In this document: piece after piece, positions 1 to 49,921 of the stretch | Numbering within the stretch: the stretch's first letter is position 1 | How the letters are laid out: every line of letters begins with the position of its first letter | Origin: Patescibacteria group bacterium | GTDB taxonomy: Bacteria > Patescibacteriota > Patescibacteriia > Patescibacteriales > UBA12465 | Length of the DNA stretch: 49,921 nucleotides | Direction of reading: 5' to 3' | Assembly: GCA_050943055.1 (NCBI GenBank) | Contig: JBMNOL010000006.1 | Span: forward strand, 1 to 49,921 | The notes under the pieces: generated by a model | The model's database searches: none | The model's input: only the letters and a program-made list of their open reading frames with translations | Told to the model about the DNA's origin: nothing | Translations under genes and position numbers: made by a program

Positions 1-115
1 CGCTATTTCAAGCGGCGAGGATGCAGACGAATGTCGGACGAATATCCGAGGGATATTCGGACGCCAACTCTGGACAAGTGAGCTTTTCGGAAGAAAAGCG
101 AGCGCGATGATTACT
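1..115 (+). repeat. GC-rich structured non-coding element, copy A (may extend beyond the window start)
   Basis: Hairpins cgaatatcc/ggatattcg and gcttttc/gaaaagc. Motifs caagcggcgag (9-19) and tctggacaagtgagc (69-83) recur on the - strand at 45659-45669 and 45564-45578. Confidence 0.6.
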
Positions 116-170
116 TTAGGGATTACAAAAACAAAAAGACTCCTTGATTGAAATCTTTTTGGTGTTAAAT

Positions 171-602
171 TTATTGAGTGGGTTCAAAATCTACTAAATA
201 AGTTTTAATAAATTTTTCAATCGCTTTAATAACTTCTTGTTTTAATTTTGGCGGACTTTGCGCGATCCAAACAGAAAAATTATAAAGCTCTTTAGAATCA
301 ACTTTGAGCCATTTATCGTTAATATATAAAAAAACCAAAAGAGAGGTAACGGCAATCCGCTTATTACTATTTTGAAAAGGATGATTTTTTATTAATAGGT
401 AAAACAAAATTGCTCCTTTGCCGATAAGGCCGGTGTATAAATTTTTTCTTTCAAATTTCTGGAACGGGGTCGCGATACAGCTCTCCAATATATTCGGATA
501 TCTGGTCTCAAATTTTGGTATCGGCTCATCCCACTCTAAGGTATCCTCGGCCAAAGAGAAAGCGATATATTGTATTTTTTCTAAAGTTATTGGTTTAACC
601 AT
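171..602 (-). CDS. Fic/Doc family (death-on-curing type) toxin
   Basis: HPFQNSNKR matches the Doc-type motif HxFx(D/N)(G/A)NKR; 143 aa; directly downstream of a small HTH gene. Confidence 0.85.
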   Translation of the reverse strand: MVKPITLEKIQYIAFSLAEDTLEWDEPIPKFETRYPNILESCIATPFQKFERKNLYTGLIGKGAILFYLLIKNHPFQNSNKRIAVTSLLVFLYINDKWLKVDSKELYNFSVWIAQSPPKLKQEVIKAIEKFIKTYLVDFEPTQ

Positions 603-603
603 A

Positions 604-876
604 TTACTCTTTACCTAACATCTTTAAAGTTTCGCCGTAATCACGAATAACCTTGCTAACACCTTTTTTAATTTTTACTTTTTCTTCTTCTGATAGATTA
701 TTATCAATAATGCCGGTTAATTGATCCTTCGGGATTAGATAAGTTTTGCCGGCTTTTGTCGCCATAAGTTGTTCTTTTTTTATTTTATTAAAAACAGCGA
801 TACGACTTATACCTAAAATATCGGCTAACTGTTTTACTGTTAAAAAGTTTTGATTTTGATTATTTATATTTTTCAT
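604..876 (-). CDS. Excisionase-like HTH protein, probable antitoxin of the Doc toxin
   Basis: LTVKQLADILGISRIAVFNKIKK...AGKTYLIP is an HTH_17/Xis-like signature; C-terminal helix VIRDYGETLKML; 1 bp gap to the toxin gene. Confidence 0.7.
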   Translation of the reverse strand: MKNINNQNQNFLTVKQLADILGISRIAVFNKIKKEQLMATKAGKTYLIPKDQLTGIIDNNLSEEEKVKIKKGVSKVIRDYGETLKMLGKE

Positions 877-882
877 ATTTTC

Positions 883-942
883 ATGTTAACATTACATATT
901 GACATATTAACATATGTTAACTAAATAATCAATAGTTAACAT
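883..942. promoter_or_regulatory. Putative autoregulatory operator array of the TA operon
   Basis: Palindromes ATGTTAACAT (883-892) and TTAACATATGTTAA (907-920), and three GTTAAC cores at 885, 916 and 935, immediately upstream of the HTH gene. Confidence 0.5.
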
Positions 943-1158
943 CATCTTATTTATTTCTTTAAAGATATTGCGCTTATAATTCGGCTGATCGCAAGCGATA
1001 GCCTGGAGGTCGCTGATATTTCATTTTTAAAGTCTTCATTATTAAGTAATTCTTTGATGACCAGATTATATTTTTATATTGAAGGAAGCATTAAATACAA
1101 CAACCAGCTTATTTGAGGCTTAGCAGTAGTCCGATAAGATGGCTACTTAGCCAAATAA

Positions 1159-1198
1159 AAAACACAAGCACCATATTCAGATATATTGCTTGTGTTTT
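1159..1198. terminator. Intrinsic terminator for the secreted-protein gene
   Basis: Inverted repeat aaaacacaagca/tgcttgtgtttt downstream of the - strand gene ending at 1222. Confidence 0.55.
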
Positions 1199-1221
1199 AT
1201 CGGTAAATTTAAATTTTTTAT

Positions 1222-2022
1222 TTATCTACTCGCCCCCGAATAAGTAATCGCCTGCATTATATTCCAGTCTTCAGTAGAACTTGGCGTATGTCCATAAATA
1301 TCTTTAAAAATCTTAATACCAGCTGTTTCACTATTTAAATTTCTATTCTCAGCTTTTTGCCTAAGGCCATAAGCCATAATAGTTACAGCCGCGTTATCGT
1401 TAGCGTTGTTCATATCAGCTACTCTCTTGTAGATCTTTTGAAATTGTTCTTTAGCTTTATTCTCGGCGTCTTGATTAGTAATACTTGGCCAACGACCACT
1501 AGCAATTTTAACAATATCAGCTAATTCCGCTTCAGTTTCTGGTAATTTATTAAAAGCGTTCTTATAAGAATACATAACCGCCGCTCTTTCGCCAGCTCCT
1601 AATTTTTGAGTATTTGTGTCTACCCCATAGGTAATAAAATTATTTATAGCCGTTTCCATTTTAACTGGTAATTTTTCAACATTATCAGTTAATCTTTTAA
1701 GATACTTTATTTTAGTTGCCTGTTCTTTATCAATATCTCGCGATTGTTTAAGTTCTGCTAATATTTCGCTTAATTTTTCATCATACAGTCTATTGGCGCT
1801 AACCGCTGCCTCGGTTGTTTGGACAGTCGCTTTTATTGTTTTGTCGACCGCATCAGAGGTTACGGTTGAGTTAACTGTTTCGGCGCGATTATTACCAAAA
1901 GTATTACCGGTAACCGTTAAATCCGGATTACCTGTTTCAGCTTGAGTCTTAGTGGCAAAAAATAAACCGCAAATCCCAAAAACTATAAACGACATTGAAA
2001 CTGACTTTTTTAAATTAAACAT
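1222..2022 (-). CDS. Hypothetical secreted/surface protein
   Basis: N-terminal signal-like segment (MFNLKK...FIVFGICGLFFATKTQA), Thr/Asn-rich linker and helical C-terminal domain. Start placed at ATG 2022 rather than 2085. Confidence 0.7.
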   Translation of the reverse strand: MFNLKKSVSMSFIVFGICGLFFATKTQAETGNPDLTVTGNTFGNNRAETVNSTVTSDAVDKTIKATVQTTEAAVSANRLYDEKLSEILAELKQSRDIDKEQATKIKYLKRLTDNVEKLPVKMETAINNFITYGVDTNTQKLGAGERAAVMYSYKNAFNKLPETEAELADIVKIASGRWPSITNQDAENKAKEQFQKIYKRVADMNNANDNAAVTIMAYGLRQKAENRNLNSETAGIKIFKDIYGHTPSSTEDWNIMQAITYSGASR

Positions 2023-2224
2023 AAATTTTATTATTTTAATTAAAATACTATAATAATATATAGCAAAAATATGCGTAAACATCAAATTTTTAAGTATATC
2101 TACCCTTTAATGACTCCCCCCCCCTCTTTAATACCCCGCTCGATTTTTGGGATATCAGACTTTCAGGCTCCAGATAAAGAAGAAGTGTGGTTTGGGCCAC
2201 TCTTTTTATTTAATTTATTTTCTG

Positions 2225-3460
2225 TTAAGAAATAAAAACTTTTTGAAGTTTATTGTTTAGGGGAAAATCTGGAGGAAGCGGAACATTAAAATAGAATTCT
2301 GTTTTTCCTTCTAACCCGCTTAAACCAGACTCCACTACGACCGCCACTTCCTGACCACAAAGTTTTTCTATCATTTCATTACGATAAGCTAGGACTAACT
2401 CATCAGACAATTTTCGCAACCGAGCAGCGCGGTCTTTTTTCTCGGCCGCCGAAACTTTATTTGGCAATTTAAAGGCCGGAGTTTGCTCATGAGCAGAAAA
2501 TGGAAAGACGTGAATTTTACTAAAGCCCATCTCTCTAGCAAAACTCAAAGTATCATTAAAATCTTCTTCACTTTCACCGGGGAAGCCAACAATAATATCG
2601 GTAGAGATAGCAATTTCAGGCATCGCCTCTCTCAGTAATTTTACCCGTTGCCGAAAATAATCAGTATCATAAGGGCGGTTCATGGCCTTTAAAATTTTAT
2701 CACTTCCGGATTGCAACGAAATGTGTAAATGCTGGCAAATTTGTGGTTGCGCTTTCATTAACGCAATTAAGGTTTCGTCAACTTCATTTATTTCAATAGA
2801 ACTTAGCCGTAAGCGTCCCAAATCTTTAATTGTTAAAAGTTTTTTAAGAAGCGCGACTAGAGATTCATTGCCTTTTAAATCCTCACCGTAACGGCCTAGA
2901 TGAATTCCCGATAAAACAATTTCCCCATAGCCCGCTTCGGTCGCCGCCTTGGCTTCTGCGATTAAATTTTCAGTCGGGCGACTCTTAATGCGACCGCGAG
3001 CGTAAGGGATAACACAATAAGTACAAAATTGATTGCAACCATCACCGACTTTTAAAAAATAACGAGAGCGATCAGATGGCACCAGAAGTCCACTTTCAGA
3101 AACCGGCAAGTCATTTAGACTAGGAAAAACAAGGGCTAATTTTTTTAAAAGCCCGGGATTATCACCCACTCCCCACAAAATTAAATCCGGTCGTTCAGTT
3201 TCCAAATCAGCGCTAATCTGCGGCCAACAACCCATAATTAAGAAACGGGCCTGCGGGTACAGATTTTTTAACTTATGATAAACTTGCCGATCTTTAGTAA
3301 TCGCTTTTTTAGTGACCGCGCAAGTATTGATAATTACTAAAGCCGGGTTATTTTTATCATGTCGCCAACCGCGATCTAAAAATTCTTTTTTGAGTAAAGC
3401 CAAATCATACTGATTGACTTTACAGCCCAGCGCTAAGCTATAAAAATTAAGGTTTTTCAT
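2225..3460 (-). CDS. mtaB: tRNA methylthiotransferase MtaB (radical SAM, MiaB/RimO family)
   Basis: LGCKVNQYD, INTCAVT and GCNQFCTYC (CxxxCxxC); LSGIHLGRYG and RLRLSSIE are typical of MtaB. Start at ATG 3460. Confidence 0.85.
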   Translation of the reverse strand: MKNLNFYSLALGCKVNQYDLALLKKEFLDRGWRHDKNNPALVIINTCAVTKKAITKDRQVYHKLKNLYPQARFLIMGCWPQISADLETERPDLILWGVGDNPGLLKKLALVFPSLNDLPVSESGLLVPSDRSRYFLKVGDGCNQFCTYCVIPYARGRIKSRPTENLIAEAKAATEAGYGEIVLSGIHLGRYGEDLKGNESLVALLKKLLTIKDLGRLRLSSIEINEVDETLIALMKAQPQICQHLHISLQSGSDKILKAMNRPYDTDYFRQRVKLLREAMPEIAISTDIIVGFPGESEEDFNDTLSFAREMGFSKIHVFPFSAHEQTPAFKLPNKVSAAEKKDRAARLRKLSDELVLAYRNEMIEKLCGQEVAVVVESGLSGLEGKTEFYFNVPLPPDFPLNNKLQKVFIS

Positions 3461-3534
3461 ATTTTCTAGTATAAAGACCGGGGGCAACTCTTGTCAAAGA
3501 TTAAAAATATTGATAGTATCAATTTTAGTTTGAC

Positions 3535-3607
3535 GCGCCCATAGCTCAGCCGGTAGAGCAGCTCCCTTTTAAGGAGAAGGTCGCAGGTTCGAATCCTGCT
3601 GGGCGCA
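3535..3607 (+). tRNA. tRNA-Lys(UUU)
   Basis: Cloverleaf with GCGCCCA/TGGGCGC acceptor, GCTC/GAGC D-stem, loop CTTTTAA and GCAGG-TTCGAAT-CCTGC T-arm; CCA not encoded. Confidence 0.95.
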
Positions 3608-3627
3608 CTTTTGTTTATTTGGTATTA

Positions 3628-3701
3628 GCCGACTTAGCTCAGACAGGTAGAGCAGCTGTCTTGTAAACAGCAGGTCGTCGGTTCGAACCCGACAGTCGGC
3701 T
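3628..3701 (+). tRNA. tRNA-Thr(UGU)
   Basis: GCCGACT/AGTCGGC acceptor, anticodon arm GCTGT-CTTGTAA-ACAGC and T-arm GTCGG-TTCGAAC-CCGAC; CCA not encoded. Confidence 0.95.
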
Positions 3702-3706
3702 CCTCT

Positions 3707-3732
3707 AAAAACCGCTTTTTAGCGGTTTTTTT
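3707..3732 (+). terminator. Intrinsic terminator after the tRNA pair
   Basis: aaaaaccgct-tttt-agcggttttttt. Confidence 0.75.
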
Positions 3733-3815
3733 AATAAAAAGGGGATAAATTGTTAATAGTTTAACTTGAATACCCTCATCTTTTCCCCTAAAATAGAGAA
3801 GCTAATTACAGTCTT

Positions 3816-5207
3816 ATGAGTTTAAATAAAGAAAACCAAATCTTAGAAAGAATCCCGCCGCATAGCTTGGAAGCGGAGGAATCTTTATTGGGGTGTTTGC
3901 TGATTGATAAGGATGCTATTGTTAAAGTTGCCGACACTGTTCTCCCCCAAGATTTTTATAAAGAAGCTCACCAAACAATTTTTGAAGTTATCAAAGAGCT
4001 TTACGGCAATCAAGAGTCCATTGATATTATTACCGTCTCTAACCGCTTGGAAGAAAAGAAAAAGCTAGCCGCCATTGGCGGACGCTCTACCTTAGCCAGA
4101 CTTTCTAATTCCGTCGCCACCTCAGCCAATGTTTCCAACTATGCCGACATCATCCAACGCAAAGCTACCCTCCGCCGCCTTCAACAAGCGGCTTCCGAAA
4201 TTATGACTTTAAGTTATGATGAAGAGCGAGATATTGATGATGTGTTAGATGAGACCGAAAAGAAAATTTTCGCGGTTAGTCGTAAATATTTAAAAAATGC
4301 TTTCTTACCAATTGACAGTCTCCTAAGCGAAGCTTTTGAACGTATTGACGATTTACATAAACGTTCCGGCAGCGGCCTACGTGGCCTAGCCACCGGCTTC
4401 AACGATTTAGATAACTTATTAGCCGGCTTACAAAAATCAGATTTAATTATTTTAGCCGCCCGCCCGTCCGTCGGAAAAACTTCCTTAGCTTTAGATATTG
4501 CCCGCCAAGCGGCGATTAAGAATAAAGTCGGAGTCGGTATTTTTTCTTTGGAAATGAGCAAGGACCAATTAGTGGACCGTATGCTCTGTTCTCAAGCCGG
4601 CGTGAACCTCTGGAAAATGCGCACTGGCAATCTAAGCGACAGCGGTGAAAATAACGATTTTGAAAAAATTGCCGATGCGATGGGTAAGCTGGCGGAAGCG
4701 CAAATCTATATTGATGATTCCGGCTCGCTTTCAATCATGGAAATTAGAGCCAAGTGTCGGCGCTTGCAGATGGAAAAAGGTTTAGGTTTAATTATTATTG
4801 ACTACTTGCAGTTAATGGAAGGCAACGGCCGCTACGGTGATAACCGGGTCCAAGAAATTGCTGAAATCAGCCGTGGTTTAAAATCAATTGCTCGCGAACT
4901 CAATATCCCGGTACTCGCCTTAGCTCAACTCTCGCGCGCCGTGGAATCGACATCACCAGCAATTCCTAAACTCTCTCACTTACGTGACTCGGGCTCAATC
5001 GAACAAGATGCCGACATTGTAATGTTTATTTATAGAAAAGCGGCCGATAGAAACTACAACCTCGCCGACCTCGCCGCCGATGAACGCTACAAGGCGGAAA
5101 TCCATGTGGCCAAACATCGCAATGGCCCTATCGGCAAAATTGATTTATACTTTGAAGAGGCGACCGCCAGTTTTCATAACTTGTCGCACGCTTCTGAACA
5201 ACAATAG
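3816..5207 (+). CDS. dnaB: Replicative DNA helicase DnaB
   Basis: PPHSLEAEESLLG N-terminus, AARPSVGKT Walker A, IIIDYLQL, LRDSGSIEQDAD and AKHRNGP. Confidence 0.97.
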   Translation: MSLNKENQILERIPPHSLEAEESLLGCLLIDKDAIVKVADTVLPQDFYKEAHQTIFEVIKELYGNQESIDIITVSNRLEEKKKLAAIGGRSTLARLSNSVATSANVSNYADIIQRKATLRRLQQAASEIMTLSYDEERDIDDVLDETEKKIFAVSRKYLKNAFLPIDSLLSEAFERIDDLHKRSGSGLRGLATGFNDLDNLLAGLQKSDLIILAARPSVGKTSLALDIARQAAIKNKVGVGIFSLEMSKDQLVDRMLCSQAGVNLWKMRTGNLSDSGENNDFEKIADAMGKLAEAQIYIDDSGSLSIMEIRAKCRRLQMEKGLGLIIIDYLQLMEGNGRYGDNRVQEIAEISRGLKSIARELNIPVLALAQLSRAVESTSPAIPKLSHLRDSGSIEQDADIVMFIYRKAADRNYNLADLAADERYKAEIHVAKHRNGPIGKIDLYFEEATASFHNLSHASEQQ

Positions 5208-5237
5208 TCTTACAATTAAATTTTTAAATAAAAAATT

Positions 5238-5513
5238 ATGTTCAACAAATTAAAACAGTTTAAAGACTTGCGTCAACAAGCTAAGACCATACAAGATGTT
5301 CTAGAAAAAGAGAGCATCACTGAAGAAAAAAATAGCATTAAAGTGGTGATGAACGGCAACATGGAAATTACCGAGCTAACCATTACCAGCGAGGCCGGTA
5401 AAGATGAGATTGCCCACCAAACCAAAGCCGTTGTTAACGACGCTATTAAAAAAGTACAACGTTTGATGGCTAAGAAGATGCAAGAAATGGGTGGCATTCC
5501 GGGGATGAACTAA
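5238..5513 (+). CDS. ybaB: YbaB/EbfC family nucleoid-associated protein
   Basis: 91 aa, IKVVMNGNMEI...AVVNDAIKK...MGGIPG; conserved position upstream of recR. Confidence 0.8.
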   Translation: MFNKLKQFKDLRQQAKTIQDVLEKESITEEKNSIKVVMNGNMEITELTITSEAGKDEIAHQTKAVVNDAIKKVQRLMAKKMQEMGGIPGMN

Positions 5514-5518
5514 AAATT

Positions 5519-6118
5519 ATGCGTTTCCCCCGCACCATTAAAAGAGCGATTGAAGCTTTTTCTACTTTACCCAGTGTCGGCCCGAAAACTGCTGAACGCT
5601 ATGTTTTTTATTTGCTTAATGAAAGACCGGAAAAAACTGAAGAGTTGATTCAAGCCTTAGGCGAACTGAGAAGTGGCATCACCACCTGTCATAAATGTTT
5701 GGCTCTGGCCGAGCAAGATCCTTGCCCGCTCTGTGCTGATTCTAAGCGTGAACAAACGCTTCTCTGTATTGTGGAAAATACCCAAGACCGAGAAGTAATT
5801 GAGGCGACGGGGCAATATCACGGCCGCTATTTTGTTCTTGGAGGACTAATTGATACGATTGCCAAAGTTCAACCCTCCGACTTAAATGTGCGTGCGCTCG
5901 TCAAATCTTTAAAAGAGCAACCGGTAAAAGAAATTATTTTGGGTTTAAATTTTACGCTCGAAGGGGAAACAACAGCTCTGTATTTAAAGAAATTGTTAGA
6001 AAATTATCCGGCCAAAATCACGCGCCTGGCCCGCGGCTTACCGGCCGGCTCCGATCTAGAATATGCAGATGAGATGACTTTAAAGAATGCTTTAGAATAT
6101 CGTAATGAAATTAAATAA
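5519..6118 (+). CDS. recR: Recombination mediator RecR
   Basis: LPSVGPKTAER HhH, C4 zinc finger (CHKC...CPLC), Toprim domain, EGETTA and ITRLARGLPAG. Confidence 0.95.
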   Translation: MRFPRTIKRAIEAFSTLPSVGPKTAERYVFYLLNERPEKTEELIQALGELRSGITTCHKCLALAEQDPCPLCADSKREQTLLCIVENTQDREVIEATGQYHGRYFVLGGLIDTIAKVQPSDLNVRALVKSLKEQPVKEIILGLNFTLEGETTALYLKKLLENYPAKITRLARGLPAGSDLEYADEMTLKNALEYRNEIK

Positions 6119-6145
6119 AAAAGAGGCTCAGTGAGCCTCTTTTTT
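6117..6145. terminator. Bidirectional terminator between recR and rplU
   Basis: aaaaaagaggctca-g-tgagcctctttttt between convergent genes. Confidence 0.8.
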
Positions 6146-6456
6146 TAAGCGATTGTTTTTATTTTAACTGTTGTCTGTAGTTGACGGTGACCAGTAGTTT
6201 TCTTATAACGAGTTTTGTTTTTATACTTTACGACCGTCACTTTATCATCTTTGAAAGTTTCTAAAACTTCGCCGCTCACCTTCTCTCCTAAAGATGAAGT
6301 ACCTAACTCTAAATCTTCGCCATCCTCACTAGCTACCAAAAGAGTGTCAAAATTAACCACCGTACCCGGCGCGGCTTCTAATTTCTCAATTTTTATCGTT
6401 TGGCCTTCTTTAACGCAGTATTGTTTTCCGCCGGTTTTAATAATTGCAATTTTCAT
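6145..6456 (-). CDS. rplU: 50S ribosomal protein L21
   Basis: AIIKTGGKQY...KYKNKTRYKKTTGHRQ. Confidence 0.95.
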   Translation of the reverse strand: MKIAIIKTGGKQYCVKEGQTIKIEKLEAAPGTVVNFDTLLVASEDGEDLELGTSSLGEKVSGEVLETFKDDKVTVVKYKNKTRYKKTTGHRQLQTTVKIKTIA

Positions 6457-6640
6457 AATAATTTTAGAATAAAAAGAGCCAAAGCGTCTTGGGCTGAGTC
6501 GCTACTGGCTAAATACCAATAAATAATAGCAAATTACTAAATTTTGTCAACTGAGCACCGAAAATATTGATTTTTTTGTTAAAAAAGTTTGAATTTATCA
6601 TCTAAATAGATTATAGTTAAGGTAAATTAACTGAAAAAAT

Positions 6641-7903
6641 ATGCCTAAATTTGTTATTAAAGGCGGCAATCGCTTAAGCGGGGAAATTGCTGTTTCGGGA
6701 GCCAAAAATTCGGCTTTAAAAATTATTCCCGCTGCCATTTTATCGACAGAAACCTTAACGATTGAAAATCTTCCACTAATTGAAGATGTGGACCGCTCTT
6801 TAGAGCTGCTCGAAGCCCTAGGCGCCAAGATTGAAAGATCGGAACATCGGGCAATTATTAACACCAAAAATATCAAAACTTCCCAGCTTGATGAAAAAAT
6901 GGCCGATAAATTTCGCGGTTCAATCATGTTTGTCGGCCCCTTATTAGCCCGTTTTGGCGAGGCCAAGTTCCCTCACCCCGGTGGTTGCGTTATCGGTGCC
7001 GGGGAAAGGCCAATTGATTTATTCTTAGCCGGCTACAAAGCCTTTGGCGCGGAAATTGATGAAAGTTCGGGTGAATACTATCACATCAAAGCGGAAAAAT
7101 TGGGTCCGGCTAATTATTTTTTCCCCTTAGTCAGCGTAACGGCAACCGAAAGCATGTTAATGACGGCGGCAATTATTCCCGGCAAAACAGTGCTAAAGAA
7201 TTGCGCGATGGAGCCAGAAATTGAAGCGCTCGCTGAATACTTAAACAGCCAGGGGGCTAAAATTACGGGTGCCGGCTCGCCAACAATAACTATTGAAGGA
7301 ACGAAAAATTTAAGCGCGAGCACCTTTACGGTTATTCCCGATCGAATTGAAACTGGTTCGTTTGCCATTTTAGCGGCCGCGACCCAATCAGAAATTACTA
7401 TTACCCACTGCAACCCCGAACATGTCATGACCTTGCTTGTAATCTTAAAAGATGTGGGCGTGAATTTTGAATTGGGTCCCGACTGGATTAGAGTGAAGCC
7501 CAATGGTTACTTAAAATCCCATAGCATTAAAACTCACGAATACCCCGGTTTTGCCACTGACTTACAATCACCCTATGTCGTTTTAATGACTCAAGCCCAG
7601 GGGACTTGTTTGGTTCACGAAACTATTTATGACCGCCGCTTGATTTGGACGGACATGTTATCGCAGATGGGGGCGGATATTACGATGTGCGACCCGCACC
7701 GAGTCGTTATTAACGGACCGACGAAGCTGCGCGGTAAGCGTTTAATTTCTCCGGATTTACGCGCCGGAATTGCTTTAGTAATTGCCGGCTTGGTTGCGGA
7801 AGGGCAAACGGAAATTGATAATATTTACCAAATTGATCGCGGTTACGAAAAACTAGAAGAGCGTTTGGCCAAAATCGGCGCTGATATTAAGAGGATTGAA
7901 TAA
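6641..7903 (+). CDS. murA: UDP-N-acetylglucosamine 1-carboxyvinyltransferase
   Basis: VSGAKNSAL, PGGCVIG (catalytic Cys), PDRIETGS, YPGFATDLQ and IDRGYE. Confidence 0.95.
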   Translation: MPKFVIKGGNRLSGEIAVSGAKNSALKIIPAAILSTETLTIENLPLIEDVDRSLELLEALGAKIERSEHRAIINTKNIKTSQLDEKMADKFRGSIMFVGPLLARFGEAKFPHPGGCVIGAGERPIDLFLAGYKAFGAEIDESSGEYYHIKAEKLGPANYFFPLVSVTATESMLMTAAIIPGKTVLKNCAMEPEIEALAEYLNSQGAKITGAGSPTITIEGTKNLSASTFTVIPDRIETGSFAILAAATQSEITITHCNPEHVMTLLVILKDVGVNFELGPDWIRVKPNGYLKSHSIKTHEYPGFATDLQSPYVVLMTQAQGTCLVHETIYDRRLIWTDMLSQMGADITMCDPHRVVINGPTKLRGKRLISPDLRAGIALVIAGLVAEGQTEIDNIYQIDRGYEKLEERLAKIGADIKRIE

Positions 7904-7904
7904 T

Positions 7905-9215
7905 ATGAGTGCCAAAGCGAGACGTTTCATGTTTATTACGGCCGTTATTTTGTTTGTCGTCTTAACGACCGGATTATCAATTTTTGCTAGTGGTTATCGC
8001 TTTAACTGGCAAGCCGCTGGTGGCTGGCAGAATTTATTGGTTAAAACTGGAAGCTTATTAGTAGAGAGCGAACCAAAAGGAGCGCTGGCCAGTCTTGAAC
8101 AGATTCATGGCCACTATTCCCCTCTGGAAAAGAAAACTGCTGAAGAAAGAAAGACACCCTTAAAAGTAAATAATCTACTGCCGGGAGAATACCTTCTAAC
8201 TTTAAATCTCAATGGTTACTTACCATATCAGAAAAAAATAAGCATCAACCCGTCAATGGCCACTATTTTAGGCGAGGTGGTTTTATTCAAAAATTGCTTA
8301 CCCATGTTAGTGCTTCCAACGGAAAGTAATAATTTTAATTACCAGCCCGATGGTCACTTAGTTGCTTTACCTGAAGAAGAAATAATCTTTGATTTAATTG
8401 CCGAAAAAACCTTAATAAAAATTAGCCGCGATTCACAAATTAATTGGGTAAACGGCAATCAAGCTGTTGACGGAGCGAAGGTGATAAATCTAGATCAGGG
8501 GGTAGTAAGTGATTATACGGCCCAATTAGGGAAAGTCGATAACGGTTTAATGTCCGGTAATCTCCTAATTTATTCACAAGCAGGAAGGCTAAGCAGCTTA
8601 GAGACGAACACAAAAAAGGTTCAAGTCCTAAAAACTCAGGGGCCGGTTATTGATTATGAAGTAGTTGGCGACACTTTAGTAGTTTTAAGCACGCAAGAGG
8701 CTGACACCAGATTAGAATTTATTGATTATAAAAATAATCGCCTCTTAAAAGAAACCGCCCTTCTAAAAGCGGAAGACTGGGACTTAAAAAAAGAGGGACA
8801 AACTTTGATTTTAAGCGATCGCAATCACAAGATTACTTATGTCGTGGATGCCAAAATACAAGAGGTTCAGCATTTACTTAGAGATAGCCACCAGCCGGTA
8901 CTTCTTAATAAAGCGGAGCTCGCCTACGCAGAAGGCTCAGAAATCCATTTGTATAATTTAGATTTACAAAAAGATTCTCTACTGACCCGTTTGGGTAGCG
9001 AGATAAAAAGTCTAAGCGCTGGGCCGAGCGGCTATTTAGCCTACGCCACCGATCAAGAAGTGGGAACCTTAGATTTAAATGATCCTAAAAAAGAAACCAT
9101 TACTTTATTTAGTGGCGCCAACATCAGCCAACTAAAATTTGAAAAAACTGGTAACGCTCTCTTCTTTTTTGCAGAAATCGGGAACAAAAAGGGTTTATAT
9201 AAGATAGACCTCTAA
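7905..9215 (+). CDS. Membrane-anchored PEGA-domain protein with beta-rich C-terminal region
   Basis: N-terminal TM helix; TGSLLVESEPKGA...TPLKVNNLLPGEYLLTLNLNGY is PEGA-like. ATG at 7905 follows the murA stop. Confidence 0.65.
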   Translation: MSAKARRFMFITAVILFVVLTTGLSIFASGYRFNWQAAGGWQNLLVKTGSLLVESEPKGALASLEQIHGHYSPLEKKTAEERKTPLKVNNLLPGEYLLTLNLNGYLPYQKKISINPSMATILGEVVLFKNCLPMLVLPTESNNFNYQPDGHLVALPEEEIIFDLIAEKTLIKISRDSQINWVNGNQAVDGAKVINLDQGVVSDYTAQLGKVDNGLMSGNLLIYSQAGRLSSLETNTKKVQVLKTQGPVIDYEVVGDTLVVLSTQEADTRLEFIDYKNNRLLKETALLKAEDWDLKKEGQTLILSDRNHKITYVVDAKIQEVQHLLRDSHQPVLLNKAELAYAEGSEIHLYNLDLQKDSLLTRLGSEIKSLSAGPSGYLAYATDQEVGTLDLNDPKKETITLFSGANISQLKFEKTGNALFFFAEIGNKKGLYKIDL

Positions 9216-9226
9216 GATTTTAAAAG

Positions 9227-9257
9227 AAAAAGCCGCCCCTGCGGGGCGGCTTTTTTT
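9227..9257. terminator. Bidirectional terminator
   Basis: aaaaagccgcccc-tgc-ggggcggcttttttt between convergent genes. Confidence 0.85.
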
Positions 9258-9258
9258 A

Positions 9259-10146
9259 TTAGTCAGCCAACTCATTAATTAATTGTTTTAACTTATCTTT
9301 TACTTCCGAATTTTTTAAACCTAATTTAATATTGGCCTTTATCAAACCAAATTTATCACCAGTATCTAGCCACTCCCCTTTTAATTTAACCCCATATAAA
9401 GGCTTTCCTTGAGATAGTAAAATATCAAAGGCATCGGCCAAGCGAATTTCCCCCGACTTCCCTTCTTTCATGGCGCCTAAAATTTCTAAAACCTCAGGGG
9501 TAATAATGTAAAGACCAACGGCTACTAAATTAGAAGGAGCTTCATTAGCCGCCGGTTTTTCCACAAAATGATCGATTTTATACAAGCCGTTATCTTGACG
9601 AGCACCACCCATAACGCCAAACTTAGAAACTTCCGTCGGCTTCACTTCGGCCAGACCCACCACTGGAGCGCCACACTGCTCATAAGCCTCAATCAATTGC
9701 GTCACAGGCGATTCTGGTGAATCATACAAGGTATCGCCAAACATCACTAAAATCGGTTCCTCATGAACTAAGTGCGCAGCGCAATTAATGGCGTGACCGT
9801 CGCCTAAAGGAATGCTCTGACGAACATAAGAAAATTTAGCCAAACGCTCAATCGCCGCTACTTTTTCCACTAACTCCAATTTATTTTTTTCTACGAGTGT
9901 TTTCGAAAGTTCAAAAGAGTAATCAAAATGGTCTTCAATCGCGCGCTTGCCGCGACCGGTGACAAAAATAATTTCCGTAATTCCCGCCTCTGCCGCCTGT
10001 TCCACTAAATACTGAATAACCGGTTTATCAACCACGGGCAACATCTCTTTCGGCTGTGCCTTAGTCGCCGGCAAAAAACGAGTACCGAATCCGGCGACCG
10101 GTAAAATTGCCTTATTAATAAGAACTTTTTTTTCTAATTTAGACAT
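9259..10146 (-). CDS. galU: UTP--glucose-1-phosphate uridylyltransferase
   Basis: KAILPVAGFGTRFLPATKAQPKEMLPVVDKP, GDGHAI and GEIRLADA. Confidence 0.93.
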   Translation of the reverse strand: MSKLEKKVLINKAILPVAGFGTRFLPATKAQPKEMLPVVDKPVIQYLVEQAAEAGITEIIFVTGRGKRAIEDHFDYSFELSKTLVEKNKLELVEKVAAIERLAKFSYVRQSIPLGDGHAINCAAHLVHEEPILVMFGDTLYDSPESPVTQLIEAYEQCGAPVVGLAEVKPTEVSKFGVMGGARQDNGLYKIDHFVEKPAANEAPSNLVAVGLYIITPEVLEILGAMKEGKSGEIRLADAFDILLSQGKPLYGVKLKGEWLDTGDKFGLIKANIKLGLKNSEVKDKLKQLINELAD

Positions 10147-10156
10147 AAAATTAAAG

Positions 10157-10936
10157 TTAAGACTTTCTCCACTTTATAAAATAACGGAAAGCGGATTTTA
10201 AATGTTCGCGAGCAATTTTATCTTTTAGTAAAGATTGATACCAAGGCCTCTGGGCACTCTGGCGCAAATGATTGTGCGTCACTTCGGCCGCGGGAAAATA
10301 AACGACTTTTTGGCCACGGGTTCTTATTTGCCGGCAAAGATCAACATCTTCAAAATACATAAAGTAGCGCTCATCAAATAAAAGATTATCTTTTATTTCG
10401 GAGCGGCGGACCATAAAACAAGCGCCTAAAATCCAATCCACTACTTGAGTTTGATTATGATCAGCATGTTTCATTAAGTAATGATTAATGCGCCCCGGGA
10501 AAAACTGACCGACAAAAGTACGACGTAGAAGCGGCGTATAGAACTTAGGAAAACGAACACAGGAATATTGTAAGGAGCCGTCGGGATTCAAAAGTTTCGG
10601 CCCCACCAAGCCAACCTTGGGATTAGCTTTTAAATAGTAGTAGAGTTTTTTAATCGCGTCGGGTGTAAAAACAATATCGGGATTAGAAATTAAAATTTGG
10701 GCACCGCTAGATTGAGCGATGCCAAAATTATTCCCCTTCCCCATCCCTAAATTAGCGCCACTATTAATTATTCTTAACCAAGGATATTTTAAATCACTTA
10801 AATCGTCACCGGAATCATTATCCACTACCAACACTTCATAGCTTAAGCCGCTTAAGTCTGCCGAGTTAATGGAGTTTAAACAATTAACTAATTTGTTCTT
10901 GCTGCGATAATTGACAATGATAATGGATAAGTCCAT
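10157..10936 (-). CDS. Glycosyltransferase family 2 (WbbL-like)
   Basis: LSIIIVNY, VVDNDSGD, NPD and FDERYFMYFEDVDLC. Confidence 0.9.
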   Translation of the reverse strand: MDLSIIIVNYRSKNKLVNCLNSINSADLSGLSYEVLVVDNDSGDDLSDLKYPWLRIINSGANLGMGKGNNFGIAQSSGAQILISNPDIVFTPDAIKKLYYYLKANPKVGLVGPKLLNPDGSLQYSCVRFPKFYTPLLRRTFVGQFFPGRINHYLMKHADHNQTQVVDWILGACFMVRRSEIKDNLLFDERYFMYFEDVDLCRQIRTRGQKVVYFPAAEVTHNHLRQSAQRPWYQSLLKDKIAREHLKSAFRYFIKWRKS

Positions 10937-10946
10937 AAATAAAAAA

Positions 10947-12020
10947 TTAAGCTAAACGACGGGGTTTAAATATCTTCTTGACTAGTTGCCAATAAAAATT
11001 AAAGACGGGATTGACTAAATATTTTAAAATCGGATTAGCAATTTCTTGAAACTCAATGCGACCGACAAAATTTTGACTAAGCAGCGCCCGCCGCGCGCCG
11101 CCTAAGCGACGGTATTGCTGGCGTAAACGTTTTTGTAAGCGCCAGAATTTCGGCGTCAAAGTAGAGCCAACTACTTGCAACCAAATTTTAAACCAGCCGG
11201 AAAAAATCGCCACTAACCCCATCCCCAAAGACATAATCCAAAAAGGAGGCGCTAAAAAAATTAAATATTTAAGCGGATAAAAAGACCAGAAACAAAGGCG
11301 GCGATTACGTTCCATAAAATAAAGCATCCGCACGCTCCGGTCAAATTCATAACGATGATAAACAATAGACTGAGGCGCGAGAACTATTTTAGAACCTAAA
11401 AGACGAGCCTTCAAGCTCAACTCTAAATCATCGTGATACATGTAAAATTCTTCCGTGTAACCACCAATCGCCTCAAAAATTTCCCGACGGATTAGGAGTG
11501 AACAACCGGAAGCATAGCCACTAATTTCCGGATATCCCTCCAGAGAAACTTCTGCTACAGGACAATTATAATCACTCGTAAAACCAAAGAATAAAAAATG
11601 GAGCCGGTTGCCGGTACTATTAATTAGATCAGCGCGACCGGCTTTGGTATCGGGATGTAAAAGAATTAAAGATTGCGCAATCCCCGCCTCGGGATTTTTT
11701 TCTAAAGCGGCCACCAAAGAGGCAAGCCAATTAGAATCAAACTCCGTATCCATATTAGCGGCCACCAAATACTGACAACCGTCAGCGACCGCTTGGCGCA
11801 TCCCTAAATTATTGGCGGCACTATAATTGCCATCGGGGCGCGGCAAAATTATGGCTTCAGGATAAGTCGTTTTTAAGTATTCCTGAGATTCCAGGGAGGC
11901 CGCATTATCAACCAAATAAACTTTAAAATTTTGATCACTTTGGCGACGCAGAGAATCACGGCAAACTTCTAAATATTTACGGGCGTAATCCTTATAATTA
12001 ACCAAAACAATTCCCGTCAT
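10947..12020 (-). CDS. Glycosyltransferase family 2
   Basis: IVLVNY, VDNAS, ANNLG, NMD and EFYMYHDDLELS. Confidence 0.88.
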   Translation of the reverse strand: MTGIVLVNYKDYARKYLEVCRDSLRRQSDQNFKVYLVDNAASLESQEYLKTTYPEAIILPRPDGNYSAANNLGMRQAVADGCQYLVAANMDTEFDSNWLASLVAALEKNPEAGIAQSLILLHPDTKAGRADLINSTGNRLHFLFFGFTSDYNCPVAEVSLEGYPEISGYASGCSLLIRREIFEAIGGYTEEFYMYHDDLELSLKARLLGSKIVLAPQSIVYHRYEFDRSVRMLYFMERNRRLCFWSFYPLKYLIFLAPPFWIMSLGMGLVAIFSGWFKIWLQVVGSTLTPKFWRLQKRLRQQYRRLGGARRALLSQNFVGRIEFQEIANPILKYLVNPVFNFYWQLVKKIFKPRRLA

Positions 12021-12023
12021 AGG

Positions 12024-12881
12024 CTAGTCGCTTAATTTATTTAAGGCCGGCAATTTCACGCCAACTAAAAACCAAGCCGCGCGCAAAAATCGCGCTTGCC
12101 AGCGTGGCTGCCACTTCAAAAAATACTTCAGCATGGACTCGGCAAAATAAGCTTGTTTTTTAGGGCGATCCACCTGATTAAAACTGGCGCCAACATAATC
12201 TATTAGGGTCGCAGCCGGAGAGTACCAAACCTCGCCACCTTTAATTTTTACCTGCCGACAAAAATCCACCTCTTCAAACCAAATAAAATAACGTTCATCC
12301 AAATAAGGTTTGTCCGCACCAGAAATCTTTGTCCAAGACTGACGATTGATTAAAAAACAAGCGCCCCGCACCGAATCAACGGCCGCCGCTTGTTCATAAT
12401 TAAAATTTTTCTCTAAATACCGATTTAAGAGCGCCGGCAAAAGATGGGGTAGCTTTAAAACAATAAACAATTGATCACAAAAACGAGGAAAACGTCTAAT
12501 TTGTGGGATTACCTGGCCATCCGGATTAGTTAATTTGTAGCCACTGACGGTAGCCTGTTGATTTTCTTCCGCCCAAGCCAACATTTTTTCTAAAGTATCA
12601 GGCCTAACTAACATGTCAGGATTAAGAAGCAGTAAATAGCGACCGGAAGCCAGCTTGAGCGCTTGATTATTGGCTTTGGCAAACCCATGGTTATCAGTAT
12701 TGGCAATCAGTTTGACGCTCGGGAATTCGGTGGCGACCATGACCGCACTACCATCTTGAGAATTATTATCCACCACAAAAATTTCAATTTGCTTTTTTGT
12801 TGATGACGCTAAAAGCGCCTGCAAATTAGCACGCAGTTTATCTTTAACATTCCATGAAACAATAATGACGGATAAATCCAT
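12024..12881 (-). CDS. Glycosyltransferase family 2 (WbbL-like)
   Basis: LSVIIVSWN, VVDNNSQDGS, GFAKANN, LLNPD and DERYFIWFEEVDFC. Confidence 0.9.
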   Translation of the reverse strand: MDLSVIIVSWNVKDKLRANLQALLASSTKKQIEIFVVDNNSQDGSAVMVATEFPSVKLIANTDNHGFAKANNQALKLASGRYLLLLNPDMLVRPDTLEKMLAWAEENQQATVSGYKLTNPDGQVIPQIRRFPRFCDQLFIVLKLPHLLPALLNRYLEKNFNYEQAAAVDSVRGACFLINRQSWTKISGADKPYLDERYFIWFEEVDFCRQVKIKGGEVWYSPAATLIDYVGASFNQVDRPKKQAYFAESMLKYFLKWQPRWQARFLRAAWFLVGVKLPALNKLSD

Positions 12882-12882
12882 A

Positions 12883-13149
12883 TTACTTGCTTAGATGAAC
12901 TAATTTACGCCGACTTGATGCCCCGGAAACTATTTTGACTTGAGTTGGAGCCACCTCAAACTCCGCCGCCAAAAATTTTATCAAAGCTTGATTGGCAGCA
13001 CCGTCTTCCGGAATAGCTTTTAAGGCTAATTTCCAAGAACCATCCGCTAAAGAACTGAGCCATTTATTTCCCGGCCGCCGCGGACTGAGACGCAAATCTA
13101 AGATTAATTCTCCGTTTTTAGCTAATTGTTGACGCAAAGATTCAATCAT
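12883..13149 (-). CDS. DUF167 / UPF0235 (YggU-like) protein
   Basis: LKAIPEDGAANQALIKFLA...VKIVSGASSRRK. Confidence 0.85.
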   Translation of the reverse strand: MIESLRQQLAKNGELILDLRLSPRRPGNKWLSSLADGSWKLALKAIPEDGAANQALIKFLAAEFEVAPTQVKIVSGASSRRKLVHLSK

Positions 13150-13306
13150 TTTTAACCCTAAGAATTAAGAAAAATTACCTAATTTGCCGGGTTTTAAGCA
13201 TTTTAGGCTAACTTTAGTATAGCGTTTTTTGAAGATAAAATCAATTTACTTTAATTTGAAAATAATCAAAAATGACTTATACTTAAAGAAATAATTAAAA
13301 AAATTT

Positions 13307-13786
13307 ATGCCTGAAAAAACAACCCGCCCGTCCTGGGATGAGTATTTTAGTCAATTAGCGGTTATGGTTGGTACCCGCGGTACCTGCGACCGCGGCCGCT
13401 GCGGCGCCATAATTACTAAAGATCGTCGTATTGTTTCTACCGGTTATGCCGGTTCGCCGGTTGGTTGCCGACACTGCGACGAGATTGGTCACGAACTGCA
13501 CCTGGTCACCCATGAAGATGGTTCCGAGACGAAGCATTGTATCAGAACAACTCATGCTGAACAAAACGCCATTTGCCAAGCCGCTCGTTTTGGCATCGCT
13601 TTAGATGGTGGGACTATTTATGTAAAAATGTCACCCTGTTATGCCTGTGCGAAAATGATTATTAACGCTGGCATTAAAAGAGTGGTTTGTAATCAAGACT
13701 ATCAGGATTCAAAACGCAGTAAAGAAATTTTTAAAGAAGCGGGGGTGGAATTTGTTTTATTGGATGACACTGTTGTCTCCTATTAA
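13307..13786 (+). CDS. dCMP deaminase (ComEB/cytidine-deoxycytidylate deaminase family)
   Basis: RPSWDEYF, HAEQNAI and PCYAC zinc-binding motifs. Confidence 0.9.
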   Translation: MPEKTTRPSWDEYFSQLAVMVGTRGTCDRGRCGAIITKDRRIVSTGYAGSPVGCRHCDEIGHELHLVTHEDGSETKHCIRTTHAEQNAICQAARFGIALDGGTIYVKMSPCYACAKMIINAGIKRVVCNQDYQDSKRSKEIFKEAGVEFVLLDDTVVSY

Positions 13787-13859
13787 ATTGACTATTGGCC
13801 CAGATGTTATAGGGTAATAAGAGTCATTTAAAAATATTAATCACTAAAAAGATAGGGGT

Positions 13860-14654
13860 ATGACAAATTACTTAGAAATGTTACGACACATTATGGATAA
13901 TGGTGTCGACAAAGATGATCGGACCGGCACCGGCACGCGCAGCGTTTTTGGCTACCAATTGCGTTTTAATCTCGCCGCTGGCTTTCCTCTGTTAACAACG
14001 AAAAAAGTTCATTTGCGCTCGATTATTCACGAGCTGCTCTGGTTTTTACAAGGCAGCACCAATATTAAGTATTTAGTGGACAATGGGGTGAGTATTTGGA
14101 ACGAGTGGGCCGACGAAAATGGTGAGCTGGGACCTGTTTATGGAAGCCAATGGCGATCCTGGCCAACTCCGGAGGGCGGGAAAATTGATCAGATCGCCAA
14201 GGCGGTTGAAACGATTAAAAATAATCCGAATTCCCGCCGCATTATTGTTTCGGCTTGGAATGTGGCAGAAGTTGATAAGATGGCGTTGCCGCCTTGTCAC
14301 TGCCTCTTTCAATTTTATGTGGCCGACGGAAAATTGTCTTGTCAGCTTTACCAAAGAAGCTGTGACACTTTCTTAGGTGTTCCCTTTAATATCGCTTCTT
14401 ATGCCCTACTCACGATGATGATGGCCCAAGTTTGCGATTTGGAGCCTGGTGATTTTATTCATACTTTTGGCGACTTGCATATTTACAAAAATCATTTTGA
14501 TCAAGTAAAAGAGCAACTAAGCCGCGAACCACGCGCTTTGCCAAAAATGAAAATCAATCCGGCGGTCAAAGATATCTTTGGCTTTAAGTATGAGGACTTT
14601 GAATTGACAGATTACAATCCGCACCCCAGTATCAAAGCGCCTATTGCCGTTTAA
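13860..14654 (+). CDS. thyA: Thymidylate synthase ThyA
   Basis: [28 protein letters not shown] and GVPFNIASY. Confidence 0.97.
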
Positions 14655-14660
14655 AAATTT

Positions 14661-14695
14661 AGCCCGTCTCGCCAACTAGCGACCGGGCTCTTTTT
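14661..14695 (+). terminator. Terminator-like hairpin between thyA and the DHFR gene
   Basis: agcccg...cgggct stem with inner tcgc/gcga pairing followed by ttttt. Confidence 0.5.
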
Positions 14696-14706
14696 ATAAA
14701 AATATT

Positions 14707-15210
14707 ATGATTCCAGTAACTCTAATGATGGCAATCTCCGCGGACGGGAGAATCGCCAAAAATAGCAACCAGTTAGCCAACTGGACGAGCCCCGAAGATA
14801 AAAAATTGTTTATGGCCGAATCGCAAAAACACGGCGTAATTATGATGGGTGAAAATACTTTTAAAACCCTACCTCAAGCCTTACCGCGCCGCTTGAATGT
14901 TGTTTTTTCAGAAAACAACCAGCCGGAGCAAGCTGGCGTTCGCTTTGTAAGTGGCGAACCGGAAGCGGTTTTAGCAACCCTAGAAGCCGAAGGTTATCGC
15001 TCGGCCCTTTTAGGCGGCGGCTGTTATTTAAATTCTCAGTTTTTAAAAAGAAAATTAATCAGCGAAATAATATTAACCGTTGAACCCCTTCTTTTTGGTC
15101 GCGGTCTGCCCCTCTTTGATATTGATTTTCCCGCTCAACTAAATTTATTGGAGTTAAAAAAAATAAATGAACACACGTTTGTAGTTCGTTATCGCGTTTG
15201 TTACGATTAA
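14707..15210 (+). CDS. folA: Dihydrofolate reductase family protein
   Basis: MAISADGRIA, W..PEDKKLF, MMGENTF, LPRRLNVV and LLGG; directly downstream of thyA. Confidence 0.75.
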   Translation: MIPVTLMMAISADGRIAKNSNQLANWTSPEDKKLFMAESQKHGVIMMGENTFKTLPQALPRRLNVVFSENNQPEQAGVRFVSGEPEAVLATLEAEGYRSALLGGGCYLNSQFLKRKLISEIILTVEPLLFGRGLPLFDIDFPAQLNLLELKKINEHTFVVRYRVCYD

Positions 15211-15218
15211 CTAAAATT

Positions 15219-15791
15219 ATGGCAAAAATAATTATTGGCCTGAGCGGCCAAATTGCCAGCGGCAAAGAAGTGGTCAAAAAATATTTAGAGAGCCGTTGCG
15301 GGGGCGCGAGCTTTAAATTTTCTGATATCTTAAGAAATATTTTAGATGATCTTGATGTTCCGACCGAGCGCGGCAATATTATTAAACTATCAACTTTTTT
15401 AAGACAAGCTTATGGCGAGGATTTATTGGCAAAAGTGCTAACAAAAAAAGTTTCGCAAGCGGACGAGGAGTTAGTAATTGTTGATGGTATTCGTCGCTTA
15501 GCCGATATAAAATATTTAAAAGATTTAGATAATTTTTATCTAATCGCCATTACCGCCAAACCCGAGATTCGCTACCAAAGAGTTTTATCACGCAATGAAA
15601 ACCCGGGTGATGCCCAAAAAACTTGGGAGGGTTTTTTAGCTGATGAAGCCAAAGAAACTGAAACCAGTATTGCCTCCGTAGTCGCCGAAGCCGACTATGT
15701 ACTAGAAAATAACGGCACTTTAGAAGAACTTAAAGACAAAATTGACAAAATTCTAACTCTCCTCCAAAATAAGCGAAAAGAGGGGAATTAA
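15219..15791 (+). CDS. P-loop nucleotide kinase (dephospho-CoA kinase-like / dNMP kinase-like)
   Basis: IIGLSGQIASGK Walker A, VIVDGIR and ADYVLENNGTLEEL. ATG at 15219. Confidence 0.7.
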   Translation: MAKIIIGLSGQIASGKEVVKKYLESRCGGASFKFSDILRNILDDLDVPTERGNIIKLSTFLRQAYGEDLLAKVLTKKVSQADEELVIVDGIRRLADIKYLKDLDNFYLIAITAKPEIRYQRVLSRNENPGDAQKTWEGFLADEAKETETSIASVVAEADYVLENNGTLEELKDKIDKILTLLQNKRKEGN

Positions 15792-15800
15792 TTTTTAACT

Positions 15801-17063
15801 ATGGCCAACTACTCAGGAAAATTAATTGTCATTGACGGAACCGACGGCTCCGGCAAAACAACCCAATTAAACTTGCTCGCGGAGCGCTTGAAGCAAGAGG
15901 GTTTTTTGGTGGAGATTGCCGATTTTCCACAATACAATACTAAGTCCGCTGGCCCGATTGAAGAATATCTCTCCGGTAAATATGGCGGTCCCGGAGAAGT
16001 TACTCCTTACCAAGCATCAATTTTTTACGCCGTTGACCGTTTTGATGCCAATTTTAAAATTAAAAAATGGTTACAAGAAGGAAAGATTGTTTTATCTAAC
16101 CGCTACGTCTCCGCCAACATGGGGCATCAAGGCGCCAAAATAAGTAATTCTCTGGAACGTAAAGTCTTTTTTAATTGGCTCAACGATTTAGAATATAAAT
16201 TGTTCAATATCTCTCAGCCCGACCTATCGTTAATCCTTCACGTTCCAGCCGAAATTTCCTTCACCTTGGCTAAAGATCGGCAGCGCGAAGATTGGGTGGG
16301 CAAGACCAAAGATATTCACGAAAATGATATCAATCATCTCCGCTCAGCTGAAGAAGTTTATTTAGAAATTGCCAAAACTATCCCGGGTTTTACTTTAATT
16401 GAATGCGCCGCCGGTAATAAGATTTTAGATCGAGAAGAAATTAGCGAATTGATTTGGGTGCAAGTCCGTCGCTTATTAAACGGCAGCCTAAGTAAAAAAG
16501 AGAGTAGCTTTAAAGCGGTCGCCGAAATTATTAGTAAAAACAAGCAGATCCAAAGCCATAAAGATTTTTTCTTTAAAAAAGAAGAAACCCTCAAGTCGAT
16601 AACAAAAACGGGGATAGAAAAACCGGAAATCGCGGAATTACCGATATTAAAAGTAGAGCGTTTAAGAGAAGAAGCAAAGTTGCCAACCAAGGCTTACGCT
16701 CATGACGCCGGTTTGGATTTATACGCCGCCGAAACCGTCTCCATCGCCCCCTACGGCCAAACAGCTGTCAAAACCGGAATCAGAATCGCTATTCCCGAAA
16801 ACCAAGTCGGTTTAATTTGGGACAAAAGCGGAATGGCTAAAGAAGGTTTAACCACCTTAGGTGGAGTGATTGACGCCGGTTATCGCGGGGAAATCTTAGT
16901 TTTACTTAAGAATTTAGGTGAAGATATTTACCATATTTTACCGGGGCAGAAAATTGCTCAATTAATTATTCAGCCGCTCACTACTTTTAAACTAGAAGAG
17001 GGGACAGTGCCCCAAGAAACGGAACGCGGTCAAGGTGGATTTGGCAGCAGTGGCCAATTTTAA
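15801..17063 (+). CDS. tmk-dut: Thymidylate kinase-dUTPase fusion protein
   Basis: N-terminal IDGTDGSGKTT, FYAVDR, NRYVSANMGHQ and PDL (Tmk); C-terminal DAGLDL, DKSG, GVIDAGYRGEI, KIAQL and RGQGGFGSSG (all five trimeric dUTPase motifs); one uninterrupted ORF. Confidence 0.9.
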   Translation: MANYSGKLIVIDGTDGSGKTTQLNLLAERLKQEGFLVEIADFPQYNTKSAGPIEEYLSGKYGGPGEVTPYQASIFYAVDRFDANFKIKKWLQEGKIVLSNRYVSANMGHQGAKISNSLERKVFFNWLNDLEYKLFNISQPDLSLILHVPAEISFTLAKDRQREDWVGKTKDIHENDINHLRSAEEVYLEIAKTIPGFTLIECAAGNKILDREEISELIWVQVRRLLNGSLSKKESSFKAVAEIISKNKQIQSHKDFFFKKEETLKSITKTGIEKPEIAELPILKVERLREEAKLPTKAYAHDAGLDLYAAETVSIAPYGQTAVKTGIRIAIPENQVGLIWDKSGMAKEGLTTLGGVIDAGYRGEILVLLKNLGEDIYHILPGQKIAQLIIQPLTTFKLEEGTVPQETERGQGGFGSSGQF

Positions 17064-17066
17064 CTA

Positions 17067-17095
17067 TTGACATTATTTTACTTTTATATTACAAT
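17067..17095 (+). promoter_or_regulatory. Sigma70-type promoter for ORF 17137
   Basis: TTGACA (17067) - 17 bp - TACAAT (17090). Confidence 0.6.
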
Positions 17096-17136
17096 AAAGT
17101 TTCAACAAACACACATTAACAATAAAATATTAAAGA

Positions 17137-17484
17137 ATGAGAGAAATCAGTCACAACCAACGAGAAGTTGGGCTTTTGTTGTTGGAGTTTTTAAGAAACC
17201 GACAAAATATAAAGCCCCGACAAAGAAACATCTTTGGGATGAGTGGGTTTTTCCATCAGACAACTTTAGTGTCAATCGGAAAAAAATTTTTACTACCACT
17301 TAACCAAGATGATGACCAAGAAAAAGAATTAAAGAGGTTAATCGAAAAAGACTTCTTTAGTGATGGCGGAATCAAACGTTTTGAAGATTACCGGCAAACC
17401 TTGCAGCTAGAAAAGAAAAATGGTTTTCAAAATCTCGCTTTACTATTAAAAAATCTACAAAAAAAACAACAAAACCTAAACTGA
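17137..17484 (+). CDS. Hypothetical protein
   Basis: 115 aa ORF with an upstream consensus promoter and downstream hairpin; no recognised motif. Confidence 0.55.
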   Translation: MREISHNQREVGLLLLEFLRNRQNIKPRQRNIFGMSGFFHQTTLVSIGKKFLLPLNQDDDQEKELKRLIEKDFFSDGGIKRFEDYRQTLQLEKKNGFQNLALLLKNLQKKQQNLN

Positions 17485-17497
17485 AAAATAAAAAAAT

Positions 17498-17530
17498 GGG
17501 CCTCAGAAAAAATCTGCAGGCCCTTTTATT
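17498..17530. terminator. Bidirectional terminator
   Basis: gggcct-caga...tctg-c-aggccc flanked by A and T tracts between convergent genes. Confidence 0.55.
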
Positions 17531-17545
17531 TTAGAAAAAGTATCT

Positions 17546-18451
17546 TTAAAGATTTAGATCCACTGACGGCTCATGGTTATTCATAAAGTTTTCCGCGTGT
17601 CCGGTCGCCGGAACATAATCAGAAAAACCGGCCCCCAAAGCGTCAAGAATCTCTTTTTGATTACCGCCGGGTTGGTCAAAATCATAAATACTAATTTTAT
17701 CACTAATTGGCTGACTCACACCGCTAGCCCTTAAACGGCCGAAGCAATCCAAAGCGCCATATTTTGAATTGGCAACCTGATCAGCTGGGAGACGAAAAGC
17801 GTAAAGATAACGGGCTCCAGGTGCTTTAAATAATCTTTTGATATCGGTACTAAAATAAACTTCTCCTTTCAAGCCTTTTTTAAAATCAATGTCAGTAGGA
17901 CTAGTGTGGTAAACAATTACCGAGTCATTAAGACGGCGGACCAAAATTTCTTTAGCTTCTTTTAAAGTAAGGTTATTGCGACGGGCAAAAACAAATTCCC
18001 GAGTATCTTTATCTAAATTTTTTAAAATATCACCCAAATCTTCAACATCTATTTTCCCTAAAACCATATCTTCATCATAAAGCTTAGTGGCCTGCATCTC
18101 GTTAATCCGCTTTAAGGGGTCTAAACGAAACTCTTCTCTCTCTTCTTCAGGCAAATTTTTATTTTTCTCTTCATTCTCCATCAAAGACTTAAAAATATCG
18201 GCCGAAGGTCCGCCAGCTGTTCGCTCAACTAAGCGGCTAAAATTATCTAATTCCTCAGCCCCGCCCCGGGTATTTTTCTTTTTTTGCACCCAACGATCAA
18301 AAGCCTCGCGACTAGAAAAAAAAGGGGCAGCATCAATTTCTTCACGCGTCGGCAAATCGGGGTAGTCTTTTTTAGACTCCACCTCTTTAGATTTGTTTTC
18401 TTCCCCCTTAACTTTAAAATTGGCAAATTTTTGTTCAAAATTCATAAACAT
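17546..18451 (-). CDS. Hypothetical protein with charged N-terminal region and possible ADP-ribosyltransferase-like C-terminal domain
   Basis: VIVYHTS...KGEVYFSTD...YLYAFRL pattern. Start at 18451 or 18445, because a TTGACT-17-TATAAT promoter lies at 18499-18471. Confidence 0.55.
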   Translation of the reverse strand: MFMNFEQKFANFKVKGEENKSKEVESKKDYPDLPTREEIDAAPFFSSREAFDRWVQKKKNTRGGAEELDNFSRLVERTAGGPSADIFKSLMENEEKNKNLPEEEREEFRLDPLKRINEMQATKLYDEDMVLGKIDVEDLGDILKNLDKDTREFVFARRNNLTLKEAKEILVRRLNDSVIVYHTSPTDIDFKKGLKGEVYFSTDIKRLFKAPGARYLYAFRLPADQVANSKYGALDCFGRLRASGVSQPISDKISIYDFDQPGGNQKEILDALGAGFSDYVPATGHAENFMNNHEPSVDLNL

Positions 18452-18553
18452 TTTTATTTCAAGACAATTAATTATACTACAAAATAGCGTAAAAGTCAAA
18501 AATAATCTTTTTTAACTTCCCTTGCCGTCTTTTTTTCGCTAAACTGCTAGTAT

Positions 18554-20053
18554 ATGAACTATGACGTTATTATCGGCCTCGAAATTCATGCCGAATTACT
18601 CACCAAAAGCAAGATGTTTTGTGCTTGCGACAATGATGCCGACGGCAAAAAACCAAATACCACCGTTTGCCCCATTTGTTTAGCTCATCCTGGCACCCTG
18701 CCACAACCAAACAAACGAGCAATTGAATTGGTAATTTTGGCCGGTTTGGCTACCAATTGCGAAATTAGCACTTACTCTAAATTTGATCGGAAAAATTATT
18801 TTTATCCTGATTTACCGAAAGGTTACCAGATATCTCAGTATGACCAACCGTTATGCCGCAACGGTCGTTTAGAAACAGCGTTGGGACCAGTGGCTATTAC
18901 GCGCATTCATCTAGAGGAAGATACCGGTAAATCCAGCCACCCAACCGACAAGGATTATTCTTTATTAGATTTTAATCGCGCCGGAACCCCGCTTTTGGAA
19001 TTAGTCAGCGAGCCCGTTATTAGGAGTGCCGCCCAAGCAAAAGATTTTTGTCAGCGCTTTCAACAGTTATTGCGCTACTTAAAAATTTCTCAAGCAGATA
19101 TGGAAAAAGGTCAGATGCGTTGCGAGGCCAACATTAGCTTACAAGAACCAGGAACTTGGGAATATAAAGATGGAGCGATAATTTCTTTAACTAAAAATAA
19201 AAAATTAAACCCGAAAGTTGAAGTAAAAAATATTAATTCTTTTAAGGCGGTTGAGAAAGCGATTAACTACGAAATTGAACGCCAAGAAAAATTATTGGCC
19301 AAGGGGGAGACGATTAAAGCGGAAACGCGCGGTTGGGATGACAAAAAGAATCAGACCAAGCCGCAACGGTTAAAAGAAAGCGCCGCCGATTATCGCTATT
19401 TCCCCGAACCCGATATTCCACCATTAGAAATTAGCCCCGAATGGATTAAAAAAATTGCTCAAGAAATCGGCGAATTGCCGGAAGAAAAAATTAACCGCTT
19501 TATCAAACAATACGGTTGGCGCCGCGATCAAGCGGAATTAATTGTCGCTGACGAAGATTTATCTGATTTTACCGAACAAGCAATCTCAGAAGCTGAAGCT
19601 TGGTTGGTCGCCCATCAAGACGGCAGCCATCGTGCGGATAAAAAACTAGCCGGGGCCATTGTTAATTGGGTCAGTAGCGAATTGCTTAAATTCTTGCGCG
19701 CCGATAATAAAAAGGTGTCCGAGCTGCTAATTACTCCGGAAAATTTTGGCCAGCTTGTTTGTTTAATTCAGCAAGGAAAAGTTAATTCCTCAACGGGACA
19801 AAAAATCTTAGAAAAAATGTATCAGCAGGGTGGCGATCCGGTCCAAATCATGACTGATTTAGGCTTAGAACAAGTTGATGACGAAGTCCTAATTAAAGAA
19901 ACAATTATTAAAGTTTTAAATGATTATCCGGAGCAGGCGGCTGATTACAAAAATGGCAAAACCGCCCTCCTCCAATTTTTTATCGGCAAAGTAATGGCGG
20001 AAACGCGCGGCCGCGCTAATCCCGAAAAAGTCAAAGCACTCTTAAAAAAATAA
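18554..20053 (+). CDS. gatB: Asp/Glu-tRNA amidotransferase subunit B
   Basis: IGLEIHAEL, FDRKNYFYPDLPKGYQISQ, HLEEDTGK, NRAGTPL and YRYFPEPD. Confidence 0.97.
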   Translation: MNYDVIIGLEIHAELLTKSKMFCACDNDADGKKPNTTVCPICLAHPGTLPQPNKRAIELVILAGLATNCEISTYSKFDRKNYFYPDLPKGYQISQYDQPLCRNGRLETALGPVAITRIHLEEDTGKSSHPTDKDYSLLDFNRAGTPLLELVSEPVIRSAAQAKDFCQRFQQLLRYLKISQADMEKGQMRCEANISLQEPGTWEYKDGAIISLTKNKKLNPKVEVKNINSFKAVEKAINYEIERQEKLLAKGETIKAETRGWDDKKNQTKPQRLKESAADYRYFPEPDIPPLEISPEWIKKIAQEIGELPEEKINRFIKQYGWRRDQAELIVADEDLSDFTEQAISEAEAWLVAHQDGSHRADKKLAGAIVNWVSSELLKFLRADNKKVSELLITPENFGQLVCLIQQGKVNSSTGQKILEKMYQQGGDPVQIMTDLGLEQVDDEVLIKETIIKVLNDYPEQAADYKNGKTALLQFFIGKVMAETRGRANPEKVKALLKK

Positions 20054-20060
20054 ATAAACT

Positions 20061-20088
20061 AAAAGCCATTCTTACGAATGGCTTTTTT
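20061..20088. terminator. Terminator after gatB (likely bidirectional)
   Basis: aaaagccattc-ttac-gaatggctttttt. Confidence 0.8.
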
Positions 20089-20170
20089 ATTTTTTTACCC
20101 AGGCTTAAACCCGAGTTTCCTCCCGCAATTCAGTCTTCCAACTCCAGCCATTTTGGCTGTATTCGTGTGA

Positions 20171-20635
20171 TTACGGCTGTCTAAAAACATAGCCGAAACA
20201 ACTTTCTCTTAAGTAATCAGGGACGTCATCTAATGTCCGGAAGTGGTCATCGCCAAAGATTACTAAGGATGGTTTCCCAAGGATGATTACTCTTTGGAGA
20301 TTCAAGCGATCAAGCCAAGAAAGAGTAAGCTCTTCCCTAAGTAAACAAGCAAGCTCTAAATTCACTGGCAGTAAATGAAGGGAAAAGGCCTCCGCCAAAA
20401 GCTCTTCTTTAGTTAAAGCTAAAGCTTTTGTCAGAGTTTTTTTTAGAATCACGAGATCCGATTTTTGTCCTTTTGCGATTTCAAACTTTAGTGACTTTAA
20501 AAGATTTTGAACTTCAATGCTTAAAATTTTACCTTGACTTTCCAATCTATTAATCCATTGTTCACCGGTAGTGCCATCGGAAGTCAAAGTCAGGTAAATC
20601 GCATGATTCTTTTCTATAAATTTTCCATTGGCCAT
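20171..20635 (-). CDS. Hypothetical protein
   Basis: 154 aa ORF with an upstream TTGACA-16-TATAAT promoter (20793-20766); no recognised motif. Confidence 0.6.
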   Translation of the reverse strand: MANGKFIEKNHAIYLTLTSDGTTGEQWINRLESQGKILSIEVQNLLKSLKFEIAKGQKSDLVILKKTLTKALALTKEELLAEAFSLHLLPVNLELACLLREELTLSWLDRLNLQRVIILGKPSLVIFGDDHFRTLDDVPDYLRESCFGYVFRQP

Positions 20636-20833
20636 TTGTTATCTTTTTTAAAATTACTCTTTCCGAGTCGGGACTGCACTCTCGTAGTCGCAGCTAAAAA
20701 ACGACTAGCCATTAATCATTTTTTAGCTGCGACCACCTTATTTTGTTAAAGATCTAGAGGTTACCATTATATTATTTACACCGCTTTTGTCAATTGTTAT
20801 TTTAGCTTTTTTAATCTAATTTAAGGATATTTT

Positions 20834-21766
20834 TTAAGCTTTTAACCATTTTTGCACAATAGCGACCGCCTCCTCTTCCCCGCTAACTTCAATCAATTCG
20901 CGCCCTTGCTTCGCCCAACGCTTGAACCAAGTTTTTTGCCGCTTAGCAAAACGATAAATAGCAGTACTTAGTTGTTCCACCATCGTCTCATAATCCATTT
21001 TTTCTTGAAGATACCAAGAAAGGTAACGGTACTCCAAACCAAAAGAATTTAAGCGCGCCGGGGTGACGCCGCTATCTAATAAGCGTTCCACTTCAGCCAC
21101 CAGACCTTCTTTTTGCAGACGTTCTTTTAAGCGTTTCTCAATTCGGGCGCGCATGGTGTCATCATCCGGATTTAAACTGAGAATCAAAAAATCATAAGCC
21201 GGTTTCTCTATTTTAGGAGTTACCCCTTGTTGATTTAGAGCGATTTCCAAATAACGAATGAGTCGACGCGGATTATTCCGATCACTATTATTTAAACGTT
21301 CAGCAAAATCAGGCTTTAGAGAATGAAGCTTTTGATAAAGTTCAGTTACTGACATTTTTTCTAAGGCCGCTCGGGTCTCAGGATTAGGAGCGGCGGGCGA
21401 CAAGACATAACCATCAATAATCGCCTGAAGATAAAGACCGGAGCCGCCAACCAGTAAAGGCAACTTCTCGCGGGTAATAATTTCGTCGATGGCTTTACTG
21501 GCATCAGCCTGATAGCGGGCGAGATTGTAATCTTCCATGGGTGCACAAACATCAATTAGATGACAGGGGATAGTCTGACCGGGAAGAGCATATTCGGCCA
21601 AATCTTTACCAGTGCCAATATCCATGCCCCGAAAAACCTGACGACTGTCAGCAGAAACAATCTCCCCGTCAAAACGAGCGGCGAGCTTGACCCCCAAAGA
21701 GGTCTTACCAGAAGCCGTTGGTCCAACAATTACTAAAACTTTAGGATTTTTGTTGACAATTGACAT
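20834..21766 (-). CDS. miaA: tRNA dimethylallyltransferase
   Basis: GPTASGKT, SADSRQVFRGMDIGTGK, VGGSGLY and FAKRQKTWF. Confidence 0.95.
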   Translation of the reverse strand: MSIVNKNPKVLVIVGPTASGKTSLGVKLAARFDGEIVSADSRQVFRGMDIGTGKDLAEYALPGQTIPCHLIDVCAPMEDYNLARYQADASKAIDEIITREKLPLLVGGSGLYLQAIIDGYVLSPAAPNPETRAALEKMSVTELYQKLHSLKPDFAERLNNSDRNNPRRLIRYLEIALNQQGVTPKIEKPAYDFLILSLNPDDDTMRARIEKRLKERLQKEGLVAEVERLLDSGVTPARLNSFGLEYRYLSWYLQEKMDYETMVEQLSTAIYRFAKRQKTWFKRWAKQGRELIEVSGEEEAVAIVQKWLKA

Positions 21767-21794
21767 ATATTTATAAGAATGCTAATATAATTGC

Positions 21795-21984
21795 CAATAG
21801 CATGGCTTGTTACTTATTGTTTTATGGTTATCTGGCGCTTCCTCCAACGCCGAAAAAATAAAACTATTCTACAAGAACAAGCCCAACACCGCTAGTGGTG
21901 CAAAAGCAGCGCCGCCAAAACCTCTTTTGCCAAGTACTTAAGGCGCCTGCTTTAGGGGGCTCAAATAATTTGAGCCCCTTTTTT
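21795..21984 (+). ncRNA. Candidate structured small RNA (or small-peptide transcript) between miaA and miaB
   Basis: Upstream TTGACA-17-TAATAT with TGn (21760-21788), multiple helices, and terminator ggggctcaaa-taa-tttgagcccc-T6 (21954-21984). Confidence 0.4.
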
Positions 21985-22025
21985 ATTTGTACTAATTTTT
22001 TAGACACTTAAAAAAGGGTGGATGA

Positions 22026-23333
22026 TTATTCAACCAGAGTACCATTAAGGCCAAATGGCAAAGCTTCTTTTATTAAAACGGTAACGAAATTGCCAATTAA
22101 ATCAGAGGCTTTAGCACTGGCCGTAAAAAATACGGTTTTATAATCCGCGCTTTTACCATAGTAACGGCCAGCCTTATTTTGACCATCAACCAAAACAGTT
22201 ACTGCCTTGCCAATTTTTTGCTGGCTATTTTTCAAACTGCTGATAATTAGCTTATCATTAAGAATTTTTTCCCGTCGCTTTTTTAAAAGCGAGGAAACAT
22301 TATCCGTCATTTTCCAAGAAGCGGTGCCTGGTCGCGGACTATATCGAGAAATATAGACCAGATCAAAATCAACTTCCGCAAACAATTTAACGGTATTGTT
22401 GAACTGCTCTTCCGTCTCTCCCGGAAAACCGACAATCACATCGGTAGTAATCGCCATATCGGGGCGAGCCGCTCGTAACTGAGCAATTAAGTCTTTAAAA
22501 TGGGCCACGGTATAATTACGGTTCATCGCTTTTAAAATTTCATCGTCACCCGACTGGACCGCCAAATGTAAATGATTAACCACTTTTTCCGAAGTGGCGA
22601 TAACCTTAATTAACTCCGGGCTTAAATCTTTGGGATGGCTGGAAGAAAAACGCACCCAAAAATCACCGGGCAAATCGGCAATCTCTTTTAACAGGCGCGG
22701 AAAATCATAAGTACCGCTACGGTAACTATTTACATTCTGAGCAATTAAATTTATCTCTTTATAGCCGGCGCTTAAAAGTTTTTTTACTTCGGCTAAAACC
22801 TCTACTGCCGGGCGATAAACTTCACGACCCCGAGCGTAAGGCACAACACAGTAAGAACAGAAGTTATCGCAACCATTACCAATCGGAACATAAGCGCGAT
22901 AAGTACTCTGGTAGCGAGCAGGAATCTTTAAATACTCCTCCCCGCACTCTTGACGCTCCGCCTCATAATCAAAATCTTCAGGGCGCACCGTTTTAGCGGC
23001 TAAGAGCGCTACTAATTCCGGCAAGCGGTTAATGTTCATAAACAGGTCAACCTGCCCTTTAAGGCGACGCTGGACGTCAGGACGGTAAGCTAAACAGCCG
23101 GTAATAACCACAACGGCTTGGGGATTCTTTTTTCGCAACTGATTAACGCGGCCATAAACCCGATCTTCCGCCGATTGCCGCACTCCGCAAGTAATAAAAA
23201 CTACCAACTGAGCGGTTTCCGCGTGAGCGCTTTCACTATAGCCATGGTTATCTAAATAAGAGGCCAGACGTTCACTGTCGGCTTTATTCATCTGACACCC
23301 AAGCGTGATTAAATGATAAGTATTGTTAGTCAT
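22026..23333 (-). CDS. miaB: tRNA-2-methylthio-N6-dimethylallyladenosine synthase
   Basis: LGCQMNKADSE, TCGVRQSAE, GCDNFCSYC, SHPKD, YSPRPGT and C-terminal TRAM domain. Confidence 0.93.
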   Translation of the reverse strand: MTNNTYHLITLGCQMNKADSERLASYLDNHGYSESAHAETAQLVVFITCGVRQSAEDRVYGRVNQLRKKNPQAVVVITGCLAYRPDVQRRLKGQVDLFMNINRLPELVALLAAKTVRPEDFDYEAERQECGEEYLKIPARYQSTYRAYVPIGNGCDNFCSYCVVPYARGREVYRPAVEVLAEVKKLLSAGYKEINLIAQNVNSYRSGTYDFPRLLKEIADLPGDFWVRFSSSHPKDLSPELIKVIATSEKVVNHLHLAVQSGDDEILKAMNRNYTVAHFKDLIAQLRAARPDMAITTDVIVGFPGETEEQFNNTVKLFAEVDFDLVYISRYSPRPGTASWKMTDNVSSLLKKRREKILNDKLIISSLKNSQQKIGKAVTVLVDGQNKAGRYYGKSADYKTVFFTASAKASDLIGNFVTVLIKEALPFGLNGTLVE

Positions 23334-25086
23334 TGTTTAAAGATTTTAATTGATACAAGGTAAAGTCGCGACCAATAAATTCTAACGGCTCTAACTGTAA
23401 ATCAAATTCAGGCAGGCGACTGGTATTTAAATAGTTTAAATCTTTGTCCGGATAAGTAAAGTTTAGATAATACACCGGATAATGAACCAGTAGTTTTTTT
23501 AAATAAGGATAATAGGACGACTCATGCATTAAGCCCATAATTACTGGTCTTTGCGGGAATAGCACTTTGTCGTGATACTGAGTCAAGATAATGGCCTCGG
23601 GCGGAGTTAATTCTAAAACAGTTTCACCAATCTGCCGATCGGCGGCCATGTTAAAAGACAAATTCGTTAAACTTTCTTCACCAGAAAAAACCAGAAAATT
23701 AAAAGAATAAGCAGCCACCGCCAAGTAAGCGACCAGTAAAGCCGTGCCGACCAGCCATTTATAAACACGCTGGCGACGGCAGAAAAAGAAAAGCCCGCGC
23801 GCTATCAGTTCCCAGCTCAGAGCGACTAAAGGCAGAGCCATTAAATAAATTGGCAGCCAATAACGGGTATAGGAATTACCGATTGTATGACTGGCGGCGT
23901 TAGGATTGTCAGTAAACCACCAAGAGCCGTAATATAAAACTAAGACTACTGATAAAAAAAGCCAGCACAAAAGGTAAACTAAATATTTCTTGGCCGGCTT
24001 TTTTATATTTAACAATAATAAAATTAAGCAGCCCAGGGCGGCAAAAATGGTTAGCCAAGGAAACATTTGGACAACGTAATAATTAAACATGTCCAAAGAC
24101 TGGTGAGGCTTAAAACCAAAATAAAAAACCGTGTCTTTTATCGTTTCTCCTAAATTAGTTAAAGCCGTTTTAAAAGCGGTTCCCGATTGAACGACAAAAT
24201 TATTGCCGGCCGCCGACAAGGTTTCGAGCGATCGATTCATTTCATTATAACCGCCGTAAAAAGGAGAATTATATAAGAGTTGGTTATAATAAAAAGTGGG
24301 CAAGAGTGCCAGAACTAAACCAACTAAAAAGAGCAAAATACGGCTAAAACCTAGCCGGCGCCAATAAAATAGGGCAATAATTCCTAAGACTGGCAAAAGC
24401 CAGATTATTTCCGAGGTTCGAGTCGCAATCGCCCCACCAAAGAAAAAGCCTGATAAAATTATCAAAATCCAACCTTTAATGGTGACCTTATTTGGTTTAC
24501 TCTTAAAAAAATTTTGTCTTAAGGGTTTATAGCGGTGATTAAGGGCCAAGGTCAGAAAATAAGCGCCGATAATTAACAGCACCAAAAACAAAACATTGTG
24601 AAACATGCTCCTTAAGGAGTAATAAAAATAAACCGGGAAAACAGCCAATAAGCCGGCTGAAAGTGCCGCAATTCGTTCTGAAAAAATCCGCCGCAAAAAC
24701 AGAAAGAAAAAAATAATCCCCAAGGCTCCGAAAAATGGCGTTAAATAAGGAATGATAATCGGACTAATTAAAGCCCCTAAATAGCCATAAAGAATAATTA
24801 AACCTAAGAAGCTGACTGGTTTTAGCCAACCAGCATCACTACGCATGCTTCGAGGCACGACGAGATCAGAAGCGACCACGTTAGCCTCCTCAAACTGTGC
24901 GATCTCTCCGGTAACGGCTAAGCGATTAGCAAAAAAATAATTAGCCGTTTCGTCAGGAGAGTTCCATTTTACTAGGCTTTCATGTTGGGTAGTGTAATTA
25001 AAGTAAGCGGTCCCAATAAAAAAAGCGACCGCCAGGAGAAGGACAGTAACAAAATAAGCGCTGGGAGTTTTTAGTCGCTTGGTCAT
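23326..25086 (-). CDS. Polytopic GT-C (PMT/GT39-like) glycosyltransferase
   Basis: More than 10 TM helices; SPDETANY acidic loop after TM1; RYWLPIY. Confidence 0.65.
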   Translation of the reverse strand: MTKRLKTPSAYFVTVLLLAVAFFIGTAYFNYTTQHESLVKWNSPDETANYFFANRLAVTGEIAQFEEANVVASDLVVPRSMRSDAGWLKPVSFLGLIILYGYLGALISPIIIPYLTPFFGALGIIFFFLFLRRIFSERIAALSAGLLAVFPVYFYYSLRSMFHNVLFLVLLIIGAYFLTLALNHRYKPLRQNFFKSKPNKVTIKGWILIILSGFFFGGAIATRTSEIIWLLPVLGIIALFYWRRLGFSRILLFLVGLVLALLPTFYYNQLLYNSPFYGGYNEMNRSLETLSAAGNNFVVQSGTAFKTALTNLGETIKDTVFYFGFKPHQSLDMFNYYVVQMFPWLTIFAALGCLILLLLNIKKPAKKYLVYLLCWLFLSVVLVLYYGSWWFTDNPNAASHTIGNSYTRYWLPIYLMALPLVALSWELIARGLFFFCRRQRVYKWLVGTALLVAYLAVAAYSFNFLVFSGEESLTNLSFNMAADRQIGETVLELTPPEAIILTQYHDKVLFPQRPVIMGLMHESSYYPYLKKLLVHYPVYYLNFTYPDKDLNYLNTSRLPEFDLQLEPLEFIGRDFTLYQLKSLNND

Positions 25087-25160
25087 ACCCTAAAAGCTTA
25101 TAGAAAAATACCCTTTTTAGCAAGAATTTGCTATATTTAGGCTTAGACACTTTTAATTTT

Positions 25161-27065
25161 ATGAAAAAGATAAAAAAAGCTATTTCGGAAAAGAATTTAC
25201 TGGCAATTTTAAGCTTAATCATGATTTTTGGTAGCTTAATCTATTTTTTCTATAAACTTAATGGACTCGGAGTAGCCCTAACTTTAATTCTTAGCGCCGG
25301 AACTTTCTACTTTATCCGCCCCTACTTAAAAATTACCCCCTGGCCAGTCTTGAGTCGGGAGCCTGAAGGAAAAATTGACTATTTTATTTTGGGTATTTTT
25401 ACACTGGCCACAGCTGCGGCCTGGACTTTTTTAATTAAAGGGCGAAGCGGCGCCGCCCTTATTTCCCCTTGGCAAACAGTTTCTCCTTGGCTATTTTTCG
25501 CTTACGCTCTTTCGACCTTTGCTCTCCTTACTTTACTTTTTCGCGCCAAAGCCAATAATCGGAACCGATGGCTACTGGGAGCCCATTACGCTCTTAGTTT
25601 CAGTGTTGCCGCCACAGTTTATAAAATTGGTTATGGGTTTGACCCTTTTATCCATCAGGCCAGCATGGAAATGATTACTCACCAGGGCTTTATTCTACCT
25701 AAAACCCCAATCTATTTAGGAGAATATTCCCTAATCACCATTATTTCTCGGTTCAGTGGCCTTAGTGTTTATCTCTTAAATAAATTTTTAGTTCCTGTAG
25801 CGGCAGCCTTACTATTACCCGGAGCGATTAAAACTTTAGGAGCTAGTCGCGGGCGCACGGTGGCCGCCCTCTTGGGTGGGTTACTGATTTTAATCTTCCC
25901 CTTTAGTTTCTTGACCGTTAGCACGCCGCAAAATTTTGCTTATTTATTTTTAATTTTAACTCTGCTCTACTCCCTATCAGGACAACGTTTTCTATCACTT
26001 CTTTTAGCCTTAGCCACCTTCGCGATTCATCCGATTGCCGGCCTACCAATTCTAAGTTTTTGGGCTTTTCGAGAACTTAACTACCGGCGCCACTTATTAA
26101 GCGCCCGCACCTTCAAGCGGCGCAGGCTGCTTACTTTTTTTGGCAGCTTGTTATCTCTCCCTCTAGCTTTTGCAATCATCAGCAACCAATCATTGCTAAA
26201 GTTGCGACTTTCACTTAATGGTTTTAAGTCCTTAGATTTTTGGCCGGCTTATAGTGGCAACCTTGCCCCTTTCTATTTAAACTTCCCCTACCTATTCACT
26301 TTTTTACTCTGGCCCGGTTTCATCGCTCTAGCAATTTATGGCGCCTATAGATGGCGAAACTTTGAAAATGAAAAATCCGCCACCTGGTTAACAATCGGCG
26401 CTTTAGCCGCGTCTTGGATGTTCACCGCCTCCCTATCTTTTGATTTTTTAATTGACTACGAACAAGCTGACTATCTCAATCGCCTTGTTTTAATGATCGC
26501 TCTTTTTATGTCACCCTGGGTACTGGCGGCTTTGGGCGATTTGGCGTCCCGGGCCCGAGAAAAAAATAACGCCGCCAAAATTACTTTTATCTTAGCCGGG
26601 ACTTTAATTATTACCAGCAGTTTTTATCTTTCTTACCCCCGACAAGACCAATTTGTGAATTCTCGTGGCTACAGCGTCTCGGAAGCCGATTTAGAAGCTG
26701 TGCGCTTAATAAACGAAGACGCGGCCGGGGCTGATTATGTCGTTTTAGCTAATCAACAAACCAGCGTTGCCGCTTTAAAAGAGTCCGGTTTTGGGCATTA
26801 CTTTGATACCCCTTCTGGCCCTGTTTTCTTTTACCCCATTCCCACCGGTGGCCCGCTCTATCAATATTATTTAGCTTGGGTTAACGAAGGGCCACAAGAG
26901 GCCATTATTGACGGCGTTAAAGATTTAACCCAGGCACAAAAAATCTATTTGGTAATCAATCGCTATTGGTATCGCAGCGATCGCTTAATTAGAGAAACTA
27001 GTTTAAAAGCTCTAGACTCTTGGGTGACTGGCGATAAAGAAGCCTATATTTTTCGCCTCCAATAA
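25161..27065 (+). CDS. Polytopic membrane protein, possibly GT-C fold
   Basis: Many TM helices, GFDPFIH loop and soluble C-terminal domain. ATG at 25161. Confidence 0.6.
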   Translation: MKKIKKAISEKNLLAILSLIMIFGSLIYFFYKLNGLGVALTLILSAGTFYFIRPYLKITPWPVLSREPEGKIDYFILGIFTLATAAAWTFLIKGRSGAALISPWQTVSPWLFFAYALSTFALLTLLFRAKANNRNRWLLGAHYALSFSVAATVYKIGYGFDPFIHQASMEMITHQGFILPKTPIYLGEYSLITIISRFSGLSVYLLNKFLVPVAAALLLPGAIKTLGASRGRTVAALLGGLLILIFPFSFLTVSTPQNFAYLFLILTLLYSLSGQRFLSLLLALATFAIHPIAGLPILSFWAFRELNYRRHLLSARTFKRRRLLTFFGSLLSLPLAFAIISNQSLLKLRLSLNGFKSLDFWPAYSGNLAPFYLNFPYLFTFLLWPGFIALAIYGAYRWRNFENEKSATWLTIGALAASWMFTASLSFDFLIDYEQADYLNRLVLMIALFMSPWVLAALGDLASRAREKNNAAKITFILAGTLIITSSFYLSYPRQDQFVNSRGYSVSEADLEAVRLINEDAAGADYVVLANQQTSVAALKESGFGHYFDTPSGPVFFYPIPTGGPLYQYYLAWVNEGPQEAIIDGVKDLTQAQKIYLVINRYWYRSDRLIRETSLKALDSWVTGDKEAYIFRLQ

Positions 27066-27077
27066 AAGATAAAAAGC

Positions 27078-27108
27078 AACCGCGTCTTTTTAAGAGACGC
27101 GGTTTTTT
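27078..27108. terminator. Terminator between convergent genes
   Basis: aaccgcgtct...agacgcggtttttt. Confidence 0.75.
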
Positions 27109-27121
27109 CGTGAGGAAAAGG

Positions 27122-29515
27122 CTAGCGTAGTTGTTCCTGATAAGAAAAGACTGGCCCTACCGATAAATACTTACCAGAATTAAGTTCATAAATTAAAGCC
27201 AACAAATCAACACCGATGGTTTGGGTTAAATGACCGCCAGGAACACTCAGGCGAAAACTACTTTCGTTAGGCTGAGCTAATTTATACTGCCTAGCAAAGG
27301 AGCTAATAAAATCCTGATCTCGACTGCTTAAAGGTTCATTATTTAATTCTTTAGCGATAATCTCGGCAATCTGAGTTAATTTACTATTCTCTTCTTTTAA
27401 AGTAACCCCCACCGACGGAACTTTTTTATTAATACCCATGCCAGCGAAGAGTCCGTTAATCATTTCGTTATCAGCAATAATCTTCTTGATTAAAGAATAA
27501 TTAGGTTCAATATAAAAATCATCATTTAAGACAACATCGGTATTTAAGCCGCTGCGATTCTCCGACAATCCGGCCGGCGTAAGGCTGGCTAGCGGTAATT
27601 GAAAGTTCACCCAAGCCCCAGCAGCCGTATTTACTAGACGCTGCGACCAAGCGGGCGTGCTCGCATAGGCCTGCATTTGATTGTTGTTAGTGGAAAAAAG
27701 TAATTGAATTGTTTCTAAAGTCGACCAATAATTATTGTCATGCCAAACCGGCCAAGATTTTAAATCCGTCTGTAAGGACGCGAGCGCAAGCGGGTATTTT
27801 TCATATTGGGAATTGATTTGCCAGTGATTGGAAAAAGAAACTTTATCGGTAACTAATGCAATCACATCCAACCCGCTGCCATTGCAACGCTCACTTCGGT
27901 CGCGACACAAAGTCACATTATTTTCATTATCATTCCTTGATACCTGAGTACCGGTAAAAGCGCCTAACTCCTGGCCACTTAAACGTTTAAAAATATAATC
28001 GTTGGGCCAATAATAATCGGCTAATAATTTAAAGCCCAGTTGCGGACGTTGTTCTTTCTTATCTAAAGCCCCTAAAGAAGGGTTAAAGTTTAAACCCAAA
28101 AGTTCTTGGCGCAGAGTTTCTAAATTAGCTTCACTATCCTCATTCTCCCAAGCGAACAAAACGGCCGGGTCATAATCAGCGCCAAATAAATGTTGCATTG
28201 CCTCATCGTACTGGCGATAGGTCAGATCATCGCGTAAACCGCGATAAAAAGACAAAAGTTTATAAACCAAAGCCCAGCGATTCTTTAACTCTTGGTCATT
28301 AGAAAAATCTTTAGTAATAAAAGTGGCCGCGGTTAAACTAATCCGAGCATCATCTTTATCAAGAAGACAATCAGGGCAAGATTTGTCCTTAGCCACTAAA
28401 GGAAAAACGGAATTAAGCCAGCGACTGGCAAGATAGAAATTTTTTAATTTTTCGGTGCGTTGATATTCGGTGGGAACAACAAATTCTCGATAATCGCGTT
28501 CATAGAGCAAGACTGGGGACTTGGTTTTTTCCCGACCTAGGCGAATCAACTCTACTTCACGACCAGCGTCTTTCTGTAAATAAGGCAGAATCGTAAAAGC
28601 AAAAGCGTTGGCTTCGGTGGTACTAAATTTGGTGACACTTTTACTATCAGGATCAACTTGTTCCGCCTCAGGCTCGAGCAGTTCTAAGGCCACGGCAAAA
28701 TAAGCCATCGCTAAGCGTTGCGCCTCTAAAATCGGATCGTTAATGTTGCCAATCTCAGAAAGGCGATTCTCATAACGATGACGCGCCTGCTCATAAAGAG
28801 ATTTTGAAATCCCGTGGAGACTCTCATAAAAAATAGTTTCTTCAATATCTTTAAAAACCTGCTGGATGGTATTTTGATGATAATACAATAAAAAATCACT
28901 AGTAATTAAAAGCGGTACGCCTTTTTGCGACAACCAATCATAAGCGCCATAAAAATCCTTAATTTCCGGGTCAGGATTAGGTAAAACAGAAAAACCATTT
29001 TGATTCAAATTCTCAAGGGCATTATCTAATTCCAGACGTCGAGAAACATCATAATAATTTAAAACATCAATTTTAACGTTAAGCGGTAGCGAATAATCAA
29101 CTAAATTAAACTCCGGAATCGCCCCCGGGGCTTCATAAAAATCACGAAAATTATATTTCTCTAAAGCCCCTGAAAGTAAAGACTCATTCCAATCATCGGT
29201 GGCAAGAGGCGTCTCATCAGTCGGCAGGTGGGTTTCCGTACTCGTCGCCTCCCCGGTGCCGACCTCACTGCCATTGCGATCAATAGTCACCGGCGAATTT
29301 TTTTCCGGCGTGGGCACCAAAATCTTTATTACCGCCATAAGCCCTAAACCAAAAACGACTAAAAGACCCAGTCCAATTAAAATTTTCCGTTTATTTTTTT
29401 GCCAAAAAGACGGGCCCTCGTCGCTATTATAAACCAAGGGCGCTCCCGGTATAGACGGCGCTGGCGGATCAGCCGACGCGACTAGGTTGTTGCTTTGATC
29501 AAGGTCGGAAAACAT
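27122..29515 (-). CDS. Membrane-anchored DUF3160-family protein
   Basis: N-terminal TM; LNQNGF, PLLITSD, LKNFYLASRWL and terminal VGPVFSYQE are typical of DUF3160. Confidence 0.65.
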   Translation of the reverse strand: MFSDLDQSNNLVASADPPAPSIPGAPLVYNSDEGPSFWQKNKRKILIGLGLLVVFGLGLMAVIKILVPTPEKNSPVTIDRNGSEVGTGEATSTETHLPTDETPLATDDWNESLLSGALEKYNFRDFYEAPGAIPEFNLVDYSLPLNVKIDVLNYYDVSRRLELDNALENLNQNGFSVLPNPDPEIKDFYGAYDWLSQKGVPLLITSDFLLYYHQNTIQQVFKDIEETIFYESLHGISKSLYEQARHRYENRLSEIGNINDPILEAQRLAMAYFAVALELLEPEAEQVDPDSKSVTKFSTTEANAFAFTILPYLQKDAGREVELIRLGREKTKSPVLLYERDYREFVVPTEYQRTEKLKNFYLASRWLNSVFPLVAKDKSCPDCLLDKDDARISLTAATFITKDFSNDQELKNRWALVYKLLSFYRGLRDDLTYRQYDEAMQHLFGADYDPAVLFAWENEDSEANLETLRQELLGLNFNPSLGALDKKEQRPQLGFKLLADYYWPNDYIFKRLSGQELGAFTGTQVSRNDNENNVTLCRDRSERCNGSGLDVIALVTDKVSFSNHWQINSQYEKYPLALASLQTDLKSWPVWHDNNYWSTLETIQLLFSTNNNQMQAYASTPAWSQRLVNTAAGAWVNFQLPLASLTPAGLSENRSGLNTDVVLNDDFYIEPNYSLIKKIIADNEMINGLFAGMGINKKVPSVGVTLKEENSKLTQIAEIIAKELNNEPLSSRDQDFISSFARQYKLAQPNESSFRLSVPGGHLTQTIGVDLLALIYELNSGKYLSVGPVFSYQEQLR

Positions 29516-29518
29516 AAA

Positions 29519-30379
29519 TTAATCAGGTAAATATTTTCTCTTATTAGCTAAATGCTGTTCATAGGTAACGGCGTAAACTAAATCCTTGGTACCCGCCGGA
29601 GTCAAAAAATAATTATAGTTTGTGTCGCTAGGGTAAATAGCCGCTTCAATCGCGAGTCGGCCGGGGTTAGAAATCGGACTCGGCGGTAAACCCAGATGAA
29701 TATAAGTATTAAAAGGCGAAGGGGTCTGAGTATCGGCGGTAGTATATTGCGGCTTATTAACCCCTAAAATGTAAGCCAGGGTGGCACAAGATTGTAGAGC
29801 CTGATTATTTTCTATCCGACGCCAAAAAATACCGGCCACAATTTTGGCATCGGTATTATCGTTTTGCGCATAGAAAATCGGGGCTTCCTTTTCCAGTAAA
29901 GAAGCCATCGTGACTATTTCGCTGATTGTTTTTCCCTGGGCAGCAATCTCCGCCCGCCAGTCCGGGCTTAATTTTTTATCAAAATTACTTAGCATTCTGG
30001 TCAAAATATCCTCAGGCGTACTGGAGGCAAAAAAGCGATAAGTATCAGGATAGAGGTAACCTTCCAAATCGGTACCGGCCGGACGATCGGCTAAAAAATC
30101 AAAGCGCTCCCTAGGATAATTACGCTGGGCGGCAAAAAATTCTTCTTCAGTTAACAGTCCAGCAGCAGCCAGAATTTTAGCCACTTCCTTATTATTAGAC
30201 CCTTCAGGAATGCGCACCGTTTTTTCCTCTTGATAAACAACCGGCTCGGGTTCCGGTTCATGCCCCAAAATATTGTCAAAAAAAACTTGCGATCGCGTTG
30301 GCGCTACCTGATAAATGATTACTCCGCCGACCAGCAAGAAGGCAATCAGCGCTAAAGTTATTTTACTAACTAAACTCAT
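29519..30379 (-). CDS. mltG: Endolytic transglycosylase MltG
   Basis: IPEG, LEGYLYPDTY, ASLLEKEA, SPFNTY and GLPPSPISNPG. Confidence 0.92.
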   Translation of the reverse strand: MSLVSKITLALIAFLLVGGVIIYQVAPTRSQVFFDNILGHEPEPEPVVYQEEKTVRIPEGSNNKEVAKILAAAGLLTEEEFFAAQRNYPRERFDFLADRPAGTDLEGYLYPDTYRFFASSTPEDILTRMLSNFDKKLSPDWRAEIAAQGKTISEIVTMASLLEKEAPIFYAQNDNTDAKIVAGIFWRRIENNQALQSCATLAYILGVNKPQYTTADTQTPSPFNTYIHLGLPPSPISNPGRLAIEAAIYPSDTNYNYFLTPAGTKDLVYAVTYEQHLANKRKYLPD

Positions 30380-30399
30380 ATTTTTAGGAGACGGTTTCC

Positions 30400-30879
30400 T
30401 TAAAACTTAACTTCCTTAGCGGCCGCGGCTCTCTTAATAAGATCAGAGCTAGCGCGAATTTTTTTACCTAAACCATCAACCATCTTAATATTTAATTTTT
30501 GACAAATATCATATTCCGGCACATCGCCTAAACTTTTGCGATCGCCGCCGTTAGCAAAAATATCAGGCTTTACCTGAGCGAGCGAACGGCAAACTGTTTT
30601 GTCGCGATCAATAGAAACAAACACCTCATCAACATCTCTTAGAGCACCAATAATTTTAACGCGATCAGCTAAACTCATAAACGGGACACTGCCCTTTAAT
30701 TTTACTTGATGATCATTATTAACAATCACCACCAGCTTATCACCGAGTTTTTTCGCCCGTTCAATCATTTCCAGGTGCCCCACATGAAGGGGGTTAAAAT
30801 AACCAGAGACTGCGACCACTGTTTTTTTCCGAGCAGTAGTTGAGGCTTTTTTCTTTATTAATTTTGGGGATTCCGCCAT
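30400..30879 (-). CDS. Cytidylyltransferase/adenylyltransferase family protein (TagD/RibL-like)
   Basis: SGYFNPLHVGH (HxGH), PDIFANGGDR and SS motif. Confidence 0.8.
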   Translation of the reverse strand: MAESPKLIKKKASTTARKKTVVAVSGYFNPLHVGHLEMIERAKKLGDKLVVIVNNDHQVKLKGSVPFMSLADRVKIIGALRDVDEVFVSIDRDKTVCRSLAQVKPDIFANGGDRKSLGDVPEYDICQKLNIKMVDGLGKKIRASSDLIKRAAAAKEVKF

Positions 30880-30973
30880 ATTAATTTTTATGAAACTGTT
30901 TTTATTATATCAAATAATGAGCGACTTTAGAAACCCTTTATTTTTTAGAGCGCCTAGGTTAGAATGGGGACAT

Positions 30974-31756
30974 ATGACTATTTGGCAAAGCTTAATCATG
31001 GGCATTGTTGAGGGGCTAACAGAATTCCTGCCGATCTCATCGACCGCCCATTTAATCATCACCAGCGAAATCTTAAAAATTCCGACAACGGATTTTCTAA
31101 AAACCTTTAACATCTCCATTCAGCTCGGAGCAATTCTCGCCGTAGTGATTCTTTATTGGAAAAAAATCTGGTCTTCCTGGAGTTTAATCGGCAAAATTAT
31201 CGCAGCTACAATTCCCACCGCTATTCTAGGCTTAGTTTTATACGAAGTGGTGAAAAACTTGTTAATGGAGAGTCTGCCTCTAATTGCCGGCTCTTTATTT
31301 ATCGGCGGTATTATTATCATCTTATTTGAACGCTGGTATGCCCGCAAAAAACCGACCCCCCAAAGTAAATCGAAAGAAGTTAATGACATTAGTTACAAAC
31401 AGGCGGTGATTTTAGGCGCCACCCAATCGCTCGCGATGGTGCCCGGGGTTTCACGCTCTGGGGCCACAATTATTGGCGGCCTAGCGTTGGGCATTAGTCG
31501 CCATAACATTGTGGAATTTTCTTTCCTGTTAGCAATTCCGACCATGATTGGAGCTACCGCCTTGGATATTTACAAGAGCCCGAACTTGTTTACTAGCGAT
31601 CAGCTAGCTGTTTGGTTGGTCGGCTTTATAACCGCTTTTATTACGGCAGTGATTGGCGTTAAATTTTTAATCCGTTATGTGCAGCGTAACGATTTTCAAG
31701 GCTTTGCCTGGTACCGAGTAATTTTAGGGGCCTTAATTTTTCTCTTCTTAATTTAA
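30974..31756 (+). CDS. uppP: Undecaprenyl-diphosphatase
   Basis: GIVEGLTEFLPISSTAH, IQLGAILAV, PGVSRSGATI and EFSFLLAIP. ATG at 30974. Confidence 0.95.
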   Translation: MTIWQSLIMGIVEGLTEFLPISSTAHLIITSEILKIPTTDFLKTFNISIQLGAILAVVILYWKKIWSSWSLIGKIIAATIPTAILGLVLYEVVKNLLMESLPLIAGSLFIGGIIIILFERWYARKKPTPQSKSKEVNDISYKQAVILGATQSLAMVPGVSRSGATIIGGLALGISRHNIVEFSFLLAIPTMIGATALDIYKSPNLFTSDQLAVWLVGFITAFITAVIGVKFLIRYVQRNDFQGFAWYRVILGALIFLFLI

Positions 31757-31772
31757 AGTCTTTTTTTGTTTT

Positions 31773-31801
31773 AAAAAAACCACCCTTTTCGGTGGTTTTT
31801 T
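31773..31801. terminator. Bidirectional terminator between uppP and tatD
   Basis: aaaaaaaccacc...ggtggtttttt. Confidence 0.75.
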
Positions 31802-31806
31802 ATTTT

Positions 31807-32658
31807 TTAAATACGGAAAAATTTACGGGCGGTTTCGGTAGTAATTTCAGCGACACGCTCTACCTTCATATTTTTAATCTCGGCAATTCTCTGAGCGACA
31901 TACTGAACTAAGACCGGCTCGTTGCGTTGCCCCCGATAAGGCTCAGGCGTCATATAGGGAGAATCGGTTTCAATCATAATTCGATCAATGGGCACTTTAC
32001 GAATCAAGGAATCCCAGCTCTGGCTAAAAGTAATTAAGCCCGTGAAAGAAATAATTAAACCAAGATTAAAATACTTCCAAGCTAAATCTTCGTCACCGGA
32101 AAAACAATGAAGTACCCCCCAGGGGCGATCGCTGGGAATTAAACTAGCGTATACTTTGCGAAATTCCTGTAGTAAAGCCAGTAAGTCATCATGGGCCTGG
32201 CGACAATGGATAATGACCGGCAAATCTAACTGGCGGGCCAACAGTAATTGCTGTAAGAGCACTGCCTGTTGTCGCTCTTTAACAGTTTTTTGATCTTCAT
32301 TGGGCGGTAAATGATAATAATCTAGACCAATTTCGCCAATCGCGACCACTTTTTCAAACTTCGCCAATTTTTCATAATTATCATAATAAAAATCTTCGCC
32401 ACGAATTGAAAAATTATAATTCCCATCATCACCGCTATTGCTTAAATGCCCATTGACTAAGTGAACGGGGTGAAGGCCAACGGCCGCATAAACGCCTTTC
32501 TGATATTTATTGGCATAGTTTAAAGCACGACTAGAAGTCTTGTAATCAGAGCCGACTAAAACCATCCAGGTATCATTATCTAAAGCCCGGCGAATTACCT
32601 CGTCAGCATCCTCCTTAAAATCGGAGAAATTAATATGGGCATGAGTATCAATTAACAT
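31807..32658 (-). CDS. tatD: TatD family hydrolase/DNase
   Basis: IDTHAH, GLHP, IGEIGLDY, IIHCR, HCFSG and ETDSPY. Confidence 0.92.
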   Translation of the reverse strand: MLIDTHAHINFSDFKEDADEVIRRALDNDTWMVLVGSDYKTSSRALNYANKYQKGVYAAVGLHPVHLVNGHLSNSGDDGNYNFSIRGEDFYYDNYEKLAKFEKVVAIGEIGLDYYHLPPNEDQKTVKERQQAVLLQQLLLARQLDLPVIIHCRQAHDDLLALLQEFRKVYASLIPSDRPWGVLHCFSGDEDLAWKYFNLGLIISFTGLITFSQSWDSLIRKVPIDRIMIETDSPYMTPEPYRGQRNEPVLVQYVAQRIAEIKNMKVERVAEITTETARKFFRI

Positions 32659-32667
32659 TTTTTTTCA

Positions 32668-32691
32668 AAAAGACACGCTAAGCGTGTCTTT
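32668..32691 (-). terminator. Terminator-like hairpin
   Basis: aaagacacgc-taa-gcgtgtcttt downstream of ORF 32725-33138. Confidence 0.6.
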
Positions 32692-32724
32692 AAAATTTTA
32701 AGGACTTTTAAAGAGGGACGCCGA

Positions 32725-33138
32725 TTATTTTTGTTTCTGATCCTGTTGTTCGTGGCTAGTAATAGTCGAACTCGCCTTCTCCACGTGATCTTTGACTTCA
32801 GAAGCGGTTTCGGAAAAATTTTCTTTTAGATCAGCGCTAGTTTTCAAGGCCTCAATTTTTAATTCTTTTAATTTATCTTTAGTTTCTGCCAAAGTCTCAC
32901 TGATTGTTTCTTTGCTGTTAGACCAAGCCTCATCAGCTTCCGTTTTTATCTCTTGCCAAGATTTTTTCAAATGCTCGGTAGCATCTTTTAAGCCTTCAGC
33001 CAACTCTTCTTTAGTTTCGGATAATGCTCCTTTAACCGCTTTAGCCGCGGCGTCTAAATGATCGGTGGCCGACTGCTTTTCTTCGCAATGACAGCTACCA
33101 AATAATTTTTTATACCAAGGACAATTACACTTTGACAT
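32725..33138 (-). CDS. Hypothetical amphipathic helical-repeat protein with N-terminal Cys motif
   Basis: CNCPWYKKLFGSCHC followed by ~11-residue A/E/K/T-rich repeats. Confidence 0.65.
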   Translation of the reverse strand: MSKCNCPWYKKLFGSCHCEEKQSATDHLDAAAKAVKGALSETKEELAEGLKDATEHLKKSWQEIKTEADEAWSNSKETISETLAETKDKLKELKIEALKTSADLKENFSETASEVKDHVEKASSTITSHEQQDQKQK

Positions 33139-33235
33139 AATTTTAGAGTTTATTTTAAAAGCACTTAAATTATAGCATTCTCAGGAAAATTTTCAATTAA
33201 AATTTACCGACCAAAAACACTTTATTAACGGATTT

Positions 33236-34291
33236 TTAAAGCTTAAGTTCTTTAATGATTTTCTCGTCCTGACGGCTAATATTCTTAGGGATTTCCACCT
33301 TGACGGTAACAAAATGTTCCCCCTGACCAAAGCCATTAAGTTTGGGAAAGCCTTTATTTCGAAGCTTAAAAACTGTCCCTGGTTGAGTGCCCGCCGGAAT
33401 TTTCAAGATTACCGGACCGTAAACAGTTTCCACCTCCACTTTATCTCCTAAAATAGCCTGCTTAATGTTAATTTTGAGATCAGTTCTAATATCATAACCA
33501 TCCCTTTTGAATTTTTTATCAGGAATCACTCGGATTTGTAAATAAAGATTGCCGGCAGGGCCGCCTAAATAGCCATCATCGCCATAACCAGAGAGACGAA
33601 TTGTTTCACCATCAGAGATTCCGGCGGGAATCCGAACCTTTACCTTAATATCCTTTTTGACTAGGCCATCGCCGCCACACTGAAAACATTTCTGACTATA
33701 CATTTTACCTTCTCCCTGGCATTGTGGGCAGGTATTTTTTGTTTGAATATTGCCCAAAATGGTACGGGAAATTCCAATAACATAACCTGAGCCTTGGCAA
33801 GTGGGACAATTTTCCACTTTAGACCCGGGTTCCGAGCCATCACCGTGACACCGGTCGCAAACAGTCTGCTTGCTAAAAGAGATTTCTTTTTCTAAGCCAA
33901 AAACAGATTCTTTAAAACTTAAATTAAGAGTCAATTCTAAATCGCGGCCTCGCTGTGGCTGCCTGCGCCCCCCACCACGCGTATTGCTAAAACCAAAAAT
34001 ATCAGAGAAACCGCCAAATAAATCATCCATATTAAGACCACCCTGAAAATCCGACCAATTAAAGCCGCCACCATTACCACCAGTAAAGGCCGCTTCTCCA
34101 AATTGGTCATATTTGCGGCGCCCATCTGGATCTTTTAAAACCTGATAAGCCTCATTGACTTCTTTAAATTTCTCTTCATCACCACCTTTATCGGGGTGAT
34201 GTTCATGAGCCTTTTTGCGGAAAGCATTTTTAATCTCCGCTTCACTGGCGTTTTTTTCAACCCCTAAAATTTTATAATAATCTTTTGCCAT
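33236..34291 (-). CDS. dnaJ: Chaperone DnaJ
   Basis: J-domain HPD, G/F-rich region and four CxxCxGxG repeats. Confidence 0.96.
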   Translation of the reverse strand: MAKDYYKILGVEKNASEAEIKNAFRKKAHEHHPDKGGDEEKFKEVNEAYQVLKDPDGRRKYDQFGEAAFTGGNGGGFNWSDFQGGLNMDDLFGGFSDIFGFSNTRGGGRRQPQRGRDLELTLNLSFKESVFGLEKEISFSKQTVCDRCHGDGSEPGSKVENCPTCQGSGYVIGISRTILGNIQTKNTCPQCQGEGKMYSQKCFQCGGDGLVKKDIKVKVRIPAGISDGETIRLSGYGDDGYLGGPAGNLYLQIRVIPDKKFKRDGYDIRTDLKINIKQAILGDKVEVETVYGPVILKIPAGTQPGTVFKLRNKGFPKLNGFGQGEHFVTVKVEIPKNISRQDEKIIKELKL

Positions 34292-34356
34292 AAATTTCTT
34301 TAGCGAATAAAGCGCCCCAGCAAAGAAGGCTGCGGCGCTCTAACGCTCAAGAATAA

Positions 34357-36267
34357 TTATTTCTTATCCTCAACTTCACCTTCCACTACCGGTTCATCAT
34401 CAGCCTTATCACTAGCATCATTCTTTTTGTCGCCAGCGGTTTTATCTTCCGCTTTAGTTTCTGAAGCCGCTTTTTCATACATCGCCGCCCCAATTCTTTG
34501 GGCGACCTGGTTAACCGCTTCTAACTGTTTCTTAATCCCCTCGGCATTGTCAGCCTCTTTAGCTTTTTTAAGTTCACCGATTTCTTTTTCTAATTCCGTT
34601 TTATCTTCAGCTTTCATTTTATCGCCAGATTCTTTAAGCATTTTCTCGGTAGAGAAAATTACGGAATCCGCTTGATTATTTAATTCCACTCTTTCTTTTT
34701 TCTTTTTATCATCTTCAGCGTGGACCTCCGCTTCATGCTTCATTTTTTCCACCTCCTCTTTGGATAAACCGGAAGAAGCGGTAATAGTAATTTTCTGCTG
34801 TTTACCAGTAGCCTTATCAGTCGCACTCACATTCAAGATACCATTGGCATCAATATCAAACTTAACTTCAATTTGAGGAACGCCTCGAGGAGCAGTTGGA
34901 ATGCCATCTAAAATAAAGCGACCGAGAGTTTTATTATCAGCAGCCATGGGTCTTTCTCCTTGAACGATGTGAATCTCGACGCTAGTCTGGCCGTCAGCGG
35001 CGGTAGAGAAAATTTGGGACTTAGAGGTAGGAATCGTAGTATTGCGATCAATTAAGGGGGTCGCTACCCCACCCATAGTTTCAATTCCTAAAGTTAAAGG
35101 CGTCACATCTAAAAGTAAAACATCTTTAACATCACCTTGTAATACCCCAGCTTGGACAGCCGCACCTAAAGCCACGACTTCATCGGGGTTAACGCTGAGG
35201 TTTGGTTCTTTACCAAAGAATTCCTTTACTTTTTTCACCACCAAAGGCATGCGGGTCATGCCACCGACTAAAATTACTTCTTCAATATCACTAATTTTAA
35301 GGCCGGCATCGGCTAAAGCTTTTTTACAAGGTTCTAAAGTTTTATCCACTAAATCTTCAACTAAAGCCTCCAGTTCGGCACGCGTAATTTTTTTGACTAA
35401 GTGCTTCGGACCATTTTCATCAGTAGCAATAAAGGGTTGATTAATTTCTGTCTCCTGCGCGGTCGAGAGTTCGATCTTGGCCTTTTCCGCCGATTCTTTA
35501 ATTCGCTGTAAAGCGAGCGGATCCTTAGCGAGATCAATTCCTTCTTCCTTTTTAAAACCTTCAATAATCCAATCAATAATCCGCTTATCAAAATCCTCGC
35601 CACCTAAATGAGTGTCGCCATTGGTAGCTTTCACCTCTACCATATCAGCGGAAATATCTAAAACCGAGACATCAAAAGTTCCACCGCCTAAATCATAGAC
35701 AACTACTTGCTGACCCTCTTTTTTATCAAAGCCATAAGCTAAGGCCGCGGCGGTAGGCTCATTGATAATTCTCTTCACTTCTAAACCGGCAATTGTACCG
35801 GCATCTTTAGTCGCTTGTCTTTGAGCATCATCAAAATAAGCCGGGACCGTAATAATAGCTTCGGTTATTTTTTCACCAATCTTGGCTTCGGCGTCCGCCT
35901 TTAATTTACTTAAAATCATCGCGGAAATTTCTTGCGGTGTATATTCTTTATCACCCAGCTTAATTTTGATGCCCGTGCCAGATTTAACAATCTTGTAAGA
36001 GCTTGTTTTTAAATCATTTTGGACATCGGCATCATCAAACTTGCGACCAATTAAACGTTTAACGGCATAAACAGTCTGCTCGGGATTAATCACCGCTTGC
36101 CTTTTAGCCGCGGCGCCCACTAAGCGTTCACCGGACTTAGAGTTGGCCACTACGGAAGGGGTGGTCCGCATTCCTTCAATATTTTCCAATATTTTAGGAC
36201 TGCCGCCTTCCATGATGGCCATAGCACTATTGGTAGTGCCCAAATCAATTCCTAGTATTTTACTCAT
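34357..36267 (-). CDS. dnaK: Chaperone DnaK
   Basis: [26 protein letters not shown] and LLLDVTPL. Confidence 0.98.
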
Positions 36268-36308
36268 ATTTTTCTTTAATCAGTCCCAAAAAAGAACCGA
36301 ATTACAAA

Positions 36309-36740
36309 TTATTTTTTAGTTTCAATTTTAATATTTTTACCTTCGCTAATCGCAGCTTTGGGAATCGTAATCTTCAAGACCCCATCACTAGCGGTCGCTT
36401 TTGCACCATCACTATTGACCTTAGACGGTAAAGCGATGGAGCGATAGAAAGAGCCGCGACGAATCTCTTTGCGGTAATAGTTTTTATCATCAACTTCACT
36501 GCGCTTCTCACTCTCACCTTTAATTGAAAGCGTATCATTCTCAATTGAAACCTGAACTTTCTCGGGGTCAATACCCGCCAGCTGCGTTTCAACAATAATG
36601 TTGTCTTTATCTTCATAGATATCGATGGCCGGCGTAAAACCTTCTTGTTGGCTACGAATCGCCGGCAAAAAATCTCCGAACGCCTTATCAAATTCATCAA
36701 AAGGATCGGCAAATAAGGGGGTCCATTTTATTAATGACAT
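36309..36740 (-). CDS. Hsp20/alpha-crystallin small heat shock protein
   Basis: PAIDIYE, LAGID, EIRRGSFYRSIALP and DGVLKITIPK. Confidence 0.93.
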   Translation of the reverse strand: MSLIKWTPLFADPFDEFDKAFGDFLPAIRSQQEGFTPAIDIYEDKDNIIVETQLAGIDPEKVQVSIENDTLSIKGESEKRSEVDDKNYYRKEIRRGSFYRSIALPSKVNSDGAKATASDGVLKITIPKAAISEGKNIKIETKK

Positions 36741-36799
36741 ATTTTTGGGAGGCGGTCCTGGAGGCTTGCGGCTCCAAGCCTGGCCTATTTAATTATTAA

Positions 36800-37669
36800 T
36801 TATTTTTTTAATTCTTTATCTTTTAATTCTGCTTCTGCGGAAGCGGCGACTGGGGCTTGACCGACAATTACTTTCGCGGCCTTGATTAAACGACCATTTA
36901 ACTGATACCCGGGAATAACTTCTTTAAGAACCACATCACCAGTGCCTTCAATCGCTTCCATTGTGTTGGTATCAAAAACTTGGCCGACAGTAGCAATTTC
37001 AGAAACACCCTCAGCACTTAAGAGCTCCTTAAATTGCTTAAGAACATGCTCAACGCCAATCACCCAAGCGCTTTTAGCTTCCGTTTCCGGTAAATTTACT
37101 AAAGACAGCTTTAAATGATCATAAATGGGCAATAAATCCTCAAGCAGACGGCCGTTAGCGTATTTAATAAATTCCGTTTTTTCCTGAACCGTTTGCTTAA
37201 CTAAGTTTTGGTAATCGGCTAAAGAGCGGTAGTATTTATCTTTGTAGTGGCTTTGCTCTAAATAATTTTGAGCCAATGAATTAGCGGCAACCACTAAAGG
37301 ACAAACTTTTTTATTAGCACCAAGATCCTCTTTAGAAAACCATTCTAGCTCACTATATTTTTCAGAATTAAGTTTCGCTTCACCAGAAAAATCAGTAACT
37401 AAAAAGCGGAGCAAATAAACATCGTCAATTAAATCGCCGGCAACAAGTTGAGGGTTGGAAATATTTAGATTTAAGGCCGCTTTTAGTTGACGAGCTAAAT
37501 ATTCCTGCGGTTTAACTATCTCTTTGACAGGAAAAGAAGGCGCCCGCCACTGTTGGTTTTTTTTATCCAGGGCTAATAAAACTTTTCCATCTTCCCTAAT
37601 AATTAGAGGACTGACCGCCAGCCGAGGAGTGACCAAGTTTAGACTTTGAGAGTTATCAGTTTTAGGCAT
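36800..37669 (-). CDS. grpE: Nucleotide exchange factor GrpE with N-terminal degenerate Nudix-fold domain
   Basis: C-terminal RSLADYQN, LLPIYDHL, GQVFD, GYQLNGRLIKAAKV (GrpE); N-terminal AVSPLIIREDGKVLL...EKYSELEWF is Nudix-like but has no Nudix box. Confidence 0.85.
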   Translation of the reverse strand: MPKTDNSQSLNLVTPRLAVSPLIIREDGKVLLALDKKNQQWRAPSFPVKEIVKPQEYLARQLKAALNLNISNPQLVAGDLIDDVYLLRFLVTDFSGEAKLNSEKYSELEWFSKEDLGANKKVCPLVVAANSLAQNYLEQSHYKDKYYRSLADYQNLVKQTVQEKTEFIKYANGRLLEDLLPIYDHLKLSLVNLPETEAKSAWVIGVEHVLKQFKELLSAEGVSEIATVGQVFDTNTMEAIEGTGDVVLKEVIPGYQLNGRLIKAAKVIVGQAPVAASAEAELKDKELKK

Positions 37670-37678
37670 AGGAAAATT

Positions 37679-38368
37679 TTAACGATTAAATTTATTTTTT
37701 AAATAAGAAGCCAGGGCAAGATTATGGTCGTAATCCATTCGGATCGGCCCCATCAAACCAAAGACTCCGGTCTGATTTTGGTCTTTATACTTAACCAAAA
37801 CCGTACTCAGAAAGGATCCAAACGGGTTTTTAGAACCGATTAAGACATGTTCATTGTAGTCTAGACGTTCAAAAACCTGAGCAATGATTTCTTCTAACTG
37901 GTCTATTACTACCGAAATATCATAAACGGTTTCTAACTGTTTAAACTCCGGATGCGAAAAAAGATTAGCGAGTCCGGTGTGATAAACATTGTTCTTGCTA
38001 AAAGCCCAAAAAACAGCACTGTTAGATAACTCGGCGACCCGCTTCGCAAAAACTCGATAAGCATTTTCATCTTTAGAGAATAGGCGATCAAGTTCGGCCT
38101 CTTCACTTTTTTTTAGCTGGGGCGGATTTTTCTTAAGATCGGCCAACCAGAGGTTATAGGCTGCCTCGGTAGGAATGCGTCCGGCCGAAGTATGAGGCTG
38201 AACGATGTAGCCTGCTTCTTCCAGCTCAGCCATTTCGTTCCGGATGGTAGCCGAAGAAACGCCAATGCGTGAAGTCTTAGCTAGCATACCCGAAGAAACT
38301 GGCTGAGCCGTTTTCAAATATTCTTTAATTAACGCTTTTAAAAGAGTCAGCTTGCGGGGATCTAACAT
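37679..38368 (-). CDS. hrcA: Heat-inducible transcription repressor HrcA (short form)
   Basis: EYLKTAQPVSS, SSATIRNEMAELE, QPHTSAGRIPT and GPIRMDY; 229 aa. Confidence 0.9.
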   Translation of the reverse strand: MLDPRKLTLLKALIKEYLKTAQPVSSGMLAKTSRIGVSSATIRNEMAELEEAGYIVQPHTSAGRIPTEAAYNLWLADLKKNPPQLKKSEEAELDRLFSKDENAYRVFAKRVAELSNSAVFWAFSKNNVYHTGLANLFSHPEFKQLETVYDISVVIDQLEEIIAQVFERLDYNEHVLIGSKNPFGSFLSTVLVKYKDQNQTGVFGLMGPIRMDYDHNLALASYLKNKFNR

Positions 38369-38389
38369 AGAAAAACTTATTACGTCTCC

Positions 38390-38429
38390 ATTATATACAA
38401 GCTTAGCGGTCTTGTCAATAGACTGCTAA
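38390..38429 (-). promoter_or_regulatory. Sigma70 promoter with overlapping CIRCE-like operator
   Basis: On the - strand, TTAGCAGTC-N9-GACCGCTAA (38429-38403); TTGACA lies inside the spacer, then 17 bp and TATAAT (38395-38390). Confidence 0.88.
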
Positions 38430-38475
38430 GTTAAACAGATAACCCTCAATTTTTAGCTGATTAGAAAGAAAAAAA

Positions 38476-40587
38476 TTAATCACTGGTGGGAACTGAAAGA
38501 AGGTGCTCACCAAAATACCAAGTTAAAATTTCACGAGCAACCGCGGCCCCGACCGCACTACCTTCTTTACCCTCTTCAACTAAAACCGTGAGCACAATTG
38601 ACGGTTCTTCATAAGGAGCAAAGCTGGTAAACCAGGCATGTGACTCTTTTTGAGTGGACCACTGTGCTGTACCTGTTTTCGCTGCCACCGGGACTGGAAC
38701 AACTTGTAAACTCCGTGCTGACCCAGAAGTAACGGCTTGCCGCATCCCCTCACGAACAATTTCTAAATTATCACCATCAATAAAATCTTGCCGAATAATG
38801 CTGGGCGCAATAGTCTTAATAACTTCATTATTAGAATTTAATAAGGCGCTTACTAAATGCGGTTTGTAAAACTTACCGCCGTTAGCAATAGTCGCGGTGT
38901 AGTTAGCAACTTGTAAAGGAGTAACCACTACATCTCCCTGCCCGATAGAAACATGATAAGTATCCCCTATATACCAACGTTCTTTTTTAGTTTCCAATTT
39001 CCAATCGGCACTCGGAAAAAAGCCAGGAGCTTCGCCCGGCAAATCAAGGCCACTAATTTCTCCTAGGCCAAAAAGTTGGGCGTACTTGGCTAAACGATCA
39101 ATGCCCAAACCGGTAAAATTATCATAACCACCACCAATATAATAGAAAAAAGTATTAACGGAATCAGCAATGGCTTTTTTGACATTGGTTGGGCCATGAC
39201 CACCGCTCCGCCAATCAGGAAAAAACCACTGACCAACCTGAAGACCACCAGTTGATAAAAAACTAGTATTGGCGTTAATAATTTTCTCTTGCAAAGCAGC
39301 AGCCGCGACCACGATTTTAAAAGTGGAACCACTAGGGAAACCGCCTGAGATCGCACGATTAAGAAGCGGATGGTCAGGATCATTTAAATATTTATCATAA
39401 TCACTCTGACTAATACCGGTAGCAAAAAGACGATTATCGTAAGAAGGCAAAGAAACTAGAGCCAAGACTTCGCCATTTCTGGGATCTAAAGCCACCACTG
39501 CCCCTCGCCTTAAGTTCATCGCCTCTAAATGCTTACTTAAAACTTGCTCGGCATAGCCTTGGAGAGCGACATCTAAAGATAACCGCAAGCTAGCCCCATC
39601 TTGCGCCGGAGTCTCGCTGATAATTTTTTTCTGCCGCCCCAAGGCATCAACTTCAATATTTTTCTGGCCGGAAACACCGCGCAATTCTTTTTCCCAAGAA
39701 GCTTCTAGCCCAGTTTTACCTAAATAATCAATTAAGGAATAATCATCGCCCCATTTTTCTAACTCCGCCTGATTGATTTTGCCGGTATAACCGAGAATAT
39801 GAGATAAACTAACAATCGGCTCTTCGCTACTAGCCGATTGGGGAGGAAATACATATTCACGCCGAATTTTATTGGAGAGAAAAACCCCTGGCACTTCCGG
39901 TAATTTAAGAGCTAAAAGTAAAGCCCGATCGTAATCTAAATTATCCTTAACAAACAAGGGCTGATAAGACTCAAGCGAGCCAATTATAACTTCATCTAAA
40001 AGACTTTTAATTAAAAAATATGAAGGATAATCTTTAACTAAAGTTAAATCACCTAACTGCTCCGTCGGAATATTCTCTTCTCCTCGACTAAGAGCATCTA
40101 AATCACCATCAAGCCAATAGGCCAAACGCCGGATTAACTGATCACGAGTCTCCTCGTCACGAGGCAACTCAATTGGTCGTAAGTAGAGAACAAAATTCGC
40201 AGCATTATTAACCAGCTGAGTCATGTCACGATCATAAATGATGCCACGCCTGGCTTCAACAGTCTCGGTCCGTAAGCGATTACCCTCCGCTAAAGAATAG
40301 TAATAATCCCCCTTAACAACCTGAAGCCAAAAAGAGCGCCCCACCAAAATTGAGAAAAAAAGAAACAAGGCGATAGCAATAATTGGTAATTTAGCAAAAT
40401 CAAAAGTCTGGCCAACAAATTCTTTGCTACCGTTATCCGCTAAAAAAGAGCGCTCCGTCCAATCGGAATAATAATAATTATCTTCCAGCTGGCCAAAAGA
40501 GTACCCGCCTTCTTGAGTTACAAAAGGGTTATTACTACCCCCCGAACCCTTTTTCTTATTCTGAAAATGATGTCTTAAAAACCTCAT
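38476..40587 (-). CDS. mrdA: Penicillin-binding protein 2
   Basis: RGIIYDR, LGKTGLE, PSGSTFK (SxxK), SVN (SxN) and AKTGTAQ (KTG). Confidence 0.93.
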   Translation of the reverse strand: MRFLRHHFQNKKKGSGGSNNPFVTQEGGYSFGQLEDNYYYSDWTERSFLADNGSKEFVGQTFDFAKLPIIAIALFLFFSILVGRSFWLQVVKGDYYYSLAEGNRLRTETVEARRGIIYDRDMTQLVNNAANFVLYLRPIELPRDEETRDQLIRRLAYWLDGDLDALSRGEENIPTEQLGDLTLVKDYPSYFLIKSLLDEVIIGSLESYQPLFVKDNLDYDRALLLALKLPEVPGVFLSNKIRREYVFPPQSASSEEPIVSLSHILGYTGKINQAELEKWGDDYSLIDYLGKTGLEASWEKELRGVSGQKNIEVDALGRQKKIISETPAQDGASLRLSLDVALQGYAEQVLSKHLEAMNLRRGAVVALDPRNGEVLALVSLPSYDNRLFATGISQSDYDKYLNDPDHPLLNRAISGGFPSGSTFKIVVAAAALQEKIINANTSFLSTGGLQVGQWFFPDWRSGGHGPTNVKKAIADSVNTFFYYIGGGYDNFTGLGIDRLAKYAQLFGLGEISGLDLPGEAPGFFPSADWKLETKKERWYIGDTYHVSIGQGDVVVTPLQVANYTATIANGGKFYKPHLVSALLNSNNEVIKTIAPSIIRQDFIDGDNLEIVREGMRQAVTSGSARSLQVVPVPVAAKTGTAQWSTQKESHAWFTSFAPYEEPSIVLTVLVEEGKEGSAVGAAVAREILTWYFGEHLLSVPTSD

Positions 40588-40717
40588 AAGTCTTATAATA
40601 ATAGCGAGGAGGTTTTAAAAAAGCAATTATCTAAAAATTAAAAAGCTTAATCTTTAACTTTTATTAAGCATGATTGTTTTATAATAAAAAAGGAATGTTA
40701 AATTATTAGCGGAGCAT

Positions 40718-41419
40718 ATGAAAATACTTTTAATCGAAGATGATTTTTTTGTTGCGAAAAACTTAATCTTATTTTTAAAAGAAAAAGGACATTACTTAAA
40801 TTGGGCTAAAAATGGAAAAATCGGTTTGGAGCTGGCGCAAAAAGAAAACTATCATCTAATTATTACCGACTATTTACTCCCCTGCCTAAATGGTCAAGAG
40901 TTAATCAATCGCTTGCGCGCTGAGGGTTACAATAAGCCAATTATGGTGATCTCGGTCTGCAAAGAAGCGGAAGATAAAGCGAAACTTTTAAATGAGGGCG
41001 CTGACGATTACTTAGCCAAGCCTTTCCTCTTAATTGAACTAGAAGCAAAAATAGGCGCTTTATCCAGGCGGCAAGCGGCAACGGAAGCTAATCTTTACTA
41101 TGACTCCGAATTAGTATTAAATCTCGCCAAAAGGGAGCTGTGTTACCAAAACCAAAAAACAACTCTGACCAATAAAGAGTTCTTACTGTTGAAATTTTTA
41201 ATGACTAACCCGGGACGAATATTATCCTGCCAAGAAATATGTGAACAGGCTTGGGAGGAAGAAAGTTTTTGCCGCCACAATTTAGTCGAGGTATACATTT
41301 TAAAACTACGAGAAAAACTAAAACAAAAAAAACCAGCTCTAATTGAAACGGTCCCTGGTCGAGGCTATCGGTGGCGAGAAAAAAGCTCAGAAAAAATTAG
41401 CCCCTTTCATTTTTACTAA
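40718..41419 (+). CDS. OmpR/PhoB family response regulator
   Basis: IEDD, LIITD phosphoacceptor, ADDYLAKPF and winged-helix LTNKEF...ETVPGRGY. Confidence 0.9.
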   Translation: MKILLIEDDFFVAKNLILFLKEKGHYLNWAKNGKIGLELAQKENYHLIITDYLLPCLNGQELINRLRAEGYNKPIMVISVCKEAEDKAKLLNEGADDYLAKPFLLIELEAKIGALSRRQAATEANLYYDSELVLNLAKRELCYQNQKTTLTNKEFLLLKFLMTNPGRILSCQEICEQAWEEESFCRHNLVEVYILKLREKLKQKKPALIETVPGRGYRWREKSSEKISPFHFY

Positions 41420-42358
41420 TTATCGACAATCAAGACCCATTCTTAAGGATTTTAAATTATTACGCATTAAGCTTAAAAATGTCACCCCCGAAATGGGGTC
41501 AAAACGACCAACATTATGAGCCGCATTTAAAGCCAACAACTCCACCCCGGCGCCACGCCGCATTAGCGAACCTAAATAAGGCATAATTAACTCCTCAAAA
41601 AAAATATAAGGCTGGCCACTAGCTTTTAATTCATCACTGAGAGTCAGAACAAGCTCAGTATTGACACTATTATCAGGGACAAAGCCTTGAAGCGCTTGGT
41701 AATTTAAATTATAACGTCGGGCCAAGTAAGCAAAAGTATCATGGCCGGCAACAATCAGATCGCGCCAGCGGCAATCGCTTAAACCGGCGGCAAATTCTTG
41801 ATCCAACTGCTCTAATTCTTTCTGATAAGCCGCTGCTCGTGCCTCATAATCGGCGGCGAAAGCCGGATCAAGTTCCTGATAAGCATCCTTGACTCTTTCG
41901 ACCATCACAGCCGCTAAAGAAAAATCTAACCAAACATGAGGATCATTATCGGAAGATTCCAAGCCCACCCCGACCGTAACCTTATTAACAGTTTTTAGTT
42001 CGCTAGCCCAGGGTTCTAAAATATCTGAGGTATATAAAAATAGAGCCGATTGTTCAATCTCTGCCAGTGTTTCGGCTGTAGGTCTAAAACTATGAAGCTC
42101 AACACTGGGAGGCAAAATCAAACTAACGGCAGCCTGATCACCGCCGACTATGCGCGCAAATTCAAAAACCGGAAAAGAGGCGGTAGTGACGATCAAGCGT
42201 CCAGAAGAATCTCTTGAGACTGGTGTCTGAACCACCGACTGATTAGTTTTTTTTAAAAAAAATAAGTAAGCAAAAAGCGTCAATAAAATTAAGAAAACAA
42301 AACCTAAAAACCAAAAGAGCCACCGCTTAGTTTTATTTTTTTCTGCCTTAGTTACCAT
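41420..42358 (-). CDS. Zn/Mn ABC transporter substrate-binding protein (ZnuA/AdcA family)
   Basis: ELHSF, DPHVW, GHDTFAYLA and FFEE metal ligands; N-terminal membrane anchor. Confidence 0.85.
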   Translation of the reverse strand: MVTKAEKNKTKRWLFWFLGFVFLILLTLFAYLFFLKKTNQSVVQTPVSRDSSGRLIVTTASFPVFEFARIVGGDQAAVSLILPPSVELHSFRPTAETLAEIEQSALFLYTSDILEPWASELKTVNKVTVGVGLESSDNDPHVWLDFSLAAVMVERVKDAYQELDPAFAADYEARAAAYQKELEQLDQEFAAGLSDCRWRDLIVAGHDTFAYLARRYNLNYQALQGFVPDNSVNTELVLTLSDELKASGQPYIFFEELIMPYLGSLMRRGAGVELLALNAAHNVGRFDPISGVTFLSLMRNNLKSLRMGLDCR

Positions 42359-42360
42359 AA

Positions 42361-43455
42361 TTACTTAAGATCAAAAACCGGAATTTCTGACCGGTTAAAA
42401 GTTCGTAAAGGTGGCCCCCAAGTGCCAACTCCCGAGCTAGTATAGAGCTTTAAATCACCAATCTTATGCCAGCCGTAATGATAGGGACCAAAAACCAAGC
42501 GCGTCATAACATTCAAAGGGAAAAGTTGCCCTCGATGAGTGTGACCTGATAATTGCCAGTCCACACCCAATAACTGAGCCTCCTCAAAATCTTCAGGAAC
42601 ATGTTTTAACAATAACCGCGGCTGACCTTCATCGGGAGCTAAATTATTTATTTCCGGACGAACATAAACATCGGCAGTCTCCTCATGATAAGACCAGCCA
42701 ATAACTTCTAAACCATCAAGCATTACCGCCCGATCGTTTAAAACAATAATCCCCTCCTCTTGCAGCATTTTTTCCAGGGTGGACTCAGCCACATTTAAAT
42801 AATACTCATGATTACCAAAAACAAACAAAACGCCGTCGGTCGCCTCCAGTTTTCCTAACTGTTTAACAAAACTAGCGATATCCACCGGCTTGCCATCAAA
42901 AACATCACCGGTCAAAACTAAGAGATCGGGCTCGAGATTATTAACACGTTCTACCAAGTCAGCTAAAAAGCGCGGCCCATAGACACCTTCATCTAAATGG
43001 ATATCCGATAATTGAATAATTCTTTTTCCTTGCCAATACGAAGGGAGATTATCTAAAGCGACTTCAAAATGGACTACTTTAGGGGACAAAGCTTGAAAGA
43101 GACCAATTAAGGAAATAATTAAAGCCACCAAAAAACCAAGACCGGAGAGTAAGCGCCAATTAGCTTTTAAAGGAGTTTTTTTTAAAAGCGCTAGCAGTAT
43201 AGCCGCTCCTAATAAATAAAAAAGTAAGCCCGCCCAAAGAGAAAAAAATACTGCCAGCCATTGTATTAAATAAGAGTCATTGACCCGAGACCAAGGGAAA
43301 AAAATAAAAAAACCAGAAACCAAAAGAAAAATCAAACTAGCGGCAATAATTTTTCCAAAACGAGTTAACTTTAATAAATCAGCAAATAAAAGAGCAATTA
43401 GATAAATACCTAATAAAATCAGAATCCCAAATAGGGCTAAAAAAGGAAAAGGCAT
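42361..43455 (-). CDS. Membrane metallophosphoesterase (YkuE/YaeI family)
   Basis: Four N-terminal TM helices; SDIH, TGD, GNHE and SGHTHRGQ. Confidence 0.9.
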   Translation of the reverse strand: MPFPFLALFGILILLGIYLIALLFADLLKLTRFGKIIAASLIFLLVSGFFIFFPWSRVNDSYLIQWLAVFFSLWAGLLFYLLGAAILLALLKKTPLKANWRLLSGLGFLVALIISLIGLFQALSPKVVHFEVALDNLPSYWQGKRIIQLSDIHLDEGVYGPRFLADLVERVNNLEPDLLVLTGDVFDGKPVDIASFVKQLGKLEATDGVLFVFGNHEYYLNVAESTLEKMLQEEGIIVLNDRAVMLDGLEVIGWSYHEETADVYVRPEINNLAPDEGQPRLLLKHVPEDFEEAQLLGVDWQLSGHTHRGQLFPLNVMTRLVFGPYHYGWHKIGDLKLYTSSGVGTWGPPLRTFNRSEIPVFDLK

Positions 43456-43515
43456 AAAGGCTAGAAATTAGTAACAATAAGTCTATTATAACAAAATCTT
43501 TGAATAATAACATCT

Positions 43516-44160
43516 ATGCATTTAATGGTTTTTAGCTTCGGTGGCTGGCCTAATTTTCTAGAAAAATTAGGTGCTACTTTGGAACGCGGCGATCCTAATA
43601 AAAACGAGATTTTTACTCCCCCTGAAAGCGAAGTGATAATAATTATTCCGGGGGAAAAGCAGGCAGCCGCCGGCAGTTTATGTCGGCGCCTGAGGAAAGC
43701 CAAGATATTTTTGCCAATACTAGTAATTGCTAAGAAAATCAGTTTAGTGCAGGGAGAAAATTTTATTAAATATGGAGCCGATGATTATTTACAAGGCGAC
43801 TGGAAGTTAATTGAGCTTCAAGCTCGCCTCGAGGCCCTACGCAGGCGACCGCAAGTCTTTATTGGCTCTCCTTTAAAAATAAAAAATCTAAAAATTGATT
43901 TTTTTAAACGACAAGCCAGTGTCAATCAAGAGGTTTTGCTTCTGACGCCTAAAGAATTTGATATTTTAGAATACCTAGGCAAGAACCAACATCGCCTGGT
44001 TAATCGGGAGGAATTAAGCCTTGAGCTTTGGGCCAGCAATTTTAACGATTTTTCACAAACGGTTAACAGCCACCTTTATAATTTGCGGTCGAAATTAAAA
44101 AAGAGCGATGCCAATGTTAAAATCACCACCGTTTTCGGGGGCGGTTATTTTTTAAAGTAA
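43516..44160 (+). CDS. OmpR-type regulator with degenerate (pseudo-)receiver domain
   Basis: Intact wHTH (LTPKEFDIL, VNSHLYNLRSKL, TVFGGGY); the receiver keeps GADDY but lacks the acidic pocket, phospho-Asp and KP. Confidence 0.78.
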   Translation: MHLMVFSFGGWPNFLEKLGATLERGDPNKNEIFTPPESEVIIIIPGEKQAAAGSLCRRLRKAKIFLPILVIAKKISLVQGENFIKYGADDYLQGDWKLIELQARLEALRRRPQVFIGSPLKIKNLKIDFFKRQASVNQEVLLLTPKEFDILEYLGKNQHRLVNREELSLELWASNFNDFSQTVNSHLYNLRSKLKKSDANVKITTVFGGGYFLK

Positions 44161-44170
44161 GTTTAAAAAT

Positions 44171-45043
44171 ATGAAATTTTTTGTTCTTTATTTTTTTTCC
44201 AGCAGCCTCATTATCCTCGCCATTTTATTTTTTCAGCACCAACATTTTAAGAAAAAACTCTTTAAAAAAGAAGAAGCCTTTAAAGACCAAATCCATCAAG
44301 CTTTATTGGACTTTAAAAAAAATAAAGCTAAAGAGTTAGAAAATTATCACTGCCTAGCTGAGGTTGGCCGCCTGACCAGCGGAATCCTTCATGATCTCGT
44401 TAACCCGTTGACAGCTCTAATTCTAAACCTAGAGCAAACCCGCTTTTCTAATTTAAGTGAAATCAAGGTGGACGAATGGGAGCAAAAACTAAATGAAGGC
44501 AGCATTTTATGCGACCGGATGACGCGGCTCATAAAAGCCGCCAGTAAACAGCTTAGCGCTCAAGCGGAAGAGAAAGACTGGTTTTTGATTAATGAAGAAA
44601 TAATTAATGTTTTAAATCTTCTTAATTATAAAGCCCAGCTCCATCAGGTAAACTTGCGCAGTAATTTAGAGGAAAATCTATTTTTAAATAATAACTCTAT
44701 AAAGTTTAACCGAATTATCTCTAATTTGGTTAGCAATGCGATTGAGGCAGTCGATACTAATAAAAAATCTTCTTGGGTAGAAATAAAAACTCGCGCCGCT
44801 AACGATCACTTGCTAATAACTATTACCGACAATGGCTTAGGTTTTCCTAACCACCTAAAAGATAAACTATTTGAACCGTTCTTTAGCACTAAAGGCGGCG
44901 GCCACAATTTAGGCTTAGGCCTAGCCATTGTTTTGGATTTAGTCAAAAAAGATTTTTCCGGCGACTTGCGCGTTGTCAGTGCGGCGGGAAAATTTACCAG
45001 CTTCACTATTGATTTACCCCTAAACAAAAAGACCTCAGAGTAG
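44171..45043 (+). CDS. Sensor histidine kinase (one TM, HisKA + HATPase_c)
   Basis: H-box GILHDLVNP, N-box NLVSNAIEA, DNGLG, FEPFFSTK and GLGLAIV. Confidence 0.9.
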   Translation: MKFFVLYFFSSSLIILAILFFQHQHFKKKLFKKEEAFKDQIHQALLDFKKNKAKELENYHCLAEVGRLTSGILHDLVNPLTALILNLEQTRFSNLSEIKVDEWEQKLNEGSILCDRMTRLIKAASKQLSAQAEEKDWFLINEEIINVLNLLNYKAQLHQVNLRSNLEENLFLNNNSIKFNRIISNLVSNAIEAVDTNKKSSWVEIKTRAANDHLLITITDNGLGFPNHLKDKLFEPFFSTKGGGHNLGLGLAIVLDLVKKDFSGDLRVVSAAGKFTSFTIDLPLNKKTSE

Positions 45044-45074
45044 AGGTCTAGTTAGTTAATTAATTACTTAAAAA

Positions 45075-45417
45075 AACAATTGTTTTAATTCTGTAAAAAT
45101 TTACTCTTTTTTTGGTGCTCACCAATACCAACACGCCCAAAAATATTAGAAGCGCTATAACAGTTGGTGATAATAACAGCGGGAATACTCCCCCTTAAAA
45201 CCGCTCTCGGCGAGATGTTTGTAAAGAATCGCACCATAAGCCCAAACCAACGCTAGGACATAAGCACTGGAGTGATCTTTAAGTGTGCGCCAGGAGCTAA
45301 TACCCCCCCCACCACCAGTAAAATTGCAACTGTCCAAAAAACTTCAGAAAGACCAAATCTATTCCAGCCGATTTTTACCAAAAAAACAGTAATATTAGCA
45401 ATGGCGGCCACCGTAAT
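45075..45417 (-). pseudogene. Frameshifted 3' fragment of a Trp-rich (TspO-like) membrane protein gene
   Basis: Joined frames read ITVAAIANITVFLVKIGWNRFGLSEVFWTVAILLVVGG / WRTLKDHSSAYVLALVWAYGAILYKH...GFKGEY / PAVII / VIALLIFLGVLVL. One frameshift is at a G8 run (45303-45310) and the 5' end is missing. Confidence 0.55.
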
Positions 45418-45509
45418 CGCAATAGTTCAATAGCTTGGCCAGGCCTGCCCCAAAAACCATATCAACCTGTCTAAAGTATAAAAAAACAAGCTATTAGCTT
45501 GTTTTTTAT

Positions 45510-45700
45510 TGGGTGCTCGGGGACAAAGATTTTCGCCCTCACCCGCTCGCAGAAATCGGGCGGGCTCGCTTGTCCAGACCGGCCGCTGAGCCCTACGCCA
45601 GCTCGGGCTCAGCATCGCTCCCCTTTTCGCTCGCGCTTCCGCTCTCGCTCAAGACTCGCTCGCCGCTTGTTCGAATCCCCGCCTCTTCGAGGCGTACCCA
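45510..45700 (-). repeat. GC-rich structured non-coding element, copy B
   Basis: Terminal pairing tgggt/accca and gggga/tcccc; nested stems ggacaa/ttgtcc, cccgctcg/cgggcggg, gctgagccc/gggctcagc and gcctc/gaggc; shares ordered motifs with 1-115; flanked by hairpins at 45481-45507 and 45698-45736. Confidence 0.6.
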
Positions 45701-45809
45701 AAATAAAAAACTGCATTTGCAGTCTTTTATTTTTGGTGCTCGAGGTCGCGGACGATGTTCGAACTAGTGTGGCTAAGTTCTGATGAAAATATAGGGCTTG
45801 ATCCTATTA

Positions 45810-46207
45810 TTAATCTAAACACATTGATTCTTTTGAGACTGTGCCCATAATTACTTGCTTAACACAGCCAGTTATTGGTTCATCAGGATAGCAAGTTCCC
45901 GTTATATTTATCAAAGGGCTGTCAATAAGATTGATTTTTTGTTCTTCAGTTAATGTCGGCGGAAAACAAACTCCACTTTTACACTGCCCCCATCAGTACA
46001 TATCTCACCAGCCTCTTTATAAGAAACTAAGCATTTATTTTGTTCTACAGACCAATCACCTCCGACGCTTTCACAGCCCTGTTTATTTTTTTGAGGATTG
46101 TTTGCCGGTAATGAATTATAAATAAAACCCAAAATAATTCCCAATAATATAATAATCACTATCACCCCACATATTATCAGAATTTTATTAGAGTTATTTT
46201 TCTTCAT
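45810..46207 (-). pseudogene. Membrane-anchored Cys-rich protein interrupted by a frameshift in a G5 run
   Basis: Adding one G at 45987-45991 joins ...EAGEICTDGG to QCKSGVCFPPTL...GTCYPDEPITGCVKQVIMGTVSKESMCLD*. Confidence 0.7.
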
Positions 46208-46245
46208 ACTGTTTCATAATTATTATATTATTAAAACAGGCAGAA

Positions 46246-46515
46246 TCAGTCCCTGGTATTAGGATTAATTTGAGTAGCCAGTATTATTTTTTTAACCAAA
46301 TCTTTGCTTGAAGTACTATTATCATAAGTTACATCCATGTCATCAGCAATAAATTTTAATCTTTCTAAAGAAAGTTCGTCTTCTTTTTCTGCAAGTGATT
46401 CGAGAAATTTAAAATTTGGTTGACCGTGTTCATTGCGCCATGCCTCTATTTTTTCTTTTTCCTGTTTACTCGATGTATCGTTTTCGTTTGTAAAGTCATT
46501 ATTATCTTATTCCAT
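46246..46515 (-). pseudogene. Small acidic protein gene with an in-frame TAA at codon 3
   Basis: ATG GAA TAA, then an open frame DNNDFTNEND...AWRNEHGQPNFKFLESLAEKEDELSLERLKFIADDMDV...NTRD* that fills the intergenic gap. Confidence 0.6.
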
Positions 46516-46538
46516 AAATTTTTATATTATTTATTACA

Positions 46539-47066
46539 CTAATCAATATTCTTGTCCAATATTTTTTGTGCTTTTTTGCTTATAGGAGTTATTTTATCCA
46601 TACTTTCCTCGCTCCCCTTTTCTTGAATCATTTTTAATAATTCAAAAACATGCTGGTCCCCAAAGTTGCCGTAAAATTCCATTACAATTTTTTCTTGTAT
46701 TATATTTGGGAAGCTATCTTTTAATTCATTTTTCATATATTCAGGAGTAAAGAGATATATTTCCTGGATTTTTTCCAAAGAATCTTGATCAACAACCACC
46801 TCGGTTAATTTTGAACTAAACTTATCAAATAAATACTCTTTTTTTGGTTCACGAACACTGCCGCTGGCAATATAGCCCCCTTCGCCTCTGCTTTTAAAAT
46901 GTCCCTCATTGTCCGTATATTCACTTGAAGGAGTAGGTATGTCAAACTCCTGTAACAAATTTAACTCACCATTATTTACAACAAATAATTTAGCCGACTG
47001 TTTGCCAGTGACTATGATCAATGCTTTCTTCTTTTCAAAACTGGGTAATTCTTTACTAATTTCCAT
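46539..47066 (-). CDS. Host-attachment-protein / baeRF-like family protein
   Basis: ALIIVTGKQSAKLF...FKSRG...F...L...IYLFTPEYMKNELKDSFP resembles the AtsE/eRF1-domain-2 family (pattern recall, not a search). Confidence 0.5.
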   Translation of the reverse strand: MEISKELPSFEKKKALIIVTGKQSAKLFVVNNGELNLLQEFDIPTPSSEYTDNEGHFKSRGEGGYIASGSVREPKKEYLFDKFSSKLTEVVVDQDSLEKIQEIYLFTPEYMKNELKDSFPNIIQEKIVMEFYGNFGDQHVFELLKMIQEKGSEESMDKITPISKKAQKILDKNID

Positions 47067-47412
47067 AAGACGTAAATATTAATATTTGATATTAGAGTAT
47101 AGCATGAAAAATGGATAAATACATTAATTTTTGAGACTGTAACAAATTTGTCAACAGTATTTGCTACCAGGGTGGGATACAGAAAAAAACCTAATTCCAA
47201 AAACATTGGGTTTTTACGTCACAATAGCGTCACAAATTGTGACATTTTATCATTTTTTATAACAAAAAATAGACTAATATTAGCCTATTTTATGCTTGCT
47301 CCCCATACTGAACGCCTTTAGATTGCTAAACTGGAAGGAAATAACAGAAAACCTTAAAATCTTCAATTATTACCCCACAGAACGAGTTACTATTTGATTG
47401 GTAAATTATTAA

Positions 47413-48642
47413 TTACTCCGTGCTTACCGCTATCTGACCGCATTTTTCTTTAACTTCTCCCGCTAAAGTAATTACATCATCTATATTGGGTTCAAAAGCT
47501 TCTAGTTTATCTCCATTTTTAAGTTCGACTTTAACAACGTTATCGTGAGTTTGTATAATTTTATCCACTTCACAATTATTTATGGCCAAGCTTAATCCCG
47601 TCCAAGCTGGGTCAATCAAAGGACAGGCCGTTAAACAATAATCGCTTTTCTTGCCCAATAGTTGGTTAGTAACTATAAGCAAAGCTTCTAGGTTGGGCTC
47701 GCGACTAAAACCTTTCATCGTCGCCACTAAAGAATTTTCGGTTACCTCTTTTATCATCCAAATACTAAATCCCGGTTCTAATTTCTGCACGCTCCAATCG
47801 ACTCTAGGACCTCGAATGGTTCCAACGGACAATTTATCTCGGAAAGAATACAAACCATTATTATATCCAACCATAATTAGCGGATAATTTTTTTGTGGCG
47901 CTTGACTGAGCCAACCTTCCTCCATTAAATCGACCGCGTCCTTATCTATCCAAATAGCGACTTTGTTGGCGACACTTGCCTGTAAGACTTCAAAGCTGTT
48001 AACTTCTAAAATTTCCGGATGCTGACGTAAGGCTTCTTCTGATATTTGGCCGGAATCTTTTGGTTTTAAATAAACAGCTTCAATAGGAAGAAGAGGATTG
48101 CCTTGTAAAATTTCTTCTACCCCTTCAAAACCGGTAATGAAAGCAAAATTATAACGCGCCGGCAAGGCAAAAACATAATTGGCATTACGTCCCAGTTCTC
48201 TCGGTCCAATTGGCGCCGCGCTAACAACCATTTTTCCATCCTGAACAAGACCCCATTGATCTAAGGTAAATACCATAATTGGAATATCCTGGCGTGGATT
48301 TTCAGCAGTCCACTCTGGATGTCTGATAAGTATTTCGGGGCCGGAAATTACTTCGGCCGCCTCGGTCGTTCCCTGCGCATCAAGAATCTGACCCCTCCAG
48401 GTGTCTAAAACAACGGAATAATTATTCCAGGTTACCGGTAAAGAAAAAACAAAGCCATATTCAATATTTTGGTATTGCGATACTTCTACGGATGTGGTTG
48501 CTTGATTGATAACCGGGGAAACTATTTGATTATTTGCAATATTCCAATCGGATATCGACGTTGCTCCATTTATAAAGTAAATAGAAATTATTGCCACTAA
48601 AAAAATGATAAAACCAACGCTAATTAATATTTTTTTGTTCAT
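47413..48642 (-). CDS. Hypothetical secreted/membrane-anchored protein
   Basis: MNKK plus hydrophobic helix; YQNIEYGFVFSLP (PsbP-like start); appears multi-domain. Confidence 0.7.
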   Translation of the reverse strand: MNKKILISVGFIIFLVAIISIYFINGATSISDWNIANNQIVSPVINQATTSVEVSQYQNIEYGFVFSLPVTWNNYSVVLDTWRGQILDAQGTTEAAEVISGPEILIRHPEWTAENPRQDIPIMVFTLDQWGLVQDGKMVVSAAPIGPRELGRNANYVFALPARYNFAFITGFEGVEEILQGNPLLPIEAVYLKPKDSGQISEEALRQHPEILEVNSFEVLQASVANKVAIWIDKDAVDLMEEGWLSQAPQKNYPLIMVGYNNGLYSFRDKLSVGTIRGPRVDWSVQKLEPGFSIWMIKEVTENSLVATMKGFSREPNLEALLIVTNQLLGKKSDYCLTACPLIDPAWTGLSLAINNCEVDKIIQTHDNVVKVELKNGDKLEAFEPNIDDVITLAGEVKEKCGQIAVSTE

Positions 48643-48681
48643 ATTTTTAAATATTTATTATCTAATGGAGTGTAATTTTAA

Positions 48682-49716
48682 TTAGCTTCTTATTTTTTCA
48701 ATTTCCGAATCTACTAAAATATCTAAATCAAAACTTTCTCTTTCTGTTTTACACTTAATACTTTCTTCTTTTGGGTAGTTATCACAATTTGAATAACGGG
48801 CGACAAATTGTACTGAATAAACATTATCTCCTATTACTGTTGTGTAGGCGTATTGCGTATAGACAGATCCCGCCGCTTCTTCACTAGAAGCGCCTATACA
48901 GTATTTATGGCCGTTTATTTCCTTTTTACTTATTCGAAGAGGTAAGCTAGATTCTAGAGGAGTTTCATTACACGCTATTTCACCATTTTCTACCCAAGAC
49001 TCTAATTTGGGATATTCTTCGGCTTTAAATATATTCGAACTATAATTCTGAAATGAAATATAATTCGCCTTAAAACTATCTGGTAAATTTGATTCAATGT
49101 CTTTCTCCTCTGTATATAAATGCTTAACACCTACTACCTTGATTGTGCCTAAAGTTTTATAAATGTCGCTTTCTTCGTTTATCAGCTCCCCGCTAATTTC
49201 TATTTTTTGCCCCTTTCTTATCTTATTAACTACATTATTTTTATCATCACTAGCTGCCTGCAGGCGATAATAATCGCCACTACTATTCTTAATACCAAAT
49301 ACACATAAATCATTATGGGGTATATTTTCATCTTTTAGGGGCAAACAAACAAACTCTCCAGTAACTTTAAATAAGTCTTTATGAATTTCATCATACTGTT
49401 TTTGAATTTCAGAGAGAGTTATTTCCTCAAGATTATTTTCTAATTTCCCTGCTTCATTGATGGTCAAATTTCCGCAATCACAAAGTATTTTTTTACCACA
49501 CAAAGTTGATATGCTACCACAAGGAACTTGAACATTATTATATTCTTTACAGCCAAATAAACCCTCGCAGGTTTTCAAGTTGAACTCACAATACCCTTTT
49601 TCTGGATATACTTTAAAATCTTTATCACAGCTATTTGGGATTAAAAAAAATAAAGCAACAAGAATTAATAACAAAAAAACAAAAGAATAGATTAAAATTT
49701 TGAATTGCCTTTTCAT
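48682..49716 (-). CDS. Hypothetical membrane-anchored Cys-rich protein
   Basis: N-terminal TM, a Cys cluster at aa ~30-82 and further Cys pairs; 344 aa. Confidence 0.7.
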   Translation of the reverse strand: MKRQFKILIYSFVFLLLILVALFFLIPNSCDKDFKVYPEKGYCEFNLKTCEGLFGCKEYNNVQVPCGSISTLCGKKILCDCGNLTINEAGKLENNLEEITLSEIQKQYDEIHKDLFKVTGEFVCLPLKDENIPHNDLCVFGIKNSSGDYYRLQAASDDKNNVVNKIRKGQKIEISGELINEESDIYKTLGTIKVVGVKHLYTEEKDIESNLPDSFKANYISFQNYSSNIFKAEEYPKLESWVENGEIACNETPLESSLPLRISKKEINGHKYCIGASSEEAAGSVYTQYAYTTVIGDNVYSVQFVARYSNCDNYPKEESIKCKTERESFDLDILVDSEIEKIRS

Positions 49717-49921
49717 GATACTTAAAATTTAAATATTAACTATCTATAGTGTATTACAATACAAAGTTTGTTAAAAGTTCGAATCCCGTCCCCCCCGCAC
49801 TGAAGTAAAATCGCTTTTATTTTTGATTTTAGAGAGTATATCAAACGGCTCTTTATAAGAAATATTAGCGATTTTTTTATTACTAATTTCAGCGTTCCAA
49901 AGTAAAGAATCTAAGATTTCT

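Follow-up and report, generated by a model that had tools for sequence, protein, structure and literature searches.

A folded, protein-less unit behind tRNA genes of Patescibacteria, a candidate site-specific insertion element aimed at the tRNA T loop

We observed that the window (the whole stretch of DNA that was analysed, 49,921 nt of contig C3) contained two copies of a small structured unit, copy A on the forward strand at the very start of the contig, and copy B on the reverse strand. These were the only window matches to a covariance model built from relatives, and the scores were far beyond chance (58.5 bits for copy A at 1-126, and 110.8 bits with an E-value of about 1e-32 for copy B at 45514-45685). 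A sequence-only reading of the window had described them as a two-copy element. The motifs that it listed were all found in place, including tctggacaagYgagc (69-83 and 45564-45578) and, after the second hairpin of each copy, gagSgcgaWRatY. The genome (G000, 613 kb in 13 contigs), however, was seen to contain seven distinct copies by BLAST and the covariance model, and many more were present in relatives.

The unit is about 170 nt long (about 210-250 nt including its terminator), encodes no protein and is rich in GC and in purines. When copies were aligned together with their flanks, the order from 5' to 3' was constant: a tRNA gene, a terminator (T0), often a small variable GC hairpin, a box that we call the anti-T box (e.g. 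GGGGAATCGAAC; the name was chosen to avoid confusion with T-box riboswitches), a core, a 3' box, a tail and a further terminator (T1). The purine-rich core comprises a closing helix (P2), an irregular hairpin with a GGAA cap (P2a), a variable hairpin (P2b), the unpaired CTGGACAAGTGAGC and another variable hairpin (P3). It is followed by the box GAGCGCGATA, by a direct repeat of the final ~17 bases of the tRNA that precedes the unit, and by T1. The 3' box GAGCGCGATAA has only a loose likeness to a Xer arm. The features of the two copies, in window positions unless a contig is named, are as follows.

1..126, + strand: copy A core, with the 5' end lost at the contig start (model match C3:1-126, C12:21638-21806)
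C12:21600-21680: terminator, small hairpin and anti-T box GGGGAATCGAAC of copy A, corresponding to the first 43 model bases
39..59, + strand: helix P2b of copy A, cgaatatcc / ggatattcg, covarying pair by pair
69..83, + strand: conserved unpaired junction of copy A, tctggacaagtgagc, in nearly invariant alignment columns
82..99, + strand: helix P3 of copy A, gcttttc ggaa gaaaagc
100..126, + strand: 3' box of copy A, gagcgcgatga, and then a decayed copy of the tRNA-Glu 3' end
171..876, - strand: accessory genes just past copy A, for a Fic/Doc-family protein (143 aa) and an HTH protein (90 aa), by Pfam
45481..45507, - strand: downstream terminator (T1) of copy B
45512..45531, - strand: tail of copy B, aatctttgtccccgagcac, a direct copy of the tRNA-Gln(ttg) 3' end
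45514..45685, - strand: copy B, a complete element by the covariance model (110.8 bits)
45541..45565, - strand: helix P3 of copy B
45564..45578, - strand: conserved junction of copy B, tctggacaagcgagc
45585..45613, - strand: helix P2b of copy B, gctgagccc / gggctcagc
45669..45680, - strand: anti-T box of copy B, GGGGATTCGAAC, the reverse complement of GTTCGAATCCCC
45680..45694, - strand: small variable hairpin of copy B, cgcctc-gaa-gaggcg
45700..45734, - strand: upstream terminator hairpin (T0) of copy B
45735..45767, - strand: decayed tRNA-Gln-like 3' fragment upstream of copy B

Contig C12 carries an array behind tRNA-Glu(ctc), and its second unit is copy A; the two were equated because C12 and C3 overlap by 127 nt. 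Its tail is decayed (ttactttagggattac, compared with ttcccctagggactac at the 3' end of tRNA-Glu). Copy A is flanked by different Fic/Doc-family genes, at C12:20330-21600 (L003:1676-2704, - strand) and in the window at 171-876 (- strand). One encodes a 342-aa Fic protein with the HPFxxGNGR motif, and the other the 143-aa Doc-like protein with its HTH partner. In a relative (G057), the Fic gene comes after tRNA-Glu(ttc) without an element.

Copy B matches tRNA-Gln(ttg), whose gene lies on contig C2 and ends in aatccctgtccccgagc; its anti-T box agrees at 11 of 12 positions with the T arm GTTCGAATCCCT of this tRNA. No intact tRNA was found upstream of copy B at 45735..45767, the decayed tRNA-Gln-like fragment being all that is seen there. 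The T1 hairpin of copy B also occurs behind tRNA-Gln(ttg) in the relative G139, as the T0 of a near-identical element, which fits a circularly permutable unit. The string caagcggcgag, which the earlier reading had paired between the two copies, is indeed shared at 11/11 letters, but its position is not homologous. In our alignments it falls at the junction of the anti-T box and P2 in copy B, and inside a subtype-specific P2a insertion in copy A. ORFs overlapping copy B were considered as coding sequences and rejected, because the copies differ by indels of 1-2 nt and 13 nt and by compensatory pairs.

Upstream of copy B there is an ORF for a small predicted membrane protein (45950-46207 and 45780-45950, - strand), which seems to run on out of frame beyond its stop; the stretch 45737-46479 is covered by RNA-library contigs at over 99% identity. 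Six metatranscriptome runs contain parts of window 44900-46300, and Logan contigs of four RNA-library runs include pieces over 45533-45680 that carry 2-12 differences, with loose ends that match other copies. Contigs of RNA libraries do not in themselves establish transcription. A lone fragment resembling the 3' half of a tRNA was seen at 49777-49799 (+ strand), consisting of the T loop, the 3' strand of the T stem and the 3' strand of the acceptor without any tRNA body. It is probably a displaced end from an older integration. The genes beside it (47413-49716) gave no Pfam match.

The seven copies of the genome are distributed as follows.

Contig C12: two copies behind tRNA-Glu(ctc), the second being copy A
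Contig C6: one copy behind tRNA-Glu(ttc)
Contig C5: two tandem copies (C5a, C5b) behind tRNA-Trp
Contig C1, at its end: one copy behind tRNA-Ser(gct)
Contig C3, the window contig: copy B

Breaks in the assembly coincide with elements and tRNA 3' ends (C3:1 and the ends of C12, C1 and C13). C1 ends within the element behind tRNA-Ser(gct), and C13 ends at the terminus of tRNA-Gln(ctg). On C5, a remnant lies between tRNA-Trp and C5a (16100-16226, - strand), made up of a terminator, a small hairpin, a decayed anti-T box and 7 nt of core, and followed by ~85 nt of unrelated AT-rich DNA. Together with the two copies, this remnant indicates that the array contains three generations of units. C5b itself is a mosaic of a 5' part like that of copy B and the 3' part of its neighbour, and hence recombination between copies also occurs.

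We estimated the conservation of the fold from two alignments. With MAFFT and RNAalifold, 36 copies gave a structure of 39 pairs, of which 30 were changed on both sides, and 94.2% of the cells were paired as compared to 78.2% in shuffles and 34-42% in slid controls, the structure having been derived from that same alignment. In 69 distinct copies aligned to the covariance model (an alignment that leans towards the model), the values were 93.6% and 72.8%, and 33 of the 39 pairs were changed on both sides. Mismatches within helices were G.A/A.G in 73 cases and C.T/T.C in 10, and G.U in 47 cases and A.C in 32. The excess of G.A/A.G and G.U indicates that the folding strand, if only one strand folds, is the tRNA-sense strand. 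The C6 copy folded better than shuffles on the tRNA-sense strand (z of -3.7, as compared to -2.5), while copy B, taken alone, folded no better than shuffles. The idea that a helix P1 mimics the T-arm duplex with a 2-3-nt bulge was true for ends of the GCGATA type but failed for those of the GAGAGA or GCGGAA type, and was dropped as a general feature.

When the whole window was searched against Rfam 15 at the gathering score, only two tRNAs were matched. At E<=1, four element loci gave tRNAs and chance matches, none of them on the element, and the intron and ribozyme models of Rfam did not match it. Even on a conservative reading, the copies form a new and well-supported structured family that is missing from Rfam. 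The sequence-only reading had noted that the helices hold their position and not their sequence, and covariation across relatives is strong. It had also recognised no Rfam family here, and none matched at gathering or E-value thresholds. Its wider interpretation, a structured RNA family or a non-autonomous mobile or recombination element, is supported by the covariation and by copies that are abundant in the genome, the host family and the order. The reading had missed the key to the element, its fixed link to tRNA genes, and could not show that copy A is cut at the window edge.

The link to tRNA genes was evident from the position of the units, which share the strand of a tRNA gene and follow it at 33-60 nt. 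We scored it in 69 of 83 covariance-model matches (of the 14 left out, six were duplicate fetches of a place, four were additional units from a single tandem array, and four were matches that were weak or truncated). A same-strand upstream tRNA was found inside the fetched locus for 51 of these 69 elements. After removal of identical rows 47 remained, of which 37 had the tRNA less than 70 nt upstream, and the direct repeat could be scored in 36. The repeat began 16 nt before the tRNA end in 26 of the 36, and its far end coincided with the tRNA end or overshot it by 1 nt in 22. Its length was 17-18 nt in 19 of the 36, and reached 39-77 nt where the terminator was repeated too. The tail is a direct copy of tRNA positions of about 58-74, so that the tRNA remains whole, with its former 3' end displaced. 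The targets covered 13 amino-acid types of tRNA (Glu, Gln, Gly, Ser, Trp, His, Lys, Arg, Ala, Val, Leu, Cys and Tyr), as counted over the scored loci, two element-rich genomes and distant relatives.

We observed that the anti-T box also follows the tRNA. It is an 11-nt stretch complementary to tRNA positions 53-63, and is thus centred on 58/59, where the direct repeat begins. Contiguous complementarity counted from position 53 was exactly 11 nt in 22 of the 47 rows and at least 10 nt in 38. The box matched the hexamer of the usual T loop, GTTCGA, in 36 of 40 tRNAs. Where the hexamer was unusual (GTCCGA, GTTCAA), compensating boxes were present in 6 of 7 rows, which amount to five distinct loci as one locus was fetched twice; the single unmatched row was a mis-parsed second tandem copy. 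The box matched at two further loci (L081, L105) with a C at position 59 of the T loop (GTTCGAC). As positions 53-57 are absent from the repeated tail, the box tracks the tRNA itself, and the T stems with G-U pairs (Trp, Val) identify it as the antisense of the 3' strand. Over positions 58-65, cognate tRNAs scored 6.58 of 8 and non-cognate tRNAs 5.80 of 8, and the cognate value was reached in none of 10000 permutations, in which related genomes are not independent of each other.

The element is widespread in the host lineage. With the C6 copy as BLAST query, 88 of the 148 host-family genomes gave a match, and these came from 11 of 16 genera. With the covariance model, 43 of 151 sampled genomes of the order were positive, in 9 of 26 families, with copy counts per genome that are lower bounds, the highest being at least 15, as no more than 18 candidates were scored in each genome. 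A divergent form was present in 3 of 150 sampled genomes from elsewhere in the phylum. These relatives (L176 at G371:C6, L177 in G294 and L178 in G356) belong to other Patescibacteria families, are shorter, at about 140-155 nt, and keep the same layout behind tRNA-Glu and tRNA-Tyr. One divergent tandem array among them has no upstream tRNA, and ends in a terminator and a solo anti-T box with no core. When species-representative genomes were scanned for an exact pattern, 24 loci were obtained, and the covariance model confirmed each of them; their genomes were labelled Candidatus Falkowbacteria or Patescibacteria. Some third-party MAGs among them carried the label Gammaproteobacteria, one Bacillota and one Saccharimonadales. 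Three pattern scans of IMG/VR gave no true match, and no free, viral or plasmid form was found. The 26 IMG/VR loci for a 15-mer were all rejected by the covariance model, and two longer motifs gave no loci. A full-text literature search, judged on the opening parts of abstracts, found no prior description of such an element.

In several relatives, a 20-nt perfect palindrome, CCTGCCTGCCGGCAGGCAGG, is inserted inside the elements or at their edge. It was matched nine times in the fetched loci, eight of these in or adjoining elements (L070, L071, L077, L169 twice, L171 twice and L172, with one more in L141), and was not found in the genome of the window. Most of the insertion points, where the flanks could be read, lie beside a GGAA/TTCC motif, in hairpin loops or at the junction of core and tail. 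The palindrome looks like a second, even smaller insertion sequence targeting these folds.

Several observations bear on whether the unit moves. Behind tRNA-Lys(ctt) in the relative G234 there are five tandem units of 208 nt, four of them identical, each made up of tail, terminator, 7 nt, anti-T box and core. Tandem pairs 200-240 nt apart were common in the survey of the order. Units 1-2.4 kb apart bracket cargo genes (Fic, CYTH, NYN, NUDIX and unknown proteins), while most arrays have no cargo. Genomes of the same genus showed empty sites, in which tRNA-Glu and its terminator are directly followed by the next gene. At a site common to G000 and G059, between tRNA-Glu(ttc) and a patatin gene, the tail, T1 and the downstream DNA are conserved, and the cores are of different subtypes, as are the T0 terminators. 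In a tree of the cores, supported clades mix tRNA species; this tree is poorly resolved (9 of 46 inner branches well supported) and was used for three clades only. Low-scoring copies close to the tRNA within arrays proved to be a divergent subtype rather than decayed units.

We also looked for an enzyme. G000 has one tyrosine recombinase, of the Xer type (best NCBIfam models XerC, XerD and XerA). No integron integrase was found in this genome, its sole tyrosine recombinase scoring 83 bits on the integron-integrase model as compared to a cut-off of 265 bits. G000 also gave no match for a serine recombinase or for IS110 (PF01548), and IS110 was likewise absent from 41 flanking proteins. Among these 41 there was no site-specific recombinase, and one IS481-type transposase. 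Reverse transcriptase (PF00078) gave no match in G000 or in G132, which has at least 14 copies, and was present in three of five genomes. TnpB (PF07282) was not matched in G000, G132, G139 or G234 and was matched once, in G162, and thus in one of five element-rich genomes. Extra tyrosine recombinases of relatives were considered as partners and were not near elements; none of 15 loci for a tyrosine recombinase or a reverse transcriptase had an element closer than about 1.5 kb.

Among known systems, the element resembles the tRNA-targeting integrative islands and their integrase-less derivatives (CIMEs, tycheposon-type islands). In these too, insertion regenerates the tRNA and leaves the displaced 3' end as a direct repeat from the T loop, and there is tandem accretion with accessory or defence genes alongside. 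The repeat of the tRNA 3' part described above is what a tyrosine-integrase island would leave, but no integrase or related full-length island was seen within the fetched flanks. The element, moreover, is only about 210-250 nt long and without genes, and is a covarying multi-helix fold with a target-matched inverted 11-mer. Integron attC sites and the folded single-stranded attP of CTX-type phages keep structure more than sequence, bound gene cassettes in arrays, and use a fold to join two distant segments into a target-like duplex. The covarying helices and the element-cargo-element arrays seen here would fit this pattern in part. However, the element has the tRNA T loop as its target instead of attI or dif, its core shows strong sequence conservation and several branches where a single imperfect hairpin would be expected, most arrays are free of cargo, and G000 lacks an integron integrase.

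The layout also recalls guide RNAs. IS110 bridge RNA, the omega RNA of TnpB and IscB, and the internal guide of group I introns have a scaffold of ~150 nt with short target-matched segments; the 16-17-nt target-identical tail resembles an omega-RNA guide, and the anti-T box extends across the junction in the manner of an internal guide or a bridge loop. In its layout alone, a core followed by a tail of 17-18 nt corresponds to an omega-RNA scaffold followed by a target guide of ~16 nt. As in the dual-strand guides of TIGR-Tas (PMC12045711), both DNA strands could be addressed. On the other hand, no TnpB or IscB nuclease was seen next to an element, the one TnpB match among five genomes being that in G162, and no DEDD recombinase gene of the IS110 kind was found in G000 or among the 41 flanking proteins. 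The Rfam intron and ribozyme models did not match, and no promoter was evident in two loci. A retroelement (a retron, group II intron or SINE-like unit) would call for a reverse transcriptase, which is absent from G000 and G132. MITEs and REP/BIME repeats are equally small, non-coding, multi-copy, assembly-breaking and dependent on functions in trans. The element differs from them in being strictly tied to tRNA 3' ends, and in having no element-specific terminal inverted repeats with a short duplication. Its sole end pairing, between the anti-T box and the tail, is derived from the target and changes with the target tRNA, and its repeat (17-77 nt) is far larger than usual target-site duplications.

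A resident RNA linked to tRNA genes remains a serious rival to a mobile element, even if we find it rather doubtful. Such a structured RNA would be retained by the host and tied to its cognate tRNA, and its copy number would grow through local duplication and gene conversion instead of transposition. It would be co-transcribed through read-through of the tRNA terminator or from a weak promoter, and with its anti-T box and tRNA-like tail it could base-pair to the tRNA, to the tRNA precursor or to the tRNA gene. The strong covariation agrees with this, as do the conserved GGAA tetraloop, the tandem G.A pairs and the many invariant unpaired positions. The copies are, furthermore, GC- and purine-rich islands in a genome of 40% GC, a terminator follows the tail in nearly all units, and the tails are kept identical to the tRNA while the cores have diverged to 74-90%. 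However, a scan of two loci showed no sigma-70-like promoter in the stretch from the upstream terminator to the element (a weak negative), and the 208-nt tandem units leave just 7 nt for one between terminator and box. Different subtypes at one orthologous site, empty sites within a genus and decayed members within arrays are also not what a resident RNA would lead one to expect, and the element is dispensable, since 60 of the 148 family genomes gave no BLAST match.

A 17-18-nt repeat that spans the T loop and the rest of the tRNA is what integration at a tRNA site classically leaves behind (a general principle given in PMC4383910). The copies could be passive, CIME-like scars, that is, att-proximal arm DNA and displaced tRNA 3' ends left by deleted tyrosine-integrase islands or phages, the fold having no role. 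We consider this unlikely, since double-stranded arm sites give no reason for 30 of 39 pairs to covary or for an inverted, tRNA-matched 11-mer, and complete units of only 208 nt repeat perfectly. Accessory and defence-type genes beside and between copies, and the lone tRNA 3' fragment at 49777-49799, would suit such scars, but no integrase adjoined any copy within the fetched flanks, and G234, rich in elements, has a single Xer-like recombinase only. An artefact of assembly or chance, such as a chimeric contig end or low-complexity similarity, might be suspected from the place of copy A at a contig start and of several copies at contig ends. It is refuted by hundreds of copies in independent assemblies, single-contig genomes included, and by covariance-model E-values down to 1e-57, and we give it practically no credence.

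On balance, we favour the reading that copies A and B are non-autonomous, site-specific insertion elements that are aimed at the tRNA T loop and work through a folded single strand. The tandem stacking, the empty sites and the turnover of subtypes argue that the unit moves or is exchanged. The covarying helices and the target-matched inverted 11-mer, being unexpected for double-stranded arm sites, point to single-stranded folded DNA or RNA. The unit may move as a small circle or as a single strand, with a putative crossover at T-loop position 58/59, in the middle of the stretch paired by the anti-T box. The target would be recognised by base pairing of the folded strand (ssDNA or RNA), so that the sense strand would be bound by the anti-T box and the antisense strand by the tail, and the enzyme would be supplied in trans. 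It counts against mobility that no linked enzyme and no free, viral or plasmid form was found in the loci, genomes and IMG/VR scans described above, and that no excision product or within-population empty site was seen. The similarity of cores within a genome could reflect gene conversion rather than transposition, and the strongly conserved unpaired purines, together with the GGAA loop and the tandem G.A pairs, would be more typical of a functional RNA than of a recombination site.

It is conceivable, and we put this forward tentatively, that the element is a mobile unit without genes and that its own folded strand does the targeting, in a two-strand, bridge-like synapse that is resolved by a host enzyme or by the RNA itself. 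In such a synapse the anti-T box would pair with the sense strand across the crossover (positions 53-63) and the tail with the antisense strand (59-74), and the host enzyme could be, for example, the single Xer-like recombinase. If true, the ultra-small Patescibacteria would be home to a new class of site-specific insertion guided by nucleic acids, or to a new ribozyme-like RNA. These organisms have tiny genomes and few recognisable mobile elements, yet they carry a structured unit of 170 nt at up to at least 15 copies per genome. The element breaks assemblies, and shapes the variable, defence-gene-rich regions behind tRNA genes. Its choice of target can be read from the sequence, as the 11-mer and the 17-mer both follow the neighbouring tRNA. 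If targeting by base pairing is true, the element would be a minimal programmable insertion module, and would explain the exchange of accessory cassettes in organisms without integrases.
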